Source: Christensenellaceae bacterium
GTDB lineage: Bacteria; Bacillota; Clostridia; Christensenellales; Borkfalkiaceae
DNA length: 64,000 nucleotides
NCBI GenBank assembly: GCA_045586885.1
Contig: JAZNBE010000016.1
Span: 12,757-76,756 of the forward strand
Direction: 5' to 3'
The notes under the pieces: generated by a model
The model's database searches: none
Seen by the model: only the letters and a program-made list of their open reading frames with translations
What the model was told of the DNA's origin: nothing
In this document: positions 1-64,000 of the stretch, one piece after another
How positions within the stretch are numbered: position 1 is the first letter of the stretch
How the letters are laid out: each line of letters starts with the position of its first letter
Program-made: the position numbers and the translations under genes

Positions 1-379
1 TAAAGCAACTCCGGGCCCACCTGTTGGTTCTACCTTAGGTCCTTACGGTATCAACATCCCAGGGTTTACGAAGGAATTTAACGCAAAAACCGCTGATAAA
101 GCTGGTCTTATTATTCCAGTAGTTATCACGATTTATCAAGATAGATCCTTCACTTTCATTATGAAAACCCCGCCAGTTCCTGTTCTTATCAAGAAGGCGT
201 GCGGTATTGACTCGGGTAGCGCAACCCCTAACAAAGTTAAGGTTGCTAAGCTTACCAAAGCTCAAGTTGAAGAAATCGCTAAAACCAAGATGGTTGATAC
301 TAATGCAGCATCGTTAGAAGCTTGCATGAGCATGGTTGCCGGAACTGCTCGCAGTATGGGCATCACTGTTGAGGACTAA
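1..379 (+). CDS. rplK: 50S ribosomal protein L11, C-terminal part (5' end outside window)
   Basis: Frame 2 reads [44 protein letters not shown].., typical L11; TAA at 377-379. Confidence 0.96.
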
Positions 380-430
380 TTATAGTTTGTGGGAGGGTTT
401 TTCCCGTTTGACCACAAGGAGGTTTATTTT

Positions 431-1120
431 ATGAAATACGGTAAAAAATACGTTGATAGTAGAAAATCTTACGATCGCTCAACCTTATATGAAGTTGGCG
501 AGGCTATGGATATTGTATTAAACACTGCTAAAGCTAAATTCGATGAAACTGTTGAACTTCACGTAAAACTTGGCGTTGACCCTAAACAAGCCGACCAACA
601 AGTTCGTGGCGTTATCGTTTTACCTAACGGAACTGGTAAATCGGTTAAAGTTTTAGTTATTGCTAAAGGCGAAAAGGCTGACCAAGCTCAAGAAGCAGGC
701 GCTGAATTCGTTGGCGCTGAAGAAATCGTTGCTAAAATCCAAAAGGAAAACTGGTTCGATTTCGACGTTGTTATCACCACTCCTGATATGATGGGCGTTG
801 TTGGTAGAATTGGTAAACTCTTAGGTCCTAAAGGCTTAATGCCAAACCCTAAGTCAGGTACCGTTACTATGGACGTTGCTAAAGCGGTTAAAGACGCTAA
901 AGCAGGTAAGGTTGAATACAGACTTGATAAGCAAGCAATTATCCACTGCCCAATCGGCAAGAAGAGTTTTGGTAAAGAAAAACTTATCGAAAACTACAAT
1001 GCTTTATACGAAGCAATCGTTAAGGCTAAACCAGCAGCAGCAAAAGGTCAATACGTAAAGAGCGTAACCTTAGCAAGCACTATGGGTCCTGGCGTAAAAG
1101 TTTCTAACAAAACTCTTTAA
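431..1120 (+). CDS. rplA: 50S ribosomal protein L1
   Basis: GGAGG 9 nt upstream of ATG 431; [38 protein letters not shown] typical L1; follows rplK. Confidence 0.96.
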
Positions 1121-1309
1121 TTTTAGTTGACACGAATAATTTTTTGTGTTAAAGTTACTAAGTAATAATTGAATAGCCGAAGAAAGCAGGTTTTAAGTCT
1201 TGAAAAAGCACCCGCCGAGGAAGTTTGAAAAACGCTATTTTATCGCGCTCTTTTGCTGTCCTTGGCAAAAGAGCGTTTTTTTGGCTATATTCTTAAAGGA
1301 GGTATCATT
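1121..1309 (+). promoter_or_regulatory. rplJ-rplL leader (L10-leader-like) with attenuator hairpin
   Basis: 190-nt untranslated gap before rplJ; TTGACA at 1127-1132; perfect 11-bp stem CGCTCTTTTGC/GCAAAAGAGCG (1246-1275) followed by T7 (1276-1282) just before the rplJ RBS. Position matches the known L10 autoregulatory leader of Firmicutes. Confidence 0.55.
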
Positions 1310-1831
1310 TTGTCAGCAAATTTAGAAAGCAAAAAGCAAGTTGTTGAGAGCATTAAAGAGAAAATTCAAAACGCTAAATCAGTTGTTTTCGTTGACTATA
1401 AGGGTTTAACCGTTTTAGAAGACACTGAGTTTAGAAACGAATTTAGAAAAGCGAACTGCGAATATAAAGTTTTGAAGAACACTTTAGTTAGAAAAGCATT
1501 CAACGAACTTGGAATCACTTGTTTTGACGAGGACTTAAACGGTCCAACAGCAGTTGCTTTTGGTGAAGACGAAACTGCTGCTGCAAAAGTAGTTGTTGCG
1601 GCTTGCAAAAAGTTCAACGACAAAATTTCAGTAAAGAGCGCATACGTTGACGGTGCTTACGTTGACGTTAAGGGTGTTAAAGAGTTATCTGCAATGCCTT
1701 CAAAGGAAGAACTCATTGCAAAGATGCTTGGTTCTATGCAAGCGCCTATCACAAACTTTGCCGGTGCATTATCTGGCATTACTAGAAAACTCGTTATTGC
1801 GCTTAATGCAATTAGCGAAAAGAAGGCATAA
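1310..1831 (+). CDS. rplJ: 50S ribosomal protein L10
   Basis: AAGGAGG at 1295-1301, in-frame TTG at 1310 (MSANLESKKQVVE..); L10-like sequence; between rplA and rplL. Confidence 0.93.
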   Translation: MSANLESKKQVVESIKEKIQNAKSVVFVDYKGLTVLEDTEFRNEFRKANCEYKVLKNTLVRKAFNELGITCFDEDLNGPTAVAFGEDETAAAKVVVAACKKFNDKISVKSAYVDGAYVDVKGVKELSAMPSKEELIAKMLGSMQAPITNFAGALSGITRKLVIALNAISEKKA

Positions 1832-1892
1832 TTTTGCCACAACAAAAAACAGCAAATATTAAAAAAATAAATAATTATCGGAGGATATTAAA

Positions 1893-2264
1893 ATGGCTGA
1901 TATTGCAAAATTTTTAGAAGAAATTAAGAGTATGACTGTTCTTGAACTTAACGAACTTGTTAAGGCATTAGAAGAAGAATTTGGCGTTAGCGCTGCTGCT
2001 CCAGTAGCAGTTGCTGCTGCTCCAGCTGCCGCTGCTGCTCCAGCTGAAGAAGAAAAGACTGAATTCAACGTAGTTCTTAAAGAAATGGGCGGTAACAAGA
2101 TCGCTGTTATCAAAGCAGTTAGAGAAATCACTGGTCTTGGCTTAGCTGAAGCTAAAGCTTTAGCTGAAAAAGGTGGCGTAATCAAAGAAGCCGTTGCTAA
2201 AGACGAAGCTGAAAAGATGGTTGCAAAGTTCAAAGAAGCTGGCGCAACTGCTGCTATGGAATAA
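1893..2264 (+). CDS. rplL: 50S ribosomal protein L7/L12
   Basis: GGAGGA RBS; Ala/Pro hinge [21 protein letters not shown]; C-terminal domain [25 protein letters not shown]. Confidence 0.97.
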
Positions 2265-2282
2265 GAATTATTCGCAAATTAA

Positions 2283-2307
2283 AGGCAAGTTATCTTGCCT
2301 TTTTTTG
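2283..2307 (+). terminator. intrinsic terminator after rplL
   Basis: AGGCAAG-TTAT-CTTGCCT stem followed by T7. Confidence 0.8.
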
Positions 2308-2581
2308 TTGCAAAAAATTAGTTAAATTTATTAAATTTAACGCTTGTCTATTGCAAAAATTTTATGTTAAATTTTCTCAAAATTTAAGGCGTTAAAAATT
2401 CAAACATTTTTGAACAAAAATAAACGATTTAACTAAAAAAATTAAAAATTTGCAAAAAATGGCGAAAAAAGTCGGTTTTTGGCTTAAAAATTACATAATT
2501 TATTGCGTTAAAAAATATCGACAAAATTTAATTATTTTTGTTCAAAAATAATTAAAAATAGTTTGGTTTTTTCTCGTTTTA

Positions 2582-2590
2582 TGTTATAAT
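2582..2590 (+). promoter_or_regulatory. extended -10 element (TGtTATAAT) upstream of the spo0A-like gene
   Basis: TGTTATAAT 35 nt before ATG 2626; weak -35 (TTTGGT) 17 nt upstream; near-0A-box TGTCGAT on the minus strand near 2517-2525. Confidence 0.4.
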
Positions 2591-2625
2591 TTTATTATGA
2601 AAAAATAAAATATAAGGAGTCAAAA

Positions 2626-3387
2626 ATGTCTAAACACACTGTATTTATTTTACAAGAGAAACAGAGTGCAATAGATGAACTGACGAAAATTTTAACAAGC
2701 GCCGATTTTGAAGTTATCGGTAGCAGTTGTTACGGAAACAAGGCGTTAGAGGCTGTTCAAGAGAAAAAACCTGAGTTTTTAATTTTGGGAATAATTGCTT
2801 TTTGCCTTGACGGACTTGAAGTTATGGCTAGAGTTAAAGAGATGAACGTTGAAACTAAGTGCATAGTTTTAAGCTCAATTACTCGTGATGAAATTATTCA
2901 AAAGGCCTTTGACGAGGGCGCGTTTTATTATTTTGCTAAACCGCTTGATGAAAAGGTTTTAGTCGATAGGCTTATTAGTTTTACAAAAAATAGTAGCATT
3001 AGCGAAGTTAAGGGTTTTAGCGGTGAGCCTAAAAAACCTATAAGCCTTGATGAAAAAATAAGTAAAATTTTTATATCGGTTGGAATTCCACCGCACATTA
3101 AGGGTTATACTTATTTAAGAGAAGGTATAAAAATGGCGGTAGAATCGCCAGAGGTTATAAACAACATAACGAAGAAGTTGTATCCGTCTATTGGCGAGAA
3201 ATATCAAACTTCGGCGTCAAAGGTAGAGCGCGCTATTCGCCACGCTATCGAAGTTGCTTGGAATAGGGGCAGAATTGATAGCATAAACTCAATTTTTGGG
3301 GTAAGAGCATACGTTGGTAGCGAGAAGCCAACTAACGGCGAATTTATTGCTCTTGTTGCCGATAAAATGATTTTAGAAGGCGCTTAA
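2626..3387 (+). CDS. Spo0A-family transcription factor with degenerate (non-phosphorylatable?) receiver domain
   Basis: C-terminal Spo0A_C signature (IPPHIKGYTYLREGIKMAV, SKVERAIRHAIEVAWNRG). N-terminal CheY-like fold, but acidic pocket DD is QE (aa 10-11) and the phospho-acceptor position is Gly55 (LILGIIAFCLDGL; GGA 2788-2790). Confidence 0.85.
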   Translation: MSKHTVFILQEKQSAIDELTKILTSADFEVIGSSCYGNKALEAVQEKKPEFLILGIIAFCLDGLEVMARVKEMNVETKCIVLSSITRDEIIQKAFDEGAFYYFAKPLDEKVLVDRLISFTKNSSISEVKGFSGEPKKPISLDEKISKIFISVGIPPHIKGYTYLREGIKMAVESPEVINNITKKLYPSIGEKYQTSASKVERAIRHAIEVAWNRGRIDSINSIFGVRAYVGSEKPTNGEFIALVADKMILEGA

Positions 3388-3565
3388 CGATTAAAAAACA
3401 GTAAACGTTAAGTGAAATATAAAAAAATATCAAAAAATTTATAAAAAACACTTTACAAATTTTCATAATATAAATATAATAAGTGCGCTTAATAAGTTTA
3501 AGCGCATATATTTTTTTCTAATTTTGCATAGAATTGCGTATAGTAACGCTCTTTTGGAGGTCTTT

Positions 3566-4105
3566 ATGCCAAAATATAAACTTTGCCCAAGATGTGAATT
3601 AAATTATATTCCTGAAGAAGAGGAATATTGTGGCGTTTGCAAAGCCGAGCTAAAAATTGGGCCTCAACTAATGTTTGCGGTTGATGACGAAGAAGAAAAT
3701 CAAGAAAAACTTTGCCCTATCTGTAAAAGGGTTTATATTCCTGTTGCTAGTGAAATGTGCGAAAGTTGTAAAGAACAATCGCAATATGGCGACGATAAGG
3801 ATGATATCGACCTTGATAAAGATGAAAAATGGCGTGATTTCCTTGATGAAGATGAGAAAGACGATATCATTAACAAAGAAAATAGCGAAGAATTCTTGTC
3901 TTTAAGCGAGCTTGAAAAGCAAGAAGCGGAAGAACTTTTCGACGATGAAGAAGAAGAGTATAGCGACGATGAAGAAATGATGGAAACTCGTGACGATTTT
4001 GACGATGATTTCGAGATTATTCCTTTCAAAGAAGGCGACTATATTGACGAAGACGACGACGAAGAGGACGAAGAAGACTTTGACGATGATGACGACGATA
4101 TTTAA
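3566..4105 (+). CDS. hypothetical double zinc-ribbon protein with poly-acidic tail
   Basis: GGAGG RBS then ATG 3566; two CxxC-x(13-15)-CxxC motifs (CPRC..CGVC; CPIC..CESC); C-terminal ~110 aa almost entirely D/E. Confidence 0.7.
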   Translation: MPKYKLCPRCELNYIPEEEEYCGVCKAELKIGPQLMFAVDDEEENQEKLCPICKRVYIPVASEMCESCKEQSQYGDDKDDIDLDKDEKWRDFLDEDEKDDIINKENSEEFLSLSELEKQEAEELFDDEEEEYSDDEEMMETRDDFDDDFEIIPFKEGDYIDEDDDEEDEEDFDDDDDDI

Positions 4106-4145
4106 TTTTTAGAATATTTTGCTAAAATTTGGCAATAATATTTCT

Positions 4146-4397
4146 ATGATTAAGTCTGATTTAAGTTTCGAAACGGTAAGAAGGGCTATTGAAGGTCTTT
4201 GCAACCAAAAAGTGAAAATTACTCAAAATTTAGGTAGAAACAAATACGTCTCATATAAGGGGGTTGTGAGTGGGGTGTATCCTGCGCTATTTACCGTAAC
4301 GCCTGATCTTCCAAACAACTTCAAAACGAGTTTTTCATACGCCGAAGTTATCTGTGGCGACGTGAAAATTACAACTAACAGTGAAAAAAGGGGCTAA
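4146..4397 (+). CDS. veg: Veg-like protein (start uncertain: 4119 or 4146)
   Basis: ~85 aa; LGRNKYVSYKGVVSGVYPALFTV....SFSYAEVICGDVKI parallels B. subtilis Veg (GGRRK..G.L...YPSVF...SYSYADIL); veg-ispE neighbourhood resembles Bacillus. Confidence 0.75.
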   Translation: MIKSDLSFETVRRAIEGLCNQKVKITQNLGRNKYVSYKGVVSGVYPALFTVTPDLPNNFKTSFSYAEVICGDVKITTNSEKRG

Positions 4398-4411
4398 TAA
4401 GCCCTTTTTTT
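4391..4411 (+). terminator. terminator overlapping the veg stop codon
   Basis: GGGCT-AATA-AGCCC stem followed by T7. Confidence 0.6.
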
Positions 4412-4497
4412 GTTTATAAATTAAAAAAAGCATAACGTTCGTTCTAAAATAGAGCCGTTTAACATAATATTATTTAGAGAATTTTCGAGGTGATTAA

Positions 4498-5964
4498 ATG
4501 TTTCAAGCGGAATATGATAATTTTACTCTATGCGCTAAAAAATGCGTGCAAAAAAAGAACGAACTAGAATGTTCGCTTAACCTATCTTTAGACTATTTTG
4601 ATAAGATTTTATCAATTTCGGCAAAAATAGTTGAAACTACTGCGAGCATTGACGCAGGGCTCTTAATTTACGGCGGAACGGTAGTTTTTAATGCGATTTT
4701 CCAAAACGAAGAGTTAGAAAGAAACGAAGTTGGCGCAAAATTTTCGTTCTCTATGCCGATAGAAAAGCCTAGCGCAAACGAAAGCGTTAAATATCAAATT
4801 GATAACGTAAAAATCAAGAAAGAAGGCGGAATGCTTTTTGCCGTTTTAGAAATAACGGCTACTATTTGCTACGAAGAGCGTGAAGATAAAAAATATTTAA
4901 CTAGTTCAAATTGTTTATGCAATAAGGCAAAGAACACAAGCCTTTGCGATATTGAATTTTCTAACGTTTTCGATATTGAAGACGAGTTTGACGCAAAGCG
5001 CATAAAAAAGGTGCTTTGGCAAGATGCAAGAGCAAGCATTACTATGGCTGAAGTTAAAGAAAATTGCGTTATTTGCGATGGCGAAGTAACCTTATGCGTT
5101 TGTTTGTTGCCTTTTTTAGAAAATAGTGATATATTAAAAGAAGAAAGAATTATTCCTTTTAGATTTGAAGTTGACGTTCAGGGCGCTGAAAGTTTTATGC
5201 AAGCAAGAGCAAGCGCAAGCGTTGAAAAACTTCAACTTAAAGTTATAGTTGATGAAGAAAACAATAAATCAACAATAAATACTGAAATTGCCGTTAAAAT
5301 ATTTGGGTTTGTTCAAGGTGAAGTTGAAGAAGATTTTATAATCGACGTGTTTAGCCCTACCGTAGAATTAAAACCTAGTTTCGTCGAACGTTCTATCGAT
5401 AAGTTAGTTTCTCAAAACAGTTTTATTCACAAAATTTCGGGTAAAGCCATTTGCGACGTGCCTGAATATTCACGCTTTATAAAACTAATTTGCGAAAGTA
5501 TTGAATACACGTCTTCTAAAGAAAAAGATGAAATTTTATTAGTCGGCGTATTAAATGCGGACGCTTTATTTTCTTCAGGAGAGAACGAACTTATTTGTAA
5601 AAAAGCGTCTTTGCCGTTTAGTTTAAGCCTAAAAACTGACGGCGAAGATTTGGAATTAGAAGCCGTTTTACAAAGCGTTTCGGCAAAATTAAGAAGCGGT
5701 GCAATCGAAGTTGATTTAACGCTTAGAGTTTGCGAAGTAAAAACCAAAAAGTTGGTCTATAAGCTCGTAAACGACGTAATTGAAGGCGAATTAACGCCTG
5801 AAAACGATAGCGCTATTAGCGTTTATATTGCTCAAAAAGGCGATGATGAGTGGACCGTTATGAAGCGGTTACAAGTAGGGCTTGAAGAAATTTATAAGTT
5901 CAATAAAGATTTAGAATTTCCGCTCAAAGGCGATGAAAGAATTATCGTTTTTAGGCAAAAATAA
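4498..5964 (+). CDS. hypothetical protein (488 aa), possibly DUF3794-like sporulation-associated
   Basis: GAGGTG RBS; long uninterrupted ORF between veg and ispE; no motif I can name with certainty. Confidence 0.7.
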   Translation: MFQAEYDNFTLCAKKCVQKKNELECSLNLSLDYFDKILSISAKIVETTASIDAGLLIYGGTVVFNAIFQNEELERNEVGAKFSFSMPIEKPSANESVKYQIDNVKIKKEGGMLFAVLEITATICYEEREDKKYLTSSNCLCNKAKNTSLCDIEFSNVFDIEDEFDAKRIKKVLWQDARASITMAEVKENCVICDGEVTLCVCLLPFLENSDILKEERIIPFRFEVDVQGAESFMQARASASVEKLQLKVIVDEENNKSTINTEIAVKIFGFVQGEVEEDFIIDVFSPTVELKPSFVERSIDKLVSQNSFIHKISGKAICDVPEYSRFIKLICESIEYTSSKEKDEILLVGVLNADALFSSGENELICKKASLPFSLSLKTDGEDLELEAVLQSVSAKLRSGAIEVDLTLRVCEVKTKKLVYKLVNDVIEGELTPENDSAISVYIAQKGDDEWTVMKRLQVGLEEIYKFNKDLEFPLKGDERIIVFRQK

Positions 5965-5979
5965 AAAACGAGGTAACAA

Positions 5980-6891
5980 ATGAAAACGGTTAGAGAAAAG
6001 GCTTACGCTAAAATAAACTTGTTTTTAGATATTGTTGGGACTGATGAAAACGGCTATCATATGCTAGATACCGTCGTTTCAACTATTTCGCTTTTTGATA
6101 GCGTGGTGGTATCTTCTCGCCGTGATGATAAAATAGTGTTAAAAACCGCAGGGAGTTTATATTCCGTAACCGATGGTTTTGATAATAACGCCTATAAAGC
6201 GGCAAAACTTTTTCAAGAAACGTTTAACACTAAAGGCGTTGATATAACGCTAAATAAAAATATACCTGTTGCTAGTGGGCTTGGCGGTTCTTCTGCCGAT
6301 ATTGCCGGCGTTTTGAAGGCGATGAAGAAACTTTTTAAGGTTGAAGAAGATATTAAACCTATTGCCGATAAACTTGGTAGCGATTCTGGGTATCTTTTAA
6401 CCGGTGGCTTTGCAAGGCTTTCAGGCAGAGGCGAAATTGTTGAAAGTTTAGATTTAACGAATAAACTTTATCTTGTAATTGGAATAGCAAAAGGTGGAGT
6501 GAATACGGCTGATTGTTATAAAGAATATGATAATCAACAAGTTACGCCAATTAAAAACGGCTCGAGGGGGCTTATTGAAAACCTTAAAAACAATAAAGTA
6601 TGCGAAAGTGATTTTTATAACGCTCTCTATCTTCCGGCAACTAAAATAAACGAAAAAGTTAAAGAACTTTATGAAGATATGAAAGCGTTATCGCCAAAAG
6701 CGGTAGCAATGAGCGGAAGCGGAAGTAGTGTTTACGCTATTTTTGATTCGTTTGAACTCACCGAGTGGGCGCGGTTGAAACTAAACAAAAAATATAAAGA
6801 CGTTTTTACCGCCGAAACTTTAACCGTTAATGAAATGAATAAGATAGGTCTTTTTGGAAGAACGCCATATAGACTTGAAGAAGAAAATTAA
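5980..6891 (+). CDS. ispE: 4-diphosphocytidyl-2-C-methyl-D-erythritol kinase
   Basis: KAYAKINLFLDIVG..DGYH N-terminus; GHMP kinase motif PVASGLGGSSADIAG. Confidence 0.92.
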   Translation: MKTVREKAYAKINLFLDIVGTDENGYHMLDTVVSTISLFDSVVVSSRRDDKIVLKTAGSLYSVTDGFDNNAYKAAKLFQETFNTKGVDITLNKNIPVASGLGGSSADIAGVLKAMKKLFKVEEDIKPIADKLGSDSGYLLTGGFARLSGRGEIVESLDLTNKLYLVIGIAKGGVNTADCYKEYDNQQVTPIKNGSRGLIENLKNNKVCESDFYNALYLPATKINEKVKELYEDMKALSPKAVAMSGSGSSVYAIFDSFELTEWARLKLNKKYKDVFTAETLTVNEMNKIGLFGRTPYRLEEEN

Positions 6892-6910
6892 AAAGTTAAA
6901 AAAATAAAAC

Positions 6911-7308
6911 AAAAACGCAACCAAAATGCGTGATCTTCTTAGCGGAGAATTTGAAAAGTGCCTCTAAGTGCGAGCATCGCATTTGTCTGGTCAAATGCAA
7001 AATGGGCTAAGCCCAAACCCTTATTACACGCAGAAAGAGATAACAAATCGGTTCGTAGCCGAAATGTTATCTCTTTTTTCTGCTTGGCGATATGTTTGCA
7101 AGCAAACGCGATATACTCGCTTTGCTCGTGCGATATATTGTCGTTTCGCTCCAATGCGATATGATATAAATCCCCTCACGCCCCGCAGGGCATATCGCAA
7201 GGCGTAGGCCTTATATCGCTCCCGCAAGGGAATATCGCAGATCCCGTAAGGGATTTATATCGCTGCGTGTTCTCCGTTAAGGATAACACGCTAAAAGGTT
7301 GCGTTTTT
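6911..7308. repeat. ~400-bp non-coding palindromic mosaic element (39-nt imperfect terminal inverted repeats, mirrored GCGATAT/ATATCGC heptamer arrays, multiple mini-hairpins)
   Basis: Left arm 6911-6949 vs reverse complement of right arm 7270-7308 (~31/39 identical). GCGATAT at 7087, 7108, 7130, 7156; ATATCGC at 7192, 7213, 7232, 7257. GNRA-type hairpins TCCC-GCAA-GGGA and ATCCC-GTAA-GGGAT. Only short overlapping ORFs. Confidence 0.75.
7035..7080 (+). terminator. terminator-like long hairpin inside the mosaic element (possible ispE terminator)
   Basis: AAGAGATAAC (7035-7044) pairs with GTTATCTCTT (7066-7075), followed by a T-run. Confidence 0.5.
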
Positions 7309-7382
7309 TATATTCGTTTTTGTTTAAGATAAAAATTTTTCGTTAATAATTATAGTATCACAATTTTTTGGGAGAGAAAAAA

Positions 7383-7910
7383 ATGAAACGTCTATGCATA
7401 AGTTTTGCGGTTATTCTCATAATAATTTTAGCATTTAACTTTATTCCAACAAAAACGGAAAATACCGAATATTTAAGAATTCATATAAGGGCAAATTCTA
7501 ACTCTTCTAGCGACCAAGCCATCAAGTTAGAAATAAGAGATTTAGTAGTAAATTATCTTGCTAAAGACATTGCTTGCACTTATTCAAAGGCTCAGGCTAT
7601 TGAACTTATTGAAAGTAAGAAAAACGCTATTAACGGGCTTATAGACGGGTTTTTGGCTCAAAATGGGTTTGATTATTCGGCAAACGTAAAGATTTGCAAG
7701 GAAGAATTTCCTACTCGAGAATATGAAGACGTTACGCTTTATCAAGGTTATTATGACGCAATAATTATTGAACTAGGAAAAGCCGAGGGAGATAATTGGT
7801 GGTGCGTTGTGTTTCCACCGCTTTGTTGGACGGATACTTCCGTAAAATATAAATCGAAAATTTTAGAGATTATAAACGATTTTTTTATTGATAACAAAAA
7901 GGAGGAATAA
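7383..7910 (+). CDS. spoIIR: stage II sporulation protein R
   Basis: N-terminal TM; YLRIHIRANSNSSSDQAIKLEIRD and GDNWWCVVFPPLCW are SpoIIR hallmarks. Confidence 0.9.
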   Translation: MKRLCISFAVILIIILAFNFIPTKTENTEYLRIHIRANSNSSSDQAIKLEIRDLVVNYLAKDIACTYSKAQAIELIESKKNAINGLIDGFLAQNGFDYSANVKICKEEFPTREYEDVTLYQGYYDAIIIELGKAEGDNWWCVVFPPLCWTDTSVKYKSKILEIINDFFIDNKKEE

Positions 7911-8632
7911 TGAAAAAAGCGTTAAAAATATTAATTATATCGCTATCTTTAATCGCGGTGTTTTCAGCATCTTATTTTATATCATTTAATAATATGAAAG
8001 ATGCAAGCGCCGAAACTTTAGAGCAAGCGGTTATGATAGCAACTTACCGTCAAGGCTCTAGTGGAGCAACGGTAAAAACTATTCAACGAAAACTCAAAAA
8101 CTGGGGTTATTACACCGGTTCGGTTGACGGAATTTTCGGCGCAAAAACTACTGCCGCCGTTAAATATTTCCAAAGAAAGAACGGTTTGACCGTAGATGGT
8201 ATTGTGGGAGCAAAAACTCTAAAGGCTCTTGGAATTTCAACTTCATCTAGTTCTAGTTCAACTTCTGGCGGTAGTTATTCTAATAGCGACTTAAATTTGC
8301 TTGCAAGAGTTGTTAGCGGTGAAGCGCGCGGTGAAAACTATACTGGAAAAGTTGCGGTAGCAGCCGTTGTTCTAAACAGAGTTAAGAGTTCGTCTTTCCC
8401 TAATACCATTTCAGGCGTAGTTTATCAGCCATACGCATTTACCGCCGTAGCGGACGGTCAAATTAACGTTGCGCCAGATAATTCTTGCTATGAAGCGGCA
8501 AAGGCTGCTCTTAACGGATGGGACCCAACCAACGGCGCAATTTACTACTATAATCCAAAAACTGCCACAAGCTCTTGGATTTTCTCAAGAACTACCGTTG
8601 CCGTAATAGGCAATCACGTTTTTGCAATTTAA
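7910..8632 (+). CDS. sleB: spore cortex-lytic enzyme SleB-like (PG-binding domain + cell wall hydrolase domain)
   Basis: Signal/TM; PG_binding_1-like repeat (GSSGATVKTIQRKLKNWGYYTGSVDGIFGAKT); Hydrolase_2 motif LLARVVSGEARGE..AVAAVVLNRV; TAATG overlap with spoIIR. Confidence 0.88.
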   Translation: MKKALKILIISLSLIAVFSASYFISFNNMKDASAETLEQAVMIATYRQGSSGATVKTIQRKLKNWGYYTGSVDGIFGAKTTAAVKYFQRKNGLTVDGIVGAKTLKALGISTSSSSSSTSGGSYSNSDLNLLARVVSGEARGENYTGKVAVAAVVLNRVKSSSFPNTISGVVYQPYAFTAVADGQINVAPDNSCYEAAKAALNGWDPTNGAIYYYNPKTATSSWIFSRTTVAVIGNHVFAI

Positions 8633-8641
8633 TAAGGAGAG

Positions 8642-10498
8642 ATGATGGAAAACAAGAAGAATAACGCAACCGAAAAGGTTGAAAATATAACAAACGAAAC
8701 TTCTAAAGAAACAAAAACCGAGAAGAGTTCAAAGCCTACAAGTTCTAATAAATCCGCTCAAAAAAAGGCGGAAGATGCTAGAACTAAAAAAGCCGTTCAA
8801 AAAAAGAACGAAAAAAAGGCTAAGCAAACGGCAAAAAGCCAAAAAAAGAGCGAGCGCCAAAAAAATAAGGAACTCAAAAGAGAACTTAATAGAAAGAAGC
8901 GTGAAGATTGGAAAAAAGAGCGCTTAAGAAGAAAGGAAGAGCGTCTTGCTCGCCGTGATATGTTAAAAAAGGAAACGAAAGCTGAAAAGCAAAAACGAAT
9001 TCAAGCCGAAAAGCAGGCAAAATTAAAAGAACGCCTCGCAAAAAGAGAACAAAAAATTAAAAGGCTTGAAGAAAAAAATGCAATCCGTCGCCAAAAACTT
9101 GCCGATAAGAGAATTGAAAGAGAGCAAAAAATGCGCGATAGAAGAGAGCATAAAAAAGAGCGTTCAAGAAAAGGGCTTGGCGGTTGGATTACCGCAGTTT
9201 CAGTTCTTGGCGCGTCAACTTTAGCCCTAGCAACGCTTTTCACTCTTTCTATGACTACGCCACTTGGTTCTAATAACGATATGAATATCGTAGGCGGAGT
9301 TGACGAGGCTTTTTACGAATTCGTTGATATGGTAAACGATATGGACGTAAATTTATCTAAACTCGTAGTATCAACCGATGAAAAATCGCAACAAAAAATC
9401 TTGAGCGAACTCGTTGTTTCATCAACATTAGCGGAAAGCGCCGTATCAAGATTACCGCTAAAAGACGAGAGCCGTTTTTACACTATGAAATACGTAAACC
9501 AAGTGGGCGACTTCTCAAAATACCTTAATAACAAACTTATAGACGGGGATTTATTAGATAAAGAAGATAAGAAAAACGTTTCGGCTTTATATGAAATTAC
9601 TAATAATTTAAAGAACGAAATTAACAAGGCTGTCGATGGTATGGGTGAAGATTTTGATTTTATGACCATGCTTGACGAGAATAGTGATAACGTCGTGCTT
9701 AAGGCTTTTAATAATTTAGAATCTAACGCGATTGATTATCCTACCTTAATTTACGACGGACCTTTTAGCGATGGGCTTGAAACTAAAAAGCCGAAGAACT
9801 TAAACGGTAAAGAAATAAATTTGGTTGAAGCAAGAGAAGTTTTTGAAAAGGCTTTTCAAGGTTATAACGTAAAGGAAGTAGAAGACCTTGGCGAGTTAAA
9901 CTCTAAGATTGAAACTTATAACTTTGAGGCTCAATCAAACGGAACGGTTCTATTTGCCGAAATTTCAAAAAAAGGTGGAGAAGTTATCAGTTTTAACACC
10001 TTCGCCGATTGTTTTAACAAAAACTACTCTTTAGACGATTGCATTGAAATAGGCTATGAACTTATTGAGAGTTTTGGAATTTCAGGTATGACTGCCGTTT
10101 GGGCAACCGAAAGCGGAGCAACGGCGTTTATAAATTACGCTTACGAAACTCAAGACGCTATTTGTTATCCTGATATGATTAAAGTTGCCGTTTGTATGGA
10201 AAGGGGATTAGTTTCTAATTACGATGCTAGAGAATACTATCTAAACCACCAAACTAGAAAAGTTGAAAAACCAAAACTATCTAGCGAAGAGGCAATCAAA
10301 AAGGTTAATAAAGACTTAAAAGTTGATACCGTTCGTTTAGCAATCGTGCCAAAGAGTTCGGAAAAAGAAGTTTTAGCATATGAAATTTCTGGCGTTTATA
10401 ATGATAATTTATATTACGTTTATATTGATGCTTTAACTGGTAGGGAAGTTAGCGTTTTCAAGGTAGTTGAAAACACTGAAGGCAAACTTTTAGTTTAA
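8642..10498 (+). CDS. ypeB: germination protein YpeB-like with ~175-aa Lys/Glu/Arg-rich N-terminal extension
   Basis: Immediately downstream of sleB; single TM (WITAVSVLGASTLALATLFTL); IYDGPFSD motif; PepSY-like C-terminal repeats. Confidence 0.8.
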   Translation: MMENKKNNATEKVENITNETSKETKTEKSSKPTSSNKSAQKKAEDARTKKAVQKKNEKKAKQTAKSQKKSERQKNKELKRELNRKKREDWKKERLRRKEERLARRDMLKKETKAEKQKRIQAEKQAKLKERLAKREQKIKRLEEKNAIRRQKLADKRIEREQKMRDRREHKKERSRKGLGGWITAVSVLGASTLALATLFTLSMTTPLGSNNDMNIVGGVDEAFYEFVDMVNDMDVNLSKLVVSTDEKSQQKILSELVVSSTLAESAVSRLPLKDESRFYTMKYVNQVGDFSKYLNNKLIDGDLLDKEDKKNVSALYEITNNLKNEINKAVDGMGEDFDFMTMLDENSDNVVLKAFNNLESNAIDYPTLIYDGPFSDGLETKKPKNLNGKEINLVEAREVFEKAFQGYNVKEVEDLGELNSKIETYNFEAQSNGTVLFAEISKKGGEVISFNTFADCFNKNYSLDDCIEIGYELIESFGISGMTAVWATESGATAFINYAYETQDAICYPDMIKVAVCMERGLVSNYDAREYYLNHQTRKVEKPKLSSEEAIKKVNKDLKVDTVRLAIVPKSSEKEVLAYEISGVYNDNLYYVYIDALTGREVSVFKVVENTEGKLLV

Positions 10499-10512
10499 TT
10501 AAAAAACTTAAA

Positions 10513-10544
10513 ACCCCACGATAATCGACTTATCGTGGGGTTTT
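10513..10544. terminator. bidirectional terminator between convergent genes
   Basis: CCCCACGATAA-TCGAC-TTATCGTGGGG perfect 11-bp stem, A-run before and T-run after. Confidence 0.85.
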
Positions 10545-10561
10545 TATAGTTTGATTTAGTT

Positions 10562-11041
10562 TTATTTATAATAAGTAACGTTGCAAGCAATTTCGTAAGA
10601 ATCGTAAGTTTCTAAGGTGTTAGGGTCTGGTTGATATCTAAAAACGTAAGTCTTGTTCTTAATATCTTTAATTATTTTTACGGAAGATTCGTTAAAATTA
10701 CCATCAGCATTTTGAGTAGTGCGTTGAATAATATTATCAGTTCCTTCTTCATATAAAGTTACGGTAACTCTAATTTCTTCATATTGCTTTTTGCATTTTA
10801 CCGTTACGATAACGTCGCCGGGGTTACACATTTCGCCGTAAAGCTCAGTGTGGCGAGAAAGTTGCTCGTAAGAAATTTCAGGCGGATTTTTGAAAACGGC
10901 AGTCCAGTTATTAGCAGCCGCCGCGCCGTTTTTAGAAATTTTAATTCCTATTGGTAAAATAATTGCAAATGCTAAAACGACTATTAGCGCAACGATTATT
11001 AGCGCAAGCATACCGTTTGATAAACGTTTAAACCAATTCAT
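10562..11041 (-). CDS. hypothetical membrane-anchored protein
   Basis: AAAGGAG RBS before ATG at 11041 (MNWFKRL..); one N-terminal TM helix. Confidence 0.65.
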   Translation of the reverse strand: MNWFKRLSNGMLALIIVALIVVLAFAIILPIGIKISKNGAAAANNWTAVFKNPPEISYEQLSRHTELYGEMCNPGDVIVTVKCKKQYEEIRVTVTLYEEGTDNIIQRTTQNADGNFNESSVKIIKDIKNKTYVFRYQPDPNTLETYDSYEIACNVTYYK

Positions 11042-11178
11042 TATTTTCTCCTTTATAACCAAAAAACTTTATAACCATATAATAATATACACCTAAAAAG
11101 AAAAAATGTCAACTAAATTAAGAAAAAGCAATAATTTTTAAAAAAAGGTCAAAATTTAGTATATTTCCTAATTAAATA

Positions 11179-11206
11179 TTGACAAATTTTCTATAAATGA
11201 TAAAAT
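11179..11206 (+). promoter_or_regulatory. sigma-A-type promoter
   Basis: TTGACA-16 nt-TAAAAT preceded by TG. Confidence 0.5.
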
Positions 11207-11239
11207 ATTTTTATAAAATAAATTGCGCTTGGGGGAAAA

Positions 11240-11863
11240 ATGGCAAAGAGCGTTTATAGCATGCTACTTAGCGATGAAGTTATTGAAAAGGTTGACGCCA
11301 TCGCCTTAAAAAACGGCTTATCACGTTCACAGGTCGTTAATAATTGCCTTGCAGATTATCTTGGCGTAAAGCTCACGAAAAGTATAATTGACGAACTTAT
11401 TGCAAGTTTAACAAACGCAATTTGCGACCATAACCGAATGAGAATTGCCCGCAGGCAAACTTATGCCGTTGATTATTATAGCGCGGTAAATTATAAATAT
11501 AGCCCACGCGTTACCTATTCCGTTGATTTTATTGAATCGGGGCAAGCAGGCGAATTAAAAATAAGCCTTCGTTCAACAAGTCAAGAACTTGCGCAAATTT
11601 TCTCAAATTTCTTTAACGATTTTATTTCCGTTGAGAAAAGTGTTAATCCTAACGTTTCTTTTTATATTGAAGACGGAAAGTTAATAAGGCGGTTAGATTT
11701 TTCTAAAATCTCTTCTTTAGAAGAGTTGTCTTTTGCAATTACCGAATACGTTAAGATTTTAGATATGTTGCTTAATAAATACGTTTACGAGTTTTCTTCA
11801 GGGCTTCAAAGCGAGAGTTTAGAAAGAAGTTATTTTGGGTTAAAAGATAGAATAAAAATATAA
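11240..11863 (+). CDS. hypothetical protein with ribbon-helix-helix-like N-terminus
   Basis: GGGGGA RBS; N-terminus SVYSMLLSDEVIEKVDAIALKNGLSRSQVVNNCLADYLG resembles the CopG/RHH fold. Confidence 0.6.
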   Translation: MAKSVYSMLLSDEVIEKVDAIALKNGLSRSQVVNNCLADYLGVKLTKSIIDELIASLTNAICDHNRMRIARRQTYAVDYYSAVNYKYSPRVTYSVDFIESGQAGELKISLRSTSQELAQIFSNFFNDFISVEKSVNPNVSFYIEDGKLIRRLDFSKISSLEELSFAITEYVKILDMLLNKYVYEFSSGLQSESLERSYFGLKDRIKI

Positions 11864-11905
11864 AAAGCGTGGTTTTTACCACGCTTAATTTTTTATAAAA
11901 ACGCT

Positions 11906-11930
11906 TAATAACAGGCTTATAGCCCTACTT
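11906..11930 (+). repeat. REP-like intergenic motif copy
   Basis: TAATAACAGGCTTATAGCCCTACTT, abuts the stop of the HK gene. Confidence 0.8.
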
Positions 11931-12972
11931 ATTCTAAAGGAATAGTAACTTTTACGCTCGTTCCTTTATTAATAGCAGAAGAGATTTCTAACTCCAAATT
12001 ACAGTTTTCTACAATTTTATCAACAATTGCAAGCCCAAGACCCAGTCCGTCTTTTTTTCTATCGGTGTTGCCTTGATAAAACTTTTCTTTAACTTTTGAT
12101 AGAGTTTCTTCATCCATACCGATTCCGTTATCGCCAATGGTAACGACTGCTCTATTTTGAATTTTTTCAATAGATATAGTAATTTTTCCGTTTTCGTTTG
12201 AATATTTTACGGCGTTAGATATAAGGTTTACCCAAACTTCTTTAAGTAGGTCAAAGTTTGCTTTTACGGTTACTGGCGTTTTCGTATAGTCAAGGTCGAT
12301 TGATTTAGCCGTCATTTGCGAATCAAAAAGCAAAATGCATTGTTCAATTTGGTCGTCAAGAGAAAAAATCGTTTTATCGGTAACAATGTTTTGGCTATCT
12401 AGTTTAGATAAAAGTAGAGTTCTTTCCGCTAGCGTTGATAGGTGCTTACTTTCATCGATAACAATTTTAAGATATTCTTTTTGTTCTAAAGTGAGGTTAT
12501 CGGCTTGATATAAAATTTCAGCATAGCCTCGAATAGAAGTTATCGGCGTTTTAAATTCGTGCGAAAAGGTTGAAATAAAATCTTGGCGCAAAATTGAAAC
12601 GGAATTTAAGTCGCTTACCATTTTATTAAAGCCGTCTATTATAGTTGCTATTTCAGATTCGTTATCTAACTTTTCGAGTCTAACCGAGAAATCACCTTCG
12701 GCAACCTTTTTCATACATCTAGTAAAATCTTTAGTCACATGCGACGCTCTAGACGTTAAAAGATAGGTAAAAAAACTGCCTAGAATTATTGTCAAAATTC
12801 CCACGCAAATTTGCGCTTGCAAAAAGGTTATTCTAGTAAAATTGTTCCAAACGCTATGCAAAATAACGGAAAGCGTTAAAACCAAAATAGAACTTATTAG
12901 CCACGAACAAAAAACTATTGCCGTAGCTCTTAAGGAATAAATGTATTTTTTGAAATTATTATGCTTTTTCAT
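11929..12972 (-). CDS. sensor histidine kinase (two TM, very short external loop, HAMP, HisKA, HATPase_c)
   Basis: H-box FSHEFKTPITSIRGYAE; N/G boxes NLISNAVKYS, GDNGIGM, GLGLGLAIV. Confidence 0.9.
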   Translation of the reverse strand: MKKHNNFKKYIYSLRATAIVFCSWLISSILVLTLSVILHSVWNNFTRITFLQAQICVGILTIILGSFFTYLLTSRASHVTKDFTRCMKKVAEGDFSVRLEKLDNESEIATIIDGFNKMVSDLNSVSILRQDFISTFSHEFKTPITSIRGYAEILYQADNLTLEQKEYLKIVIDESKHLSTLAERTLLLSKLDSQNIVTDKTIFSLDDQIEQCILLFDSQMTAKSIDLDYTKTPVTVKANFDLLKEVWVNLISNAVKYSNENGKITISIEKIQNRAVVTIGDNGIGMDEETLSKVKEKFYQGNTDRKKDGLGLGLAIVDKIVENCNLELEISSAINKGTSVKVTIPLE

Positions 12973-13642
12973 TTCTTACACCTTTATAGCCGATACCGCG
13001 AATAGTGGCAACGTCTATTTCGTCAAAGTCCTTAATTTTCGTGCGGATGCGGTTTATAAAGACTTTGACGGTATCTTCGTCGCTAGGCGAATCGTAACCC
13101 CAAAACTCATCGAAAAGTTGACCTTTGGTAAAAGAAGTTTCAGGGTATGATAAGAGTTTGAAAAGTATAGAAAATTCTCTTTTGGTTAAAGTAACTTCTA
13201 AGCCTTTAGACGACGAAACGGTTAAAGTGTTGTAATCTAGGGTAACGTTTCCTATAACGAGTTTTTTCTCGTTTACAATTTGCGCTCTTTTCAAAAGCGC
13301 TTTTATTCTTAAAAGCAGTTCTTCAAATTCTATAGGCTTAACCATATAATCGTCAACACCTACTAAAAAACCTTGAGTTTTATCTTCCAAACTGCCTTTA
13401 GCCGTAACCATAATAGCCGGCGTGGTGCTACCTAAATCTCTAATTTCTTTCAAAAGTTCAAGTCCGTTTTTATTCGGCATCATTACGTCTATAATCATAA
13501 GGTCAACGTGGTTGTTTAGGAAAACTTCTAAACCTTTAACGCCGTCTTCAGCGCAAAAAACGTTGTAACCACTATTAGTTAAACGTAGTTTCATTAGCCT
13601 TAAAATGTTGATATCATCTTCGCAAAGTAAAATATTAAACAT
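12959..13642 (-). CDS. OmpR-family response regulator
   Basis: Receiver with intact Asp (DLMIIDVMMPNKNG) and winged-helix C-terminus (LTKREFSILFKLL..IRGIGYK); overlaps the HK gene by 14 nt. Confidence 0.92.
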   Translation of the reverse strand: MFNILLCEDDINILRLMKLRLTNSGYNVFCAEDGVKGLEVFLNNHVDLMIIDVMMPNKNGLELLKEIRDLGSTTPAIMVTAKGSLEDKTQGFLVGVDDYMVKPIEFEELLLRIKALLKRAQIVNEKKLVIGNVTLDYNTLTVSSSKGLEVTLTKREFSILFKLLSYPETSFTKGQLFDEFWGYDSPSDEDTVKVFINRIRTKIKDFDEIDVATIRGIGYKGVRNEKA

Positions 13643-13801
13643 AACTTACCGCCTTGTTTATTCGTTTTATTTATTTTAGCATAATTTCAAAGTAAAAAAC
13701 AACAATTCCTAAAAAATTGATATCTTTTATAATTTTATTTACCAAATATTTACGCTTTAGCCTACTTTATAAATAAATGTTGGCAGTTTTTGTATTTAGT
13801 A

Positions 13802-13830
13802 TTGTTTATTTTTTATTTTTGTGATATAAT
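13802..13830 (+). promoter_or_regulatory. promoter with extended -10
   Basis: TTGTTT-17 nt-TGaTATAAT, 35 nt upstream of ATG 13865. Confidence 0.45.
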
Positions 13831-13864
13831 TTAAAAGTCGCAAAAATATGCTAAAGAGGAAATT

Positions 13865-14704
13865 ATGATTTATATTTTATTCAATCCGCTTTCCGATAAC
13901 AAAAAAGGCGAACAAAAAGCCAAAGAAGTTGCTCAAAAATTTCAAGGTAGCGCCTTTGTTGACGTTACGAAAATAAATTACAAAGAATTTGTTTCCGCAA
14001 TTAAAGAAGGCGATGTTATTCACTTAATCGGTGGCGATGGAACGCTAAGTATTTTTGCTAACGCTGTTTACGGCGAAAGTTTACCGTGCGAAGTTTTTTT
14101 TCACCCTGCCGGAACTGGAAACGATTTTATTAACGATAACAAAAAATATTTACTGGAAGACGGTTCTATTAAAATTAACGATTTTATTAAGAATTTGCCA
14201 ACGGTTACCGTCAACGATAATGAATATAAGTTCATAAACGGTATAGGTTTTGGGCTTGACGGCGTTTGTTGCGAAATAGGCGACGAAAAGAAGAAAAAAA
14301 GTTCAAAGCCTATAAATTATACGCTTATTGCGTTAAAACTTTGCCTTTATGCGTTCAAGCCAAGAAACGCAACCGTTACGGTTGACGGCGAAAAACTTGA
14401 GTTTAAAAAGGTGTGGATTGCCCCTACCATGAAAGGTAAATATTTCGGTGGCGGTATGCAGGTTGCTCCTTTCCAAGATAGGTTTTTTGAAGATAAAAAC
14501 GTTACTTTCGTTTGCGTTTCAAAAGCATCAAGATTAACTCTTTTATTTGCTTTTCCTAGCATTTTTAAGGGTAAGCACACAAAATTTAAGTGCGTTAAAA
14601 TGATTAAGGCAAAAGAAGTTGAAGTTGAATTCGACAAGCCTTGCGCTTTGCAAATAGATGGCGAAACTTTTTTAAACGTAAAAAAATATTCGGTGAAAAT
14701 TTAG
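13865..14704 (+). CDS. diacylglycerol/lipid kinase family protein (YegS/DagK-like)
   Basis: GGDGT motif (HLIGGDGTLS); PAGTGNDF. Confidence 0.8.
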   Translation: MIYILFNPLSDNKKGEQKAKEVAQKFQGSAFVDVTKINYKEFVSAIKEGDVIHLIGGDGTLSIFANAVYGESLPCEVFFHPAGTGNDFINDNKKYLLEDGSIKINDFIKNLPTVTVNDNEYKFINGIGFGLDGVCCEIGDEKKKKSSKPINYTLIALKLCLYAFKPRNATVTVDGEKLEFKKVWIAPTMKGKYFGGGMQVAPFQDRFFEDKNVTFVCVSKASRLTLLFAFPSIFKGKHTKFKCVKMIKAKEVEVEFDKPCALQIDGETFLNVKKYSVKI

Positions 14705-14705
14705 T

Positions 14706-15518
14706 ATGTTTTTTTTATTTGTTTGTATTATTTCTTTAATAACTACGGCGTCTTTATACGGCTTTAACGTAATTAATTACGATGGGCGGTTTCTTTTGCC
14801 TATTGCCGTTTATTTGGCGGTTTTTTTTGGTGTTATAATTGTTTATTTTTTAATTCTGTTTTTCCTTTACGCTTTCGTTAATAAGAAAAAGCCTATCAAA
14901 AAACCTAGTTGTTTTCACTATTTCGTTTATAGAACGGCAATAGAATTTATTTGTAACGCGTCAAACGTTTCGGTAAGGGGAAAGGGGCTTGAACTTCTAG
15001 ATAAAAATAAAAACTATCTTTTCGTTTTCAATCACCGCTCTAACTTCGACCCTATAGTAGTTGCTAAAATTCTTAAAAATCATAAACCGCTTATGATTTC
15101 AAAACCGCAAAACTTTAGTAAGTTTATGGTTGGCGGCTGTATTCATAAGTTAGGGTTTATGCCTATTGATAGAGATAACGATAGAGAGGCTTTAAAAACC
15201 ATAATAAAGAGCGTTAATCTAATAAAAGACGGCTATTCCATAGGCGTTTTTCCAGAAGGAACTAGAAACAAATCTGGCGAAGGGCTTTTACCTTTAAAAA
15301 ACGGCGCTTTCAAAATTGCAACTAAAGCCAAAAAACCTATAGCCGTTTTATCAATTTTAGGCACGGAAAAAATTTCTAAAAATTCACCTTTTAGAAGAAC
15401 TAAAGTTTATATTGAAGTAGTTAAAATTATAGAACCTGAAGAATTTAGCGAAACGGCAACATTTAACGTAGGCGAAATCGTTGAGAAAGCCCTTTTAGAT
15501 AATATAAATAAAACTTAA
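14706..15518 (+). CDS. plsC: 1-acyl-sn-glycerol-3-phosphate acyltransferase
   Basis: HX4D motif NHRSNFDP and FPEGTR motif; N-terminal TM helices. Confidence 0.85.
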   Translation: MFFLFVCIISLITTASLYGFNVINYDGRFLLPIAVYLAVFFGVIIVYFLILFFLYAFVNKKKPIKKPSCFHYFVYRTAIEFICNASNVSVRGKGLELLDKNKNYLFVFNHRSNFDPIVVAKILKNHKPLMISKPQNFSKFMVGGCIHKLGFMPIDRDNDREALKTIIKSVNLIKDGYSIGVFPEGTRNKSGEGLLPLKNGAFKIATKAKKPIAVLSILGTEKISKNSPFRRTKVYIEVVKIIEPEEFSETATFNVGEIVEKALLDNINKT

Positions 15519-15536
15519 AGAAAAAAGAGAGATTTT

Positions 15537-15956
15537 ATGAATAAGAAACAATCGTTTTTGCAGTTTTTGAAATTTACGCTTTTTTCCATCTCTGCAGGAA
15601 TAATAGAAATAGGTGTTTTTACTTTACTTAACGAACTTTTAGTAGTTGATTATTGGCCCGCTTACTTAACCGGTTTGATAGCGTCAATCGTTTGGAATTT
15701 TACTTTTAATAGAAAATTCACTTTCAAATCGGCATCCAACGTGCCTATTGCAATGCTTAAAGTTTTTGCTTTCTATATAGTGTTCACGCCCGTTTCAACG
15801 ATCTTAGGCGATATTTGGGAAAGTAGCGGTGGAAACGGATATTTAGTGCTTGGAGTAACGATGGTAGCAAATTTCGTTTTAGAGTTTTTATATTGCAAAT
15901 TTTTCGTTTATAGAAAAGAAGAACTTGCAAGAAAGAACGCTGAGAAAACCGAATAA
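15537..15956 (+). CDS. GtrA-family membrane protein
   Basis: ~140 aa, four TM, FLKFTLFSISAGIIEIGVF.. pattern typical of GtrA-like proteins. Confidence 0.65.
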   Translation: MNKKQSFLQFLKFTLFSISAGIIEIGVFTLLNELLVVDYWPAYLTGLIASIVWNFTFNRKFTFKSASNVPIAMLKVFAFYIVFTPVSTILGDIWESSGGNGYLVLGVTMVANFVLEFLYCKFFVYRKEELARKNAEKTE

Positions 15957-16043
15957 AGTAGCCAAGAATAACAAATCAAAAATTAAAAAACACGCCGATA
16001 ACGAAGTTATAGGCGTGTTTTTTTGCGTTTAGAGTTGAAACTT

Positions 16044-16985
16044 TTATAAATTATCGCAAATTTCAATATATTTTTTAAGGTATGGTTTGGCGTTAGGGTT
16101 ATTCTTTTCAAGGCACTTCAAAACGGTGGGCAAATGTTTTTTAGGGTCGTCGTAAAGCATAGCGTTTAGCGTGAAAATTAAGAACTTTATAGGTTTTAGA
16201 TAGTTCTTGCCAAAAATATTAGCATATTGACTATTCTTAAAATTTTCATCAACTAGGGAAAGTAAAAAATTATCAAGCGAGAAAAGTTTTAAATATGTTT
16301 GGTCGGGAACTTCGGCTTTTTCAAAAACAGGTTTATTTAGCGGACACGCTATTTGGCAATAATTACAACCTAAAATTTTATTTTTCAAAAGTTTAATAAT
16401 TTTTTCATCGCCAAGAGTTGGGATTTTGCTTTGTAAATCTCTAAGGCAATTTTCACGAATAAATCCGTTTCCGTTTAGCGCGTTATTAGGGCAAGCCTTA
16501 ACGCATAAATTGCAAGTTTCGCAGTGGCTATGAAGGCTGATTTTAGGCTCGGTGTTAAGCGAAAAATCGCCGAATTTATCTATTACTTCAAAGCAAAAAA
16601 ACGAGCCGAAAGGGTTTATGAAAAGCAGTGAATTTTTTAGTTGGCTACTAAAACCTAGCGTTAAAAGTAAAGTTTTATACGAACCGTTATAAAGTTTTGC
16701 GTTTTTGAAAACATTTTTAACTTCTTCAAGCGCTTGAGCCGTTTTTTCGTAAAGAGTTTGGTGCGCGCCGTAATAATTTCCTACCGACGCTATAGAATAA
16801 TCGTTTACTATAATAGGTCTATATGCCTTGAAAATTATTAAAAGTTTTTCGTTTTCATAGGCAAAAAAACTATCGTAATCACAAAACTCTTTACAAGATA
16901 ATGAAATTATCGGTAAAACGTCTTTTAACTTTAGTTTTTCATATTGAGTTTTTGATAAAAAACCTTCCATAGCCGTATTATACAA
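16044..16985 (-). CDS. epoxyqueuosine reductase-like 4Fe-4S protein
   Basis: CETCNLCVKACPNNA and GCNYCQIACPLNKP cluster motifs spaced as in QueG. Confidence 0.55.
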   Translation of the reverse strand: MYNTAMEGFLSKTQYEKLKLKDVLPIISLSCKEFCDYDSFFAYENEKLLIIFKAYRPIIVNDYSIASVGNYYGAHQTLYEKTAQALEEVKNVFKNAKLYNGSYKTLLLTLGFSSQLKNSLLFINPFGSFFCFEVIDKFGDFSLNTEPKISLHSHCETCNLCVKACPNNALNGNGFIRENCLRDLQSKIPTLGDEKIIKLLKNKILGCNYCQIACPLNKPVFEKAEVPDQTYLKLFSLDNFLLSLVDENFKNSQYANIFGKNYLKPIKFLIFTLNAMLYDDPKKHLPTVLKCLEKNNPNAKPYLKKYIEICDNL

Positions 16986-17115
16986 TAATTTAATAAAAAA
17001 GAAAAGTGTTTTTTAACGAACCGAAAATTCAAAAGATAAGAAAAAGCCGTGTTTTTCTTTACTTTACAAAACCCTGCGTTTGTGCTAGAATTATAAAAAA
17101 CCTTAAGGAGTTATT

Positions 17116-19041
17116 ATGCCGTTTTTACCTATTACTTACAAAGATATGCAAGAGCGCGGTTGGTCGCAACCAGATTTTATCTTGGTAACTGGCGATGCTT
17201 ACGTCGACCACCCTAGTTTTGGCACGGCTATAATTTCTAGGCTTTTAGAGGCTGAGGGCTTTAAGGTTTGCATAATTTCTCAACCGCAAAAGGATAGCGA
17301 TTATTTAGAGTTCGGCGCGCCAAAACTTGGCTTTTTAGTTAATAGCGGGAACTTAGACTGTATGGTAAACGCCTATACTAGCGCGAAAAAGCCACGCTCT
17401 GACGACGCTTATTCACCGGGCGGAAAGTCAGGGTTTAGGCCAGATCGCGCGCTTATAGTTTACTGTAACGCAATAAGAAGGCTTTTTGGCGAAGAAGTTT
17501 TTATAGCAATAGGTGGCTTAGAGGCGTCTTTGCGCCGTTTTGCGCATTACGATTATTGGAGCGATTCGGTTATGCCGTCTATCTTGGTTGATACTAAGGC
17601 AGATATTTTAGCCTACGGTATGGGCGAGCATCAAATGGTTGAAATTGCTAAAAGGCTAAAAAACGGCGAGAAAAAGCAAGCGCTTAACGATATTTTAGGC
17701 ACTTGCTATCTTGTAAAGACGACCGATTACGAGTATCGCTCTTGCGCGGAGTGCCCTTCGTTTGAACTTGTTTCTAAAAACGATGAGAGCGGAAAAAAGC
17801 AATACGCAATATCGGCTAAAATTCAACACCGAGAAGCCGACTCCGTGCGCGGAAAAACCGTTATTCAACGGCATTTTGATAAGATTTTAGTTCAACTTCC
17901 GCCTGCTAAAATTTTAACTACGGAAGAGTTAGATAGGGTTTACGATTTGCCGTATGAAAGAACCTATCACCCAGTTTACGAAAAGTTTGGCGGAGTTCCG
18001 GCGATTGAAGAAGTTAAGTTTTCAATAACTCACGTAAGGGGTTGTTTCGGCGCGTGCAATTTCTGTTCGCTTGCTTATCATCAAGGCAGGATGATTGCCG
18101 TTCGAAGTAAAGAATCAATTATAAAAGAAGCAAAAAAACTTATCGCTATGCCTGATTTTAAGGGCTATATTCACGACGTTGGCGGACCTACCGCTAACTT
18201 TAGGCATTTATCTTGCGAAAAGCAAAAAACGTTAGGGCTTTGCGCCGATAAAAAGTGCTTAGCGCCAAAGGCTTGCCCTAACCTTTACGTTTCTCACCAA
18301 GAATATTTAGATATTTTGCGTGAAATTAGGGCGCTTAAGGGCGTAAAAAAGGTGTTCGTTCGCTCTGGTATTCGCTTTGATTATATTATGCAAGATAAGT
18401 CTTTAGAGTTTTTCGAAGAACTGGTAAAACATCACGTTAGCGGTCAGTTAAAGGTTGCGCCTGAGCATTGTTCTAACCAAGTTTTAGGTTATATGGGTAA
18501 GCCTAATTTCGAAGTGTATTTGAAGTTTAAGAATAAGTTTTACGAACTTACGAAAAAGGTTGGCTTAAAACAGTATTTAGTGCCGTATTTAATGTCTTCT
18601 CATCCGGGTAGCACGTCTAAAGACGCTATTGAACTTGCGCTTTTTCTAAAGAAAGAAAATCTTCATCCACAGCAGGTGCAAGATTTTTACCCAACGCCCG
18701 GAACGCTTGCAACGGCTATGTATTATACGGGTTTAAATCCGCTTGATATGAAACCTGTTTACGTTGCAAAAACGGCGGAAGAGAAAAGAGAACAAAGGGT
18801 TTTATTGCAGTTTTTCAAAAAAGAAAACCAAAAAGAAGTTTATAAAATTTTGATAAAACTTGGGCGTAGAGATTTAATAGGTTCGTCTTGTGATTGCCTT
18901 ATCGACGTTCCAAAAGATATTAAAGAAAATAAGAGCGCAAGCGGAAAAGCAAATACTACTAAAAACAGTAACAAAAAATTTACTCAAAAAACACAAAAAA
19001 ACACTTTTAAAACTGGCAAAAAAACAGGTAAAAAATATTAA
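17116..19041 (+). CDS. YgiQ-family radical SAM protein (UPF0313) with Lys-rich tail
   Basis: N-terminus FLPITYKDMQERGW..PDFILVTGDAYVDHPSFG is characteristic; CxxxCxxC (CFGACNFC). Confidence 0.88.
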   Translation: MPFLPITYKDMQERGWSQPDFILVTGDAYVDHPSFGTAIISRLLEAEGFKVCIISQPQKDSDYLEFGAPKLGFLVNSGNLDCMVNAYTSAKKPRSDDAYSPGGKSGFRPDRALIVYCNAIRRLFGEEVFIAIGGLEASLRRFAHYDYWSDSVMPSILVDTKADILAYGMGEHQMVEIAKRLKNGEKKQALNDILGTCYLVKTTDYEYRSCAECPSFELVSKNDESGKKQYAISAKIQHREADSVRGKTVIQRHFDKILVQLPPAKILTTEELDRVYDLPYERTYHPVYEKFGGVPAIEEVKFSITHVRGCFGACNFCSLAYHQGRMIAVRSKESIIKEAKKLIAMPDFKGYIHDVGGPTANFRHLSCEKQKTLGLCADKKCLAPKACPNLYVSHQEYLDILREIRALKGVKKVFVRSGIRFDYIMQDKSLEFFEELVKHHVSGQLKVAPEHCSNQVLGYMGKPNFEVYLKFKNKFYELTKKVGLKQYLVPYLMSSHPGSTSKDAIELALFLKKENLHPQQVQDFYPTPGTLATAMYYTGLNPLDMKPVYVAKTAEEKREQRVLLQFFKKENQKEVYKILIKLGRRDLIGSSCDCLIDVPKDIKENKSASGKANTTKNSNKKFTQKTQKNTFKTGKKTGKKY

Positions 19042-19059
19042 AAAGTTTTTTGTCTAGCG

Positions 19060-19088
19060 TTGACAAGCGTTTTTTACTGTGCTATAAT
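19060..19088 (+). promoter_or_regulatory. consensus sigma-A promoter of the aromatic operon
   Basis: TTGACA (19060-19065), 17-nt spacer, TATAAT (19083-19088). Confidence 0.8.
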
Positions 19089-19112
19089 GAGAAAAAAGTT
19101 AAGGGGGCTAAT

Positions 19113-19196
19113 ATGAAAAATTTAGCGTCTTTCAACAACTTTTATTTCTATTCTTTCGTTCGCTTTTATTTTGCGGGCTTTGATTTGGTGCAATAA
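19113..19196 (+). CDS. candidate Phe/Tyr-rich leader peptide (27 aa)
   Basis: AAGGGGG RBS; MKNLASFNNFYFYSFVRFYFAGFDLVQ has 7 Phe + 3 Tyr; lies between the promoter and a terminator upstream of pheA. Confidence 0.6.
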   Translation: MKNLASFNNFYFYSFVRFYFAGFDLVQ

Positions 19197-19240
19197 AATA
19201 AGTGGTTAAAGAATAGATTGCAATTTAATTTTTGTATTTT

Positions 19241-19274
19241 GGCGGTTTGTTTTTTAAGCATAACCGCCTTTTTT
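19241..19274 (+). terminator. attenuator terminator upstream of pheA
   Basis: GGCGGTT (19241-19247) pairs with AACCGCC (19262-19268), followed by T6; 40 nt before ATG 19315. Confidence 0.65.
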
Positions 19275-19314
19275 ATAATTTTAAAAGTTATTCTAGTGAG
19301 GCTAGTAGGTTTTT

Positions 19315-20412
19315 ATGGATAAATTAGCTAATGCAAGAGAAAAAATTAATCAAATAAACGAAAAGTTGGCAAAACTTTTCGAAGAGCGTATGGATGCCGT
19401 TCAATTCGTTGCGGAATATAAAAAGGAAAGAGGTCTTCCGGTTTTTGACGCCGTTAGAGAAACCGAAATTTTGCAAAAATGCTCGGCTTTAGTTAAAAAT
19501 AGCGATTATAAGGCTTATTTTATTTCCGTAATGCAAGCCATTATGGAAGTTTCTAAAAACTATCAGCATAGGCTTTTGGAAGGCGTTAAAATTGCTTATA
19601 GCGGTGTTGAGGGCGCGTTTGCGAATATCGCAACTAGAAAAATCTTCCCAGACGGCGAGGCTGTTTCCTATCAAGACTTCCAAAGAACTTACGAAGCCGT
19701 TGAAAAGGGTGAGTGCGATTATTGCGTTTTGCCTATTGAAAATAGTTATGCAGGCGAAGTTGGTCAGGTTTTAGACTTAATGTTTAACGGTTCGCTTTTC
19801 GTCAACGGCGTTTACGTTTTACCAATTTCTCAAAACCTTCTAGGCGTAAAAGGCGCAACCATTAAAGATATTAAAAAAGTAGTTAGTCATCCGCAAGCGT
19901 TATCACAATGCGCCGATTTTATTAAAGAGCACGGCTTTGAAGAAATTAAGGCTACTAACACGGCGGTTGCAGGGCAAAACGTTGCTAGCCTTAACGATAA
20001 ATCAATCGGCGCTATTGCAAGCGTAGAAACCGCTAAGCTTTACGGACTTGACGTTATCGAAAAAGATATAAACGAAAGCGCAACCAACGCCACTCGTTTT
20101 GCCGTTTTCTCAAAAGTTAAAAACGAACAAGAAAAATCCGGCGAAGATAGGTTCTTGCTTATGTTTTCGGTTAAAAACGAAGCAGGCGCATTAGCAAAAG
20201 CCATTAACGTTATAGGCGAAAAGGGTTTTAATATGAAATCGCTTAAATCAAGACCTATGAAAACGCTTGATTGGCAATATTATTTCTATATTGAAGCCGA
20301 AGGCGATTTAACTTCAGCAAGCGCAAAAGAAATGCTAGAAGAATTAAAAAAGCATTGCCAAATGCTAAAGATTGTTGGAACTTTTGGAGTTGATGAAAAT
20401 TTAAGGGGCTAA
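19315..20412 (+). CDS. pheA: bifunctional chorismate mutase / prephenate dehydratase
   Basis: AroQ-type CM N-terminus (REKINQINEKLAKLFEERMD); PDT domain (KIAYSGVEGAFANIA, ENSYAGEV); C-terminal ACT domain. Confidence 0.9.
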   Translation: MDKLANAREKINQINEKLAKLFEERMDAVQFVAEYKKERGLPVFDAVRETEILQKCSALVKNSDYKAYFISVMQAIMEVSKNYQHRLLEGVKIAYSGVEGAFANIATRKIFPDGEAVSYQDFQRTYEAVEKGECDYCVLPIENSYAGEVGQVLDLMFNGSLFVNGVYVLPISQNLLGVKGATIKDIKKVVSHPQALSQCADFIKEHGFEEIKATNTAVAGQNVASLNDKSIGAIASVETAKLYGLDVIEKDINESATNATRFAVFSKVKNEQEKSGEDRFLLMFSVKNEAGALAKAINVIGEKGFNMKSLKSRPMKTLDWQYYFYIEAEGDLTSASAKEMLEELKKHCQMLKIVGTFGVDENLRG

Positions 20413-20415
20413 AAA

Positions 20416-21414
20416 ATGAAAATTTCTTTAAACTTAAAAGAAAACTCTTACGATATTATAGTTGAAAAAGACGCGCTAAAAAACGCCGACAAGTATTTAG
20501 ATTTAAACAGAAAGGTTCTTATCGTAACGGATGAAGGCGTGCCAAGCGTTTATGCTAAAACTATAGAAAAGTTGGCATATAAGCCCGTTATCGTAACAAT
20601 TTGCCAAGGCGAAGAAGCAAAAACGCTAGGAAACTACGAAAAACTTTTGAAAGTTATGCTAGAAAATTCTTTTACTAGAAAAGATGCCGTTTTGGCTGTT
20701 GGCGGAGGCGTTGTAGGTGATTTAGCAGGATTTGTTGCCTCATCTTTTATGCGTGGTGTTGATTTTTATAATATTCCAACCACCGTTTTGTCGCAAGTAG
20801 ATTCTTCTATCGGTGGGAAGACTGCTATTAACTTTTTAGGCGTTAAAAATATCGTTGGGGCTTTTTATCAACCAAAAAAAGTTTTAATCGATACAAATCT
20901 ATTGAAAACGTTACCAAAACGCCAAATTTCTAACGGACTTGTTGAAGCGGTAAAAATGGCGCTAACTTTAGATGAACAACTTTTTGAATTTATAGAAAAC
21001 AATAACGCTTTTGAAAATCTTGAAGAAATTATTACTCGAGCAATTTTAATTAAGAAAAACGTTGTTGAGAGAGATGAAAAAGAAAGTAATTTAAGAAAGG
21101 TTTTAAATTTTGGGCATACTATTGGACACGGAATTGAAACTACGGCTTTAAATATTTATCACGGCGAAGCGGTGGCTTTAGGTATGCTTTATATGTGTTC
21201 AAATAGCGTAAGATTAAGGCTTGAAAAAGTGTTAAAGGCTTTAGAAGTTCCGTTAAAAGTTGAAATTAATTCTCAAGCGGTAATAGAAAAAGCATCTCAC
21301 GATAAAAAGTCTAACGGTAAAAATATTTCCGCCGTTTTCGTTAAAAAGGTAGGAAGTTTTGATTTTATTGACGTTGATGAAAAATTCTTAAAAGAGCGTT
21401 TAACGAGTATATAG
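20416..21414 (+). CDS. aroB: 3-dehydroquinate synthase
   Basis: GGGVVGDLAGFVAS, DSSIGGKTAINF, FGHTIGHGIE motifs. Confidence 0.92.
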   Translation: MKISLNLKENSYDIIVEKDALKNADKYLDLNRKVLIVTDEGVPSVYAKTIEKLAYKPVIVTICQGEEAKTLGNYEKLLKVMLENSFTRKDAVLAVGGGVVGDLAGFVASSFMRGVDFYNIPTTVLSQVDSSIGGKTAINFLGVKNIVGAFYQPKKVLIDTNLLKTLPKRQISNGLVEAVKMALTLDEQLFEFIENNNAFENLEEIITRAILIKKNVVERDEKESNLRKVLNFGHTIGHGIETTALNIYHGEAVALGMLYMCSNSVRLRLEKVLKALEVPLKVEINSQAVIEKASHDKKSNGKNISAVFVKKVGSFDFIDVDEKFLKERLTSI

Positions 21415-21424
21415 AGGGGTTTTT

Positions 21425-22507
21425 ATGAAAAACAGTTTTGGAAATAACTTAATTATTACGCTTTTTGGCGAAAGTCACGGAAAGGCTATTGGTATCGTTT
21501 GCGACGGACTTCCAGCAGGGCTTGAAGTAAATTATAGCCAAATTGAAAGTATGCTTGCAAAAAGAAGACCAGATGGAAAACTTTCAACCAAAAGAATTGA
21601 AAAAGATAATTTTGAAATAGTTAGCGGTGAATTTAACGGCAAAACTACCGGAACTCCGCTTTGCATAATTATTCCAAACGAAAACGTTTCAAGTAAAGAT
21701 TATTCTTACGGCACGGCAAGACCGTCCCACGCGGATTTCGTAGCGTCGGTTAAATACGGCGGTTTTGAAGATTATCGTGGCGGGGGGCATTTTAGCGGTA
21801 GAATAACCGCGCCAATAGTTGCGCTTGGCGCAATTTTGAAAGGCGCGCTTGATAAAAAAGGCGTTAAAGTTGCAACGCATATTAAAAATATTTACGGCGT
21901 TTTAGATAGAGATTTTATTGATATCGATAAAGATATTGAATATTTAGAAAATATAGAATTTGCAACGCTTGACCAAGAACAAGGCAAAAAAATGCAAGAA
22001 CAAATTGTATTAGCACAAGAAGAAGGCGATAGCGTTGGCGGAATATTAGAAACTATTGTAACTGGAATTGACGTAGGCTACGGCGAACCGTGGTTTGACG
22101 GTATTGAAAACGTTATTTCAAAAGCAATGTTTGCAATCCCTGCGGTTAAAGGCGTTGAGTTCGGTTTAGGCTTTTCTTTTGCTAACTTAAAGGGAAGTCA
22201 AGCAAACGACGAGTTTTCGATGATTGACGGAAAGGTTAAAACGTTGACTAATAACAACGGCGGAATTAACGGCGGAATAACTAACGGTATGCCTATCTTG
22301 TTTAGAACGGCAATAAAGCCAACGCCTTCAATTTTCAAAGAGCAAACTACAGTTGATTTTATTAAAGGCGAAACTGTAAAGCACGTAATTTCAGGTAGGC
22401 ACGATCCGTGCATCGTGCAAAGAGCAAAAGTCGTTGTCGATGCGATGACCTATATCGCGCTTGCCGATATTATGGCAATGAAAAACGGAGTGGATTTTTT
22501 GAAGTAA
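21425..22507 (+). CDS. aroC: chorismate synthase
   Basis: FGESHG, RPSHADF, GGGHFSGR, GRHDPC motifs. Confidence 0.95.
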   Translation: MKNSFGNNLIITLFGESHGKAIGIVCDGLPAGLEVNYSQIESMLAKRRPDGKLSTKRIEKDNFEIVSGEFNGKTTGTPLCIIIPNENVSSKDYSYGTARPSHADFVASVKYGGFEDYRGGGHFSGRITAPIVALGAILKGALDKKGVKVATHIKNIYGVLDRDFIDIDKDIEYLENIEFATLDQEQGKKMQEQIVLAQEEGDSVGGILETIVTGIDVGYGEPWFDGIENVISKAMFAIPAVKGVEFGLGFSFANLKGSQANDEFSMIDGKVKTLTNNNGGINGGITNGMPILFRTAIKPTPSIFKEQTTVDFIKGETVKHVISGRHDPCIVQRAKVVVDAMTYIALADIMAMKNGVDFLK

Positions 22508-22508
22508 A

Positions 22509-23759
22509 ATGGAAAAAAACACTAAATACGGACTTATAGGCAGACGTTTGCCTTATAGTTTTTCAAAAATCGTTCACGAAATGATAGGAAAGTATTCCTA
22601 TTCGTTAATAGAACTTGAGCCTGAAATGCTCGATGAATTTTTTACTAAAAAAGAGTTTTTAGGCGTAAACGTTACTATTCCTTATAAGGTGGACGTAATT
22701 AAATATCTTGATTTTGTTGACGAAAGCGCTAAGAAAATAGGCGCGGTAAATACCGTCGTTAATAAAGGCGGAAAACTTTTTGGCTATAATACCGATTTTT
22801 ATGGGTTAAAAGCAACTTTAGAGAGAAGTTCGGTTTCGGTAAAGGGTAAACTTTGCTTAATTTTAGGGACTGGCGCAACTAGTAATACTGCAAATGCGGT
22901 TTTAAAAGAACTTGGCGCAACTAATATTATAAAAGTTTCAAGAACTAAAAGTCAAAACGCAATAACTTATGAAGAGGCTGTTTCAAAATATAATAATGCT
23001 CAAATCATAGTAAACACAACGCCTTGCGGAACGTTTCCAAACGTTAAAGATACGCCGATGAGTTTAGATAATTTTAACAATCTTGAAGGCGTGTTCGACG
23101 TAATTTATAATCCGCTTTGCACGAATTTGACGCTTGCGGGCGCTCAAAAACGCGCCAAAACGGCGTCTGGGCTATATATGTTAGTGTATCAAGCGGTTAA
23201 AACGTGCGAATTTTTCTTAGATACCGTTATTGATAAAACTAAGCCTGATGAAATTTACGAAAAGATTTTGAGAGAAAAGCAAAACGTTGTTTTAACGGGT
23301 ATGCCAACGTGCGGTAAATCAACTATTGGAAAAGAACTTGCTAAAAAACTTGGGCGAGAGTTTATTGACACCGATGAAGAAATAGTTAAATTTGCTAAAA
23401 TGGAAATTAGCGAAATTTTTGAAAAATTTGGCGAGAAAAAGTTTAGAGAAATCGAAACAAAGGTAATTAGCGAATTATCGTCTTCACAAGGGTTAGTTAT
23501 TTCAACCGGCGGTGGAGCGCCTTTAAAAGAAGAAAACGTTTTAGCGCTAAAGAGAAATGGTAAAATCTTTTTTATAGACAGAGACGTAGATAAACTTTTT
23601 GCATCAAATGATAGACCATTGTCTAGTGATATTGAAGCCGTTAAAAAACTTTATAATGCTAGATATTCAACTTATAGCGCCACTTGTGACGTAAAAATTG
23701 ATAACAACGAAAGAGTAGAAGACGCTATTGAAAAAATTTTAAAGGAACTAAATTTATGA
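22509..23759 (+). CDS. aroE: fused shikimate dehydrogenase / shikimate kinase
   Basis: N-terminal AroE-like domain (YGLIGRRLPYSFSKIVH, GAVNTV, NTDFYG); C-terminal P-loop GMPTCGKSTIGKELAKKLGREFIDTD typical of AroK. Confidence 0.88.
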   Translation: MEKNTKYGLIGRRLPYSFSKIVHEMIGKYSYSLIELEPEMLDEFFTKKEFLGVNVTIPYKVDVIKYLDFVDESAKKIGAVNTVVNKGGKLFGYNTDFYGLKATLERSSVSVKGKLCLILGTGATSNTANAVLKELGATNIIKVSRTKSQNAITYEEAVSKYNNAQIIVNTTPCGTFPNVKDTPMSLDNFNNLEGVFDVIYNPLCTNLTLAGAQKRAKTASGLYMLVYQAVKTCEFFLDTVIDKTKPDEIYEKILREKQNVVLTGMPTCGKSTIGKELAKKLGREFIDTDEEIVKFAKMEISEIFEKFGEKKFREIETKVISELSSSQGLVISTGGGAPLKEENVLALKRNGKIFFIDRDVDKLFASNDRPLSSDIEAVKKLYNARYSTYSATCDVKIDNNERVEDAIEKILKELNL

Positions 23760-24184
23760 AAATTTTAGTAATAAACGGACCAAATCTTAATATGCTTGGC
23801 GTTCGTGAACCCGATATTTACGGCAAAACGACTTATGGTGATTTAGTTAGACTAATTGAAGATTATTCAAAGGAAAAAGGCGTTTTCGTTGAATGTTATC
23901 AATCAAACCACGAAGGCGCAATCGTTGATAAAATTCAGCAAGCGTATTTTGATAAGTTTGACGGTATCGTAATAAACCCCGGCGCTTATACGCACACAAG
24001 CGTTGCTATTTTGGACGCGTTAAAAGCCGTTCAAATAAAAGCGGTTGAAGTGCATATTTCTAACGTTGAAAAAAGAGAGCCTTTTAGAAGTATTAGTTTT
24101 ATTCGTGATTATTGCGTTAAAAGCGTAATTGGAAAGGGAATAAACGGCTATTTAGAGGCTATCGATATTTTATTAAACAATTAA
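23756..24184 (+). CDS. aroQ: type II 3-dehydroquinate dehydratase
   Basis: MKILVINGPNLNMLGVREPDIYG, QSNHEG, INPGAYTHTS; ATGA overlap with the upstream gene. Confidence 0.95.
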   Translation: MKILVINGPNLNMLGVREPDIYGKTTYGDLVRLIEDYSKEKGVFVECYQSNHEGAIVDKIQQAYFDKFDGIVINPGAYTHTSVAILDALKAVQIKAVEVHISNVEKREPFRSISFIRDYCVKSVIGKGINGYLEAIDILLNN

Positions 24185-24188
24185 AATT

Positions 24189-25391
24189 ATGAAAGTAAAA
24201 ATTTTACCGTCAAAACTAAATGGTATCTATTTCGCGCCAACGAGTAAGTCAATTGCGCACCGAATGCTAATTTTGGCAAGCATAGAAAAAGGCGAAACGT
24301 TGATAAAAAGAGTTTCATTTTCTAAAGACGTTTTAGCAACCATTGATTGTTTGAAGGCTCTTGGCGTAAAAATAGAAGTTTTTGATGATAGCGTTAAAGT
24401 TTTAGGCGACGGCTTTTCATCCGTTCCAAACGGCGCAATTTTAAATTGCAACGAGAGTGGTAGCACGCTTAGGTTTTTAATTCCGCTTGCGCTTTGTTTT
24501 GATAAAGAAATAACCTTTATCGGCACGGAAAAACTCTTTTCACGTCCGCTTGAAGAATACCAAAAAATTTGTAACGATTATGGCTTTACGTTTGAAAAAG
24601 GAAACTCAAGTTTAAAGGTTAAAGGCAAACTTACGGCAACGAACTTGCAAGTTTTAGGAAATATTAGCAGTCAATATATAACGGGCTTGTTATTTGCTCT
24701 TGTTTATTGCAATAAAGCAAGCGTTTTGAAAATTATTCCGCCTATTGAATCAAAGCCTTATATTGATTTAACACTTAAGGCTATTGAAGATTTTGGAGGA
24801 TTAGTAAATTTTGAAGGGAACGTCATTACGATAAACCCTTCAAAACTAAAAACAGGCGAATTTGAAGTTGAAGCCGATTATTCTTCTTCGGCGTTTATAG
24901 ATGCGTTCAATCTAATAGGTGGGAACGTTTTAGTTAAAAACTTAAACGAGAAATCACTTCAAGCCGATAAAAAATACGTTGAATATTTTAACCTTTTGCA
25001 AAAGGAAAGGGCAGTTTTAGATATTTCTTCTTGCCCAGACCTTGGTCCTGTTTTAATAGCCGTAGCAACTTATTTTCACGGCGCGACCATTTTAGGAACG
25101 AAAAGGCTTAAAATCAAGGAAAGCGATAGAGCGGAAGTTATGAAACAAGAACTCGAAAAGTTCGGCGCTAAAATTTTGGTTTTTGAAGATAAGATTGAAG
25201 TTGAAAAGGTAAATCTTGAAAAACCTAAAAAACTCCTTTCATCTCACAACGACCATAGAATTGCAATGGCGCTATCTGTTATTTGCTCTATTTATGGCGG
25301 TGAAATTGATGGCGCTGAATGTGTTTCTAAATCTTTCCCAACCTATTGGGAAGACGTTGAAAAACTAGGTTTAAAAATTATTAAAGAATAA
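24189..25391 (+). CDS. aroA: 3-phosphoshikimate 1-carboxyvinyltransferase (EPSP synthase)
   Basis: PTSKSIAHRMLILA, ESGSTLRFL, DHRIAMA motifs. Confidence 0.92.
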   Translation: MKVKILPSKLNGIYFAPTSKSIAHRMLILASIEKGETLIKRVSFSKDVLATIDCLKALGVKIEVFDDSVKVLGDGFSSVPNGAILNCNESGSTLRFLIPLALCFDKEITFIGTEKLFSRPLEEYQKICNDYGFTFEKGNSSLKVKGKLTATNLQVLGNISSQYITGLLFALVYCNKASVLKIIPPIESKPYIDLTLKAIEDFGGLVNFEGNVITINPSKLKTGEFEVEADYSSSAFIDAFNLIGGNVLVKNLNEKSLQADKKYVEYFNLLQKERAVLDISSCPDLGPVLIAVATYFHGATILGTKRLKIKESDRAEVMKQELEKFGAKILVFEDKIEVEKVNLEKPKKLLSSHNDHRIAMALSVICSIYGGEIDGAECVSKSFPTYWEDVEKLGLKIIKE

Positions 25392-25399
25392 CGTAAAAT

Positions 25400-25436
25400 A
25401 TAAAAGTTAGGCTATAAGCCCAAAAACAAGAGGTTT
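25400..25436 (+). repeat. 37-nt intercistronic repeat, copy 1 (hairpin + RBS)
   Basis: ATAAAAGTTAGGCTATAAGCCCAAAAACAAGAGGTTT, identical to 26290-26326. Confidence 0.95.
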
Positions 25437-25441
25437 AGAAA

Positions 25442-26293
25442 ATGAATTCAAATAAATGCGTTTTAATCGTTGGACTAGGATTAATTGGTGGAAGTTACGC
25501 AAAAGCTTTGAAAAAACATGGTAAAACCGTTTTTGCAATCGATATCGATGAAAAAGCAATAAATTTTGCGCTAGAGAATAAAATTATAGACGATGGGGAA
25601 ACGGAAGTTTCTTCTAGGCTTTTAGAAAAAGCTGACGTGGTTGTATTCGCTCTTTATCCGTCGGTTTTAGTTGAGTGGATAAAGAAAAACCAAAATTTTA
25701 TAAAACCCGGCGCAATATTAACTGACGTAACAGGTGTAAAAAGTGGAGTTGTTGAAGAAATTCAGTCAATTTTGAGAAGTGATATTGAGTTTATCTCCGC
25801 TCACCCTATGGCAGGGCGTGAAATGAGTGGCGTTGAAAATAGCGATGATGCAATTTTTAAAAACGCTAACTATATAGTAGTGCCAACCAAGAAAAACAGG
25901 CCGTCGACAATCGAGTGGTGCAAAGATTTTGGAAAAATTTTAGGCTTTTCGCAAATTAGCGAATTATCAATTCACGAGCACGATAAAATGATAGGCTTTT
26001 TATCTCAACTAACGCACGTTATTGCAATATCTTTAATGACTTGTAACGACGATGATAGGTTACCGCTCTATACCGGCGATTCTTTTAGAGATTTAACTAG
26101 GATTGCGCGTATAAACGATAAGATGTGGAGCGAACTATTCTTAATGAATAAGGAAGAGTTAGTTTGCCAAATTGACATGTTTTTAGAAGAAATGACTCAA
26201 ATTAAAAGTCTTTTGCAAAACGGTGATAGAGAAGGCTTAAGAGAGAAAATGAAACTATCAACAAGAAGAAGAGCAGACTTTGATAAAAAATAA
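25442..26293 (+). CDS. tyrA: prephenate dehydrogenase
   Basis: Rossmann N-terminus IVGLGLIGGSYAKAL; HPMAGRE motif. Confidence 0.88.
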   Translation: MNSNKCVLIVGLGLIGGSYAKALKKHGKTVFAIDIDEKAINFALENKIIDDGETEVSSRLLEKADVVVFALYPSVLVEWIKKNQNFIKPGAILTDVTGVKSGVVEEIQSILRSDIEFISAHPMAGREMSGVENSDDAIFKNANYIVVPTKKNRPSTIEWCKDFGKILGFSQISELSIHEHDKMIGFLSQLTHVIAISLMTCNDDDRLPLYTGDSFRDLTRIARINDKMWSELFLMNKEELVCQIDMFLEEMTQIKSLLQNGDREGLREKMKLSTRRRADFDKK

Positions 26294-26326
26294 AAGTTAG
26301 GCTATAAGCCCAAAAACAAGAGGTTT
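26290..26326 (+). repeat. 37-nt intercistronic repeat, copy 2
   Basis: Exact copy of 25400-25436, overlaps the tyrA stop and supplies the RBS of the next gene. Confidence 0.95.
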
Positions 26327-26333
26327 TACTATT

Positions 26334-27365
26334 ATGAATATGATTTTTGAGAGAAAACTTGCAATACCGATGGAAGTTAAAGAAAAGTATCCGTTATCTA
26401 ATGAACTTACCGATTTGGTTATAAAAAGAAACGAAGAAATTAAGGCGATTTTCGAAGGCAAAGACGATAGGTTAATTCTTATTATCGGTCCTTGCTCAGC
26501 GGATAGGGAAGATAGCGTTTTAGATTATATTTCAAGACTTCAAAAAGTTCAAGAAAAGGTTAAAGATAAAATTTTTATTATTCCTAGAATTTATACTAAC
26601 AAGCCAAGAACTACTGGAGAAGGTTACAAGGGGCTTTTGCATCAACCAAATCCGCGCGAAAAGCCTGATATGTTAAAGGGCGTTATCGCAATAAGAGAAC
26701 TTCATCTTCGCGCGCTTAAGGAAACCGGTTTTTCTTGCGCCGATGAAATGCTTTACCCTGAAAACTATAAATATTTAGACGACTTGCTCGCTTACGTTGC
26801 GGTAGGGGCTAGGTCGGTTGAAAACCAACAACACCGCTTAACCGCTAGCGGAATTGAAGTGCCCGTTGGTATGAAAAACCCAACCGGTGGCGATTTATCG
26901 GTTATGATGAACGCAATTTACGCCGCTCAGCATAAACACACGTTTATTTATCGTGGTTGGGAAGCGCATTCTCAAGGTAACCCTTTAGCGCACGCAATTT
27001 TAAGAGGTTATATGAATAAGCACGGAAATTGTATTCCAAACTATCACTATGAAGATTTAATACATTTGACCGAACTTTACCAAAGCGGAAATTCCCAAAA
27101 CCCTGCATTAATAGTTGACACTAACCACGCAAACTCTAATAAAAATGCGTTTGAGCAAATTAGAATTGTAAAAGAAGTGTTAGAAAGCGCAGATTATAAT
27201 AAAGATATTAGAAAAATGCTAAAAGGCTTTATGATTGAAAGTTATATTTTAGACGGCAAACAAGATATTTCAGGCGATGAATACGGAAAGTCTATAACGG
27301 ATGCTTGTCTTGGCTGGGAAAAGAGTGAAAGATTAATTTTCGATATTGCCGATAGTTTAAAATAA
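26334..27365 (+). CDS. aroF: 3-deoxy-7-phosphoheptulonate (DAHP) synthase, class I
   Basis: IIGPCSADRED, KPRTT..YKGLL.QP, HRLTASG motifs; ~343 aa. Confidence 0.88.
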   Translation: MNMIFERKLAIPMEVKEKYPLSNELTDLVIKRNEEIKAIFEGKDDRLILIIGPCSADREDSVLDYISRLQKVQEKVKDKIFIIPRIYTNKPRTTGEGYKGLLHQPNPREKPDMLKGVIAIRELHLRALKETGFSCADEMLYPENYKYLDDLLAYVAVGARSVENQQHRLTASGIEVPVGMKNPTGGDLSVMMNAIYAAQHKHTFIYRGWEAHSQGNPLAHAILRGYMNKHGNCIPNYHYEDLIHLTELYQSGNSQNPALIVDTNHANSNKNAFEQIRIVKEVLESADYNKDIRKMLKGFMIESYILDGKQDISGDEYGKSITDACLGWEKSERLIFDIADSLK

Positions 27366-27377
27366 TAAAATAAAAAA

Positions 27378-27407
27378 ACATAGACTAACGCGGTCTATGT
27401 TTTTTTA
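27378..27407. terminator. bidirectional terminator between convergent genes
   Basis: ACATAGAC-loop-GTCTATGT stem with A7 before and T7 after. Confidence 0.8.
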
Positions 27408-27416
27408 CGTCTTAAA

Positions 27417-29609
27417 TTAAATAAGCGGTTTTTCGCTATGCCCTAAAGTGTGAGGGGATAGAATTTGTTTTAAACTATCAAAGTTATCTAAATTTTTCAA
27501 AACTTCTATCTTTTTAGATTGCTCTAGCGTTAAAAGTGAAATTAAATTTTTCTTCGAGCCTTTAGTTACTAAATTAGAAAGGTTATAAACTTCAAACCTG
27601 CAAGACGAAAGTTTTACTTTTCTTAAAACAAACTTTCTGTTTTCATCCACAAGGTAAGAAATTTCGTTATAGCAAGGGCAAAGTTTTTTACCAAATAAGC
27701 AATAGTTAAGTTCCATAACCTTGATAGAGCCAAGCGAAAAGTAAAAAGCGTTTTCAAAACTTTTAGCCCATTTCAAAGTAGATTCTTTAGATAAGCAAAT
27801 TTCTTCGCATAAAGGCGATAAAAATTTTAAATCAACTTCGTTATAAACGTTTGCTTGAGGACCTAAGAATAGTTTTTTATTAAACTCTTTTGCAAAGTTT
27901 ATTCCGTAAAGCCCGTCAACGAAAACGCCGTCAAATTTTTCTAAAAGTGGGGCTATAAGTTCGTTATCTTGGCTTTTTAGTAGCGGTGGAAGATATAAAA
28001 ACCGCTTTGCTTTATGACCGCTTAGATTTTCAAAGAACTTTTCAAACGTTTTTTCGTTTGAATAATCGCTTGGAGCGAAAATAGCGTAATCGAAAGAAAA
28101 ATCTTTTGCAAAAGAAAAATTATTGTCGATAATTGCTAGAGAACTAGAAGAACTATTTTTTTCAAATTTAGGTATTGAAAAGTCGTTTTTGCGCCTACTT
28201 TTATTTTGGTTAAATGCTTGAACTAATTTATCAAAAAGTTCTCGCCTTAATGCGTTAAGATAAGATTTTTGCATAAAAACGCCGTTCGTTTCAACTTTTG
28301 CAAAAATTTCAAAAGGCAAGGTATCTGCTTTTGAAAGCGTTTTTTCAATATCAAATGATGAAAGCGGTTGTGTTTTTGCTTTTTCTAAAACGCTATCGCC
28401 TAAAATTTGAACGCAAACGTTGTTCAAAGTTGCCTTAAGTTTTGGCTTTTCGCCTTGCAAAAATTCGCCAGTTACTTCAACTTTTAATAAACGCTTGAAA
28501 TTATTTATTTTCGTTTCAAGGTTTTGGTCTTTAGTAATAAAAAGTTTATCGCCTTTTTTTGCGTCTCCAAAGTAGATAAGGTTTAAGTTATTATCAACGA
28601 TAGCCGAGCCAACTTCATAGCCGTCCCTTATTATTTTATAGCCGTTGCCTAAAGTTTTTTCTATCTTTTCAATCGTTTTAATTTTGCCGTTTTGAGCGCC
28701 TAAAACAGTTGCAACCTCTTCGCCTAGATGGCTTTGAACTTTAGAAGAAATAAAATTTTTATCTTGTGAAAAGGCAAGGCCTCGCGTATAGCCGCCACGG
28801 TTAAAAGTGCGTAATAACGGGCTTATAGACGGGTTTTTGCCGTCAAGAAGTTGACGGTAATAGTTGCTGGAAGAAAAAACGTAAGCGCTTGAGCGCATTC
28901 TTCCTTCTATCTTAAACGATACAACTCCGCTTTTTATAAATTCAAAAATATCTTTTTGTAAAGATAGGTCGGCTAGTGAAATTAAGTAGCCTTCGCTATT
29001 AACTTTTGGGGAGATAAGTTTATATTTTTTACGGCAAGGCTGTTTGCAAAGCCCACGATTTCCGCTTAAGTTTCCAGCAAAGCTAGACATATAGCATTGA
29101 CCTGAAAAAGAAGAGCAAAGCGCGCCTTGAACGAAAATTTCGGTTTCGATAATTTTCGCAATTTTTTTAATATCTTCAAAAGAAGTTTCTCGCGCTAGAA
29201 CTACTCTAGAAAACCCAAATTCTTTTGCAAGGGTTGCTCCCCATACGTTATTTACGCCTGCTTGAGTTGAAAGATGGAGTTCTAAATCAGGAAATAAAGT
29301 TTTTAGAACTTTTCCAAGAGCCATATCTTGAATAATAAGAGCGTCTATTCCAATATCGTTAGCAAACAAAGCAAATTCAAAAAACTTTTCAAGTTCGCTA
29401 TCTTTTATTAAGGTGTTTAGGGCAAGATAAACTTTTACGCCGAAAAGGTGGGCGTAATTAACGAAAAACGGAAGATTTTCCTTTGTGAAGTTTTGCGCGC
29501 TTTTCCTAGCCGAAAAATCGTCAAGCCCAAGATAAATTGCGTTTGCTCCGCCGTTTATTGCGCTATAAAAACTTTGAGCGTTTCCGGCAGGCGATAATAT
29601 TTCAACCAT
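27417..29609 (-). CDS. peptidase U32 family protein (730 aa)
   Basis: N-terminus VEILSPAGNAQSFYSAINGGANAIYLGLDDFSARK and HLSTQ.. typical of U32/PrtC-like proteins. Confidence 0.82.
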   Translation of the reverse strand: MVEILSPAGNAQSFYSAINGGANAIYLGLDDFSARKSAQNFTKENLPFFVNYAHLFGVKVYLALNTLIKDSELEKFFEFALFANDIGIDALIIQDMALGKVLKTLFPDLELHLSTQAGVNNVWGATLAKEFGFSRVVLARETSFEDIKKIAKIIETEIFVQGALCSSFSGQCYMSSFAGNLSGNRGLCKQPCRKKYKLISPKVNSEGYLISLADLSLQKDIFEFIKSGVVSFKIEGRMRSSAYVFSSSNYYRQLLDGKNPSISPLLRTFNRGGYTRGLAFSQDKNFISSKVQSHLGEEVATVLGAQNGKIKTIEKIEKTLGNGYKIIRDGYEVGSAIVDNNLNLIYFGDAKKGDKLFITKDQNLETKINNFKRLLKVEVTGEFLQGEKPKLKATLNNVCVQILGDSVLEKAKTQPLSSFDIEKTLSKADTLPFEIFAKVETNGVFMQKSYLNALRRELFDKLVQAFNQNKSRRKNDFSIPKFEKNSSSSSLAIIDNNFSFAKDFSFDYAIFAPSDYSNEKTFEKFFENLSGHKAKRFLYLPPLLKSQDNELIAPLLEKFDGVFVDGLYGINFAKEFNKKLFLGPQANVYNEVDLKFLSPLCEEICLSKESTLKWAKSFENAFYFSLGSIKVMELNYCLFGKKLCPCYNEISYLVDENRKFVLRKVKLSSCRFEVYNLSNLVTKGSKKNLISLLTLEQSKKIEVLKNLDNFDSLKQILSPHTLGHSEKPLI

Positions 29610-29965
29610 AAATCACCTAACTAAATAATTTTAGCACGACTTATCAAATTTTTCAAGAAGAAAGATTGAAAAGGTTAAAAAACTAAAAGCCTTTAAAAAA
29701 GTTTCTAAACAAAAAAAATGCCCGGCCTGTTAGCCGAACATTTTTTAGGGGTTATAAAGGAGGGTTTGCAACGGGGGATAAACGTTGCTAACCGAAAAAA
29801 TTCGCTTTTTCTTGTATTCACTTATTAAACGATTGAAAAAGGCGTTTTATTGGTAAAATTTGAAAATTTTTTTATTTTTTTAAGTTTAGAAAAAAAGAGC
29901 GCAATTTTTTTGCTAAAAAGTCTTGGTTGTGATATAATTTAACTAATAAAAACGATAGGTGAAAA

Positions 29966-30424
29966 ATGAAAATTATTTTTGTTTGTTACGGAAACATTTG
30001 CCGTTCGCCGATGGCGGAATATCTTTTTAAAGATATTTTAAAAAAGCGTGGCGCAAAAAATATTGAAGTTTTATCAAGGGCTACTTCTCGTGAAGAGTTA
30101 GGCGCGCCCGTGCATTACGGCACGAGAGCCGTTTTAGATAGGCTTAAAATTGATTATCGTGGGCATAGGGCTTCGCAAATTACCAAAGCCGAATGCGATA
30201 GCGCGGACTTACTTATCGTTATGGATAGTTATAACGTAATTTCGATGAAAAGAATTTGCGGTCAAGAAAACGAAAGTAAGGTATGCCGTATGCTAGATTT
30301 TTCTTCTAACCCTAGAGATATTGACGACCCTTGGTATACTCACGATTTCGAAACTTGTTATAACGATATGAAAGAAGGGCTTGAGGGGCTTATAAAAGTT
30401 CTCGAAAAGGACGGCGTATTATGA
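29966..30424 (+). CDS. low-molecular-weight protein-tyrosine phosphatase
   Basis: Active site VCYGNICRSPMAE; DDPWY loop. Confidence 0.9.
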   Translation: MKIIFVCYGNICRSPMAEYLFKDILKKRGAKNIEVLSRATSREELGAPVHYGTRAVLDRLKIDYRGHRASQITKAECDSADLLIVMDSYNVISMKRICGQENESKVCRMLDFSSNPRDIDDPWYTHDFETCYNDMKEGLEGLIKVLEKDGVL

Positions 30425-31116
30425 AAATTTACGCAATAAGCGATTTACACCTATCCGTAACAACGAATAAGCCTATGAACGTGTTTGGCTCGTCTTGGGA
30501 AAATTACGTTGATGAAATTGTTGCCGATTGGGAGAAAAAAGTTACCGATGACGACGTTGTTTTAATTGCCGGCGATCATAGTTGGGCAATGCAACTAGAA
30601 GACGCCGTTATCGATTTAGAAAGGTTTAAAAACCTAAAAGGTAAAAAGGTTATTATTCGCGGTAACCACGATTATTGGTGGAAAAGCGTTTCAAAAATAA
30701 GGGACGCGTTGCCTGAATTTGTAGTTTTGCAAAACGACGCGGTGAAAATAGAAAATTTAGTCGTTTGCGGTTCTCGTGGTTGGACGTGCGAAGGCTCGAA
30801 CGATTTTACTGAAGACGATAAAAAGATTTACCTTCGTGAAACCGAGAGACTGCGCCTTGCTTTGTCTTCTGCAAAAAAACTATTATCAAGCGACGATAAA
30901 CTTATCGTTTTAATGCACTTTCCGCCGTTCAACGTAAGGCGTGAAGATTCGCTCTTTACTAAACTTTTTGAAGAAAACGGCGTTCAAGCGGTTGTTTACG
31001 GGCATCTCCACGGCAAAGATTGCCGAGCCGATTTAACGCTTGAAAAAAACGGTATTAAATATTATTTAACTTCGTGCGATCAAGTTAAAAACAAACTTGT
31101 TGAAATTGTGTTTTAG
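30421..31116 (+). CDS. metallophosphoesterase
   Basis: DLHL, GDHSW, GNHDYWW, GHLHG motifs; ATGA overlap with the phosphatase gene. Confidence 0.85.
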   Translation: MKIYAISDLHLSVTTNKPMNVFGSSWENYVDEIVADWEKKVTDDDVVLIAGDHSWAMQLEDAVIDLERFKNLKGKKVIIRGNHDYWWKSVSKIRDALPEFVVLQNDAVKIENLVVCGSRGWTCEGSNDFTEDDKKIYLRETERLRLALSSAKKLLSSDDKLIVLMHFPPFNVRREDSLFTKLFEENGVQAVVYGHLHGKDCRADLTLEKNGIKYYLTSCDQVKNKLVEIVF

Positions 31117-31118
31117 CG

Positions 31119-31143
31119 TAATAACGGGCTTATAGCCCTACTT
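31119..31143 (+). repeat. REP-like intergenic motif copy
   Basis: TAATAACGGGCTTATAGCCCTACTT, starts 2 nt after a stop codon. Confidence 0.8.
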
Positions 31144-31162
31144 TTTATTAAAAAAGAGCAAT

Positions 31163-32023
31163 ATGAACTATGAAATTTTGAACGAAAGGTTCTTAAAAAT
31201 TTTATCAACGTATCTAAACTTTATGGAAGATGCCGTAAAGGAAAGCGCCGTTTTAGAGATAGAAAAATTAGGCTTTAGCAAGGAATACGCTTTTGCACTT
31301 TTGCTGGCAGAAGGTATGGGGCTTGATACTAACGGCGACGATAAGTTTTTCTTTAGGGAATATTTTTTGCCGAGCGTAAGAGAACTTCGCGTTGATGATT
31401 ATATAAACGACGAATACTATAAACTTGTGAAATTCGACGGCGCAACCTTTGGCGACGTTGAGTTAAAATATTTAACGCAAAAAGCGTATTTTGGTTTTGT
31501 TAGAGATGATTACGAATATTTTGAAAACGGAAAGGTTTTAGCGAAGATAGGTTTTTTTGCTAAAGATTATCGTTACCCTGCAATTTTATCATGTGGGCGT
31601 GAGTGGATGACGCTACTTCCTAACGAAATAAACTCTCAAAAACGATACGTTGAAGAGGCGTGCGGAAGGGTTTTAACTTATGGGTTAGGGCTTGGTTATT
31701 ACGTATATCACGTGGCGAAAAAAGAGAGCGTTAAGTCGATTACGATAGTTGATTTGGACCAAAAGGTAATTGATATTTTTAATGCGAAAATAAAGCCGTG
31801 TTTTCCTAAAGAAGTTCAAGAAAAAATTAACATAATTAAGGCGGATGCGTTCGAGTTTGCGAAAAGTTTAAAGCCTTTTTCGTTCGACTATATTTACGCG
31901 GATATTTGGCACGATTGCGGTGATGGGGTAGAACTTTACAAAAAGTTTAAGGAACTTGAAAAGTTTTGCCCAACGGCTAAGTTTGGTTATTGGATTGAAG
32001 ATAGCATTAAATACTATCTTTAA
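31163..32023 (+). CDS. hypothetical protein (possible Rossmann/methyltransferase-like core)
   Basis: Long ORF; VLTYGLGLGYYVYHVA..ITIVDLD resembles a SAM/polyamine-binding fold; weak. Confidence 0.55.
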   Translation: MNYEILNERFLKILSTYLNFMEDAVKESAVLEIEKLGFSKEYAFALLLAEGMGLDTNGDDKFFFREYFLPSVRELRVDDYINDEYYKLVKFDGATFGDVELKYLTQKAYFGFVRDDYEYFENGKVLAKIGFFAKDYRYPAILSCGREWMTLLPNEINSQKRYVEEACGRVLTYGLGLGYYVYHVAKKESVKSITIVDLDQKVIDIFNAKIKPCFPKEVQEKINIIKADAFEFAKSLKPFSFDYIYADIWHDCGDGVELYKKFKELEKFCPTAKFGYWIEDSIKYYL

Positions 32024-32080
32024 TCGTTAAACGGTTTGAAGATTTATCGATAGTTTAACCAAAATTTTCATTTTTAGGTA

Positions 32081-32110
32081 TTGACAAAACTTCTCGCCAT
32101 ATTATATAAT
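32081..32110 (+). promoter_or_regulatory. sigma-A-type promoter of rubrerythrin
   Basis: TTGACA, 18-nt spacer, TATAAT. Confidence 0.6.
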
Positions 32111-32134
32111 TAAGAAAAATCTTTGGAGGATAAT

Positions 32135-32677
32135 ATGAAAGAATTAAAAGGCACTAAAACCGAAAAGAATTTAATGGAAGCGTTTGCCGGCGAGAGCATG
32201 GCAAGAAATAAATATACTTATTTTGCATCAAAAGCAAAAAAAGATGGTTTCGTTCAAATTGCTAACATTTTTGAAGAAACCGCAAACAACGAAAAAGAAC
32301 ACGCAAAACTTTGGTTTAAGTATTTGCACGGTGGCGCAGTTCCTTCAACTGCAGAAAATCTTTTAGCGGCTGCTGAAGGTGAAAACTATGAATGGACTGA
32401 TATGTACGACCGTATGGCAAAAGAAGCAAAAGAAGAAGGCTTTGACGAAATTGCCGCAAAATTCACGCTCGTTGGTAAAATTGAAAAGGAACACGAAGAA
32501 AGATATAGAAAACTTCTTGCTAACGTTGAAGGCGGTTTAGTTTTCTCAAGAGATGGCGACATGATTTGGCATTGTTTAAACTGCGGTCATATCGCAATCG
32601 GTAAGAAAGCTCCGCTCGTTTGCCCAACTTGTTTGCATAAACAAGAATACTTCCAAATTAAGAGTGAAAACTACTAA
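32135..32677 (+). CDS. rbr: rubrerythrin
   Basis: GGAGG RBS; [28 protein letters not shown] di-iron helices; C-terminal rubredoxin CLNCGH..CPTC. Confidence 0.93.
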
Positions 32678-32691
32678 AATTAGCAAAAAAG

Positions 32692-32715
32692 GGCTACTCT
32701 CGTAGCCTTTTTTTT
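32692..32715 (+). terminator. terminator after rbr
   Basis: GGCTAC-TCTC-GTAGCC stem followed by T8. Confidence 0.7.
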
Positions 32716-32778
32716 AAGTGAAATTTGTTGCAATTCCTATTTAAAAAAATTATTAAAGAAAGTTAAGAGGAGTTTTCA

Positions 32779-33945
32779 ATGCTTAAAGATTTAATAAAAG
32801 AATATAAGAAGTTTAATCATTTTGTATCTTGCGGAGACGAGCATACCGTAGTTCTAAAATTAGACGGCACGCTAGAGTGTTTTGGCGACGGCGCTTTTGG
32901 AAGGCTTAACGTTAAGGAATGGGAAAATATAGTTTCCGTCTCTTGCGGAAACAACCATACCGTTGGCTTGAAAGATAACCGCGAAGTTGTTGCCGTTGGA
33001 GCAATCGGTGATGGGCAAATAAACGTTGAGACTTGGAAAAATATAACTTCTATATCTTGTGGCGGATACCATACCGTAGGGCTAACGGATTCTAGTTTAG
33101 TAGTTGCGGTTGGTGATAATTCTCACGGTCAATTAAACGTTGAGACTTGGAAAAATATAGGCGCAATTTCAGCAGGTGGGCATCATACGGCAGGCTTAAA
33201 GGCGGACGGAACTGTTGTTGCCGTTGGCGATAATTCGTATGGACAAATAAGCGTTGAGGCTTGGGAAAATATAGTTTTTATCTCTTGTGGCGAGTATCAC
33301 ACGGTCGGTTTGAAGAAAGACGGAACGGTTGTTGCCGTTGGTTGCGACTTGGACGATAGGTGTAAGGTTTTCGATTGGGAAAATATAATTTCGGTATCGG
33401 CTGGAACTTATCATACGGTAGGGTTAAAACAAGACGGAACGGTAGTTGCGGTTGGCGATAATAAATACGGACAACTAGACGTTTCTTCTTGGGAAAATAT
33501 TGTTGCGGTTTATGCGGGCGATGAAACAACTTTAGGTTTAACTAAAACTGGGGAAATAGTCGTTACCGATTATTTTGACGGCGATAAAGAACTGCTTAAG
33601 GGGTTAAAGTTATTCAACTCTATTGAAACACTTCACGAAGAGAAAATAAAAGCCCTTGAAAAAAGACGTCAAGAACTTGAAATTAAAAAGCAAGAACAGG
33701 CAAATAAAGAAACTATTACGCCTAAAATGCAAAAAATAATTTCACAAATTGAGAAATTAAATGAAAAAATGATTTATTTAAGAAAAGAAAAAGCCCTTCT
33801 TCAACTAAAGAAAGAAAAGCAAAGGGGGTTATTCGGCGTTAAAGATGATACGGACGAAAAATTAAAAAAGACGATAAAGTTTCTTTCAAAAACCAAAGAC
33901 GAACTTGAAAAATTAAATAAAAAACTTGAAAAACTAAAAAAATAA
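32779..33945 (+). CDS. RCC1-like repeat protein with Lys/Glu-rich coiled-coil tail
   Basis: Six to seven tandem ~38-aa units (HTVGLKxDGTVVAVGDNxYGQxxVxxWENIxxxSxGxx) spanning about 32824-33565, then a ~130-aa coiled coil; no signal peptide. Confidence 0.85.
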   Translation: MLKDLIKEYKKFNHFVSCGDEHTVVLKLDGTLECFGDGAFGRLNVKEWENIVSVSCGNNHTVGLKDNREVVAVGAIGDGQINVETWKNITSISCGGYHTVGLTDSSLVVAVGDNSHGQLNVETWKNIGAISAGGHHTAGLKADGTVVAVGDNSYGQISVEAWENIVFISCGEYHTVGLKKDGTVVAVGCDLDDRCKVFDWENIISVSAGTYHTVGLKQDGTVVAVGDNKYGQLDVSSWENIVAVYAGDETTLGLTKTGEIVVTDYFDGDKELLKGLKLFNSIETLHEEKIKALEKRRQELEIKKQEQANKETITPKMQKIISQIEKLNEKMIYLRKEKALLQLKKEKQRGLFGVKDDTDEKLKKTIKFLSKTKDELEKLNKKLEKLKK

Positions 33946-33957
33946 AACTAATTTTGT

Positions 33958-33990
33958 AAACGAATTTGGAATAAAACCAAATTCGTTTTT
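33958..33990 (+). terminator. terminator after the RCC1-like gene
   Basis: AAACGAATTTGG-loop-CCAAATTCGTTT stem followed by a T-run. Confidence 0.8.
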
Positions 33991-34254
33991 AAGTGTAGTC
34001 TTTAGCGAAAATTAACCACCGCTTGGAGCGGTGGTATTAAAAAATCTTTAGATAAAAGAGTCCTCCTGTGATTGCAAAATTTTAGCCGTTTTGTTATTAA
34101 AACTTGTAATAAAATCGGCTTGTTTCAATTATTTTTTATAGTTATAGTGCTGAAAAGTCCATAAGAAAATGGCGAAAAACGGCGTTTAAAAAGCGTAAAA
34201 TTTGGCATTAAATAATACTTTTTTAAAAAATATTAATAAATTTTCAAATATCTA

Positions 34255-34283
34255 TTGAAAAAGATTATCTTTTATTATATAAT
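34255..34283 (+). promoter_or_regulatory. sigma-A-type promoter
   Basis: TTGAAA, 17-nt spacer, TATAAT. Confidence 0.65.
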
Positions 34284-34338
34284 AGATAAGGACACTTTTT
34301 ATTGGGGATACCCAAAATTACAATGGTAGGTGATATTT

Positions 34339-36393
34339 ATGGCTAATATTCAAAACATTAGAAACATTGCTTTAATCGGCCACGCAGGCGAAGGCAAAAC
34401 TACTTTAATGGAGGCTATTTTATTTAATCTTAAGGCGATTGATAGAATGGGTAAGGTTGACGACGGTAACTCCGTTAGCGACTACGACGCGGAAGAAATT
34501 GCAAGAAAAACTTCCATTTCAATGTCCTTAGGTTACGGCGAATATAACGGCGTTAAGTTTAACGTTATTGACGTTCCTGGCTTTTTTGATTTCGAAAGCG
34601 AAATGATTCAAGCCCTTTCAGTTGTTGCGGGCGCTATTATCGTAACGAGCGCATCCGGTTCGATGACGGTTGGGACTGAACTTGCTCTTGATTACTGTAT
34701 TAAAAATCATATTCCAACGATGATTTTCGTGAGCGGTCTTGATAAAGATAATATTCGTTATAGCGATACCGTTCAAGCGATTATGGACAAATACCCTCAA
34801 AAAATTGCGCCTTGCATTATTCCTTTCATGGAAGGCGATCGTTTCAAAGGTTGGGTTGATATTTCTAGCGGAAAGTTCTTCGACTCTCAAGGCGTTGTTC
34901 AAGATTCTATGCCTGATAGTTTGAAAGACGAATATCAAGTTCGCCTTGGTGAACTTACCGAAGTTGCGGCTGGTAACGATGAAGAACTTTTAGATAAATA
35001 TTTTGAAGAAGGAACTCTATCTACCGAAGAAATTGAAAAAGGCGTTAAGATTGGTGTTAAAGCGGGTAGTTGTATTCCTGTTTTTGGCGGAACTGCGCTT
35101 TATAATAAGGGCGTATTGAACCTTATGAACAAGGTTATTGCACTATTCCCTGCACCAAGCGATGCAGTTCCTTTCAAGATTAAGAAAGGCGATGAAATTA
35201 AAGAAATCGTTTGCGAAGAAGGCGGTTCTGCAATTATTCGCGTATTCAAAACTATCGTTGACCCGTTCGTTGGTAAACTTAATATCTTCAAGGTTATTCG
35301 CGGAACAATATCTTCCGGTATGACTTTGAAAAATTCTAACAGCGGAAAAGATGAAAAGATTTCTGCCCTTTACTGCATTAAAGGTAAAAAGCAAGATAAC
35401 GTTTCATCACTTTCTGCAGGCGATATCGGCGCGGTTGCAAAGTTAAGCGATACTTCAACTGGTGATACGCTTTCTGAATCTGGCGGATATATTTTCGAGC
35501 CGTTTGCTATTCCTTCACCTGTATATTCAATGTCGGTTTCCGCTGCTAAGAAAGGCGACGAAGATAAGGTGTTTGGCGGTCTTAACAAATTAAAGGATGA
35601 AGATATTTCCTTCACGGTAACTAAAAACCCTGAAACCGGCGAAATGTTATTATCTGGTCTTGGTGATACTCAACTTGCTATTTTATGCAAGAAGTTAAAG
35701 AGTAAGTTTGGTTGCGAAGCGTTATTGAAAGAACCAAAAATCGCTTATAGAGAAACTATCAAGAAAAAAGCAGAAGCCGAAGGAAAGCACAAAAAGCAAT
35801 CTGGTGGCGCAGGTCAATTCGGTTGCTGTACCGTTCGTTTTGAACCGGGCGCAGAAGACGGTCTTTACGAATTCGTTGACGAAGTTGTTGGCGGCGCAGT
35901 TCCAAGACAATTTATTCCTGCAGTTGATAAGGGCTTAAGAGAGGCAATCAAAGAAGGCGTTTTAGCAGGTTACCCTATGGTAAATCTAAAGTGTACTCTT
36001 TTCGATGGTAAGTATCACCCAGTTGACTCAAAAGAAATTGCGTTCGTAACGGCTGCTAAACTTGCTTATGCGGACGGCGTTGCAAAAGCAGGTCCTTGCA
36101 TTTTAGAACCTGTAATGCATCTTGAAATTACCGTTCCTGAAAACTATATGGGCGATATCATGGGCGATATGAATAAGCGTGGCGGTAGAATTTTAGGAAC
36201 TGACCAAGTTGACGGCAAAACGGTTATTTCTGCGGAAGCGCCACAAGCCGAACTTGTTAAATACGCTATCGATTTAAGAAGTATGACTCAAGGTCGTGGT
36301 AAATTCACTACCGAATTTGCTAGATACGAAGAAGTTTCTAAACAAGCCGAAGAAAAAATAATTAAAGAAGCAAAGGCTTCAAAGGCGGAATAA
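34339..36393 (+). CDS. elongation factor G paralogue with degenerate GTPase motifs
   Basis: Full five-domain EF-G-like length. G1 is GHAGEGKTT. G3 is DVPGF instead of DTPGH (Phe82, TTT 34582-34584). G4 is SGLD instead of NKxD. Confidence 0.85.
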   Translation: MANIQNIRNIALIGHAGEGKTTLMEAILFNLKAIDRMGKVDDGNSVSDYDAEEIARKTSISMSLGYGEYNGVKFNVIDVPGFFDFESEMIQALSVVAGAIIVTSASGSMTVGTELALDYCIKNHIPTMIFVSGLDKDNIRYSDTVQAIMDKYPQKIAPCIIPFMEGDRFKGWVDISSGKFFDSQGVVQDSMPDSLKDEYQVRLGELTEVAAGNDEELLDKYFEEGTLSTEEIEKGVKIGVKAGSCIPVFGGTALYNKGVLNLMNKVIALFPAPSDAVPFKIKKGDEIKEIVCEEGGSAIIRVFKTIVDPFVGKLNIFKVIRGTISSGMTLKNSNSGKDEKISALYCIKGKKQDNVSSLSAGDIGAVAKLSDTSTGDTLSESGGYIFEPFAIPSPVYSMSVSAAKKGDEDKVFGGLNKLKDEDISFTVTKNPETGEMLLSGLGDTQLAILCKKLKSKFGCEALLKEPKIAYRETIKKKAEAEGKHKKQSGGAGQFGCCTVRFEPGAEDGLYEFVDEVVGGAVPRQFIPAVDKGLREAIKEGVLAGYPMVNLKCTLFDGKYHPVDSKEIAFVTAAKLAYADGVAKAGPCILEPVMHLEITVPENYMGDIMGDMNKRGGRILGTDQVDGKTVISAEAPQAELVKYAIDLRSMTQGRGKFTTEFARYEEVSKQAEEKIIKEAKASKAE

Positions 36394-36400
36394 AAAAGTA

Positions 36401-37324
36401 ATGATTTTAACTGTCTGTCCCAATCCGTGCATTGACTGCACGATTGAGGTTGAAGATTTAAAAATAGGCAGGCTTAACCGCGTTGAGCATAAGCAAGAGA
36501 ATATGTCCGGCAAGGCGCTAAATAGCGCGGTTGGCGTTTCTAGGCTAGACGGAAAAGTTCTAGCCACCGGCTTTATGTTCGAAACGGGCGGTAAAAGATT
36601 TTCTAAAGCCTTAAACAGCGAAGGGATTGATAATCAATTCGTTTGGACTAAAGGCTCTGTCAGGGTAAACTATAAAATTATAGACGGAAAGTCTATGATG
36701 ACCGAAATTAACGATAGGGGCGAAAAAGTTCCTTTAACTAAACAAAAAGAATTATTAACTTTAGTTGAAGACTTATCGAAAGACGCTGAAATGGTAATAA
36801 TTTCAGGTTCTTTGCCACGTGGTGTTGAATCAACCTATTACTACGAGTTATGTAAAGCCGTAAACAAAAAGTCCAAAATCGTAGTTGACTGCGAAAAAGA
36901 AAATCTTTATCAAGCCTTAAAAGCAGGCGTTTTTATGGTTAAGCCAAACCTTGCGGAACTTGAAAAGTTCGCGGAAAAGAAGTTTAAAAGTTACGATGAA
37001 ATGATAGACTCGTGCAAAGATATTATAAAACTAGGCGCGAAATACGTTCTATTATCATTAGGCGCTGGCGGAGCAATTTTAACCGACGGCATCGAGAGTT
37101 ATTTTTGCAAGAGCGCAAACGTTGCCGTAAACTCAACGGTTGGCGCGGGCGATTCAATGGTAGCCTCTGCGTGCGTTGCGTTCTTAGAAAAGCAAAGTCT
37201 TGATAAAGTTTTAATGAGAGCGGTAGCCGCTGGAACGGCTTCTGTAACGACTTCTGGAACAAATCTTTTCACTAAAGATAAATATTTAGAAATTTTAGAT
37301 AAGCTTTCCGTAAGAAAATTATAA
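36401..37324 (+). CDS. PfkB-family sugar kinase (1-phosphofructokinase-like)
   Basis: MILTVCPNPCIDCT N-terminus, GAGDSMVA motif near the C-terminus; 7-nt gap after the EF-G paralogue. Confidence 0.82.
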   Translation: MILTVCPNPCIDCTIEVEDLKIGRLNRVEHKQENMSGKALNSAVGVSRLDGKVLATGFMFETGGKRFSKALNSEGIDNQFVWTKGSVRVNYKIIDGKSMMTEINDRGEKVPLTKQKELLTLVEDLSKDAEMVIISGSLPRGVESTYYYELCKAVNKKSKIVVDCEKENLYQALKAGVFMVKPNLAELEKFAEKKFKSYDEMIDSCKDIIKLGAKYVLLSLGAGGAILTDGIESYFCKSANVAVNSTVGAGDSMVASACVAFLEKQSLDKVLMRAVAAGTASVTTSGTNLFTKDKYLEILDKLSVRKL

Positions 37325-37325
37325 A

Positions 37326-37350
37326 AAGTGGGGCTATAAGCCCGTTATTA
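37326..37350 (-). repeat. REP-like intergenic motif copy (inverted)
   Basis: Reverse complement TAATAACGGGCTTATAGCCCCACTT; 1 nt after a stop codon. Confidence 0.8.
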
Positions 37351-37380
37351 CGCCTTTTTGAGTTAAAAAGGCGTGATTTT
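37351..37380 (+). terminator. terminator
   Basis: CGCCTTTTT-GAGTT-AAAAAGGCG stem followed by a T-rich tail. Confidence 0.65.
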
Positions 37381-37397
37381 ATTATTTTGATAAATAA

Positions 37398-37426
37398 TTG
37401 ACTTTTTTTTAAAGAAAAGTTATAAT
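37398..37426 (+). promoter_or_regulatory. sigma-A-type promoter
   Basis: TTGACT, 17-nt spacer, TATAAT. Confidence 0.65.
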
Positions 37427-37481
37427 ATTTCCAAGGGTAAAAACTAAATAGTTTTTAAGCATAAATTTTTAGGGGGATAAT

Positions 37482-39422
37482 ATGAAAAAATTTGTTGCTT
37501 TACTTGTTGCGCTTTTTTTATGCGTAACGCTAACTGCTTGTGAAATTGTTAAAATTGAAAACAACGCAAGCAATAGTCAATCTTCTAACGAGCAAAACCA
37601 AAACAACCAAGACTCTAGTTTTTATAAAAATTCGTCTTTTGGCGCGAGCGATAATACTTCTCAGGGTTATGGCGGTGGTTCTAGCGGTGGAAACCAAAAC
37701 AATAATTCACAAGGTTCTAACGGCGGTAACCAAACGCAAGAAAATTCATCAAATCAAAACGGAGCAACTTCTTCAAATCAAGCAGGTGGAAACTCTTCAA
37801 GCCAAACTGGAACTACTCCTAGTGGATCATGGTCTGGCGACCTTTCAGACCCAAAGAACCCAACGCTTTATAATATTGACCACTCTAACGCATCTTTTAA
37901 CGGAACTAAAGTAAATTCTTCAGTTGCGCTTTTTAGTTCTCAAGGCTATGGCAAGAACGTAACCGGCGGTGGCAATTTACAAGTAGGTGACGCTGATTAT
38001 TATCAAGTAACGACTGCCGAAGAGTTCATAAAGGCAATCGGTAGAAAGAATTACGATGATAAGAGCGATAGCGGTTTCAACACAAGACCTACCGTTGTTG
38101 AAGTTATGAACGATATTGACCTTGGTTGGAATAAAATCGGCTCAACCGCTCAAGGTTTTTCCGACGTTATTGAAGCAAATAGCCCTTCAGTTCATCCAAC
38201 CTTAAAACAAACTGGCGTTTCAACCATTTATATTGGTGGAAGACAAAACTTAACGATCTTTTCTAAAAACGGCAGTTGTATAAGCCATGCGTGTTTCCAA
38301 ATGCGCGCGCAAGACGGCGTTGCGTGCAAAAACGTAATTATAAGAAATATCAAATTCGTTGGCGCTTGGGAATGGGATGATACCGGCGCTTACGATAATA
38401 ACGACTGGGATACTTTCACAATCCGCGCAGATAAAGGCGAAGTTTCTAATATTTGGATTGACCACTGTACTTTCACAAAGCCTTACGACGGCACGATTGA
38501 TATAAAGTATGGCGCAACCGATATCACTATTTCTTGGTGTTCGTTTATTCCTTACACCAAAGATGATAGCGATTTTATGGATATGATGAATTATCTTGAA
38601 TCCAACCGCTCTTCTTTTTCTAACTATAACACGGCAAGATCAGCCGGCGCTACTTTTGACGATATGGTAAACTATGCGTCGATAAACAAGAAAGTTCACT
38701 TAATAGGCCACTCTGATAGCACCGCTGGCGATGAGAATTTTAGAATTACTTATTGCAATAATTACTATTATGGTTGCACCGAAAGGCTACCAAGACTTAG
38801 AATGGGTAAAGCCCACGTTTATAACTGCATTTTCGACGCATCTACTGCCGATGCCTTAGAAAATTCTATCAAATCAAGAGTGAGCGGATGGCCGTCTGCG
38901 TTATCGTTTGCATCGAACGGTTCGCTTGGAACTAACTATGGCAAACTTCTTTTAGAAAATTGCTATATCGACGGAATTAACACGCCGCTTCGCAACAACA
39001 ATAAGAAGGTGGGCGATGAATACACCGGCGCTGTTGACGCGCTTTGCACTTATTACACCGTTGACGGAATTTCTCGTTCTTGGAGTTACGATAACCAAAC
39101 GAACACTCAAGTTTCAAAGAGCGGAAGATACACTTTCTTTGGTCATTCTACTAAAAACGACGGCAACTTAATGCAACCTTTCCCAATTTCTCCTATCGCG
39201 TTTGATACGGATGCTTTTAAGAACCAACTAACTTACGATTACGTTTTGTTTAACCCAACCGAACTTTATCTTGTTATGCAAGGCAACGTTGGCGCTGGAA
39301 AAATGGATTTCTCTAGAGAAAATTGGCTAAAGTCAACCTATTCTAACGAGCAAACGTCTAACACAATTAAAGTTGACGGCGTTCAAGGAAAAACTGCTAA
39401 TTTAGGCGCATCAAGAAACTAA
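37482..39422 (+). CDS. pectate lyase-like (PL1-type) lipoprotein
   Basis: Lipobox LTAC; Ser/Asn/Gln/Gly-rich linker; DWDTFTI..NIWIDHCTF..DGTIDI..ITISWC and RLPRLRMGKAHVYNC motifs. Confidence 0.82.
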   Translation: MKKFVALLVALFLCVTLTACEIVKIENNASNSQSSNEQNQNNQDSSFYKNSSFGASDNTSQGYGGGSSGGNQNNNSQGSNGGNQTQENSSNQNGATSSNQAGGNSSSQTGTTPSGSWSGDLSDPKNPTLYNIDHSNASFNGTKVNSSVALFSSQGYGKNVTGGGNLQVGDADYYQVTTAEEFIKAIGRKNYDDKSDSGFNTRPTVVEVMNDIDLGWNKIGSTAQGFSDVIEANSPSVHPTLKQTGVSTIYIGGRQNLTIFSKNGSCISHACFQMRAQDGVACKNVIIRNIKFVGAWEWDDTGAYDNNDWDTFTIRADKGEVSNIWIDHCTFTKPYDGTIDIKYGATDITISWCSFIPYTKDDSDFMDMMNYLESNRSSFSNYNTARSAGATFDDMVNYASINKKVHLIGHSDSTAGDENFRITYCNNYYYGCTERLPRLRMGKAHVYNCIFDASTADALENSIKSRVSGWPSALSFASNGSLGTNYGKLLLENCYIDGINTPLRNNNKKVGDEYTGAVDALCTYYTVDGISRSWSYDNQTNTQVSKSGRYTFFGHSTKNDGNLMQPFPISPIAFDTDAFKNQLTYDYVLFNPTELYLVMQGNVGAGKMDFSRENWLKSTYSNEQTSNTIKVDGVQGKTANLGASRN

Positions 39423-39425
39423 AAA

Positions 39426-39450
39426 ATAGCCTATAACTTCATTAACAAGC
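39426..39450 (-). repeat. REP-like motif variant
   Basis: ATAGCCTATAACTTCATTAACAAGC; shares CTATAACTTCAT-AAC with 62638-62663. Confidence 0.6.
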
Positions 39451-39467
39451 ATTTTTTAAGGATATTT

Positions 39468-39998
39468 ATGAAATTTAACTATAAAATCACGCCAAGGAAT
39501 TTGCAACTTGGCGTGAAAAGAATAGCCATAAGAGATAATTTAACTTTTATAATCTTAGGCGCTATAATTTTAATTTATGGGCTTATCTCCCTTGGCATAA
39601 ACGCAAAAGACGGTAGCGTTAAACTGCCACTTATTTTGGCTTTTATGGGGCTAATTTTAATAGCGCTGAGCGCCTTTAGAGTGTTAAGAGCTACGATAAA
39701 CGCTAAGAGAATTTTTAGCGTTTATAAACAAGATTACGAAATGGAATATGAATTGTCGCTAGACGATGAATATTTAATCAATAAGCGAATTGACGCGACT
39801 AAAGCAGTTGGAAAATACGAACGCTTTTTTATAGCAAAAGTTTTTTTCGTTAAAGATTTCGTTGTTGTTCGTATGTTTAATAAATCTAATTTGATTATTC
39901 CAAGTAAGTTCGTTTCTAGCGTGAATAGAGTTAAACTTTTAAATCTCGTTACCAAACTTAAAACAAAAACCAAAAGGATAAATCTAAAAAATAAATAA
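39468..39998 (+). CDS. hypothetical membrane protein (YcxB-like topology)
   Basis: Two adjacent TM helices, then a soluble domain; weak assignment. Confidence 0.55.
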   Translation: MKFNYKITPRNLQLGVKRIAIRDNLTFIILGAIILIYGLISLGINAKDGSVKLPLILAFMGLILIALSAFRVLRATINAKRIFSVYKQDYEMEYELSLDDEYLINKRIDATKAVGKYERFFIAKVFFVKDFVVVRMFNKSNLIIPSKFVSSVNRVKLLNLVTKLKTKTKRINLKNK

Positions 39999-40012
39999 TT
40001 TTGGGGGTTAAT

Positions 40013-41800
40013 ATGAAAGCAAAAATTTTTAGTCTAATCTTAGCGCTAACTATGGTGTTCACGCTAGTTGCTTGCAGTGGAAACGAAGGCTCTTCAAGTA
40101 GTAGCCAAAACGAAACTTCTTCTAGCGCAGGCTTAAACGAAGAAAGTTCTTCAAATAATCAAACGTCTTCTAAAGAACAAAGTTCTTCGTCTCAAGGCGG
40201 AAACCAAACTTCTTCAGGCAATCAAAATTCCGTGCAACAACAAAATTCTTCGTCTCAAGGCGGAAACAATACGTCAACGCCAAGTCAATCAATCGGCGAT
40301 TACGTCAACAATCAAACTAGTATTGCAAATTCTAGTTTTTCAACCGGGGCTTATAACGAAGCGTTATATTTGACTTGGCCGTCTTCTACCGTTTCAGGCG
40401 CGGAAGTTTACGTAATGAGCGAATATGATACCGACTTCAAAAAGGTCGATAACGAACTTATACGCCAACTTTCTAACCAAGCAAGAGTAGATATTTTAGG
40501 ACTTAGTGTTGGAACTTACGCAGTAAGAGTAAAACCAGCGGGCGAAAATAATTTTATAGAATTCGGCGGGTTGAGGGTTACTTCTAACCATGATAGAAGC
40601 GGTTTTGCTCATCATATTGCAAAGGTTGCAAATAGCGGTCAAGGCGTGGGCGCTTATAATAACGACGGAACGTTAAAAGACGGCGCAATCGTAGTTTACG
40701 TAACCCCTGAAAATATGAATACCGTTACGGTTCCCGGCTATGAAGAATTAGGCTCTGGTATTGGTTACATATTGAACACTCAAAATTCAACCGTTTATTC
40801 CGCTTGGCCACGTGGCGTTGCTAAAATTACCCAAGATCATCCTATTTGTATTCGCTTGATAGGTAAAATAACTAACCCTAACGGCACTACCGAAAGATAT
40901 AACGCGGCAACTGGTTGGTATCAACCTGATAACGAAAACGGTTGCCAAGCAAAGATTAACGGCGTTAAGAATATGACTATCGAAGGCGTTGGAACTGATG
41001 CTTACATTGACGGTTGGGGCGTTGCAATTTCTTCCGATGCTAACGGAATTTCTGAAAGCGTTGAAATTAGAAACTTAACTATTCAAAACAACCCTGAAGA
41101 CGCCGTTTCTATCATTGGAACGGATGATGCAAAAGATACTACTATTGATTACCCTGTTCGCTACGCTTGGGTGCATAACAACAGATTTAACAAGGGTTAC
41201 TGCGCTAATCCAACCGAGAGCGATAAGGCGGACGGCGACGGCAGTTTAGACGTTAAAAGATGCGAATACGTAACTTTATCGTATAACCATTTATTCGGTT
41301 GCAAAAAGACTGGTCTTTGCGGTGGCGATGATGAAGATAAGCAAAACGGCATAACTTATCACCATAACTGGTATCAAAATTGTAACGCGCGTTGTCCTCT
41401 AGCAAGACAAGCAAATATTCATATGTATAACAACTATTTCTCTGGAAATAACTCAACGATTTCCGCAAGAGCAAACGTTTATATTTACAGTGAATATAAC
41501 TACTTTGAAAATTGCTCAAATACCTGCGCTACTCAAAGCGGTGGCGTTGTTAAATCGTTTAACGACGTAGTAGTAAATTGTAGTGGCACGAGCGGTTTTA
41601 CCGTTGTAACTTCTAGAGATCAAGAAGTTTCAAACAGTAACGCATTTGGAGCAAGCAGTAACTACTGGAAGAATTTTGATACTCAAAGTTTATTCTTCTA
41701 TTATAGTAAATCTTTAGGAAGAACTAACGTTACTCGTTTAACCGATGCTGAAACGGCAAAACAAGAATGTATGGCTTATAGCGGACCTATTAAGAATTAA
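40013..41800 (+). CDS. pectate lyase-fold lipoprotein
   Basis: Lipobox LVAC; Ser/Asn/Gln-rich linker; DGSLDVKRCEYVTLSYN and ARCPLARQANIHMYNNYF (PL1-like R-x-P-x-x-R ... H-x-Y-N-N). Confidence 0.8.
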   Translation: MKAKIFSLILALTMVFTLVACSGNEGSSSSSQNETSSSAGLNEESSSNNQTSSKEQSSSSQGGNQTSSGNQNSVQQQNSSSQGGNNTSTPSQSIGDYVNNQTSIANSSFSTGAYNEALYLTWPSSTVSGAEVYVMSEYDTDFKKVDNELIRQLSNQARVDILGLSVGTYAVRVKPAGENNFIEFGGLRVTSNHDRSGFAHHIAKVANSGQGVGAYNNDGTLKDGAIVVYVTPENMNTVTVPGYEELGSGIGYILNTQNSTVYSAWPRGVAKITQDHPICIRLIGKITNPNGTTERYNAATGWYQPDNENGCQAKINGVKNMTIEGVGTDAYIDGWGVAISSDANGISESVEIRNLTIQNNPEDAVSIIGTDDAKDTTIDYPVRYAWVHNNRFNKGYCANPTESDKADGDGSLDVKRCEYVTLSYNHLFGCKKTGLCGGDDEDKQNGITYHHNWYQNCNARCPLARQANIHMYNNYFSGNNSTISARANVYIYSEYNYFENCSNTCATQSGGVVKSFNDVVVNCSGTSGFTVVTSRDQEVSNSNAFGASSNYWKNFDTQSLFFYYSKSLGRTNVTRLTDAETAKQECMAYSGPIKN

Positions 41801-41806
41801 ACAAAA

Positions 41807-41835
41807 GGGCAAGTTCAGTTTTGAACTTGCCCTTT
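41807..41835. terminator. terminator (first of two between convergent genes)
   Basis: GGGCAAGTTCA-GTTT-TGAACTTGCCC perfect 11-bp stem. Confidence 0.8.
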
Positions 41836-41849
41836 AAAAATTAAAGAAA

Positions 41850-41881
41850 CAGCCCGATAAGTCGATTATCGGGCTGTTTTT
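41850..41881. terminator. terminator (second of two) carrying the shared CGATAAGTCGATTATCG core
   Basis: CAGCCCGATAA-GTCGA-TTATCGGGCTG stem followed by T5. Confidence 0.8.
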
Positions 41882-41891
41882 GTTTAGGTTG

Positions 41892-43664
41892 TTAATGAAT
41901 TTCAATCGCGCCTATTTCTATTTTTTCGTTTACTCTAGGTTTTAAGAAATAGTCGTAATTACCGTAATTTGACGCCGTTCCTGCGTTTGCCACTTTCGAT
42001 TGAGAAGTTGGGCAAAGGTTACTATCAAACAAGACTGCGCCTGTTAGTGTGGTTGCGTTTAAGAGGCTATTAAAGGCTGATATTCCCGTTTGAGAACTTT
42101 CAAACATATAGAACTTATAATTTTCGGTGTTTTCTCCAGCGTAGAAATAGTTGTTATAAAAGGTTAAGTTTTTAGAGTAAGAAGAAGAAAAATCTGTTCT
42201 AACTAGCGCGTTTCCGTCTTTGCCGTAAACAAGGTTATTGATAAACGAAATTCCGTCAACCTTTGCAATAACTATTTCGCCAGACCAGTCCGCGTTTGAA
42301 GTGGTGTTATTATAGAGAGTGTTGTTTATAAACTTCGTTGAGTAAACAACGCCAGTTGAACTAGTTTCATATCCTCCAACTCTTATTCCGCACATCGAGT
42401 TGTTTTTAACAACGTTATTGCGAACTAAAATGTTTTTAACTGGGTAACTCGTTTGCTTTTCTTCACTACCAACTTCAATACCGAATTGGCAGTTATAAAT
42501 TAAATTCTGTTGTAAAATAATATCTCTAGAGCCGTCAACGTAAAGCCCTGCGCAATCGGCGTAATCACAATGGCTATTATAAATTACGTTTCCGCTCGCA
42601 ATACAGTATCTTGGTTGGTCAAGGCTAGCCGTTGAACAATAACCTGCGTTTCCGTAAAAATCTATGCCGATATTAGTTATATCGTGAACTTCGTTTTCAA
42701 TAACGTAAACGTATTCGCAGTTCCCAGTAACCGAAAGCGTTTCAGCCCAACCGGTAACGTTGCCGTAAAGGGTGTTGTTAGCAATAATTACGTTTGATAT
42801 TGGGTTTTTGTTTTCGCCAAATAGAAGTAATCCGTTTGCGCCGGAATCAGTGTCCGTTTGCGGATTTGAAGAAGTGGTTTTAATTTCGTGAATATTAAGA
42901 TTTCTTAAAATTAAGTGGTTTTGTCCGTTACCCCACATAGCAATTCCGTGCGCGGCTTTTGCCGTTACGTTATAAATTTCAATGCCTTCAAAAATTACGT
43001 AGCAACAACCTGCGTCAAATTGGAAAGCGTAGCTTTCGCTTTTGGTGGTAGGGTTAGTTATAATAGGCGTTTCGTTAGGGTAGTTCCTAATGGTAACGTA
43101 AGCGTTAGCGTTTCCTTTAGCGTTTACGAAATAGCCATCGTATGAAGAAGGCGTGTAAGTTCCTCCACGAAGATAAAGCGTTTGCCCTGCTTGAACTTCA
43201 TCAAGCGCGTCTTGCAAAGCGTAAGGATTATTAAAAGAGCCGTCACCGTTGCCATTAGGGGAGGCGTATATTGCGTTTTGAGAAACGTTTGCGTTAAACT
43301 CATATTCGCCAAGCGATTTATAGAAAGAGAAAAATTGTTGGTCTTGAGACGCGCCGTCGAAAGAACCTTCAATTCTAGCGTCGAAACGCTCTGCAAAATT
43401 AAGTTCTTTAACTTCCGTTGACGGATTTTGAGAACTTCCTTCCCAAGAAGATGAGTTTTCGGCTTGGCTTGAAGAAATTTCTTGCGTTTGGCTAGAAGTT
43501 TGCGTTTGAGAAGACGATTGCTCTCCGTTTTGGGTTTGAGAAGAATAAACTCCTAAATGAGAGCCTTGCGAATTTGAGTTTTCGTTTTGTTCTTTGTTGC
43601 AACCGTAAAGAAAACATACGGAAAGAGACAAAACTATTACAATCAAAAAACTTAACTTTTTCAT
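41892..43664 (-). CDS. right-handed parallel beta-helix repeat lipoprotein
   Basis: Lipobox LYGC; Ser/Gln-rich linker; repeated PbH1-like turns (IIANNTLYGN, VIENEVHDITNIGIDF, LQQNLIYNCQFGIEVG, VRNNVVKNNSMCGIRVG). Confidence 0.8.
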   Translation of the reverse strand: MKKLSFLIVIVLSLSVCFLYGCNKEQNENSNSQGSHLGVYSSQTQNGEQSSSQTQTSSQTQEISSSQAENSSSWEGSSQNPSTEVKELNFAERFDARIEGSFDGASQDQQFFSFYKSLGEYEFNANVSQNAIYASPNGNGDGSFNNPYALQDALDEVQAGQTLYLRGGTYTPSSYDGYFVNAKGNANAYVTIRNYPNETPIITNPTTKSESYAFQFDAGCCYVIFEGIEIYNVTAKAAHGIAMWGNGQNHLILRNLNIHEIKTTSSNPQTDTDSGANGLLLFGENKNPISNVIIANNTLYGNVTGWAETLSVTGNCEYVYVIENEVHDITNIGIDFYGNAGYCSTASLDQPRYCIASGNVIYNSHCDYADCAGLYVDGSRDIILQQNLIYNCQFGIEVGSEEKQTSYPVKNILVRNNVVKNNSMCGIRVGGYETSSTGVVYSTKFINNTLYNNTTSNADWSGEIVIAKVDGISFINNLVYGKDGNALVRTDFSSSYSKNLTFYNNYFYAGENTENYKFYMFESSQTGISAFNSLLNATTLTGAVLFDSNLCPTSQSKVANAGTASNYGNYDYFLKPRVNEKIEIGAIEIH

Positions 43665-43772
43665 AAAACACCTTTACACTTTATTAAAGCCTTAAATAAA
43701 TGCTTTAATTAAGTAATAGCACTTTACAAGAAATTTGTCAACAAGTTTAATAGAAAAGGATGAATTGTCAAA

Positions 43773-44279
43773 CTAAGTGCAACACTTAGCAAGAAATTTT
43801 TCAAATAAATCTAATGGTTTTTCAAAATTTAAAACCTTTTTAGGTCTGGCGTTAATTAACGCCAGATTCTTTTTTAACGTAATTTCACTAACTTTTGCCA
43901 AATCTCTGCCTTTAGGGTAAAATTCTCTCAGCAAACCGTTTAAATTTTCGTTTGTTCATTTTTGCCAAGCACAATATGGATCAGCAAAATACATTTCGCA
44001 ATTAAGTTCTCTTTCAATATCTCGCCAGTTAGCGAATTCACTGCCTCTATCGCACGTAATTGTTATTACCGCTTCATTTGGTAGTTTTGACAATGCCTTA
44101 ATTACAGCTTTTGCCATTGTATCTGCATTTCTGTTTGGTGTTTTTATCGCTATGTAATATCTTGTTTTTCTTTCCGCTAATGTTGCAAAACATGTTTTTG
44201 ATTTTCCACGCCCACTCACAACGGTATCTGCTTTCCAATGACCAAATTCTAAGCGTTTATAAACCATAAATTTATACAA
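43773..44279 (-). pseudogene. IS30-family transposase remnant (N-terminally truncated, internal TGA)
   Basis: FGHWKADTV..ITCDRGSEFANW..FADPYCAWQK-TGA-TNENLNGLLREFYPKG.. matches the IS30 DDE core; stop at 43956-43958; no HTH region and no inverted repeats found. Confidence 0.8.
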
Positions 44280-44390
44280 GAGATTTGCTAAAACTCAAAT
44301 TAGCATTTTTTTGAAAAATTGGTGAAAAATTTTTAATCTTTTATTCAAAAAAGATAAGGTGAAAATTTTTTAAAAATTAATAAAACGAGC

Positions 44391-44415
44391 GATAACGGGC
44401 TTATAGGCGGACTTT
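44391..44415 (+). repeat. REP-like intergenic motif copy
   Basis: GATAACGGGCTTATAGGCGGACTTT; 23-nt exact match to 54216-54238. Confidence 0.8.
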
Positions 44416-44490
44416 ATGCTTGTTTTTTTGTAAAAAAGCGATAAAAATCAAGAAAAAACAAAACGTTAATCTAAAAGGCGAAACAAACGC

Positions 44491-44519
44491 TTGCAATTTT
44501 AATTATGGTTTGATAGAAT
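44491..44519 (+). promoter_or_regulatory. promoter of tRNA-Gln
   Basis: TTGCAA, 17-nt spacer, TAGAAT with upstream TG; ~19 nt before the tRNA 5' end. Confidence 0.6.
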
Positions 44520-44537
44520 AATTTTACAATTAAAAAA

Positions 44538-44612
44538 TGGGGTATCGCCAAGCGGTAAGGCCTCGGACTCTGACTCCGCTACTCGTAGGTTCGAATCCTA
44601 CTACCCCAGCCA
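44538..44612 (+). tRNA. tRNA-Gln (anticodon CUG)
   Basis: 75 nt, TGGGGTATCGCCAAGCGGTAAGGC.. nearly identical in arms to known bacterial tRNA-Gln; anticodon loop CTCTGAC; GGTTCGAATCC T-arm; encoded CCA. Confidence 0.93.
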
Positions 44613-44613
44613 A

Positions 44614-44651
44614 GAAAGAACCAGTTGAACCATAGTTCAACTGGTTCTTTC
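44614..44651 (+). other. 17-bp perfect hairpin directly after the tRNA
   Basis: GAAAGAACCAGTTGAAC-CATA-GTTCAACTGGTTCTTTC; no clear T-tract. Confidence 0.85.
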
Positions 44652-44848
44652 AGTTATATTCGCCTTGCGGCGAGTGATATGCGTAAACGCGTGATATTTG
44701 TTTCGCAAGTGATATGCGCTTTGCGCGCTGAAGATTACAAGGCGAATATAATATCACTGTGAGCATAATTCGCGAAGCAAATTGGCGAACAATATCACTA
44801 CGAGCGCAGCGAGTAATATCACGCCGAGCAAAGCGAGGCATATCACCA
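44652..44848. repeat. second mosaic element related to 6911-7308 (mirrored GTGATAT/ATATCAC heptamers)
   Basis: GTGATAT at 44674, 44691, 44709; ATATCAC at 44751, 44792, 44816, 44840. The 13-mer CGAGCAAAGCGAG (44825-44837) is the exact reverse complement of CTCGCTTTGCTCG at 7116-7128. 10-bp pairing TATATTCGCC/GGCGAATATA. Confidence 0.7.
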
Positions 44849-44955
44849 AAAAACGCACGAGTTCAAGTCCATACAAAAATTCTTGAAAATATCTTTTTTG
44901 TCCGCTCTTCGCAATAACAGCGAGTGCTTTTTTAGCACTCGCTTTTTTACTTTGA

Positions 44956-45429
44956 GGATTAAGTTACTCTATCTCTACAAGTCCAAACTTTTTACAAACG
45001 AGAGAAATGCTAAAAGGCTTGTTTAAAAGATTGCCAAAAACAGCAAGACCACTTTTACGTTTGGATCAAGGCTTGCAATACCAAATGAGAGAGTTTCAAA
45101 AATTACTTAAAAAACATAACGTAACACAAAGTACGTCAAGAAAAGGAAACTGTTTAGATAACAGTGTAATGGAAAACTTCTTTTGAAGATTAAAAGTGGA
45201 AATGTTCTACGGCGAAAAATTTGAAAGCGTTAACGCTTTCATACAAAAATTACACGAATACATTAACTATTACAACAATGAAAGGATATCATTAAAATTG
45301 AAAATGAGTCCAGTAAAATACCGAACTCAATTCCAATACATTTTATTTAATTTTTTGTTTAAACTTTTGGGTTCGCATAATTTTCAATCTCGGCTTTTTG
45401 TTAAAATAAAATTTTTCTGTAATAAGTAA
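44956..45429 (+). pseudogene. IS3-family (IS150-like) transposase 3' remnant with internal TGA
   Basis: ..LRLDQGLQYQMREFQKLLKKHNVTQSTSRKGNCLDNSVMENFF-TGA-RLKVEMFYGEKF..YINYYNNERISLKLKMSPVKYRTQ; TGA at 45184-45186; N-terminal two thirds missing. Confidence 0.8.
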
Positions 45430-45437
45430 AAAATGCT

Positions 45438-45460
45438 GTTAATCGACTTATAGGCTTATT
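45438..45460 (+). repeat. REP-like motif variant
   Basis: GTTAATCGACTTATAGGCTTATT. Confidence 0.6.
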
Positions 45461-45508
45461 TTTTGCGTAAATTAAAAAGAACTTGGAGGGTTTTCCAAGT
45501 TCTAATTT

Positions 45509-47305
45509 TTATTTTCCGCAATAAAAGCCGATTGACGGTTTATACTCGTTGCCAAAGAAATCGTTTACGTTATCAACGTTTGCGCCTTTATTAAGGGCAG
45601 GGGATGAGGCGTCTAAAATATAAAAAGATTGATTATCTATTCCTAGAACGCTTTCAGTTGGTAATTGTTCTATAAATTTAGGGTTTTCGTAAATTCCGCT
45701 TTCGTTTATAGACTTAAAGTAATCCGTTCCGCTAATATTTAAACCGCTTTCGCTGTAAATTAAGTTGTTTGAAGCGACCGCTCCGCTTTTTGATTCTATC
45801 AAGAATATTGCGTTAGGCGAACGGTTATAAATTACGTTGTTATAAAAGAAAGATTTTCTTTTATCGTTAGATTGCAAAATATATTGAGTATCGGTAGCGG
45901 TTACGATAGTGTTGTTATAAACGTAAATTCCGTTAGACTCGTAGTTTATATAGATTATCCCTTTATTTCCTTTATCATTAACGGAAAGGTTATATCTAAC
46001 GATTGCGCTATCTTGAAAATTCTCGTTGTTATAGGTGCAGTTCATAAATAGCCCAAATGAATTATCGTGCGAGTAGTTATACTGCCAAATAGTGTCTTTA
46101 CTAGCGATATCGGCATCAAGCATACAGCCGTCTTGATATTTTCCGTCTTTTGGTCTAGGGGACGCCATATTGCGATAGCCTTCGTTATACTGAACGATAG
46201 TTCCGTCAACGTAAGAGGTTACGATAGAATTTCCTGAAACGCAGTGGATTGCGGTATCGTGAACGATATTGCGTTCAATAACGCCTTTATAAAGGTTACG
46301 AGCGAAAATTGCGTTCTTGCCTATAAAACTTACTTCGTTATTATCAATTTTTACGTTAAGGTGAGCGTAATTTTGAAAATCGCTAATATAAGGGCTAACC
46401 TTTTTTACTTCAACCGAACCGCTTTTGTTTTTAATAACTCGTTGCCAAGTGGCAATACCAACGTTTGAAACGTTTGTAATTTTACAATTCGAAATCGTAA
46501 GGCCGTCAATTCTTCCAAGCCCGTCGTTTGACCAAACGTGAATACCGCCGGTTGTCTTGGAACGCATATCCATTCCGCTATTTTCCGCATCACGAAAACC
46601 GCAAATATCGTGGATATAAAGGTTTCTAAGCGTTACGTTTTCATAGGTTATAGGTTCTTCTGTTCCAACGTTATTATCACAGGTTACAAGAACGCCACGT
46701 CTATCGTCTTCGGTTGAAAACGAATCGAAAAGTTCAAGTTCTTCAACGATTATATTGCTACAATTTAAAATATGAACTATTGCGCTACCAGTTAGATTAT
46801 TGCCGTCAATTTTAGGCTTTTCGCCCTCACCGTAGGCGGTAATTACGATAGGCTCTTCAACTGTGCCTTGTTGGTTAGAAATTGCGAGATTGCCTAAGAA
46901 TTTACTACCCCTTTCAAGATAAATATGCGCACCTTTCTCAAGGCTAATAGTTGATAAAATTTCTAAAGAATTATAAGGCTGTTCAAAACTACCGTTGCCA
47001 CCAGAATTTGCTGAAGATGAGAAAAATATCCCTTTTTCGCTATAACTTTCTTCGGCGCTAGAAGAACTTTCGTTCTTAGAAGAAGAATTTTGACTATTTT
47101 CTTTTAGCGAACTAGAAGAAAGGGAAGAACTAGCGGAATTATCGTTTGAGGAAGAACTAAAACCGTTTACGCTAGAACTACCATTGTTTGCGATAGAACT
47201 AATACTAGAACTACTATTGTTTTCGTTTGAAGAGCAGGCGACCATGACGAAAGCCAAAACGCAAATTAGAAGAAAAACGATTAAGTTTTTAAGCGGTTTT
47301 TTCAT
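45509..47305 (-). CDS. right-handed parallel beta-helix repeat lipoprotein
   Basis: Lipobox MVAC; long Ser/Asn-rich linker; PbH1-like repeats (ISNCKITNVSNVGIATW, IERNIVHDTAIHCVSGN ...). Confidence 0.78.
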   Translation of the reverse strand: MKKPLKNLIVFLLICVLAFVMVACSSNENNSSSSISSIANNGSSSVNGFSSSSNDNSASSSLSSSSLKENSQNSSSKNESSSSAEESYSEKGIFFSSSANSGGNGSFEQPYNSLEILSTISLEKGAHIYLERGSKFLGNLAISNQQGTVEEPIVITAYGEGEKPKIDGNNLTGSAIVHILNCSNIIVEELELFDSFSTEDDRRGVLVTCDNNVGTEEPITYENVTLRNLYIHDICGFRDAENSGMDMRSKTTGGIHVWSNDGLGRIDGLTISNCKITNVSNVGIATWQRVIKNKSGSVEVKKVSPYISDFQNYAHLNVKIDNNEVSFIGKNAIFARNLYKGVIERNIVHDTAIHCVSGNSIVTSYVDGTIVQYNEGYRNMASPRPKDGKYQDGCMLDADIASKDTIWQYNYSHDNSFGLFMNCTYNNENFQDSAIVRYNLSVNDKGNKGIIYINYESNGIYVYNNTIVTATDTQYILQSNDKRKSFFYNNVIYNRSPNAIFLIESKSGAVASNNLIYSESGLNISGTDYFKSINESGIYENPKFIEQLPTESVLGIDNQSFYILDASSPALNKGANVDNVNDFFGNEYKPSIGFYCGK

Positions 47306-47576
47306 AGTTTCCCCCTTTAACCTTCTTTATTTTACCACTTTATCGTAACAAATTTGTTAAGAAACGCCGTTTATTTATTAAAATTATAAACTAAAAACTC
47401 TCTAAAATCAATATAAAATCTAAACAAAAAATCTTATAAAAAGGTCTTTTTTAATTTTAAAAAAGAAAAGTCTAGTTGTTTTGTGAAAATTGTGTGAAAA
47501 TAAGTTGGTAACGTATTGTAAAAAAACGGCGTATATGGTAGAATTGTTGTAACAAAAACAAAGGAGGAAGTTTTTT

Positions 47577-49166
47577 GTGGACAATGAAAACAAAGTTGAA
47601 GTAGTAGAAACTGCTTCTCCTGAAAACGAACAAAACGTTAGCGTAGCAGAAAATAATCCTGAACCTGCTAAAAAAGTTAGCAAATTTGATTCGTATTTCA
47701 AGATTACCGAAAGGGGTTCTAAAGTTAGAACTGAAATACTTGCAGGTATTATTACTTTCCTTGCAATGTGTTACATTTTGACCGTAAACCCTAACCAATT
47801 CTTCTATGCCGGAACTGCTGACCCACGTTGGTCTGCCGTATTTATGGCGACGGCGTTTGGCGCTATCATAGGAACTGTTTTAATGGCGCTCCTTGCTAAA
47901 TTACCGCTTGCGCAAGCATCAGGTATGGGTCTTAACTCGATGGTCGGTTCGATTATCGGCGGTGGATTAGGTTTCTTTGCTTACGGTTTTGGCTTTACTC
48001 TTGCTAACGCTTTGGCAATGGTTCTCGTTTCAGGCGTTATCTTCTTAGTTCTTTCGATCGTATCGGTTAGAGGCGTTTCGTTAAGACAAAAGATTTTCGA
48101 AGGTATTCCAACTCCTATCAAGAAAGCAATTCCTGTTGGTATAGGTTTATTTATTGCTTACATTGGTTTCCAAAATTCAGGTATTATTCTTATCAATGAA
48201 TATACTCAAGTTGGCTTAATCGACTTCACTAACTGGGGCGAACAACTCGTTAAATCTGGTTTCTCAGTAACTCCAAAGGTTGCGCTCGTTTGCTTAATAG
48301 GTTTATTCGTTATTGCTATTTGCGATCATATTAAACTTAAAGGTTCGGTTATTATCGGTATTTTAGTTGCTACTATCGTTGGTATTCCTCTTGGCGTTAC
48401 TAATTTAGGTGTTATTCAAGGTCAAACTCCTGGTATCACTTGGAACGTTGTTGATAACTTCAAGAGTTACTTTGGCGAAAACGGCGTATTCTTAAAGTGC
48501 TTTACCGAAGGCTTTAACTTCCCTGATGGCTCTATTATGACCGTTATTATGCTTATCATCACTATGTGTATGATAGATATGTTCGACACTATGGGAACTT
48601 GCGTTGGTTGCTGTTCTGCTGCAGACCTTCTTGACGAAAACGGCACTCCTATTAACTACGATAAGATTATGTATGCAGATTCTATCGCAACTTGCGCTGG
48701 CGCTGTTTTAGGTACTTCTACCGTTACAACTTTCGTTGAATCTGGCGCAGGCGTTTCTGCTGGTGGTAAGACTGGTTTAGCCGCTTTAACTACCGCAGGT
48801 ATGTTCTTCTTAGCAATATTCCTACTTCCTGTATTTGCTATGATTCCAAGCGCTGCGTCTTCTGCTGCTTTAATCTACGTTGGCGTTCTTATGATGAAAG
48901 GCGTTAAAGATATTGACTTTAGCGATATTAGAAACGCAGTTCCTGCATTCCTTGCAATCATTATTATGCCATTAGCATACTCTATCACGAAAGGTATTGG
49001 TATTGCAATTTTATCTTACGTTGTTATCACTGCTTTAGGCTACGTTGCAGACTTAATTAAATCTGCAATCAAGAAAGAAGAAAAACCTAAATGGGAAATT
49101 TCTATCGTTACTTTAGTAGTTGCAGCGTTATTTATCGTTTACTTCTTCGTTCCAACCGTTTTCTAA
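47577..49166 (+). CDS. NCS2-family nucleobase permease (AzgA/PbuG-like adenine-guanine-hypoxanthine type)
   Basis: AGGAGG, 9 nt, GTG 47577; RGSKVRTEILAGIITFLAMCYILTVNP hallmark; ~12 TM. Confidence 0.85.
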   Translation: MDNENKVEVVETASPENEQNVSVAENNPEPAKKVSKFDSYFKITERGSKVRTEILAGIITFLAMCYILTVNPNQFFYAGTADPRWSAVFMATAFGAIIGTVLMALLAKLPLAQASGMGLNSMVGSIIGGGLGFFAYGFGFTLANALAMVLVSGVIFLVLSIVSVRGVSLRQKIFEGIPTPIKKAIPVGIGLFIAYIGFQNSGIILINEYTQVGLIDFTNWGEQLVKSGFSVTPKVALVCLIGLFVIAICDHIKLKGSVIIGILVATIVGIPLGVTNLGVIQGQTPGITWNVVDNFKSYFGENGVFLKCFTEGFNFPDGSIMTVIMLIITMCMIDMFDTMGTCVGCCSAADLLDENGTPINYDKIMYADSIATCAGAVLGTSTVTTFVESGAGVSAGGKTGLAALTTAGMFFLAIFLLPVFAMIPSAASSAALIYVGVLMMKGVKDIDFSDIRNAVPAFLAIIIMPLAYSITKGIGIAILSYVVITALGYVADLIKSAIKKEEKPKWEISIVTLVVAALFIVYFFVPTVF

Positions 49167-49190
49167 GAAGTTAAACTAAATTAAATTTTA

Positions 49191-49229
49191 GCGGATAATC
49201 GGTCTATAAGTCGATTATCCGCATTTTTT
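49191..49229 (+). terminator. terminator
   Basis: GCGGATAATCG-loop-CGATTATCCGC stem followed by T6. Confidence 0.85.
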
Positions 49230-49405
49230 GTTGTAAAACTATTAAAAACCATTTAAGAAAGTTAGGTTAAGGTTAATAAATGTTAAAAAAATAAGTTGGC
49301 TTATGGTTTTAGTTGAAAACGTAAATTAAGCGTGATATAATAAATATTAAGAAAAAAAGAAAAAGTTAGCGCGTTTTAGCGCATAATAATTTATAGGGTA
49401 ATAAA

Positions 49406-50134
49406 ATGTTTTTAGAAGATTATTTTGCTTTTTTAATTGCAATTTTGGCGTGCGCAGTCTTTTCAATATTTGCAAGCGCAAAGGTGAGGAAGGCTTTTTC
49501 CAAGCATAATAAAACTTTTTGCAGTTCTCGCTTTACCGGTTACGATACCGCTGTTAGACTTTTAAGAAGAAACGGAATTACGGAAATATCGGTAGGTAAA
49601 GTAGGCGGTTTTTTAACGGACCATTATCATCCGTCTAAAAAAATCGTAAACTTATCGGAGTCAACTTTTGGCAGTTCTTCAGTTGCGGCGGTAGCGGTTG
49701 CCGCTCACGAAATAGGCCACGTTACGCAAAAGAAAGATTCATATTTTTTCTACAATTTAAGAACGGCTTTAGTTCCGGTAGTAAATATTGGAACGAGGCT
49801 TGCAATGCCTTTAGTCTTAATAGGTATTATCTTAAGTTACTTTACGGTAGAATACGAAAGTATTGGTTTTTACGTTGCTATGGTGGGCGTAATATTTTAC
49901 GGTGGCGCGCTTTTATTTGCGTTAGTTACTTTGCCTGTTGAACTTAATGCAAGTAGAAGAGCAAAGAAAATGCTTTTAGCCGAAGGAATTTTAACCCAAA
50001 CGGAAATTGAGGGCGCTAGCGAAGTTTTATCGGCGGCGGCTCTTACTTATTTAGCGTCATTAGCAACTTCATTAGTTTATTTCTTAAGGTTTTTGCTTTA
50101 CGTTCTAACTATTTTTGGAAGAAGAAGGGATTAG
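49406..50134 (+). CDS. YugP-like membrane zinc metallopeptidase
   Basis: LTDHYHPSKKIVNLSE and VAVAAHEIGHVTQ (HExxH) in a membrane-embedded protein. Confidence 0.85.
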   Translation: MFLEDYFAFLIAILACAVFSIFASAKVRKAFSKHNKTFCSSRFTGYDTAVRLLRRNGITEISVGKVGGFLTDHYHPSKKIVNLSESTFGSSSVAAVAVAAHEIGHVTQKKDSYFFYNLRTALVPVVNIGTRLAMPLVLIGIILSYFTVEYESIGFYVAMVGVIFYGGALLFALVTLPVELNASRRAKKMLLAEGILTQTEIEGASEVLSAAALTYLASLATSLVYFLRFLLYVLTIFGRRRD

Positions 50135-50149
50135 TTGTTGAAAATAGAA

Positions 50150-50180
50150 AAGGGATTGCGTTTTCGCAATCCCTTTTTTG
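50150..50180 (+). terminator. terminator
   Basis: AAGGGATTGCG-TTTT-CGCAATCCCTT stem followed by a T-run. Confidence 0.85.
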
Positions 50181-50187
50181 TTAAAAG

Positions 50188-50209
50188 ATAGGCTATAAGC
50201 CGTTTAATT
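50188..50209 (-). repeat. REP-like motif variant (inverted)
   Basis: ATAGGCTATAAGCCGTTTAATT. Confidence 0.6.
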
Positions 50210-50222
50210 GTTTGTTTTTTAA

Positions 50223-50861
50223 TTATTTAGTGCCGAAAATTCTATCACCTGCGTCGCCTAAACCGGGAACGATATAGCCGTGTTCGTTAAGACCTCTATC
50301 TAGCGTGGCAACAAAAATTTCAACGTCAGGATAAGTATCTGCAACCTTTTTAACGCCTTCAGGGGCGGCGATAATAGCCAAGAACTTAATCTTCTTGCAA
50401 CCACGCTTTTTCAAAAGCGAAATAGCGTCGCAAGCGCTACCGCCGGTTGCAAGCATAGGGTCAACTAGCATAACTACCTTTTCTTCAATTTGAGAAGGAA
50501 GTTTGCAATAGTATTCTTGCGGTTCTAAAGTTTCTTCATCGCGGTAAAGCCCAATATGGCCAACCTTTGCCGCAGGGAATAGCGTTAAAATTCCGTCAAC
50601 CATTCCAAGCCCTGCGCGAAGAATAGGAACAATTGCAATAGAGTTTTCTCTAACTATCGTTTGAGTTGTGGTCTCTAACGGCGTTTCAACCATTGTTTCT
50701 TGGGTAGGAACGTCCTTAAAACTCTCGTATGCCATAAGCGTTGCAAGTTCTTTGATAATCTCTCTAAACTGCTTGGTATCAGTGTTTTTATTTCTAATAA
50801 TTGCGAGTTTATGGCGAATTAAAGGGTGGTCTAAAATATTAACGTTTTTATAACTTTCCAT
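50223..50861 (-). CDS. upp: uracil phosphoribosyltransferase
   Basis: [49 protein letters not shown]. Confidence 0.96.
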
Positions 50862-50882
50862 AAAACACCTTCTTTTTATTGA

Positions 50883-52313
50883 TTACGCGTTTTCAGTAGT
50901 GGTTTCTTCTTTTTCAGTTTCTACTGCTGAAACTTGTTCGTTTTTAGACTTGATAGAAGTTAGAAGGTTAGTTAAAATACCTAATATAAGTGCGCACGCA
51001 ACTGAAGTTACGGTAACTGCGCCAAAGTTTAAGGTCATACCGCCAACGCCGGCGATAAGAACTACTGAAACGGTGAAAAGGTTGCGGTTATCGCTTAAAT
51101 CTACTTTTTGAATCATCTTTAAGCCTGATACTGCAATAAAGCCGTAAAGAGCAACGCAAATGCCACCCATTACGCAAGATGGAATAGTTGCAAGGAAGGT
51201 TACGAAAGGCGCAACGAACGCTGCAATAATACAAATAATAGCGGTAGTTATTGTAGTAACAACGGAAGCGTTTCCTGAAATTGCAACGCAACCAACAGAT
51301 TCGCCGTAAGTAGTGTTAGGGCAAGAACCGAAGAACGCGCCAACCATAGAGCCTATGCCATCGCCAAGTAAAGTTCTGTGAAGACCCGGGTCTTGAGTTA
51401 AATCTTCGCCAATAATTGAAGAAATGTTCTTGTGGTCGGCAAGGTGTTCTGCAAAAACAACGAAAGCGACAGGGATATACGCAATAGCAACTGTGAGTAA
51501 ATAAGGTCCAAAATTACTCATATCGCCACTAAAAGCACCAAATGCTTCAACGAACGAGAAGTTTGGAAGCCATGCCATATTTTCAAAGAGTGAGAAGTTG
51601 ATAATTTGAAGAGCAGGGTTTGAAGTTGCGTTTCCGATAATAGTAAAGATTGTTGCAACGAAATAACCTGCAACGATACCTATAATGAAAGGAATCATCT
51701 TAAGCATTTTCTTGCCGTAAACAGAGCAAGTGATAGTAACTGCTAAAGTTATTAAACCGCAAAGTAACGCAAGGTAAGGCGATGCGGTTGGAACGAAAGA
51801 TTGCGAAGCAACGTCAAATACCGTAACGCTTCCTTTGGAAAGATCGCCTATAGCGTTGCCTGCTAGCGATAAACCTATAATTGCAACGGTAGGTCCTATA
51901 ACTGATGCAGGCATAATTTTATCAATCCACTTAACGCCTGCGTATTTAATTGCGATAGCGATGATTACGTAAACAAGACCTGCTAAGATAGCGCCGATAA
52001 TTAAGCCAAGATAACCCATTGCCATAGATGCTGCGCCAGCAACGGCTGAACACATTGAACCAATGAAGGCAAACGATGAGCCAAGGAATACAGGGCTCTT
52101 AAACTTGGTAAAAGCAAGGTAAACCAACGTGCCGCAACCTGCGCCGAAAAGCGCTGCAGATTGAGAAAGGCTTGAGCCTGTTGCGTTGTTAATGATTACA
52201 GGAACAACGATTGTTGCCGCTAAAATAGCAAGCATTTGTTGGAAGGCAAAAACCAAAGTTTTGACAAAACCAGGTTTATCTTTCACGCCGTAGATTAAGT
52301 TGGTGTTTTTCAT
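50883..52313 (-). CDS. uraA: uracil/xanthine permease family (NCS2) transporter, probable uracil permease
   Basis: Polytopic NCS2-like sequence directly upstream of upp in the same orientation. Confidence 0.82.
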   Translation of the reverse strand: MKNTNLIYGVKDKPGFVKTLVFAFQQMLAILAATIVVPVIINNATGSSLSQSAALFGAGCGTLVYLAFTKFKSPVFLGSSFAFIGSMCSAVAGAASMAMGYLGLIIGAILAGLVYVIIAIAIKYAGVKWIDKIMPASVIGPTVAIIGLSLAGNAIGDLSKGSVTVFDVASQSFVPTASPYLALLCGLITLAVTITCSVYGKKMLKMIPFIIGIVAGYFVATIFTIIGNATSNPALQIINFSLFENMAWLPNFSFVEAFGAFSGDMSNFGPYLLTVAIAYIPVAFVVFAEHLADHKNISSIIGEDLTQDPGLHRTLLGDGIGSMVGAFFGSCPNTTYGESVGCVAISGNASVVTTITTAIICIIAAFVAPFVTFLATIPSCVMGGICVALYGFIAVSGLKMIQKVDLSDNRNLFTVSVVLIAGVGGMTLNFGAVTVTSVACALILGILTNLLTSIKSKNEQVSAVETEKEETTTENA

Positions 52314-52465
52314 TTGTAACTTCTCCTTAATTTTTTTATTACAAATATTATATCAAATGAATTTATTAAATTCAATACTTTCTTAAAAATTCCTTAAATT
52401 AAAATTTAAACAATTATGGAAAGCAATAGCGTGTTGAATTGTTAAAAAAAGAACCGAAAACAGCG

Positions 52466-52490
52466 TTTAATCGGCTTATAGCCCTTCTTT
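52466..52490 (+). repeat. REP-like motif variant
   Basis: TTTAATCGGCTTATAGCCCTTCTTT. Confidence 0.65.
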
Positions 52491-52627
52491 TTCAAAAAAG
52501 CAGGGCTGTTTTTTTACAAAAATAATTACTCTCTTGACAAAAGTTAAAAAATTAAGTAATCTAAAATTAATAAATTTGAAATAAAACTAACCTTTAATGC
52601 GTCTTATTAGGTGAGAAACGAAAGGGG

Positions 52628-53164
52628 GTGGCAAAATTGACTTTCGATGATAAAACTTTATTAAAAGCCGTCAAAAGCGGTAATAAAGAAAAAATATCGC
52701 TTTTATTTAAGAGCGTTTACGAAAAATATTATAAACTAGTTTTCTTTTGCGTTTCTAAATACGTAGAAGATAATCAAATTGTAGAAGATATCGTAAACGA
52801 CACTTTTTTAAGTTTTTTTAATTCGGCAAGTAAAGTTAAATCAAGCGTTAAATATTACCTTCTAAATTCCGCTAAAAATAATGCGATAAATTATTTAAGG
52901 AAGAAAAAGCCTTCTTATGACCTTGAAAATTTAACGATAGCAAGTTCGTTTAGCGACGAAGGCGTTGTTTTTAAGCAAACGGTTGAAAAAATGCAAAAAA
53001 TTCTTTCAAAAATGGAAGTTGATATCGTTTTATTGCACGCGGTTGAAGATTTTAAGTTTAGAGAAATTGCCACTTTTCTTAAAATGAAATTGCCTACGGT
53101 TATAACTATATACAACCGAGCAATAGCAAAGTTAAAAAATTATATGGAGAAAGATTATGAATAA
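52628..53164 (+). CDS. sigma-70 family (ECF-like) RNA polymerase sigma factor
   Basis: AAAGGGGG RBS, GTG start; 178 aa with region 2-like (IVEDIVNDTFLSFF) and region 4 HTH (FKFREIATFLKMKLPTVITIYNRAIAKLK). Confidence 0.8.
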   Translation: MAKLTFDDKTLLKAVKSGNKEKISLLFKSVYEKYYKLVFFCVSKYVEDNQIVEDIVNDTFLSFFNSASKVKSSVKYYLLNSAKNNAINYLRKKKPSYDLENLTIASSFSDEGVVFKQTVEKMQKILSKMEVDIVLLHAVEDFKFREIATFLKMKLPTVITIYNRAIAKLKNYMEKDYE

Positions 53165-54152
53165 GACGTTTAAAAATTTTATCGACAAAAACGTTGACGT
53201 AGATTTTGATTTTTCGAAAATTGCTAGTAAAATCAACTACGAAAAATGCGTTGAAAAGAAGAATAAAAAATCACTTTATTTTACCAAAAAGGTGTTAGCG
53301 TTTGCTCTTATTCTTGCTATTTTAGTTGTTCCAACCACAGTTTATATGATAAACAACAACACAAAAAACGTTCATACAAACAATGCTCAAGCAAGCCAAA
53401 ATTTTAACGGCGGTATTTTAGGCTCTAACGAATTTAATAATAGCAAAGAAGAAAATTTTGCTAATGGGGTAGTTGGTGGCGTATCATCTAACTCGTCTTA
53501 CGGCGGAGAAATGGTTGAAGTTATTAAATTTAGTTTTTCGCTTGGCGAATTTGTATATATGACGGAATTTTTTCAAGATATTAGCGAAATTGAAATAACT
53601 TTAGGCGATGAAAAAATCTATCTTGAAAGCGCTTTCGTTCAAGGCGTCGGCGTTTGCGAAATTTATAAGTTTACGAATTCAAAAAAGAGTCTTGCGGTAA
53701 AAATAGACGATAAGTTTTATAGGTTTGACGTAAGTGAGTATTCCGGTGATTTTAAGAAAGACGTTGAGTTTGTTTACGAGTATGACGAGCAAGAATATTT
53801 AAGCGCTCCGTTTATTAAAGACGTAACTATTAATTTAGGCGAAAACAAAAACAAACTTGGTCAAGATAAAGCGAACGAGTTATTCGGTTATTTTTTAGAT
53901 GCATATCTTGATAACGACGGAAACATTAATTTTCATAACGAACTTTATAAAAAATACGTAAATCAAGTAAGCAGTGGGCAAGGCTTTATAGGAACGGTTG
54001 AAAATACTTATGAAATAGAGTTCGAAACGGTTTTAGGTTCAACGTTTACGTGCTTTTATCATAAAACTTATTGGGAAGAAAATAAATACGTTTTGTTATT
54101 TGAAGGTTACTATAAAATTAGCGATGAAGCAGTAGATATTATTCTTAGATAA
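53157..54152 (+). CDS. putative anti-sigma factor (single-pass membrane protein)
   Basis: 8-nt overlap with the sigma gene; short cytoplasmic N-terminus, one TM (VLAFALILAILVVPTTVYMI), ~260-aa extracytoplasmic domain of unknown fold. Confidence 0.6.
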   Translation: MNKTFKNFIDKNVDVDFDFSKIASKINYEKCVEKKNKKSLYFTKKVLAFALILAILVVPTTVYMINNNTKNVHTNNAQASQNFNGGILGSNEFNNSKEENFANGVVGGVSSNSSYGGEMVEVIKFSFSLGEFVYMTEFFQDISEIEITLGDEKIYLESAFVQGVGVCEIYKFTNSKKSLAVKIDDKFYRFDVSEYSGDFKKDVEFVYEYDEQEYLSAPFIKDVTINLGENKNKLGQDKANELFGYFLDAYLDNDGNINFHNELYKKYVNQVSSGQGFIGTVENTYEIEFETVLGSTFTCFYHKTYWEENKYVLLFEGYYKISDEAVDIILR

Positions 54153-54166
54153 AATTTCCTTTTTGG

Positions 54167-54190
54167 GCGTGGCTTTTGCCACGCTTTTTT
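54167..54190 (+). terminator. terminator
   Basis: GCGTGGC-TTTT-GCCACGC stem followed by T6. Confidence 0.8.
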
Positions 54191-54213
54191 ATTGCGAAAA
54201 AATTAAAAACGCA

Positions 54214-54238
54214 ATTAACGGGCTTATAGGCGGACTTT
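54214..54238 (+). repeat. REP-like intergenic motif copy
   Basis: ATTAACGGGCTTATAGGCGGACTTT. Confidence 0.8.
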
Positions 54239-54401
54239 TTATAATAAAACGATTAAAATATTAAGCAAAAATTATAAAGTTTCAATAAAAAAATAAAGGC
54301 ATTTTTTCTCGAAAAACGGTTTTATAACAGATTTTTTCAGTCGGCTAATTAGCAAAAAAATTTAATAAAATTAAATTTAAGAAGAAAAAGTCGTTTTAGT
54401 C

Positions 54402-54429
54402 TTGACAATTTCTCCTTTAGTGATATAAT
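54402..54429 (+). promoter_or_regulatory. near-consensus sigma-A promoter of the ATPase/WXG-like operon
   Basis: TTGACA, 16-nt spacer, TGaTATAAT. Confidence 0.65.
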
Positions 54430-54466
54430 ATTTTATTATAATATAATAACAAAGGGAGATTTTGTT

Positions 54467-56512
54467 ATGGCTAATGACAATAAAAAGAAAGGTTTGGACG
54501 CATTTGCAGGGCGAAAGGTTGGTGGCGACGCTAAGTATCGCGCGCATCACTTAGAAGCCTTAAGAATTGAACGCGCTAAAGCGGCTGAACAAAGAATTAA
54601 AGATTTTTATAACCAAGCGAAAACGCTTGATTGGTCTCGTCGCGCGATGGCGTTTTGCGATGAAGAAGAAGCAGCTGCAAAAGAATACGCTGATATTTGC
54701 GGTTCTTTAGATTTGTTGCCTAAAATTAGAAGAGAGGCTCAAATTCGTATCGACGAAGAGAACGATAGGCTTAGAAAAATTGAAGAAGAGAAAGAGAAAA
54801 AGCGTTTAGAAGAAGAGGCTAAAGAAAAAGAACGCTTAAGACAAATTGAAGAGCAAAAGAGAATACAAGCCGAAAAAGAAGCCGAGCAAAAACGCCAACT
54901 CGAGCTTATGAAACAGCAACAAGAGTTAAAAGAAATGGCGGAAGAACAAGAGTTCGTTGCCGATATTGAAAAGATTATTTCATCGCTTTCTAAAGACGTT
55001 AGAAACGAGGCTTGGGTTGACGGTGTTAAAAACACTCACGCAATAGCAACCGGCTTAGAAAAAAGGGTTTACGATAAGATTAAAAATCGTTTTTTATTAG
55101 AAGGCTTTGTAAAAGAAATTGAAGACGTTGAACTCGCTATCGATATCGACGACGAGATTATCGACCTTCAAAACGCAAAGAATAAGAATAAGGCTTGGGC
55201 GTCTAAAGTGTTTGCTTTAGAGGGCGAACTTGACGGAAAACACGAAAAATATTTAACGCAAAAGCCAACTTACTTCAAACTTGTTACGCTTGCTAACAAG
55301 GTTTATTACGCAAGCGAGTTGTCTTCTTTAGAAAATTTCATAATTAAAGTAGAACAAGGTCAAGGCGCGTCGTTCGTTGATGAACTTGAAAACGTAATGA
55401 AGAAAAAACAAACGCTTGCCGACCAAATTTTAATTGAAGAATTCATTACTGGTTTTGACCTTCGTTTCCAAAAGGCAGTATCTACCGTAAACGATATTAT
55501 TGCCGATAGAAAAAGAAGGGAAAAGGAGGCTAAAGAAAAGGCTCAAAAAGAAGAGAAAGAGAGAATACGTAAACAAAAGGCGGAAGAGGCTGAAAGACTT
55601 CGTATTCAAAAAGAAGAAGAAAGAAAGGCTAAACTCGAAGCAGAGCGCTTAGCGAAAATTAAAGCGGATGAAGAGGCTGCTGAAGCGGCAAGACAGCGCG
55701 CTAAAAAAGAAGCGGAACGTCAAGCGGCGTTAAAGAAAGCAAGGCGCAGAAATTTAATTGAAATAATTTCCGTTTCGCTCGTTTTCGTTGCGTTCCTAGT
55801 TCTTGGCATTATAACTAAAAACGTTACGCGTTCGTTCTTCTTAGGTTTTGGTTTAGTTGCCGTAATATCTTACGTTTACTTTAGACTTGCCCAAATTTTA
55901 AGAAATTTAGATAAAGAATCTTTAAGAGCGGTAATATTCACTATTTTAATGATAGCCGAAGCAATTCTTGGTGTCGTTTTCGTATTCGTTGATAGAGGTT
56001 ATAATGGTAATCAATTAGGAATTGTAACCACGGCTCTTGCTCTTGGCATAATTGCTCAAGGTCTTAGCACCTATTTCGTTGGTGGAAACTATCTTGAAGA
56101 TATTGAAAAAGATATAATTTCTATTTTCTGCGTAGTAGCAGGCGCATTGTTAGGCTCTGGAATTTTCCTTATGTCTGGCGCAAGCATATGGTCAGGATTA
56201 GCAGGCGGTATAATCGTAGCGGCAGGCGCTTTCGTTGCTATTTGGGTTAACTATGAAGTATCGTCTTACCATTACGATATAGGCATTTTCATAGAAGTTG
56301 GCTATGCAATTATGGCGGTAATAGGCTGTATTCTTTGCTTATTTGATGCTTGGAGTTTATATATTCTCGGCGCGTTCTTTATAGTATCTAGCGCGGTTTC
56401 GGCATTTCTTATGGGTAATGATGACATTGACGGAGGCTACCTTGTTGGGTCTATTGCGTCGATTGGAGGGCTTATCTTCCTAATTGCAGGTTTGGTTATT
56501 TGTTTAACCTAA
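54467..56512 (+). CDS. hypothetical polytopic membrane protein with ~430-aa cytoplasmic Glu/Lys-rich coiled-coil region
   Basis: GGGAGA RBS; two E/K/R coiled-coil blocks; about 8-9 TM helices from ~55760 to the C-terminus; no family recognised. Confidence 0.8.
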   Translation: MANDNKKKGLDAFAGRKVGGDAKYRAHHLEALRIERAKAAEQRIKDFYNQAKTLDWSRRAMAFCDEEEAAAKEYADICGSLDLLPKIRREAQIRIDEENDRLRKIEEEKEKKRLEEEAKEKERLRQIEEQKRIQAEKEAEQKRQLELMKQQQELKEMAEEQEFVADIEKIISSLSKDVRNEAWVDGVKNTHAIATGLEKRVYDKIKNRFLLEGFVKEIEDVELAIDIDDEIIDLQNAKNKNKAWASKVFALEGELDGKHEKYLTQKPTYFKLVTLANKVYYASELSSLENFIIKVEQGQGASFVDELENVMKKKQTLADQILIEEFITGFDLRFQKAVSTVNDIIADRKRREKEAKEKAQKEEKERIRKQKAEEAERLRIQKEEERKAKLEAERLAKIKADEEAAEAARQRAKKEAERQAALKKARRRNLIEIISVSLVFVAFLVLGIITKNVTRSFFLGFGLVAVISYVYFRLAQILRNLDKESLRAVIFTILMIAEAILGVVFVFVDRGYNGNQLGIVTTALALGIIAQGLSTYFVGGNYLEDIEKDIISIFCVVAGALLGSGIFLMSGASIWSGLAGGIIVAAGAFVAIWVNYEVSSYHYDIGIFIEVGYAIMAVIGCILCLFDAWSLYILGAFFIVSSAVSAFLMGNDDIDGGYLVGSIASIGGLIFLIAGLVICLT

Positions 56513-56519
56513 ATTTGCG

Positions 56520-56555
56520 GAAGTTAAATTTTATAAAGAAGTTAAATTTTATAAA
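56520..56555 (+). repeat. perfect tandem 18-mer x2 in the gap before the ATPase gene
   Basis: GAAGTTAAATTTTATAAA repeated head to tail; followed by AATTATAATAT x2 at about 56569-56592. Confidence 0.9.
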
Positions 56556-56669
56556 AGCGAATCAAAAAAAATTATAATATAAATTATAATATTTTAGTGG
56601 TTTTGATGGGTTAAACGCCAATCATAACCAATTTTAACAAAAAAACACTTAAAACGTTGTAGGTATAAA

Positions 56670-59600
56670 ATGGGTTCAAGTTTAAGCGAATTAAAAAAAT
56701 TAAGAGTAACTTATGAAGCCGAACTAGCCGATAGAAAGGCATTTTATTCGATTGCCGTAAAGGAAGCCAAAAGCGACTATGAGCGTTCGCAAAAGATTGA
56801 TTTTGTCGATGAAGAAAAGTTAAGGTTTGAAATGTCTTTAGAATCGCTTGAAGATTTATATCAAGACCTTCTTAACATTTACGCAAAAACCAAGGGCTTA
56901 ACTTTTTCTATCACAAAACATATAGTAACGGTAACACCACGTCCCGTTCCTTTCGGCGAAGTTTACGCATATTTTGATAGAATTGTTGAAGATTGTAACG
57001 GCGCTTTAGACGAAATTGAAAGAAGTTCTACCCCTGAGCAAGATATTAAGCCTATAAAGGCTTTCTGTCAAGGCTTAGTTGATTTAAGATACGTAGTTAA
57101 AAACGTTCGCCAACTTATTCTTGATACTGGTGATACGCAACGCCGTAAAGCCGAAATTTTAGATAAGAAAAGGCAAGAGATTTCTAACGCGGAAAGAGAA
57201 TTTAAAGAGCAAACTTTACTTGAAAATTTCGATTGCTATCCTGAACTTATGAAGTTTAGAAATAAGGTTATCGAAGAAAGTAAAATTATCGAAGAGAGTA
57301 TGCTTGCAAATAGGCCTATATCGCCTAGAAACGACCATAAGTTCCTTATGGGTTTTTACGTTTCTCAAATTCCTAAAGATGACCTTAATTTTGCCGAAAA
57401 GGTCTTAGATATTCCAACTTCATGTTTTGCTCAAGACCCAATTTATTTTAATCTTGAAGCCGACCATACCTGTTTATTGATTAACGCTCCAAAACTTTTC
57501 TTTACTAAGTCGGAAGTGTTCTTTAACGATAAAACTAGGAAGTTAGAGTTCTACAAACTTTTAGTTAATCTTTACTTTAGTTTCGTTAGCAATATGCCGG
57601 CAAAGGGGCTTTTGTTTGGTGGCGTTGAGCCTGAAGAAGGCGGAACTTCTCACGTTTCGGCGTTAGAACTTAGAATTAAAAAAGACCTAGAAAACGCGCT
57701 CTTTAAAGACGTTAGAAGAAAGGTTGACGGCACTACCGATTCAATCCCTGAACTTTTCGAAGAGTTAAATAAACTTTGCGAAGATAGGGCAACGAGTTTT
57801 ATTGACGTAATGCATAGCGATATTTTCTCGTTCAACGAAGAAAACCCTGCGAGCGCAGAGCATTTTGTATTGTTTGCGGTAAACCGTTATCCTTACGGCT
57901 TAAACACTTCGCGTTTTAACGGAAGAGACGAACTTATAAAACTAGCAACCCAAAACGGTAATTTTGGCGCGATTTCTATAATTTTCCAAGAAAGCGACGC
58001 TAATTTTACGGCTGAAGCGCCTATGCTAACGGCGGAAGAATTAAATGCTGACGTTATTGATTTCCACGCCGACGGCTCGGTTACCTACAACGGTAAAAAG
58101 GCAACGCTAGACGTTTGCGTACCTAATTTCAATATTCCTGAATATTTCAAAGAAATCGCTAAATACCTTCAAGGCGCGTCTTCTATTAGTTTGTTTGATA
58201 TTTTAGATAGAGAAAATAAGAAAAAAGAAGAGCAAAAAAGAGCGGAAAAGACTGGTAAACTTGCTCCTCACAAGCGCTTAGTTGTGCCTATGGGCGAATC
58301 AAGGGGCGAGCCTTTCAACTTTACGATGAAGTCTTGCTCAACCGAGAGTTTTGCGCTCTTAGTGGGAACGGCTGGCTCTGGTAAATCTTCGTTCTTGCAT
58401 ACCTTCATTTTGAGCGTTGCATCTAAATATTCGCCTGATGAAATTCAGTTCGGGCTTATCGACTTTAAGTCGGATGAAGACTCGCCTGAATTCTCACAAT
58501 ATAAGCGTATTCCCGGTAAAGATAACCTTTATATTCCACACGTAAACTACCTTATGGTAAACGGTAAGCCAGAGTGCGCCGTTGACCTTTTCAGTATGCT
58601 TAGCGATATCAAGAAAGAAAGAAGTAAAATGTTCACCGCTCTTGGCGTTAGCGAACTTTCTGCTTATAACGAACACCCTAGAGTTGTAAGCGGTGAACTT
58701 CCTAAACTTCCTATTTTGTTCTTCATAATCGATGAATATAACGTTATGTTAGAAGGCGACGGCACTCGTGATAGAAACATAAACCGTAAAATCGTTACGG
58801 CTTTAACTTCAACTATAAAACTTGTTAGAGCGTGCGGTATTGGCATTATGCTTTCAGGTCAATCGGTTGCTACCGGTATTATGGGCGAAGAAGGCGCGCT
58901 AGCGCAAATGAATACTAGAATTTCGCTCTATACTAATAGTATCGAAGGTTATACTTCGCTAATGGGTTCTAACAACGTGCCATCACGTGATGCTAAGGCG
59001 GACGTTGATTACCTTCGTGATAAAGGTTTCTCTATTTTTACTACCGACGCAGGTAGAACCAGAACTCAAGTTCGCCACGCATACGCAGGTAATACCGGTT
59101 GCAAAAAGCAACTTGATTTAGCAAGAAAAATTCGTGAAAAATACGGCGATAACACTCAATTAGTCGCAGGCGCTGAAACGCTTTACCCTATCAGCCACGA
59201 TAAGAAAGGCGTTGCAAATATCGGTATTTGTGAAGGTAGTGATTTCCAAATTCCTATCGGCGTATCATCAGCGAGTATGAAACCGCAAGGCTTGGAATAT
59301 TCTAGTGAGAAAGACTCTTTAGGTTATTTCGCTCTAGCAAGCGCAGAACAACTTAACGCTATTGAAATCAACGCTATTTTATCGTTTATAGCAACGGTTG
59401 AAGAGCATAAACTTGGAAACGAAAAAGTCGTTTATATTGGCGATGGTCAATCATACGAAGGGCATCTTGACGAATACGTTGAGAAGTTTAAGCCTATAGG
59501 CGATAGAGTTGAACTTGCTATTGGCGCGATAGAAGGCGCTAAAAAACTTATTGAAATTTACGACTTAGTTGAAGAACGCGAAAAGCAAGCCAACGCTAAA

Positions 59601-60233
59601 AAAGGCGCTAAACCAGACCCTAAATTCGTTGTTTTGCGTGATATTGAGTGGCTTTCCGACGATGAAAACAGTTGGATTTCAGAACTTAACACGCCTGAAA
59701 AGGCAGAAGTTAAAGCCGTGCCAAACCCTGACTTAAAGCCTGTTGGTAAAGTGGTAACGGTGGAAGATTTACTTAAAGAAAAGCCCGGTCTTGCAGCACT
59801 TCCGCTACCTACTTTAGAAGCGATGGCAAAGCAAGCAACTTACGGAAAGCAAACCACAACCATAAAGCCTGAAGTAAAACAAGGCGAGAAAAAGCGTAGA
59901 ATTACTATTGACTTATTAAGAAATATGCTCAAGAAAATTTACGAGCGTGGAAACAGAGTAAACGTATTCGTTATTATAACTGGCGAAACTATCGACGCGT
60001 TCAAAAAGGTTGTTCTTGATAAAATTAGCGAATCTAATAGAGTTAAAGCGCAAGAAAGTTTTGCAGTTTACGCTTCGCAAAACGAATACGTAAACCCTAA
60101 CAAGCGTGATGAAGATTGCGTTAAAGATTGCGTTTACGTTTGCCCAAGCGAAAGTAAAACGAGATTATTTGATTATTCCATTGAGAACAATAAGGCTTGG
60201 TGGGATGCATTTATTAAAAAATTGGAGAAATAG
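56670..60233 (+). CDS. FtsK/SpoIIIE-family P-loop ATPase (1187 aa) lacking TM and FHA regions
   Basis: Walker A LVGTAGSGKSS (~58358-58390), LIDFK, Walker B LPILFFIIDEYN (~58710-58742), GIGIMLSGQS; N-terminal ~230 aa coiled coil; no hydrophobic segment. Confidence 0.85.
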   Translation: MGSSLSELKKLRVTYEAELADRKAFYSIAVKEAKSDYERSQKIDFVDEEKLRFEMSLESLEDLYQDLLNIYAKTKGLTFSITKHIVTVTPRPVPFGEVYAYFDRIVEDCNGALDEIERSSTPEQDIKPIKAFCQGLVDLRYVVKNVRQLILDTGDTQRRKAEILDKKRQEISNAEREFKEQTLLENFDCYPELMKFRNKVIEESKIIEESMLANRPISPRNDHKFLMGFYVSQIPKDDLNFAEKVLDIPTSCFAQDPIYFNLEADHTCLLINAPKLFFTKSEVFFNDKTRKLEFYKLLVNLYFSFVSNMPAKGLLFGGVEPEEGGTSHVSALELRIKKDLENALFKDVRRKVDGTTDSIPELFEELNKLCEDRATSFIDVMHSDIFSFNEENPASAEHFVLFAVNRYPYGLNTSRFNGRDELIKLATQNGNFGAISIIFQESDANFTAEAPMLTAEELNADVIDFHADGSVTYNGKKATLDVCVPNFNIPEYFKEIAKYLQGASSISLFDILDRENKKKEEQKRAEKTGKLAPHKRLVVPMGESRGEPFNFTMKSCSTESFALLVGTAGSGKSSFLHTFILSVASKYSPDEIQFGLIDFKSDEDSPEFSQYKRIPGKDNLYIPHVNYLMVNGKPECAVDLFSMLSDIKKERSKMFTALGVSELSAYNEHPRVVSGELPKLPILFFIIDEYNVMLEGDGTRDRNINRKIVTALTSTIKLVRACGIGIMLSGQSVATGIMGEEGALAQMNTRISLYTNSIEGYTSLMGSNNVPSRDAKADVDYLRDKGFSIFTTDAGRTRTQVRHAYAGNTGCKKQLDLARKIREKYGDNTQLVAGAETLYPISHDKKGVANIGICEGSDFQIPIGVSSASMKPQGLEYSSEKDSLGYFALASAEQLNAIEINAILSFIATVEEHKLGNEKVVYIGDGQSYEGHLDEYVEKFKPIGDRVELAIGAIEGAKKLIEIYDLVEEREKQANAKKGAKPDPKFVVLRDIEWLSDDENSWISELNTPEKAEVKAVPNPDLKPVGKVVTVEDLLKEKPGLAALPLPTLEAMAKQATYGKQTTTIKPEVKQGEKKRRITIDLLRNMLKKIYERGNRVNVFVIITGETIDAFKKVVLDKISESNRVKAQESFAVYASQNEYVNPNKRDEDCVKDCVYVCPSESKTRLFDYSIENNKAWWDAFIKKLEK

Positions 60234-60235
60234 TT

Positions 60236-60517
60236 ATGTTTAAGTATGATCAAGTTAAAGAATTGAGCGACGTTATGCTTAGCGACCTTGCTTCGTTGCG
60301 TAGTAGGGTAGAGTTTCTTAAAGATAAAACTGAAACGTTCAAAGAAATTTTGGGCGACACTATTGCCGATAGCGCTTTAACCTTGGTTGAAGATATTTCT
60401 TCAACGATTAATCAAACGGAATTGATTATTCGTGATAGAACTACAAAAACCGGCGAATTTGCCGAAGCAATTTCAACCACAGAGAAAATAATTAGAGGGA
60501 AGGTATCAAGACAATGA
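60236..60517 (+). CDS. small all-helical protein (93 aa), WXG100/Lap-like candidate
   Basis: Starts 2 nt after the ATPase stop; heptad-rich sequence of helical-hairpin size; no Trp. Confidence 0.7.
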   Translation: MFKYDQVKELSDVMLSDLASLRSRVEFLKDKTETFKEILGDTIADSALTLVEDISSTINQTELIIRDRTTKTGEFAEAISTTEKIIRGKVSRQ

Positions 60518-60810
60518 GTAACGAACAAATTCTTGCCGCAACTGAAGAACTTGAAAGCATAGTATCGCAATATTATAGCGAACTTAATTCTTTCATTAAA
60601 AATATGGAAAACGAGATTGATAACTTAAGAAACAGACTTATAGATATCAGTCGTAATTGGGATGACCAACATTTTAGAGAGTTCAAGTCTAGCGTGGAGG
60701 CAAAAATTAGAGATCTTGAAGTTCAATTAGACCGCGCGAAAAACCTTCTTCAAATCGTTGCCGAAACGAGAAAAGCTTTTGCCGATGCTATCGCTATTTT
60801 AAAAAGTTAA
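60514..60810 (+). CDS. small helical-hairpin protein (98 aa), WXG100-like with central W-D-D
   Basis: ATGA overlap with the preceding gene; two ~45-aa helical halves flank RNWDDQ (TGG 60658-60660) where WXG100 proteins carry WxG. Confidence 0.7.
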   Translation: MSNEQILAATEELESIVSQYYSELNSFIKNMENEIDNLRNRLIDISRNWDDQHFREFKSSVEAKIRDLEVQLDRAKNLLQIVAETRKAFADAIAILKS

Positions 60811-60873
60811 CGCTCTTACTTAAATTTTATAATTTAAAAAACTTGATTTTTAAGTAAATTTTAGAGGTGTTTT

Positions 60874-61128
60874 ATGGGTAAAACCTATTCCGGTCCTGGT
60901 TTTTTCGACGCAAGTTATACCGTTGAAGACGTAACTTTCTCAAAAACTTCGTGGGATGATATGCTTGGCAACGCTATGAACGCTAAAGCAAAAACTATTC
61001 CGTCTTCTTTTAACTATTATCATAGAGATATTTGGGAAAGAATAGGCCCGCTTATGAAGATTGATGAAGACGCAATTCAATATAGTTCTAACGCTTATGA
61101 AATAGAGGGGTTAAAAATAGATGAGTAG
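60874..61128 (+). CDS. hypothetical protein (84 aa)
   Basis: AGAGGTG RBS; 8-nt overlap with the next gene. Confidence 0.6.
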   Translation: MGKTYSGPGFFDASYTVEDVTFSKTSWDDMLGNAMNAKAKTIPSSFNYYHRDIWERIGPLMKIDEDAIQYSSNAYEIEGLKIDE

Positions 61129-62131
61129 TATTTACGTTTCCCCTAGTCAAATAAGCCGTTTTAAGAGCGACGTAAACGATATGTCAACGAAAATTAGAGA
61201 TTACACCTACGAAACTAATTCCCACGCCGACGAAGTTACGTCAAAAGCAAACCGAGCCATTTCTAACGCGCAACAAGCCATCGAAACTATGAACGACGAC
61301 TTAGAAAAAGCCGCTGAAGTTATGGAACATAACCAAGAATTGTTATATGCTCTCGAGGCTAAATTTGACAAAGTGCAAAAACAACTTTCCGCCGCAAAAG
61401 AAGCCTACCAAGCCGCAAAAGAAGCGCAAACTGACGCTAAAAACTCGTCTTCCGGTTCAACGGAAGAAGAAAGAAAAGCTCATAACCAAGCCGTTAGCGA
61501 GGCTAACGCTGCGGTTAGGTCAACTGGGAGCGACGTTTCTTATTACGAAGGTCAGTTAAATAGAATTCGTAACGATATTAAGCGTGTAAATTCGGCAATA
61601 AATCAGTTAAATAATATTATTTACCGCATAAACAATCAAAGAAGAGAAGCGGTAAACTATATTGAAGAAATTGCTAGTGGTCTTCGCGCATTGCAATCTA
61701 GAAGATCGCCTTTTAACGATGCGTCCGCAAAAGCCATAAACGAGTGTAGCGCAGTCGAAATGGTTGCAGACTCTGCGTATTCGTTAATTAAAGGCGCAAT
61801 CTCTTTAATGAGCGAATCGGCAGGCAAAGGCGCTGGTGGGTATGATGACGATCAAATTAGTATGAATTCGCCAAACGCTCTTTTATCCGCTGCTGAAAGC
61901 CTTGAAGAGATGAAAGCGCAAACTATCGAATTTACTAACGTGCAAAAAGAGAACGTGCTCTATTTTGAAGAAATTATGGGTGATAGTATTGCTCAAGAAC
62001 TTGCATCCGCTTGCTTAGATATCGGCGAAAGTATGACCGATGCTACGGCATCTTTTGACGATAAAGCCGAATTTTTAAGAGAAGCGTATAGAAATTTATG
62101 CAATTACCTATCTTTAGCAAATAGAGTGTAA
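61121..62131 (+). CDS. hypothetical helical/coiled-coil protein (336 aa)
   Basis: Long predicted helices (AISNAQQAIETMNDDLEKAAEVMEHNQELLYALEAKFDKVQKQLSAAKEAYQAAKEAQ); coupled on both sides. Confidence 0.7.
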   Translation: MSSIYVSPSQISRFKSDVNDMSTKIRDYTYETNSHADEVTSKANRAISNAQQAIETMNDDLEKAAEVMEHNQELLYALEAKFDKVQKQLSAAKEAYQAAKEAQTDAKNSSSGSTEEERKAHNQAVSEANAAVRSTGSDVSYYEGQLNRIRNDIKRVNSAINQLNNIIYRINNQRREAVNYIEEIASGLRALQSRRSPFNDASAKAINECSAVEMVADSAYSLIKGAISLMSESAGKGAGGYDDDQISMNSPNALLSAAESLEEMKAQTIEFTNVQKENVLYFEEIMGDSIAQELASACLDIGESMTDATASFDDKAEFLREAYRNLCNYLSLANRV

Positions 62132-62637
62132 TGAAAATTATAGTCGTTGGCAATATAAATAGCGGTAAGTCGTTTTTGGTTGATAAAATATCTCAAGCGT
62201 TTGAAGACTTTAAGGTTTTAAAAATTGATGATTTTAGAGAAAAACTTGGCGATGGAACAATAGATAAAGAAGTTTTAATTTGGGAAATTTTTTCAAAAGA
62301 AGTTCAAAAAACTAAAAACGCAATAGTTGAAATAACCGGCGTTGGAAAGCCTAGTGAAGAACTTGCTAAAAACAATGAAGATAGCGTTATTTTAGTAAAG
62401 GTTTTAACTAAAAAGAGCGTTTGTTTAGAAAGGTTAAAACAAAAAGATTTTACTTCCTTAAAATACCCTAAAGGCTTGCAAAAAATCGAAGACACTATAA
62501 GTTCAATAGACCTAAAGATAGGAAAAGGTGAAGTTGAAAAGTTGTTTTTAGATAACGTTAAAGCCGTAATAGAAGTTGATTTTCAAAAAATTAGAGTAAG
62601 TGAAATTGTTGAAAAAATAAAGAAAGAACTTTGCTAA
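62131..62637 (+). CDS. small P-loop NTPase/kinase-like protein (168 aa)
   Basis: N-terminal Walker A IVVGNINSGKSFL; TAATG overlap with the preceding gene. Confidence 0.7.
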   Translation: MKIIVVGNINSGKSFLVDKISQAFEDFKVLKIDDFREKLGDGTIDKEVLIWEIFSKEVQKTKNAIVEITGVGKPSEELAKNNEDSVILVKVLTKKSVCLERLKQKDFTSLKYPKGLQKIEDTISSIDLKIGKGEVEKLFLDNVKAVIEVDFQKIRVSEIVEKIKKELC

Positions 62638-62663
62638 AAGTGGGGCTATAACTTCATAAACGC
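62638..62663 (-). repeat. REP-like motif variant (inverted)
   Basis: AAGTGGGGCTATAACTTCATAAACGC, starts directly after a stop codon. Confidence 0.6.
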
Positions 62664-62686
62664 TAAAAATTAGAAAGGAAACAAAA

Positions 62687-63232
62687 ATGAAATACTTAAT
62701 TGCGAGCGATATTCACGGCTCTAACTATAACGCAAAACTTTTATTAAAAGCCTTTTATAATGAAAACGCAGATAAGTTAATTTTGCTAGGCGATATTTTG
62801 TATCACGGAGCAAGAAACGATTTAACAAACGATTATAACACTAAAGAAGTTGCGCGCCTTTTAAATTCAATTAAAGATAAAATAGTTTGCGTTAGGGGTA
62901 ATTGCGATAGCGAAGTTGACCAAATGGTTTTAGAATTTTCTATCGAAGAAGATTTAAAAATTATCGAGTTTTATAAAAGGAAAATAGCGTTAATTCACGG
63001 TCATAAGCGTTTTGAAGAAGCGCTTATGAGATTAAATGGCGGCGATATCTTATTATCAGGGCACACGCATATTCCAGTTTATCAAAACTATAATGGTGTT
63101 TATCATTTTAACCCGGGCTCAACGTCAATTCCAAAAGGCGGAAGTCATCAAGGCTATATTTTATTAGAAGAAAATAAGGCTACGTTTAAAAACTTTTTTG
63201 GCGAAATTAAATTTGAAGTTGAATTAAAATAA
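62687..63232 (+). CDS. YfcE-type metallophosphoesterase
   Basis: SDIHGS, GDILYHG, GNCDS, GHTH motifs. Confidence 0.85.
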   Translation: MKYLIASDIHGSNYNAKLLLKAFYNENADKLILLGDILYHGARNDLTNDYNTKEVARLLNSIKDKIVCVRGNCDSEVDQMVLEFSIEEDLKIIEFYKRKIALIHGHKRFEEALMRLNGGDILLSGHTHIPVYQNYNGVYHFNPGSTSIPKGGSHQGYILLEENKATFKNFFGEIKFEVELK

Positions 63233-63240
63233 ACAAAAAA

Positions 63241-63267
63241 ACGACGATAATTTATCGTCGTTTTTTT
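63241..63267. terminator. bidirectional terminator
   Basis: ACGACGATA-loop-TATCGTCGT stem with A-run before and T7 after. Confidence 0.8.
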
Positions 63268-63288
63268 GTTTGGGGTTTATTAAAAACG

Positions 63289-64000
63289 TTAGTTAATCGA
63301 CTTATTGACCGCCGTTTTTTGTTTTTTAAGGTTTTTAGGGCTATCGAAAAGCGCGTTAATTTCGTTTATCGTTTCACTATAATCGTAACTAAAGAAACTA
63401 ACTTCGAATTTTTCGCCGATTTCCATTATAGGATCTTCGTCAATTATTAAATTGCCTTGTTCATCGTAGTTATTAATTTGTTTAACGATGCACTCGGGTG
63501 GCCAAATAACGCCTTTAACTTCTTTGCCGACAACGAAAGAGTTTTTCTCAACCGTTTTTTCAACGGTATAATGTTGTTTGGTTTTTCCTTTGTTTTTGTT
63601 TTCAACAAGCCAGTGTAGTTGCGTTTCGTAAAGAGGGGCAACGTGGAGAGATTCAATTACGAAATAGGCTAGCATTATGGCAATTCCAGTTGCTAAAAAA
63701 CCGCTAAGAAGTTGACCAGTCGTTTCAACTATTAAAACGATTGCGGTTAAAGGCGAACGAAGTATTGCGCCCATAAACGCGCTCATCGTTATTAAAATAA
63801 TGGCTTTATAATAAATATGGTCAATTCCAAGAAGAATGCAAACTTTTGCTAATATCGTTCCAAATAACGCGCCCATAACGAAAGTTGGAATAAAAATTCC
63901 ACCGCAAGCGCCGTTTCCTGAGCATAGGGCAATAAGTAAAAGTTTTACAAGAAGTAGTAGAACTAAAAATTCAATGGTGAATTTATCTGGGTTTAGAGCA
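63289..64000 (-). CDS. ClC-family chloride channel, C-terminal part with RCK_C/TrkA-C-like domain (5' end outside window)
   Basis: Frame is open to the window edge: ..GNGACGGIFIPTFVMGALFG..GAILRSPLTAIVLIVETTGQ typical ClC motifs. Confidence 0.85.
   Translation of the reverse strand, partial: ALNPDKFTIEFLVLLLLVKLLLIALCSGNGACGGIFIPTFVMGALFGTILAKVCILLGIDHIYYKAIILITMSAFMGAILRSPLTAIVLIVETTGQLLSGFLATGIAIMLAYFVIESLHVAPLYETQLHWLVENKNKGKTKQHYTVEKTVEKNSFVVGKEVKGVIWPPECIVKQINNYDEQGNLIIDEDPIMEIGEKFEVSFFSYDYSETINEINALFDSPKNLKKQKTAVNKSIN

Follow-up and report, generated by a model that had tools for sequence, protein, structure and literature searches.

Our results show that the window (the whole 64,000-nucleotide stretch of DNA analysed here) carries a six-gene cassette that is conserved in uncultured gut Clostridia and encodes a motor ATPase resembling EssC/EccC together with small EsxA-like proteins. 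The cassette matches none of the described subtypes T7SSa–j. Since its ATPase is without the membrane anchor that is present in all ten of them, the locus most likely represents an undescribed variant of type VII secretion, and we find it somewhat probable that its products form a minimal, divergent apparatus for type VII-like protein export. A first-pass annotation had read the locus as a structurally distinct variant of this system, which our analysis bears out in part: the locus is not a one-off but belongs to a large unnamed family.

Table 1. Features of the cassette and its surroundings (positions in the window)
Feature	Position	Strand	Remarks
Terminator-like hairpin	54165-54186		closes the operon upstream
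Sigma-70-type promoter	54402-54429	+	TTGACA-16 nt-TATAAT, extended -10 TG; 12/12 match
681-aa membrane protein	54467-56512	+	hydropathy; candidate membrane partner of the ATPase
EssC/EccC-like ATPase, 1187 aa	56670-60233	+	no TM or FHA region; Pfam, NCBIfam, PDB, AF2/Foldseek
Walker A, G566-T-A-G-S-G-K-S573	58365-58388	+	sole Walker A in the ATPase (regex scan)
Walker B, D688-E689	58731-58736	+	ATPase middle domain
93-aa helical protein	60236-60517	+	orthologues in all loci
98-aa divergent WXG100 (EsxA-like) protein	60514-60810	+	central W49-D50-D51
84-aa conserved small protein	60874-61128	+	motifs W-[ND]-D-x-[VL]-G, F-N, Y-x-S; 8-nt overlap with next gene
336-aa all-helical protein	61121-62131	+	orthologues in all loci, 19-60% identity
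168-aa P-loop kinase-like gene	62131-62637	+	weak matches AAA_33, dNK, PRK07261
181-aa metallophosphoesterase gene	62687-63232		Metallophos_2 match 2e-23
Bidirectional intrinsic-terminator-like hairpin	63230-63272	both	20-pair stem

The seven open reading frames first annotated, their junctions and the Walker A motif were reproduced at the original coordinates. The promoter, earlier called near-consensus, proved to be perfect; it lies 3' of the upstream terminator and 38 nt 5' of the first gene, and three perfect sites occur in the whole window against 0.01 expected from shuffles. Downstream of the ATPase gene come a 2-nt gap preceded by GGAG, the 93-aa and 98-aa genes overlapping by 4 nt, a 63-nt gap holding an AGAGGTG ribosome-binding site before the 84-aa gene, the overlap of the latter with the 336-aa gene, and a 1-nt TAATG overlap leading into the 168-aa gene. 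The bidirectional hairpin 3' of the metallophosphoesterase gene is probably the end of the transcription unit. An ECF sigma/anti-sigma pair lies directly upstream of the cassette in the window and in its 83%-identical relative L011.

Orthologues of six of the seven genes recur in an unchanged order at eight loci, with ATPase identity down to 32%, and all members of the cassette family come from uncultured MAGs. The 168-aa gene, translationally coupled in the window, occurs only here and in L011; thus the conserved core comprises six genes rather than the seven first proposed, and the 168-aa gene is lineage-specific and outside the conserved system. A failure of co-conservation, named at the outset as evidence against a type VII reading, is not seen for the six core genes.

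The ATPase had been described as lacking transmembrane (TM) and FHA regions, and both points hold: no hydrophobic segment was found (max KD19 = 1.47) and no FHA domain was matched in Pfam. It consists of a helical N-domain (residues 1-210), a degenerate alpha/beta domain (~224-500), an active FtsK-type P-loop domain (534-830) and a further degenerate alpha/beta domain (858-1187). Walker A and Walker B are retained solely in the middle domain and are invariant in an alignment of 14 ATPase family sequences. While Pfam assigns FtsK_SpoIIIE (4e-17), the P-loop domain matches the NCBIfam models TIGR03928 EssC at 1e-19 and TIGR03924 EccCa at 1e-18 versus 2.5e-5 for FtsK, and the best PDB sequence matches are EccC 4nh0, EccC5 7b9f and YukB 9qks. 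The AF2 model (pLDDT 82.7) shows the helical N-domain together with three tandem FtsK-like domains. Its best Foldseek match is EccC 4nh0 (E 2e-24, 1078 columns), and the T7SS ATPases 4lya, 4n1a and 5fv0 give multi-domain alignments across 650-685 columns. Sequence profiles and the predicted model support the original assignment of the ATPase as EssC/EccC-like rather than as a DNA translocase.

The opposite possibility, also named at the outset as contrary evidence, is that the ATPase belongs to the conjugative or chromosomal DNA translocases (TcpA, TraB, FtsK or SftA-like), lies in a mobile element and is unrelated to the small ORFs. This is very improbable and largely refuted. The FtsK_SpoIIIE domain, Foldseek matches to FtsK (1.7e-13) and TcpA (3e-11) and a PHROG 'FtsK/SpoIIIE-like' match (2e-23) would agree with it, but FtsK and TcpA each cover one domain (~300-340 columns), whereas EccC and EssC cover two to three with better E-values, and the FtsK HMM scores 14 orders of magnitude below EssC. 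No mobile element surrounds the cassette in the eight close loci; the block is without relaxase, integrase or replication genes, and its flanks are housekeeping genes (glyS, parC, prfA, plsX, upp) that are unrelated and non-syntenic between loci. A full-length relative was found on none of 72,556 plasmids, viral contigs gave a domain-level match only, and the small genes are strictly co-conserved with the ATPase and translationally coupled.

An exhaustive search revealed the large unnamed family; among its top 150 representatives, 94 are ATPases that lack an anchor, measure ~1000–1260 aa and contain at most one Walker A. At all four distant loci read (L012-L015), one to four W-x-G/D (WXG-like) proteins directly follow the ATPase, for example one with 'FWGGDQ' in L013. 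The L013 locus adjoins spoIIP. On the IMG/VR contig L015, Prok-JAB, ThiF/E1, resolvase, DUF4928 and C5-methyltransferase genes neighbour the ATPase and a WXG-like pair. It seems improbable that the cassette is a system for anti-phage defence or an island-borne conflict system whose sensor or motor would be the FtsK-like ATPase, the small helical proteins having an effector or regulatory role. These L015 neighbours would suit it, as would PADLOC domain-level matches to mad8 (4e-12) and SspH (1e-8), but these matches do not extend beyond the generic P-loop domain and score below those to EssC/EccC, the remaining block genes give PADLOC coiled-coil noise only, and the eight close loci lie amid housekeeping genes without nuclease, methylase or other defence genes.

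The 93-aa and 98-aa proteins had both been taken as WXG100-like, which holds for the latter. The top PDB match of the 98-aa family profile is S. aureus EsxA 2vs0 (E 2.6e-4, with W-E-G aligned), and six of the eight members match Pfam WXG100, at best with 9e-6 and below the curated Pfam cut-offs. The central W-D-D motif was confirmed; its W49 is invariant, orthologues read W-E-G, W-N-D or W-R-D, and the family motif is W-x-G/D. For the window's protein alone, a sub-threshold YwqH-like match (9e-6) comes first and WXG100 is absent from the best 25 Pfam matches. At the level of sequence, these data support a divergent WXG100 protein. No WXG100 match could be detected for the 93-aa protein itself. 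An hhalign comparison makes it a paralog of the C-terminal part of the 336-aa protein (residues 252-327 of that family; prob 90%, E 2e-6). It shows helical amphipathic periodicity in 100% of windows, with a sole Gly-rich column at position 40, and probably folds as a hairpin that turns at a conserved G/Q-D (residues 40-41). The C-terminal ~76 residues of the 336-aa protein (DNA 61874-62101) correspond to a similar hairpin that turns at M-G-D, and a C-terminal A-x3-L-x2-Y motif is also present. In the 93-aa, 98-aa and 336-aa proteins alike, strong alpha-helical amphipathic periodicity is broken only at predicted turns. Such evidence bears indirectly on whether the small proteins fold as helix-turn-helix hairpins, the third point named at the outset as able to speak against the type VII reading.

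Database searches with the 336-aa protein, a candidate for the main substrate of the system, gave coiled-coil noise only, and its LXG match (PF04740, E 0.0097) is not significant. The 84-aa protein has orthologues in all eight close loci and in L012, with no informative PDB or Pfam matches and no detectable WXG100 similarity. Its AF2 model is of low confidence (pLDDT 55) and contains a single long helix (30-61); a confident hairpin or ubiquitin-like fold was not upheld. No toxin genes, immunity genes or signal motifs were found at the locus.

The 681-aa protein agrees with its first description as ~430 charged, helical residues with 8-9 TM helices. Its N-domain (~1-430) is predicted to be cytoplasmic, helical and charged, with an E/K-rich middle, and hydrophobic segments extend from residue 431 to the C-terminus; we count about eight TM helices because some of the nine Kyte-Doolittle peaks overlap. 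In an alignment of 10 orthologues and paralogs, F13, Y24, W56, A60, W183 and W244 of the N-domain are invariant. Little conservation is seen in the TM region, which differs in length between sequences (about 8 to 18 or more helices); this is odd for a defined channel. No matches were obtained in Pfam, NCBIfam or PDB. The gene lies immediately 5' of the ATPase gene in all eight close loci, at the distant loci L013 and L014 no homologue is detectable, and in more distant relatives other small TM proteins take its place. The earlier proposal that this protein serves as the membrane platform of the ATPase is consistent with the strict adjacency, which extends over one clade, and is weakened by the distant relatives.

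We propose the following model. A single sigma-70 promoter would drive expression of the 681-aa protein, the ATPase and four helical proteins. The ATPase would act as an EssC/EccC-type motor, presumably a hexamer, whose two N-terminal TM helices and FHA domains were lost or never present, the highly conserved 210-aa helical N-domain standing in their place. The docking site of this N-domain may be the 681-aa protein's conserved helical domain in the cytoplasm; the 681-aa protein would anchor the ATPase in the membrane and possibly act as the conduit, both proteins forming a functional 'split EssC'. ATP hydrolysis would be possible only in the middle P-loop domain (D1 equivalent), and, if EccC and EssC are a guide, the degenerate flanking domains may regulate the motor and bind substrates. 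As substrates we envisage the 336-aa protein and a pair made up of the WXG100-like 98-aa protein and the 93-aa hairpin. The C-terminal hairpin of the 336-aa protein, perhaps together with the 84-aa protein, may be a composite helical targeting signal comparable to Lap/LXG or 'reverse' T7SS substrates.

We regard it as rather unlikely that the cassette is instead a non-exporting cytoplasmic or membrane-peripheral machine, in which a soluble FtsK-like hexameric ATPase assembles, remodels or disassembles helical-bundle complexes of the 93-aa, 98-aa, 84-aa and 336-aa proteins at the cytoplasmic face of the membrane, with the 681-aa protein as a mere tether; the machine might, for instance, act as a scaffold in envelope stress, division or sporulation. 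In T7SSa, the pore is described as formed by the TM helices of EccC (PMC11217815), and thus the TM-less ATPase misses a defining mechanical element, which counts against export. The variable and poorly conserved TM region of the 681-aa protein fits an anchor rather than a channel, and neither another conserved channel-forming component nor toxin or immunity genes are present; the upstream ECF sigma/anti-sigma pair and spoIIP next to L013 would also suit such a machine. However, an EssC/EccC-type multi-domain ATPase together with WXG100 proteins marks secretion in every characterised case (PMC11217815), several domains of the ATPase match the T7SS ATPase fold, and division or sporulation genes are not consistently linked to the cassette, whose flanks vary by locus.

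Read as a type VII-like export apparatus, the cassette resembles T7SSb (Ess/Yuk; EssC/YukB with EsxA/YukE) in its tandem P-loop-fold FtsK/SpoIIIE-type ATPase, the active domain of which is closest to EssC/EccC D1, in the adjoining gene for a ~100-aa EsxA-like protein with a central W-x-G-type motif, in the helical candidate substrates within the operon and in its Bacillota host. It differs in that the ATPase has neither FHA domains nor TM helices and contains three P-loop-fold domains instead of four, with Walker motifs in one only, and in that the WXG motif of the window reads W-D-D. EssA, EssB/YukC, EsaA/YueB and EsaB/YukD are replaced by a novel polytopic coiled-coil protein: the first-pass annotation could not recognise EssA, EssB, EsaA or YukD, and Pfam, NCBIfam and other searches found no YukD-like, EssA, EssB, EsaA or EccB/D/E components for the locus.

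The subtypes T7SSc–T7SSj, described by Garrett, Higginson and Palmer in 2024 (PMC11217815), share with the cassette a minimal core of a TsxC ATPase and a TsxA WXG100 protein with lineage-specific accessories; FHA domains are also missing in several (c, g, h), f and j are found in Clostridia, and small WXG100-related partner genes adjoin candidate substrates (PMC11217815). Every TsxC is described as membrane-bound, unlike the cassette ATPase, and most subtypes encode a YukD-like TsxB (PMC11217815), whereas none was found in the cassette. The cassette is also without their kinase, phosphatase, FHA, vWA, EspG-like, TsdI and DUF5050 accessories, and its coiled-coil polytopic protein occurs in none of T7SSa–j.

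Mycobacterial ESX (T7SSa) offers precedents for a motor split in two polypeptides (EccCa/EccCb) and for a polytopic protein that scaffolds the ATPase (EccD, with 11 TM helices and a cytoplasmic N-domain). Its small helical proteins likewise form a non-identical pair (EsxA/EsxB), and the best structural match of the cassette ATPase is an actinobacterial EccC (4nh0). In contrast, EccCa retains TM helices whereas the cassette ATPase is wholly soluble, EccB, EccE and MycP are absent, the 681-aa protein has neither detectable EccD similarity nor a detected ubiquitin-like N-domain, and the cassette hosts are monoderm Clostridia.

Compared with the Lap1/Lap2-LXG and 'reverse' (C-terminal LXG-like) T7SSb modules, the cassette has no significant LXG match, no domain recognisable as a toxin and no immunity gene next to it, and its module is invariant and strictly ATPase-linked rather than polymorphic. 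It resembles them in the two or three small helical proteins directly 5' of a longer helical protein and in the weak YwqH-like match of the 98-aa protein, and the partner-related hairpin at the C-terminus of the 336-aa protein recalls the 'reverse' substrates TslA and TslM.

Seven same-strand open reading frames occupy the block at exactly the coordinates of the first-pass annotation, and re-reading of the sequence showed every gene junction to be as described there. The promoter proposed upstream as near-consensus is in fact a perfect match, and three perfect promoter sites were observed in the whole window against 0.01 in shuffles. No island signature was seen in the GC content.

Positions of genes, junctions and signals at the locus, and of features discussed in related loci
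Feature	Position	Strand	Remark
Further perfect promoter	19060-19088	+	TTGACA-N17/18-TATAAT
Further perfect promoter	32081-32110	+	TTGACA-N17/18-TATAAT
Region compared with L011:3411-4670	49406-52313		
ECF-type sigma factor and overlapping 331-aa protein	52628-54152		directly upstream of the block
Terminator-like hairpin	54165-54186		between the sigma/anti-sigma pair and the block
Promoter of the block	54402-54429	+	perfect TTGACA-16-TATAAT, extended -10 TG
Membrane protein, 681 aa	54467-56512	+	
ATPase, 1187 aa	56670-60233	+	
ATPase / 93-aa gene junction		+	2-nt gap; GGAG directly upstream
93-aa gene	60236-60517	+	
93-aa / 98-aa gene junction		+	4-nt overlap
98-aa gene	60514-60810	+	
98-aa / 84-aa gene junction		+	63-nt gap; AGAGGTG ribosome-binding site
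84-aa gene	60874-61128	+	
84-aa / 336-aa gene junction		+	8-nt overlap
336-aa gene	61121-62131	+	
336-aa / 168-aa gene junction		+	1-nt TAATG overlap
168-aa gene	62131-62637	+	P-loop kinase-like
Long bidirectional hairpin	63230-63272		probable end of transcription unit
Region of L011 compared with the window	L011:3411-4670		integrase and HTH genes upstream of the Zn-peptidase gene
Tandem membrane-protein genes, L003	L003:5302-9974		
Tandem membrane-protein genes, L004	L004:1043-5594		
Membrane protein with N-domain repeat, L006	L006:7986-9986		
Membrane protein with N-domain repeat, L010	L010:2423-4498		
Locus of Ruminococcaceae bacterium KHP2	L002:1-21674		
Locus of IMG/VR UViG_3300022589_001211	L015:2477-13640		GC 52%

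Upstream, the gene of an ECF-type sigma factor of 178 aa (Sigma70_r2/r4) overlaps that of a 331-aa protein with one TM helix, likely an anti-sigma factor. This pair is kept only in the window and in L011, an 83% identical relative, and a regulatory link to the block is possible. In L011, the Zn-peptidase gene is preceded by phage-type integrase and HTH genes, and this relative does not have the upp and uracil-permease pair that lies between peptidase and sigma factor in the window; the difference is a local rearrangement beside the block, not within it.

The ATPase is related to the motors of type VII secretion systems. It contains one FtsK_SpoIIIE domain at residues 534-718 (Pfam, 4e-17), NCBIfam scores for EssC (1e-19) and EccCa (1e-18) were far ahead of FtsK (2.5e-5), and the best PDB sequence matches were EccC (4nh0), EccC5 and YukB, with FtsK last. 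An AlphaFold2 model built from 14 family sequences (mean pLDDT 82.7) shows a helical N-domain (1-210) and three alpha/beta domains at about 224-500, 534-830 and 858-1187. With this model, the best Foldseek match in the PDB was the three-ATPase cytoplasmic region of Thermomonospora curvata EccC (4nh0, E 2e-24, 1078 aligned columns), and the next were EssC D2-D3 (4lya), EccC D2-D3 (4n1a) and Staphylococcus aureus EssC (5fv0), over 650-685 columns, whereas FtsK and TcpA aligned over one domain only (~300-340 columns, E 1e-13 to 1e-10). Therefore, the ATPase does not show the grouping with conjugative DNA translocases that the first-pass annotation had named as fatal to its reading. It has the tandem nucleotide-binding-fold domains of an EccC/EssC-type ATPase, three rather than four, with Walker A (G566…GKS573) and Walker B (D688-E689) in the middle domain only, both invariant in the family. 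The combination that characterizes FtsK, SpoIIIE, TcpA or TraB, namely a single motor domain, a DNA-binding module (gamma or other) and a setting of division or conjugation genes, is not seen, and it is most improbable that the locus encodes a DNA translocase.

The earlier claim that the ATPase is soluble, with neither TM nor FHA region, also held. Its maximum Kyte-Doolittle value over 19 residues is 1.47 and no FHA match was found; on the same scale, no segment of at least 1.6 occurs in the 8 orthologues, and in 94 representatives of the wider family none reaches 1.7 within the first 400 residues. The N-terminal TM helices by which type VII ATPases are membrane-bound are thus not present. Conservation of the helical N-domain is strong and many of its residues are invariant in the family alignment, which suggests a binding surface.

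Membrane attachment could instead come from the 681-aa protein, whose gene directly precedes that of the ATPase in every close locus, that is, the eight loci with the same gene order, including the window (gap 157 nt in the window, 14-67 nt elsewhere). Its cytoplasmic N-domain is conserved across a set of ten orthologues and paralogs, with invariant F13, Y24, W56, A60, W183 and W244, and contains an internal repeat of a 'WA..A..FC' segment in two loci. It is followed by a charged coiled-coil stretch and then by a poorly conserved hydrophobic region up to the very C-terminus, with about 8 to 18 or more TM helices across the family. The gene is tandemly duplicated in two loci, where the paralogs are 32-41% identical. 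Searches of Pfam and NCBIfam gave no family match, and the profile had no informative PDB match, none at E <= 0.01. The layout, in which a cytoplasmic domain and TM helices come first and the following polypeptide contributes a soluble stalk and the ATPase, mirrors the FHA-TM-ATPase order of EssC, and by this analogy we propose that the two proteins may form a functional "split EssC" with the membrane protein as platform or anchor.

Among the small proteins, the 98-aa protein is the one with type VII kinship. Single-sequence scans of the small proteins against Pfam, NCBIfam, PHROG and PADLOC mostly returned coiled-coil noise, and signal came only from orthologue profiles. The 98-aa family has an invariant central tryptophan (W49) in a W-x-G/D motif, which reads WDD in the window and WEG in L003, L008 and L009. 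The best match of its profile across the whole PDB was S. aureus EsxA (2vs0, E 2.6e-4, WEG aligned), with streptococcal WXG100 proteins and EsxB lower down. Pfam WXG100 (PF06013) matched 6 of the 8 members, at best 9e-6 and always below the curated cut-offs, and precomputed annotation marks "weak" or "faint" WXG100 matches in L003, L008, L013 and L014. The cluster thus includes a WXG100-family protein, and since its scores fall below the cut-offs, the 98-aa protein is, as judged from profiles, a divergent rather than a typical member.

No WXG100 match was obtained for the 93-aa protein, either by profile search or with individual members against Pfam. Its homology is to the C-terminal ~76 residues of the 336-aa family (hhalign probability 90%, E 2e-6), a kinship also backed by BLAST within L003 (6e-5) and by a common M-[GQ]-D turn. 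In a crude alignment-averaged analysis, the 93-, 98- and 336-aa proteins showed alpha-helical amphipathic periodicity in 93-100% of analysis windows, with breaks only at expected turns, which indirectly supports the predicted hairpin fold of all three. Neither the 93-, 84- nor 336-aa profile had an informative PDB match. On the 336-aa protein, the LXG domain PF04740 reached E 0.0097 (16 bits; cut-off 26.5), a search for toxin domains found none, and the gene downstream is not conserved among the close loci. The LXG domain, toxin domain and immunity gene of an LXG toxin or Lap module are not in evidence, and the likeness to such modules lies in layout only, plus the C-terminal hairpin that resembles the 93-aa protein.

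The 84-aa family is conserved, with motifs W-[ND]-D-x-[VL]-G, F-N and Y-x-S, and has no match in Pfam, NCBIfam or the PDB. In its AlphaFold2 model (pLDDT 55, low confidence), a single long helix is accompanied by a pair of short strands, with no confident beta-grasp. It is the sole candidate for the ubiquitin fold of YukD/EsaB, which the first-pass annotation had not recognized; the model does not demonstrate a YukD, and no other protein of the block can be shown to be one. The W-N-D-x-V-G motif, and a similar one in an 87-aa protein of L014, had raised the speculation that it is a degenerate WXG hairpin, to which a comparison of the 98- and 84-aa families gave no support (hhalign probability 0.4%).

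The gene set is co-conserved, as the first-pass annotation had proposed to check. The host itself is a Clostridia MAG allied to Pumilibacteraceae. A scan of a genome collection with a single protein as query found two loci only, because exact peptide patterns were used: L001, a 58% identical relative, and L002, which has the look of a canonical T7SSb. The latter encodes ORFs of 97, 833, 157, 74 and 433 aa before a 1419-aa ATPase that shares 25% identity with ours in the P-loop domain only, a useful outgroup. Word-indexed protein search returned 16 full-length ATPase relatives (32-100% identity) and 4 relatives of the membrane protein, and genomic context was compared for seven of the 16. Every close locus begins with a large membrane protein, or two that are paralogous, followed by an ATPase of ~1160-1190 aa and then proteins of ~94, ~100, ~72-86 and ~300-358 aa, with orthology at each position confirmed by all-against-all BLAST. 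Six genes therefore form the core of the presumed seven-gene unit; the 168-aa P-loop gene, translationally coupled to the 336-aa gene and with weak matches to AAA_33, dNK and 'DNA topology modulation protein', occurs, like the sigma pair, only in the window and L011 and is not core.

The neighbours of the cassette are housekeeping genes, unrelated among loci: glyS, recN, parC and prfA (L003, L008), pflA and recD2 (L004), glycoside hydrolases (L006) and plsX (L010). Its location is thus chromosomal, and the six genes travel together. No recognizable mobile element surrounds it in the close loci, the block contains no relaxase or conjugation genes, and no full-length ATPase homologue was found on 72,556 plasmids. 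The hypothesis that the block sits inside a conjugative or phage element in relatives was thus rejected for the close clade.

The word-indexed search had made the family look tiny, which was corrected by an HMM search run exhaustively over 1.84 billion representatives: 421 proteins matched at E <= 1e-30. Among the best 150, 94 are 1000-1260 aa long with no N-terminal hydrophobic segment and at most one Walker A, near residue 540-600 in most. Rather than a singular oddity, the locus is one member of a family that is large and has no name; in ten sampled members, the sole name was "hypothetical protein [Clostridia bacterium]", for one. Giant proteins were among the matches too (P0087, P0093, P0098, P0101, P0107, P0112, P0113 and P0120): they measure 2300-3075 aa, carry 5-10 tandem FtsK-type Walker A motifs and mostly have N-terminal hydrophobic segments, and their number of ATPase domains far exceeds that of any described EssC or EccC.

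In three distant loci, W-x-G/D proteins of 87-108 aa come straight after the ATPase, followed by a 323-388-aa protein: L012 (ATPase E 1e-117, "GWEGEL"), L013 (1e-72, "FWGGDQ") and L014 (1e-50, "EEWNDN", "SDWDDQ" and "SEWNDE"). A homologue of the membrane protein was not detectable in L013 and L014, which have other small TM proteins instead. In a fourth, L015, an anchorless FtsK-like ATPase of 1153 aa is accompanied by an 89-aa protein resembling the 98-aa family ('SEWNDP', HMM E 2e-8), with Prok-JAB, ThiF/E1, resolvase, DUF4928 and C5-methyltransferase genes upstream and Sel1-repeat proteins downstream. This island-like context indicates that the module can also ride on islands. Sel1/TPR proteins flank the block in L006 also, and a possible link between a ubiquitin-like conjugation module and the WXG/ATPase module, as in L015, would merit attention.

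On balance, we lean towards reading the locus as a minimal type VII-like exporter. In such a system, the polytopic coiled-coil protein would recruit the soluble motor to the membrane, ATP would be hydrolysed by the central P-loop only, and the 93/98-aa pair and the 336-aa protein would be the substrates, with the C-terminal hairpin of the latter, possibly with the 84-aa protein, as a composite signal. The main weaknesses of this reading are the sub-threshold WXG100 scores and that no conserved channel candidate was found beyond the fast-evolving TM region of the membrane protein. That the locus is a defence or conflict module is improbable. A non-secretory machine for membrane-peripheral remodelling is unlikely, though to be taken seriously; with no export, WXG100 proteins and EssC-like ATPases would have a cytoplasmic function older than, or diverged from, secretion. 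If the family does export protein, motor and channel would be separable into different polypeptides, pointing to a new protein that serves as channel or platform. Either way, it adds an unannotated system, labelled "hypothetical protein", to the abundant uncultured Clostridia of animal guts. The first reading, a type VII-like variant with a membrane platform, is partly supported: the observation is confirmed, the kinship of the ATPase and the 98-aa protein speaks for it, and the interpretation is right in the main but needs four corrections. The unit has six genes rather than seven, none of its proteins can be shown to be ubiquitin-like, the role of the membrane protein as platform is only proposed, and the locus is no one-off.

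Garrett, Higginson and Palmer (2024) define type VII subtypes T7SSa-j, in all of which the ATPase is membrane-bound, from a survey that began with RefSeq BLAST using EssC (PMC11217815) and would miss a highly divergent family found only in MAGs. Most subtypes have a YukD/EsaB-like ubiquitin-fold protein or domain, which is absent in T7SSd. None of the accessories of T7SSa-j (kinase, PPM phosphatase, FHA protein, vWA, EspG-like, TsdI, DUF5050) is found at the window locus, which also differs from T7SSb (Ess/Yuk) in having no EssA, EssB/YukC pseudokinase, EsaA/YueB or EssC FHA domains; as first noted, Pfam and NCBIfam recognized none of these in the seven proteins or in neighbour genes. The locus shares ATPase kinship and a WXG100 protein with type VII systems but not a membrane-bound ATPase, and we therefore do not file it in any described subtype; we found no description in the literature searched of a soluble or TM-less EssC, or of a subtype beyond T7SSj. 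We tentatively suggest, as a possibility somewhat short of even, a type VII lineage with a wholly soluble motor and a conduit from a separate, unrelated polytopic coiled-coil protein (a split EssC or an independent solution), a lineage that is widespread among uncultured Clostridia of the gut and rumen and that every RefSeq-based survey has missed. In current structural models, the type VII translocation pore has the TM helices of EccC/EssC at its centre. A large conserved family that combines a multi-domain, unanchored motor with WXG100 proteins bears directly on this model, and if the soluble-motor lineage is real, the ATPase's own TM helices would be dispensable for export of the type VII kind.
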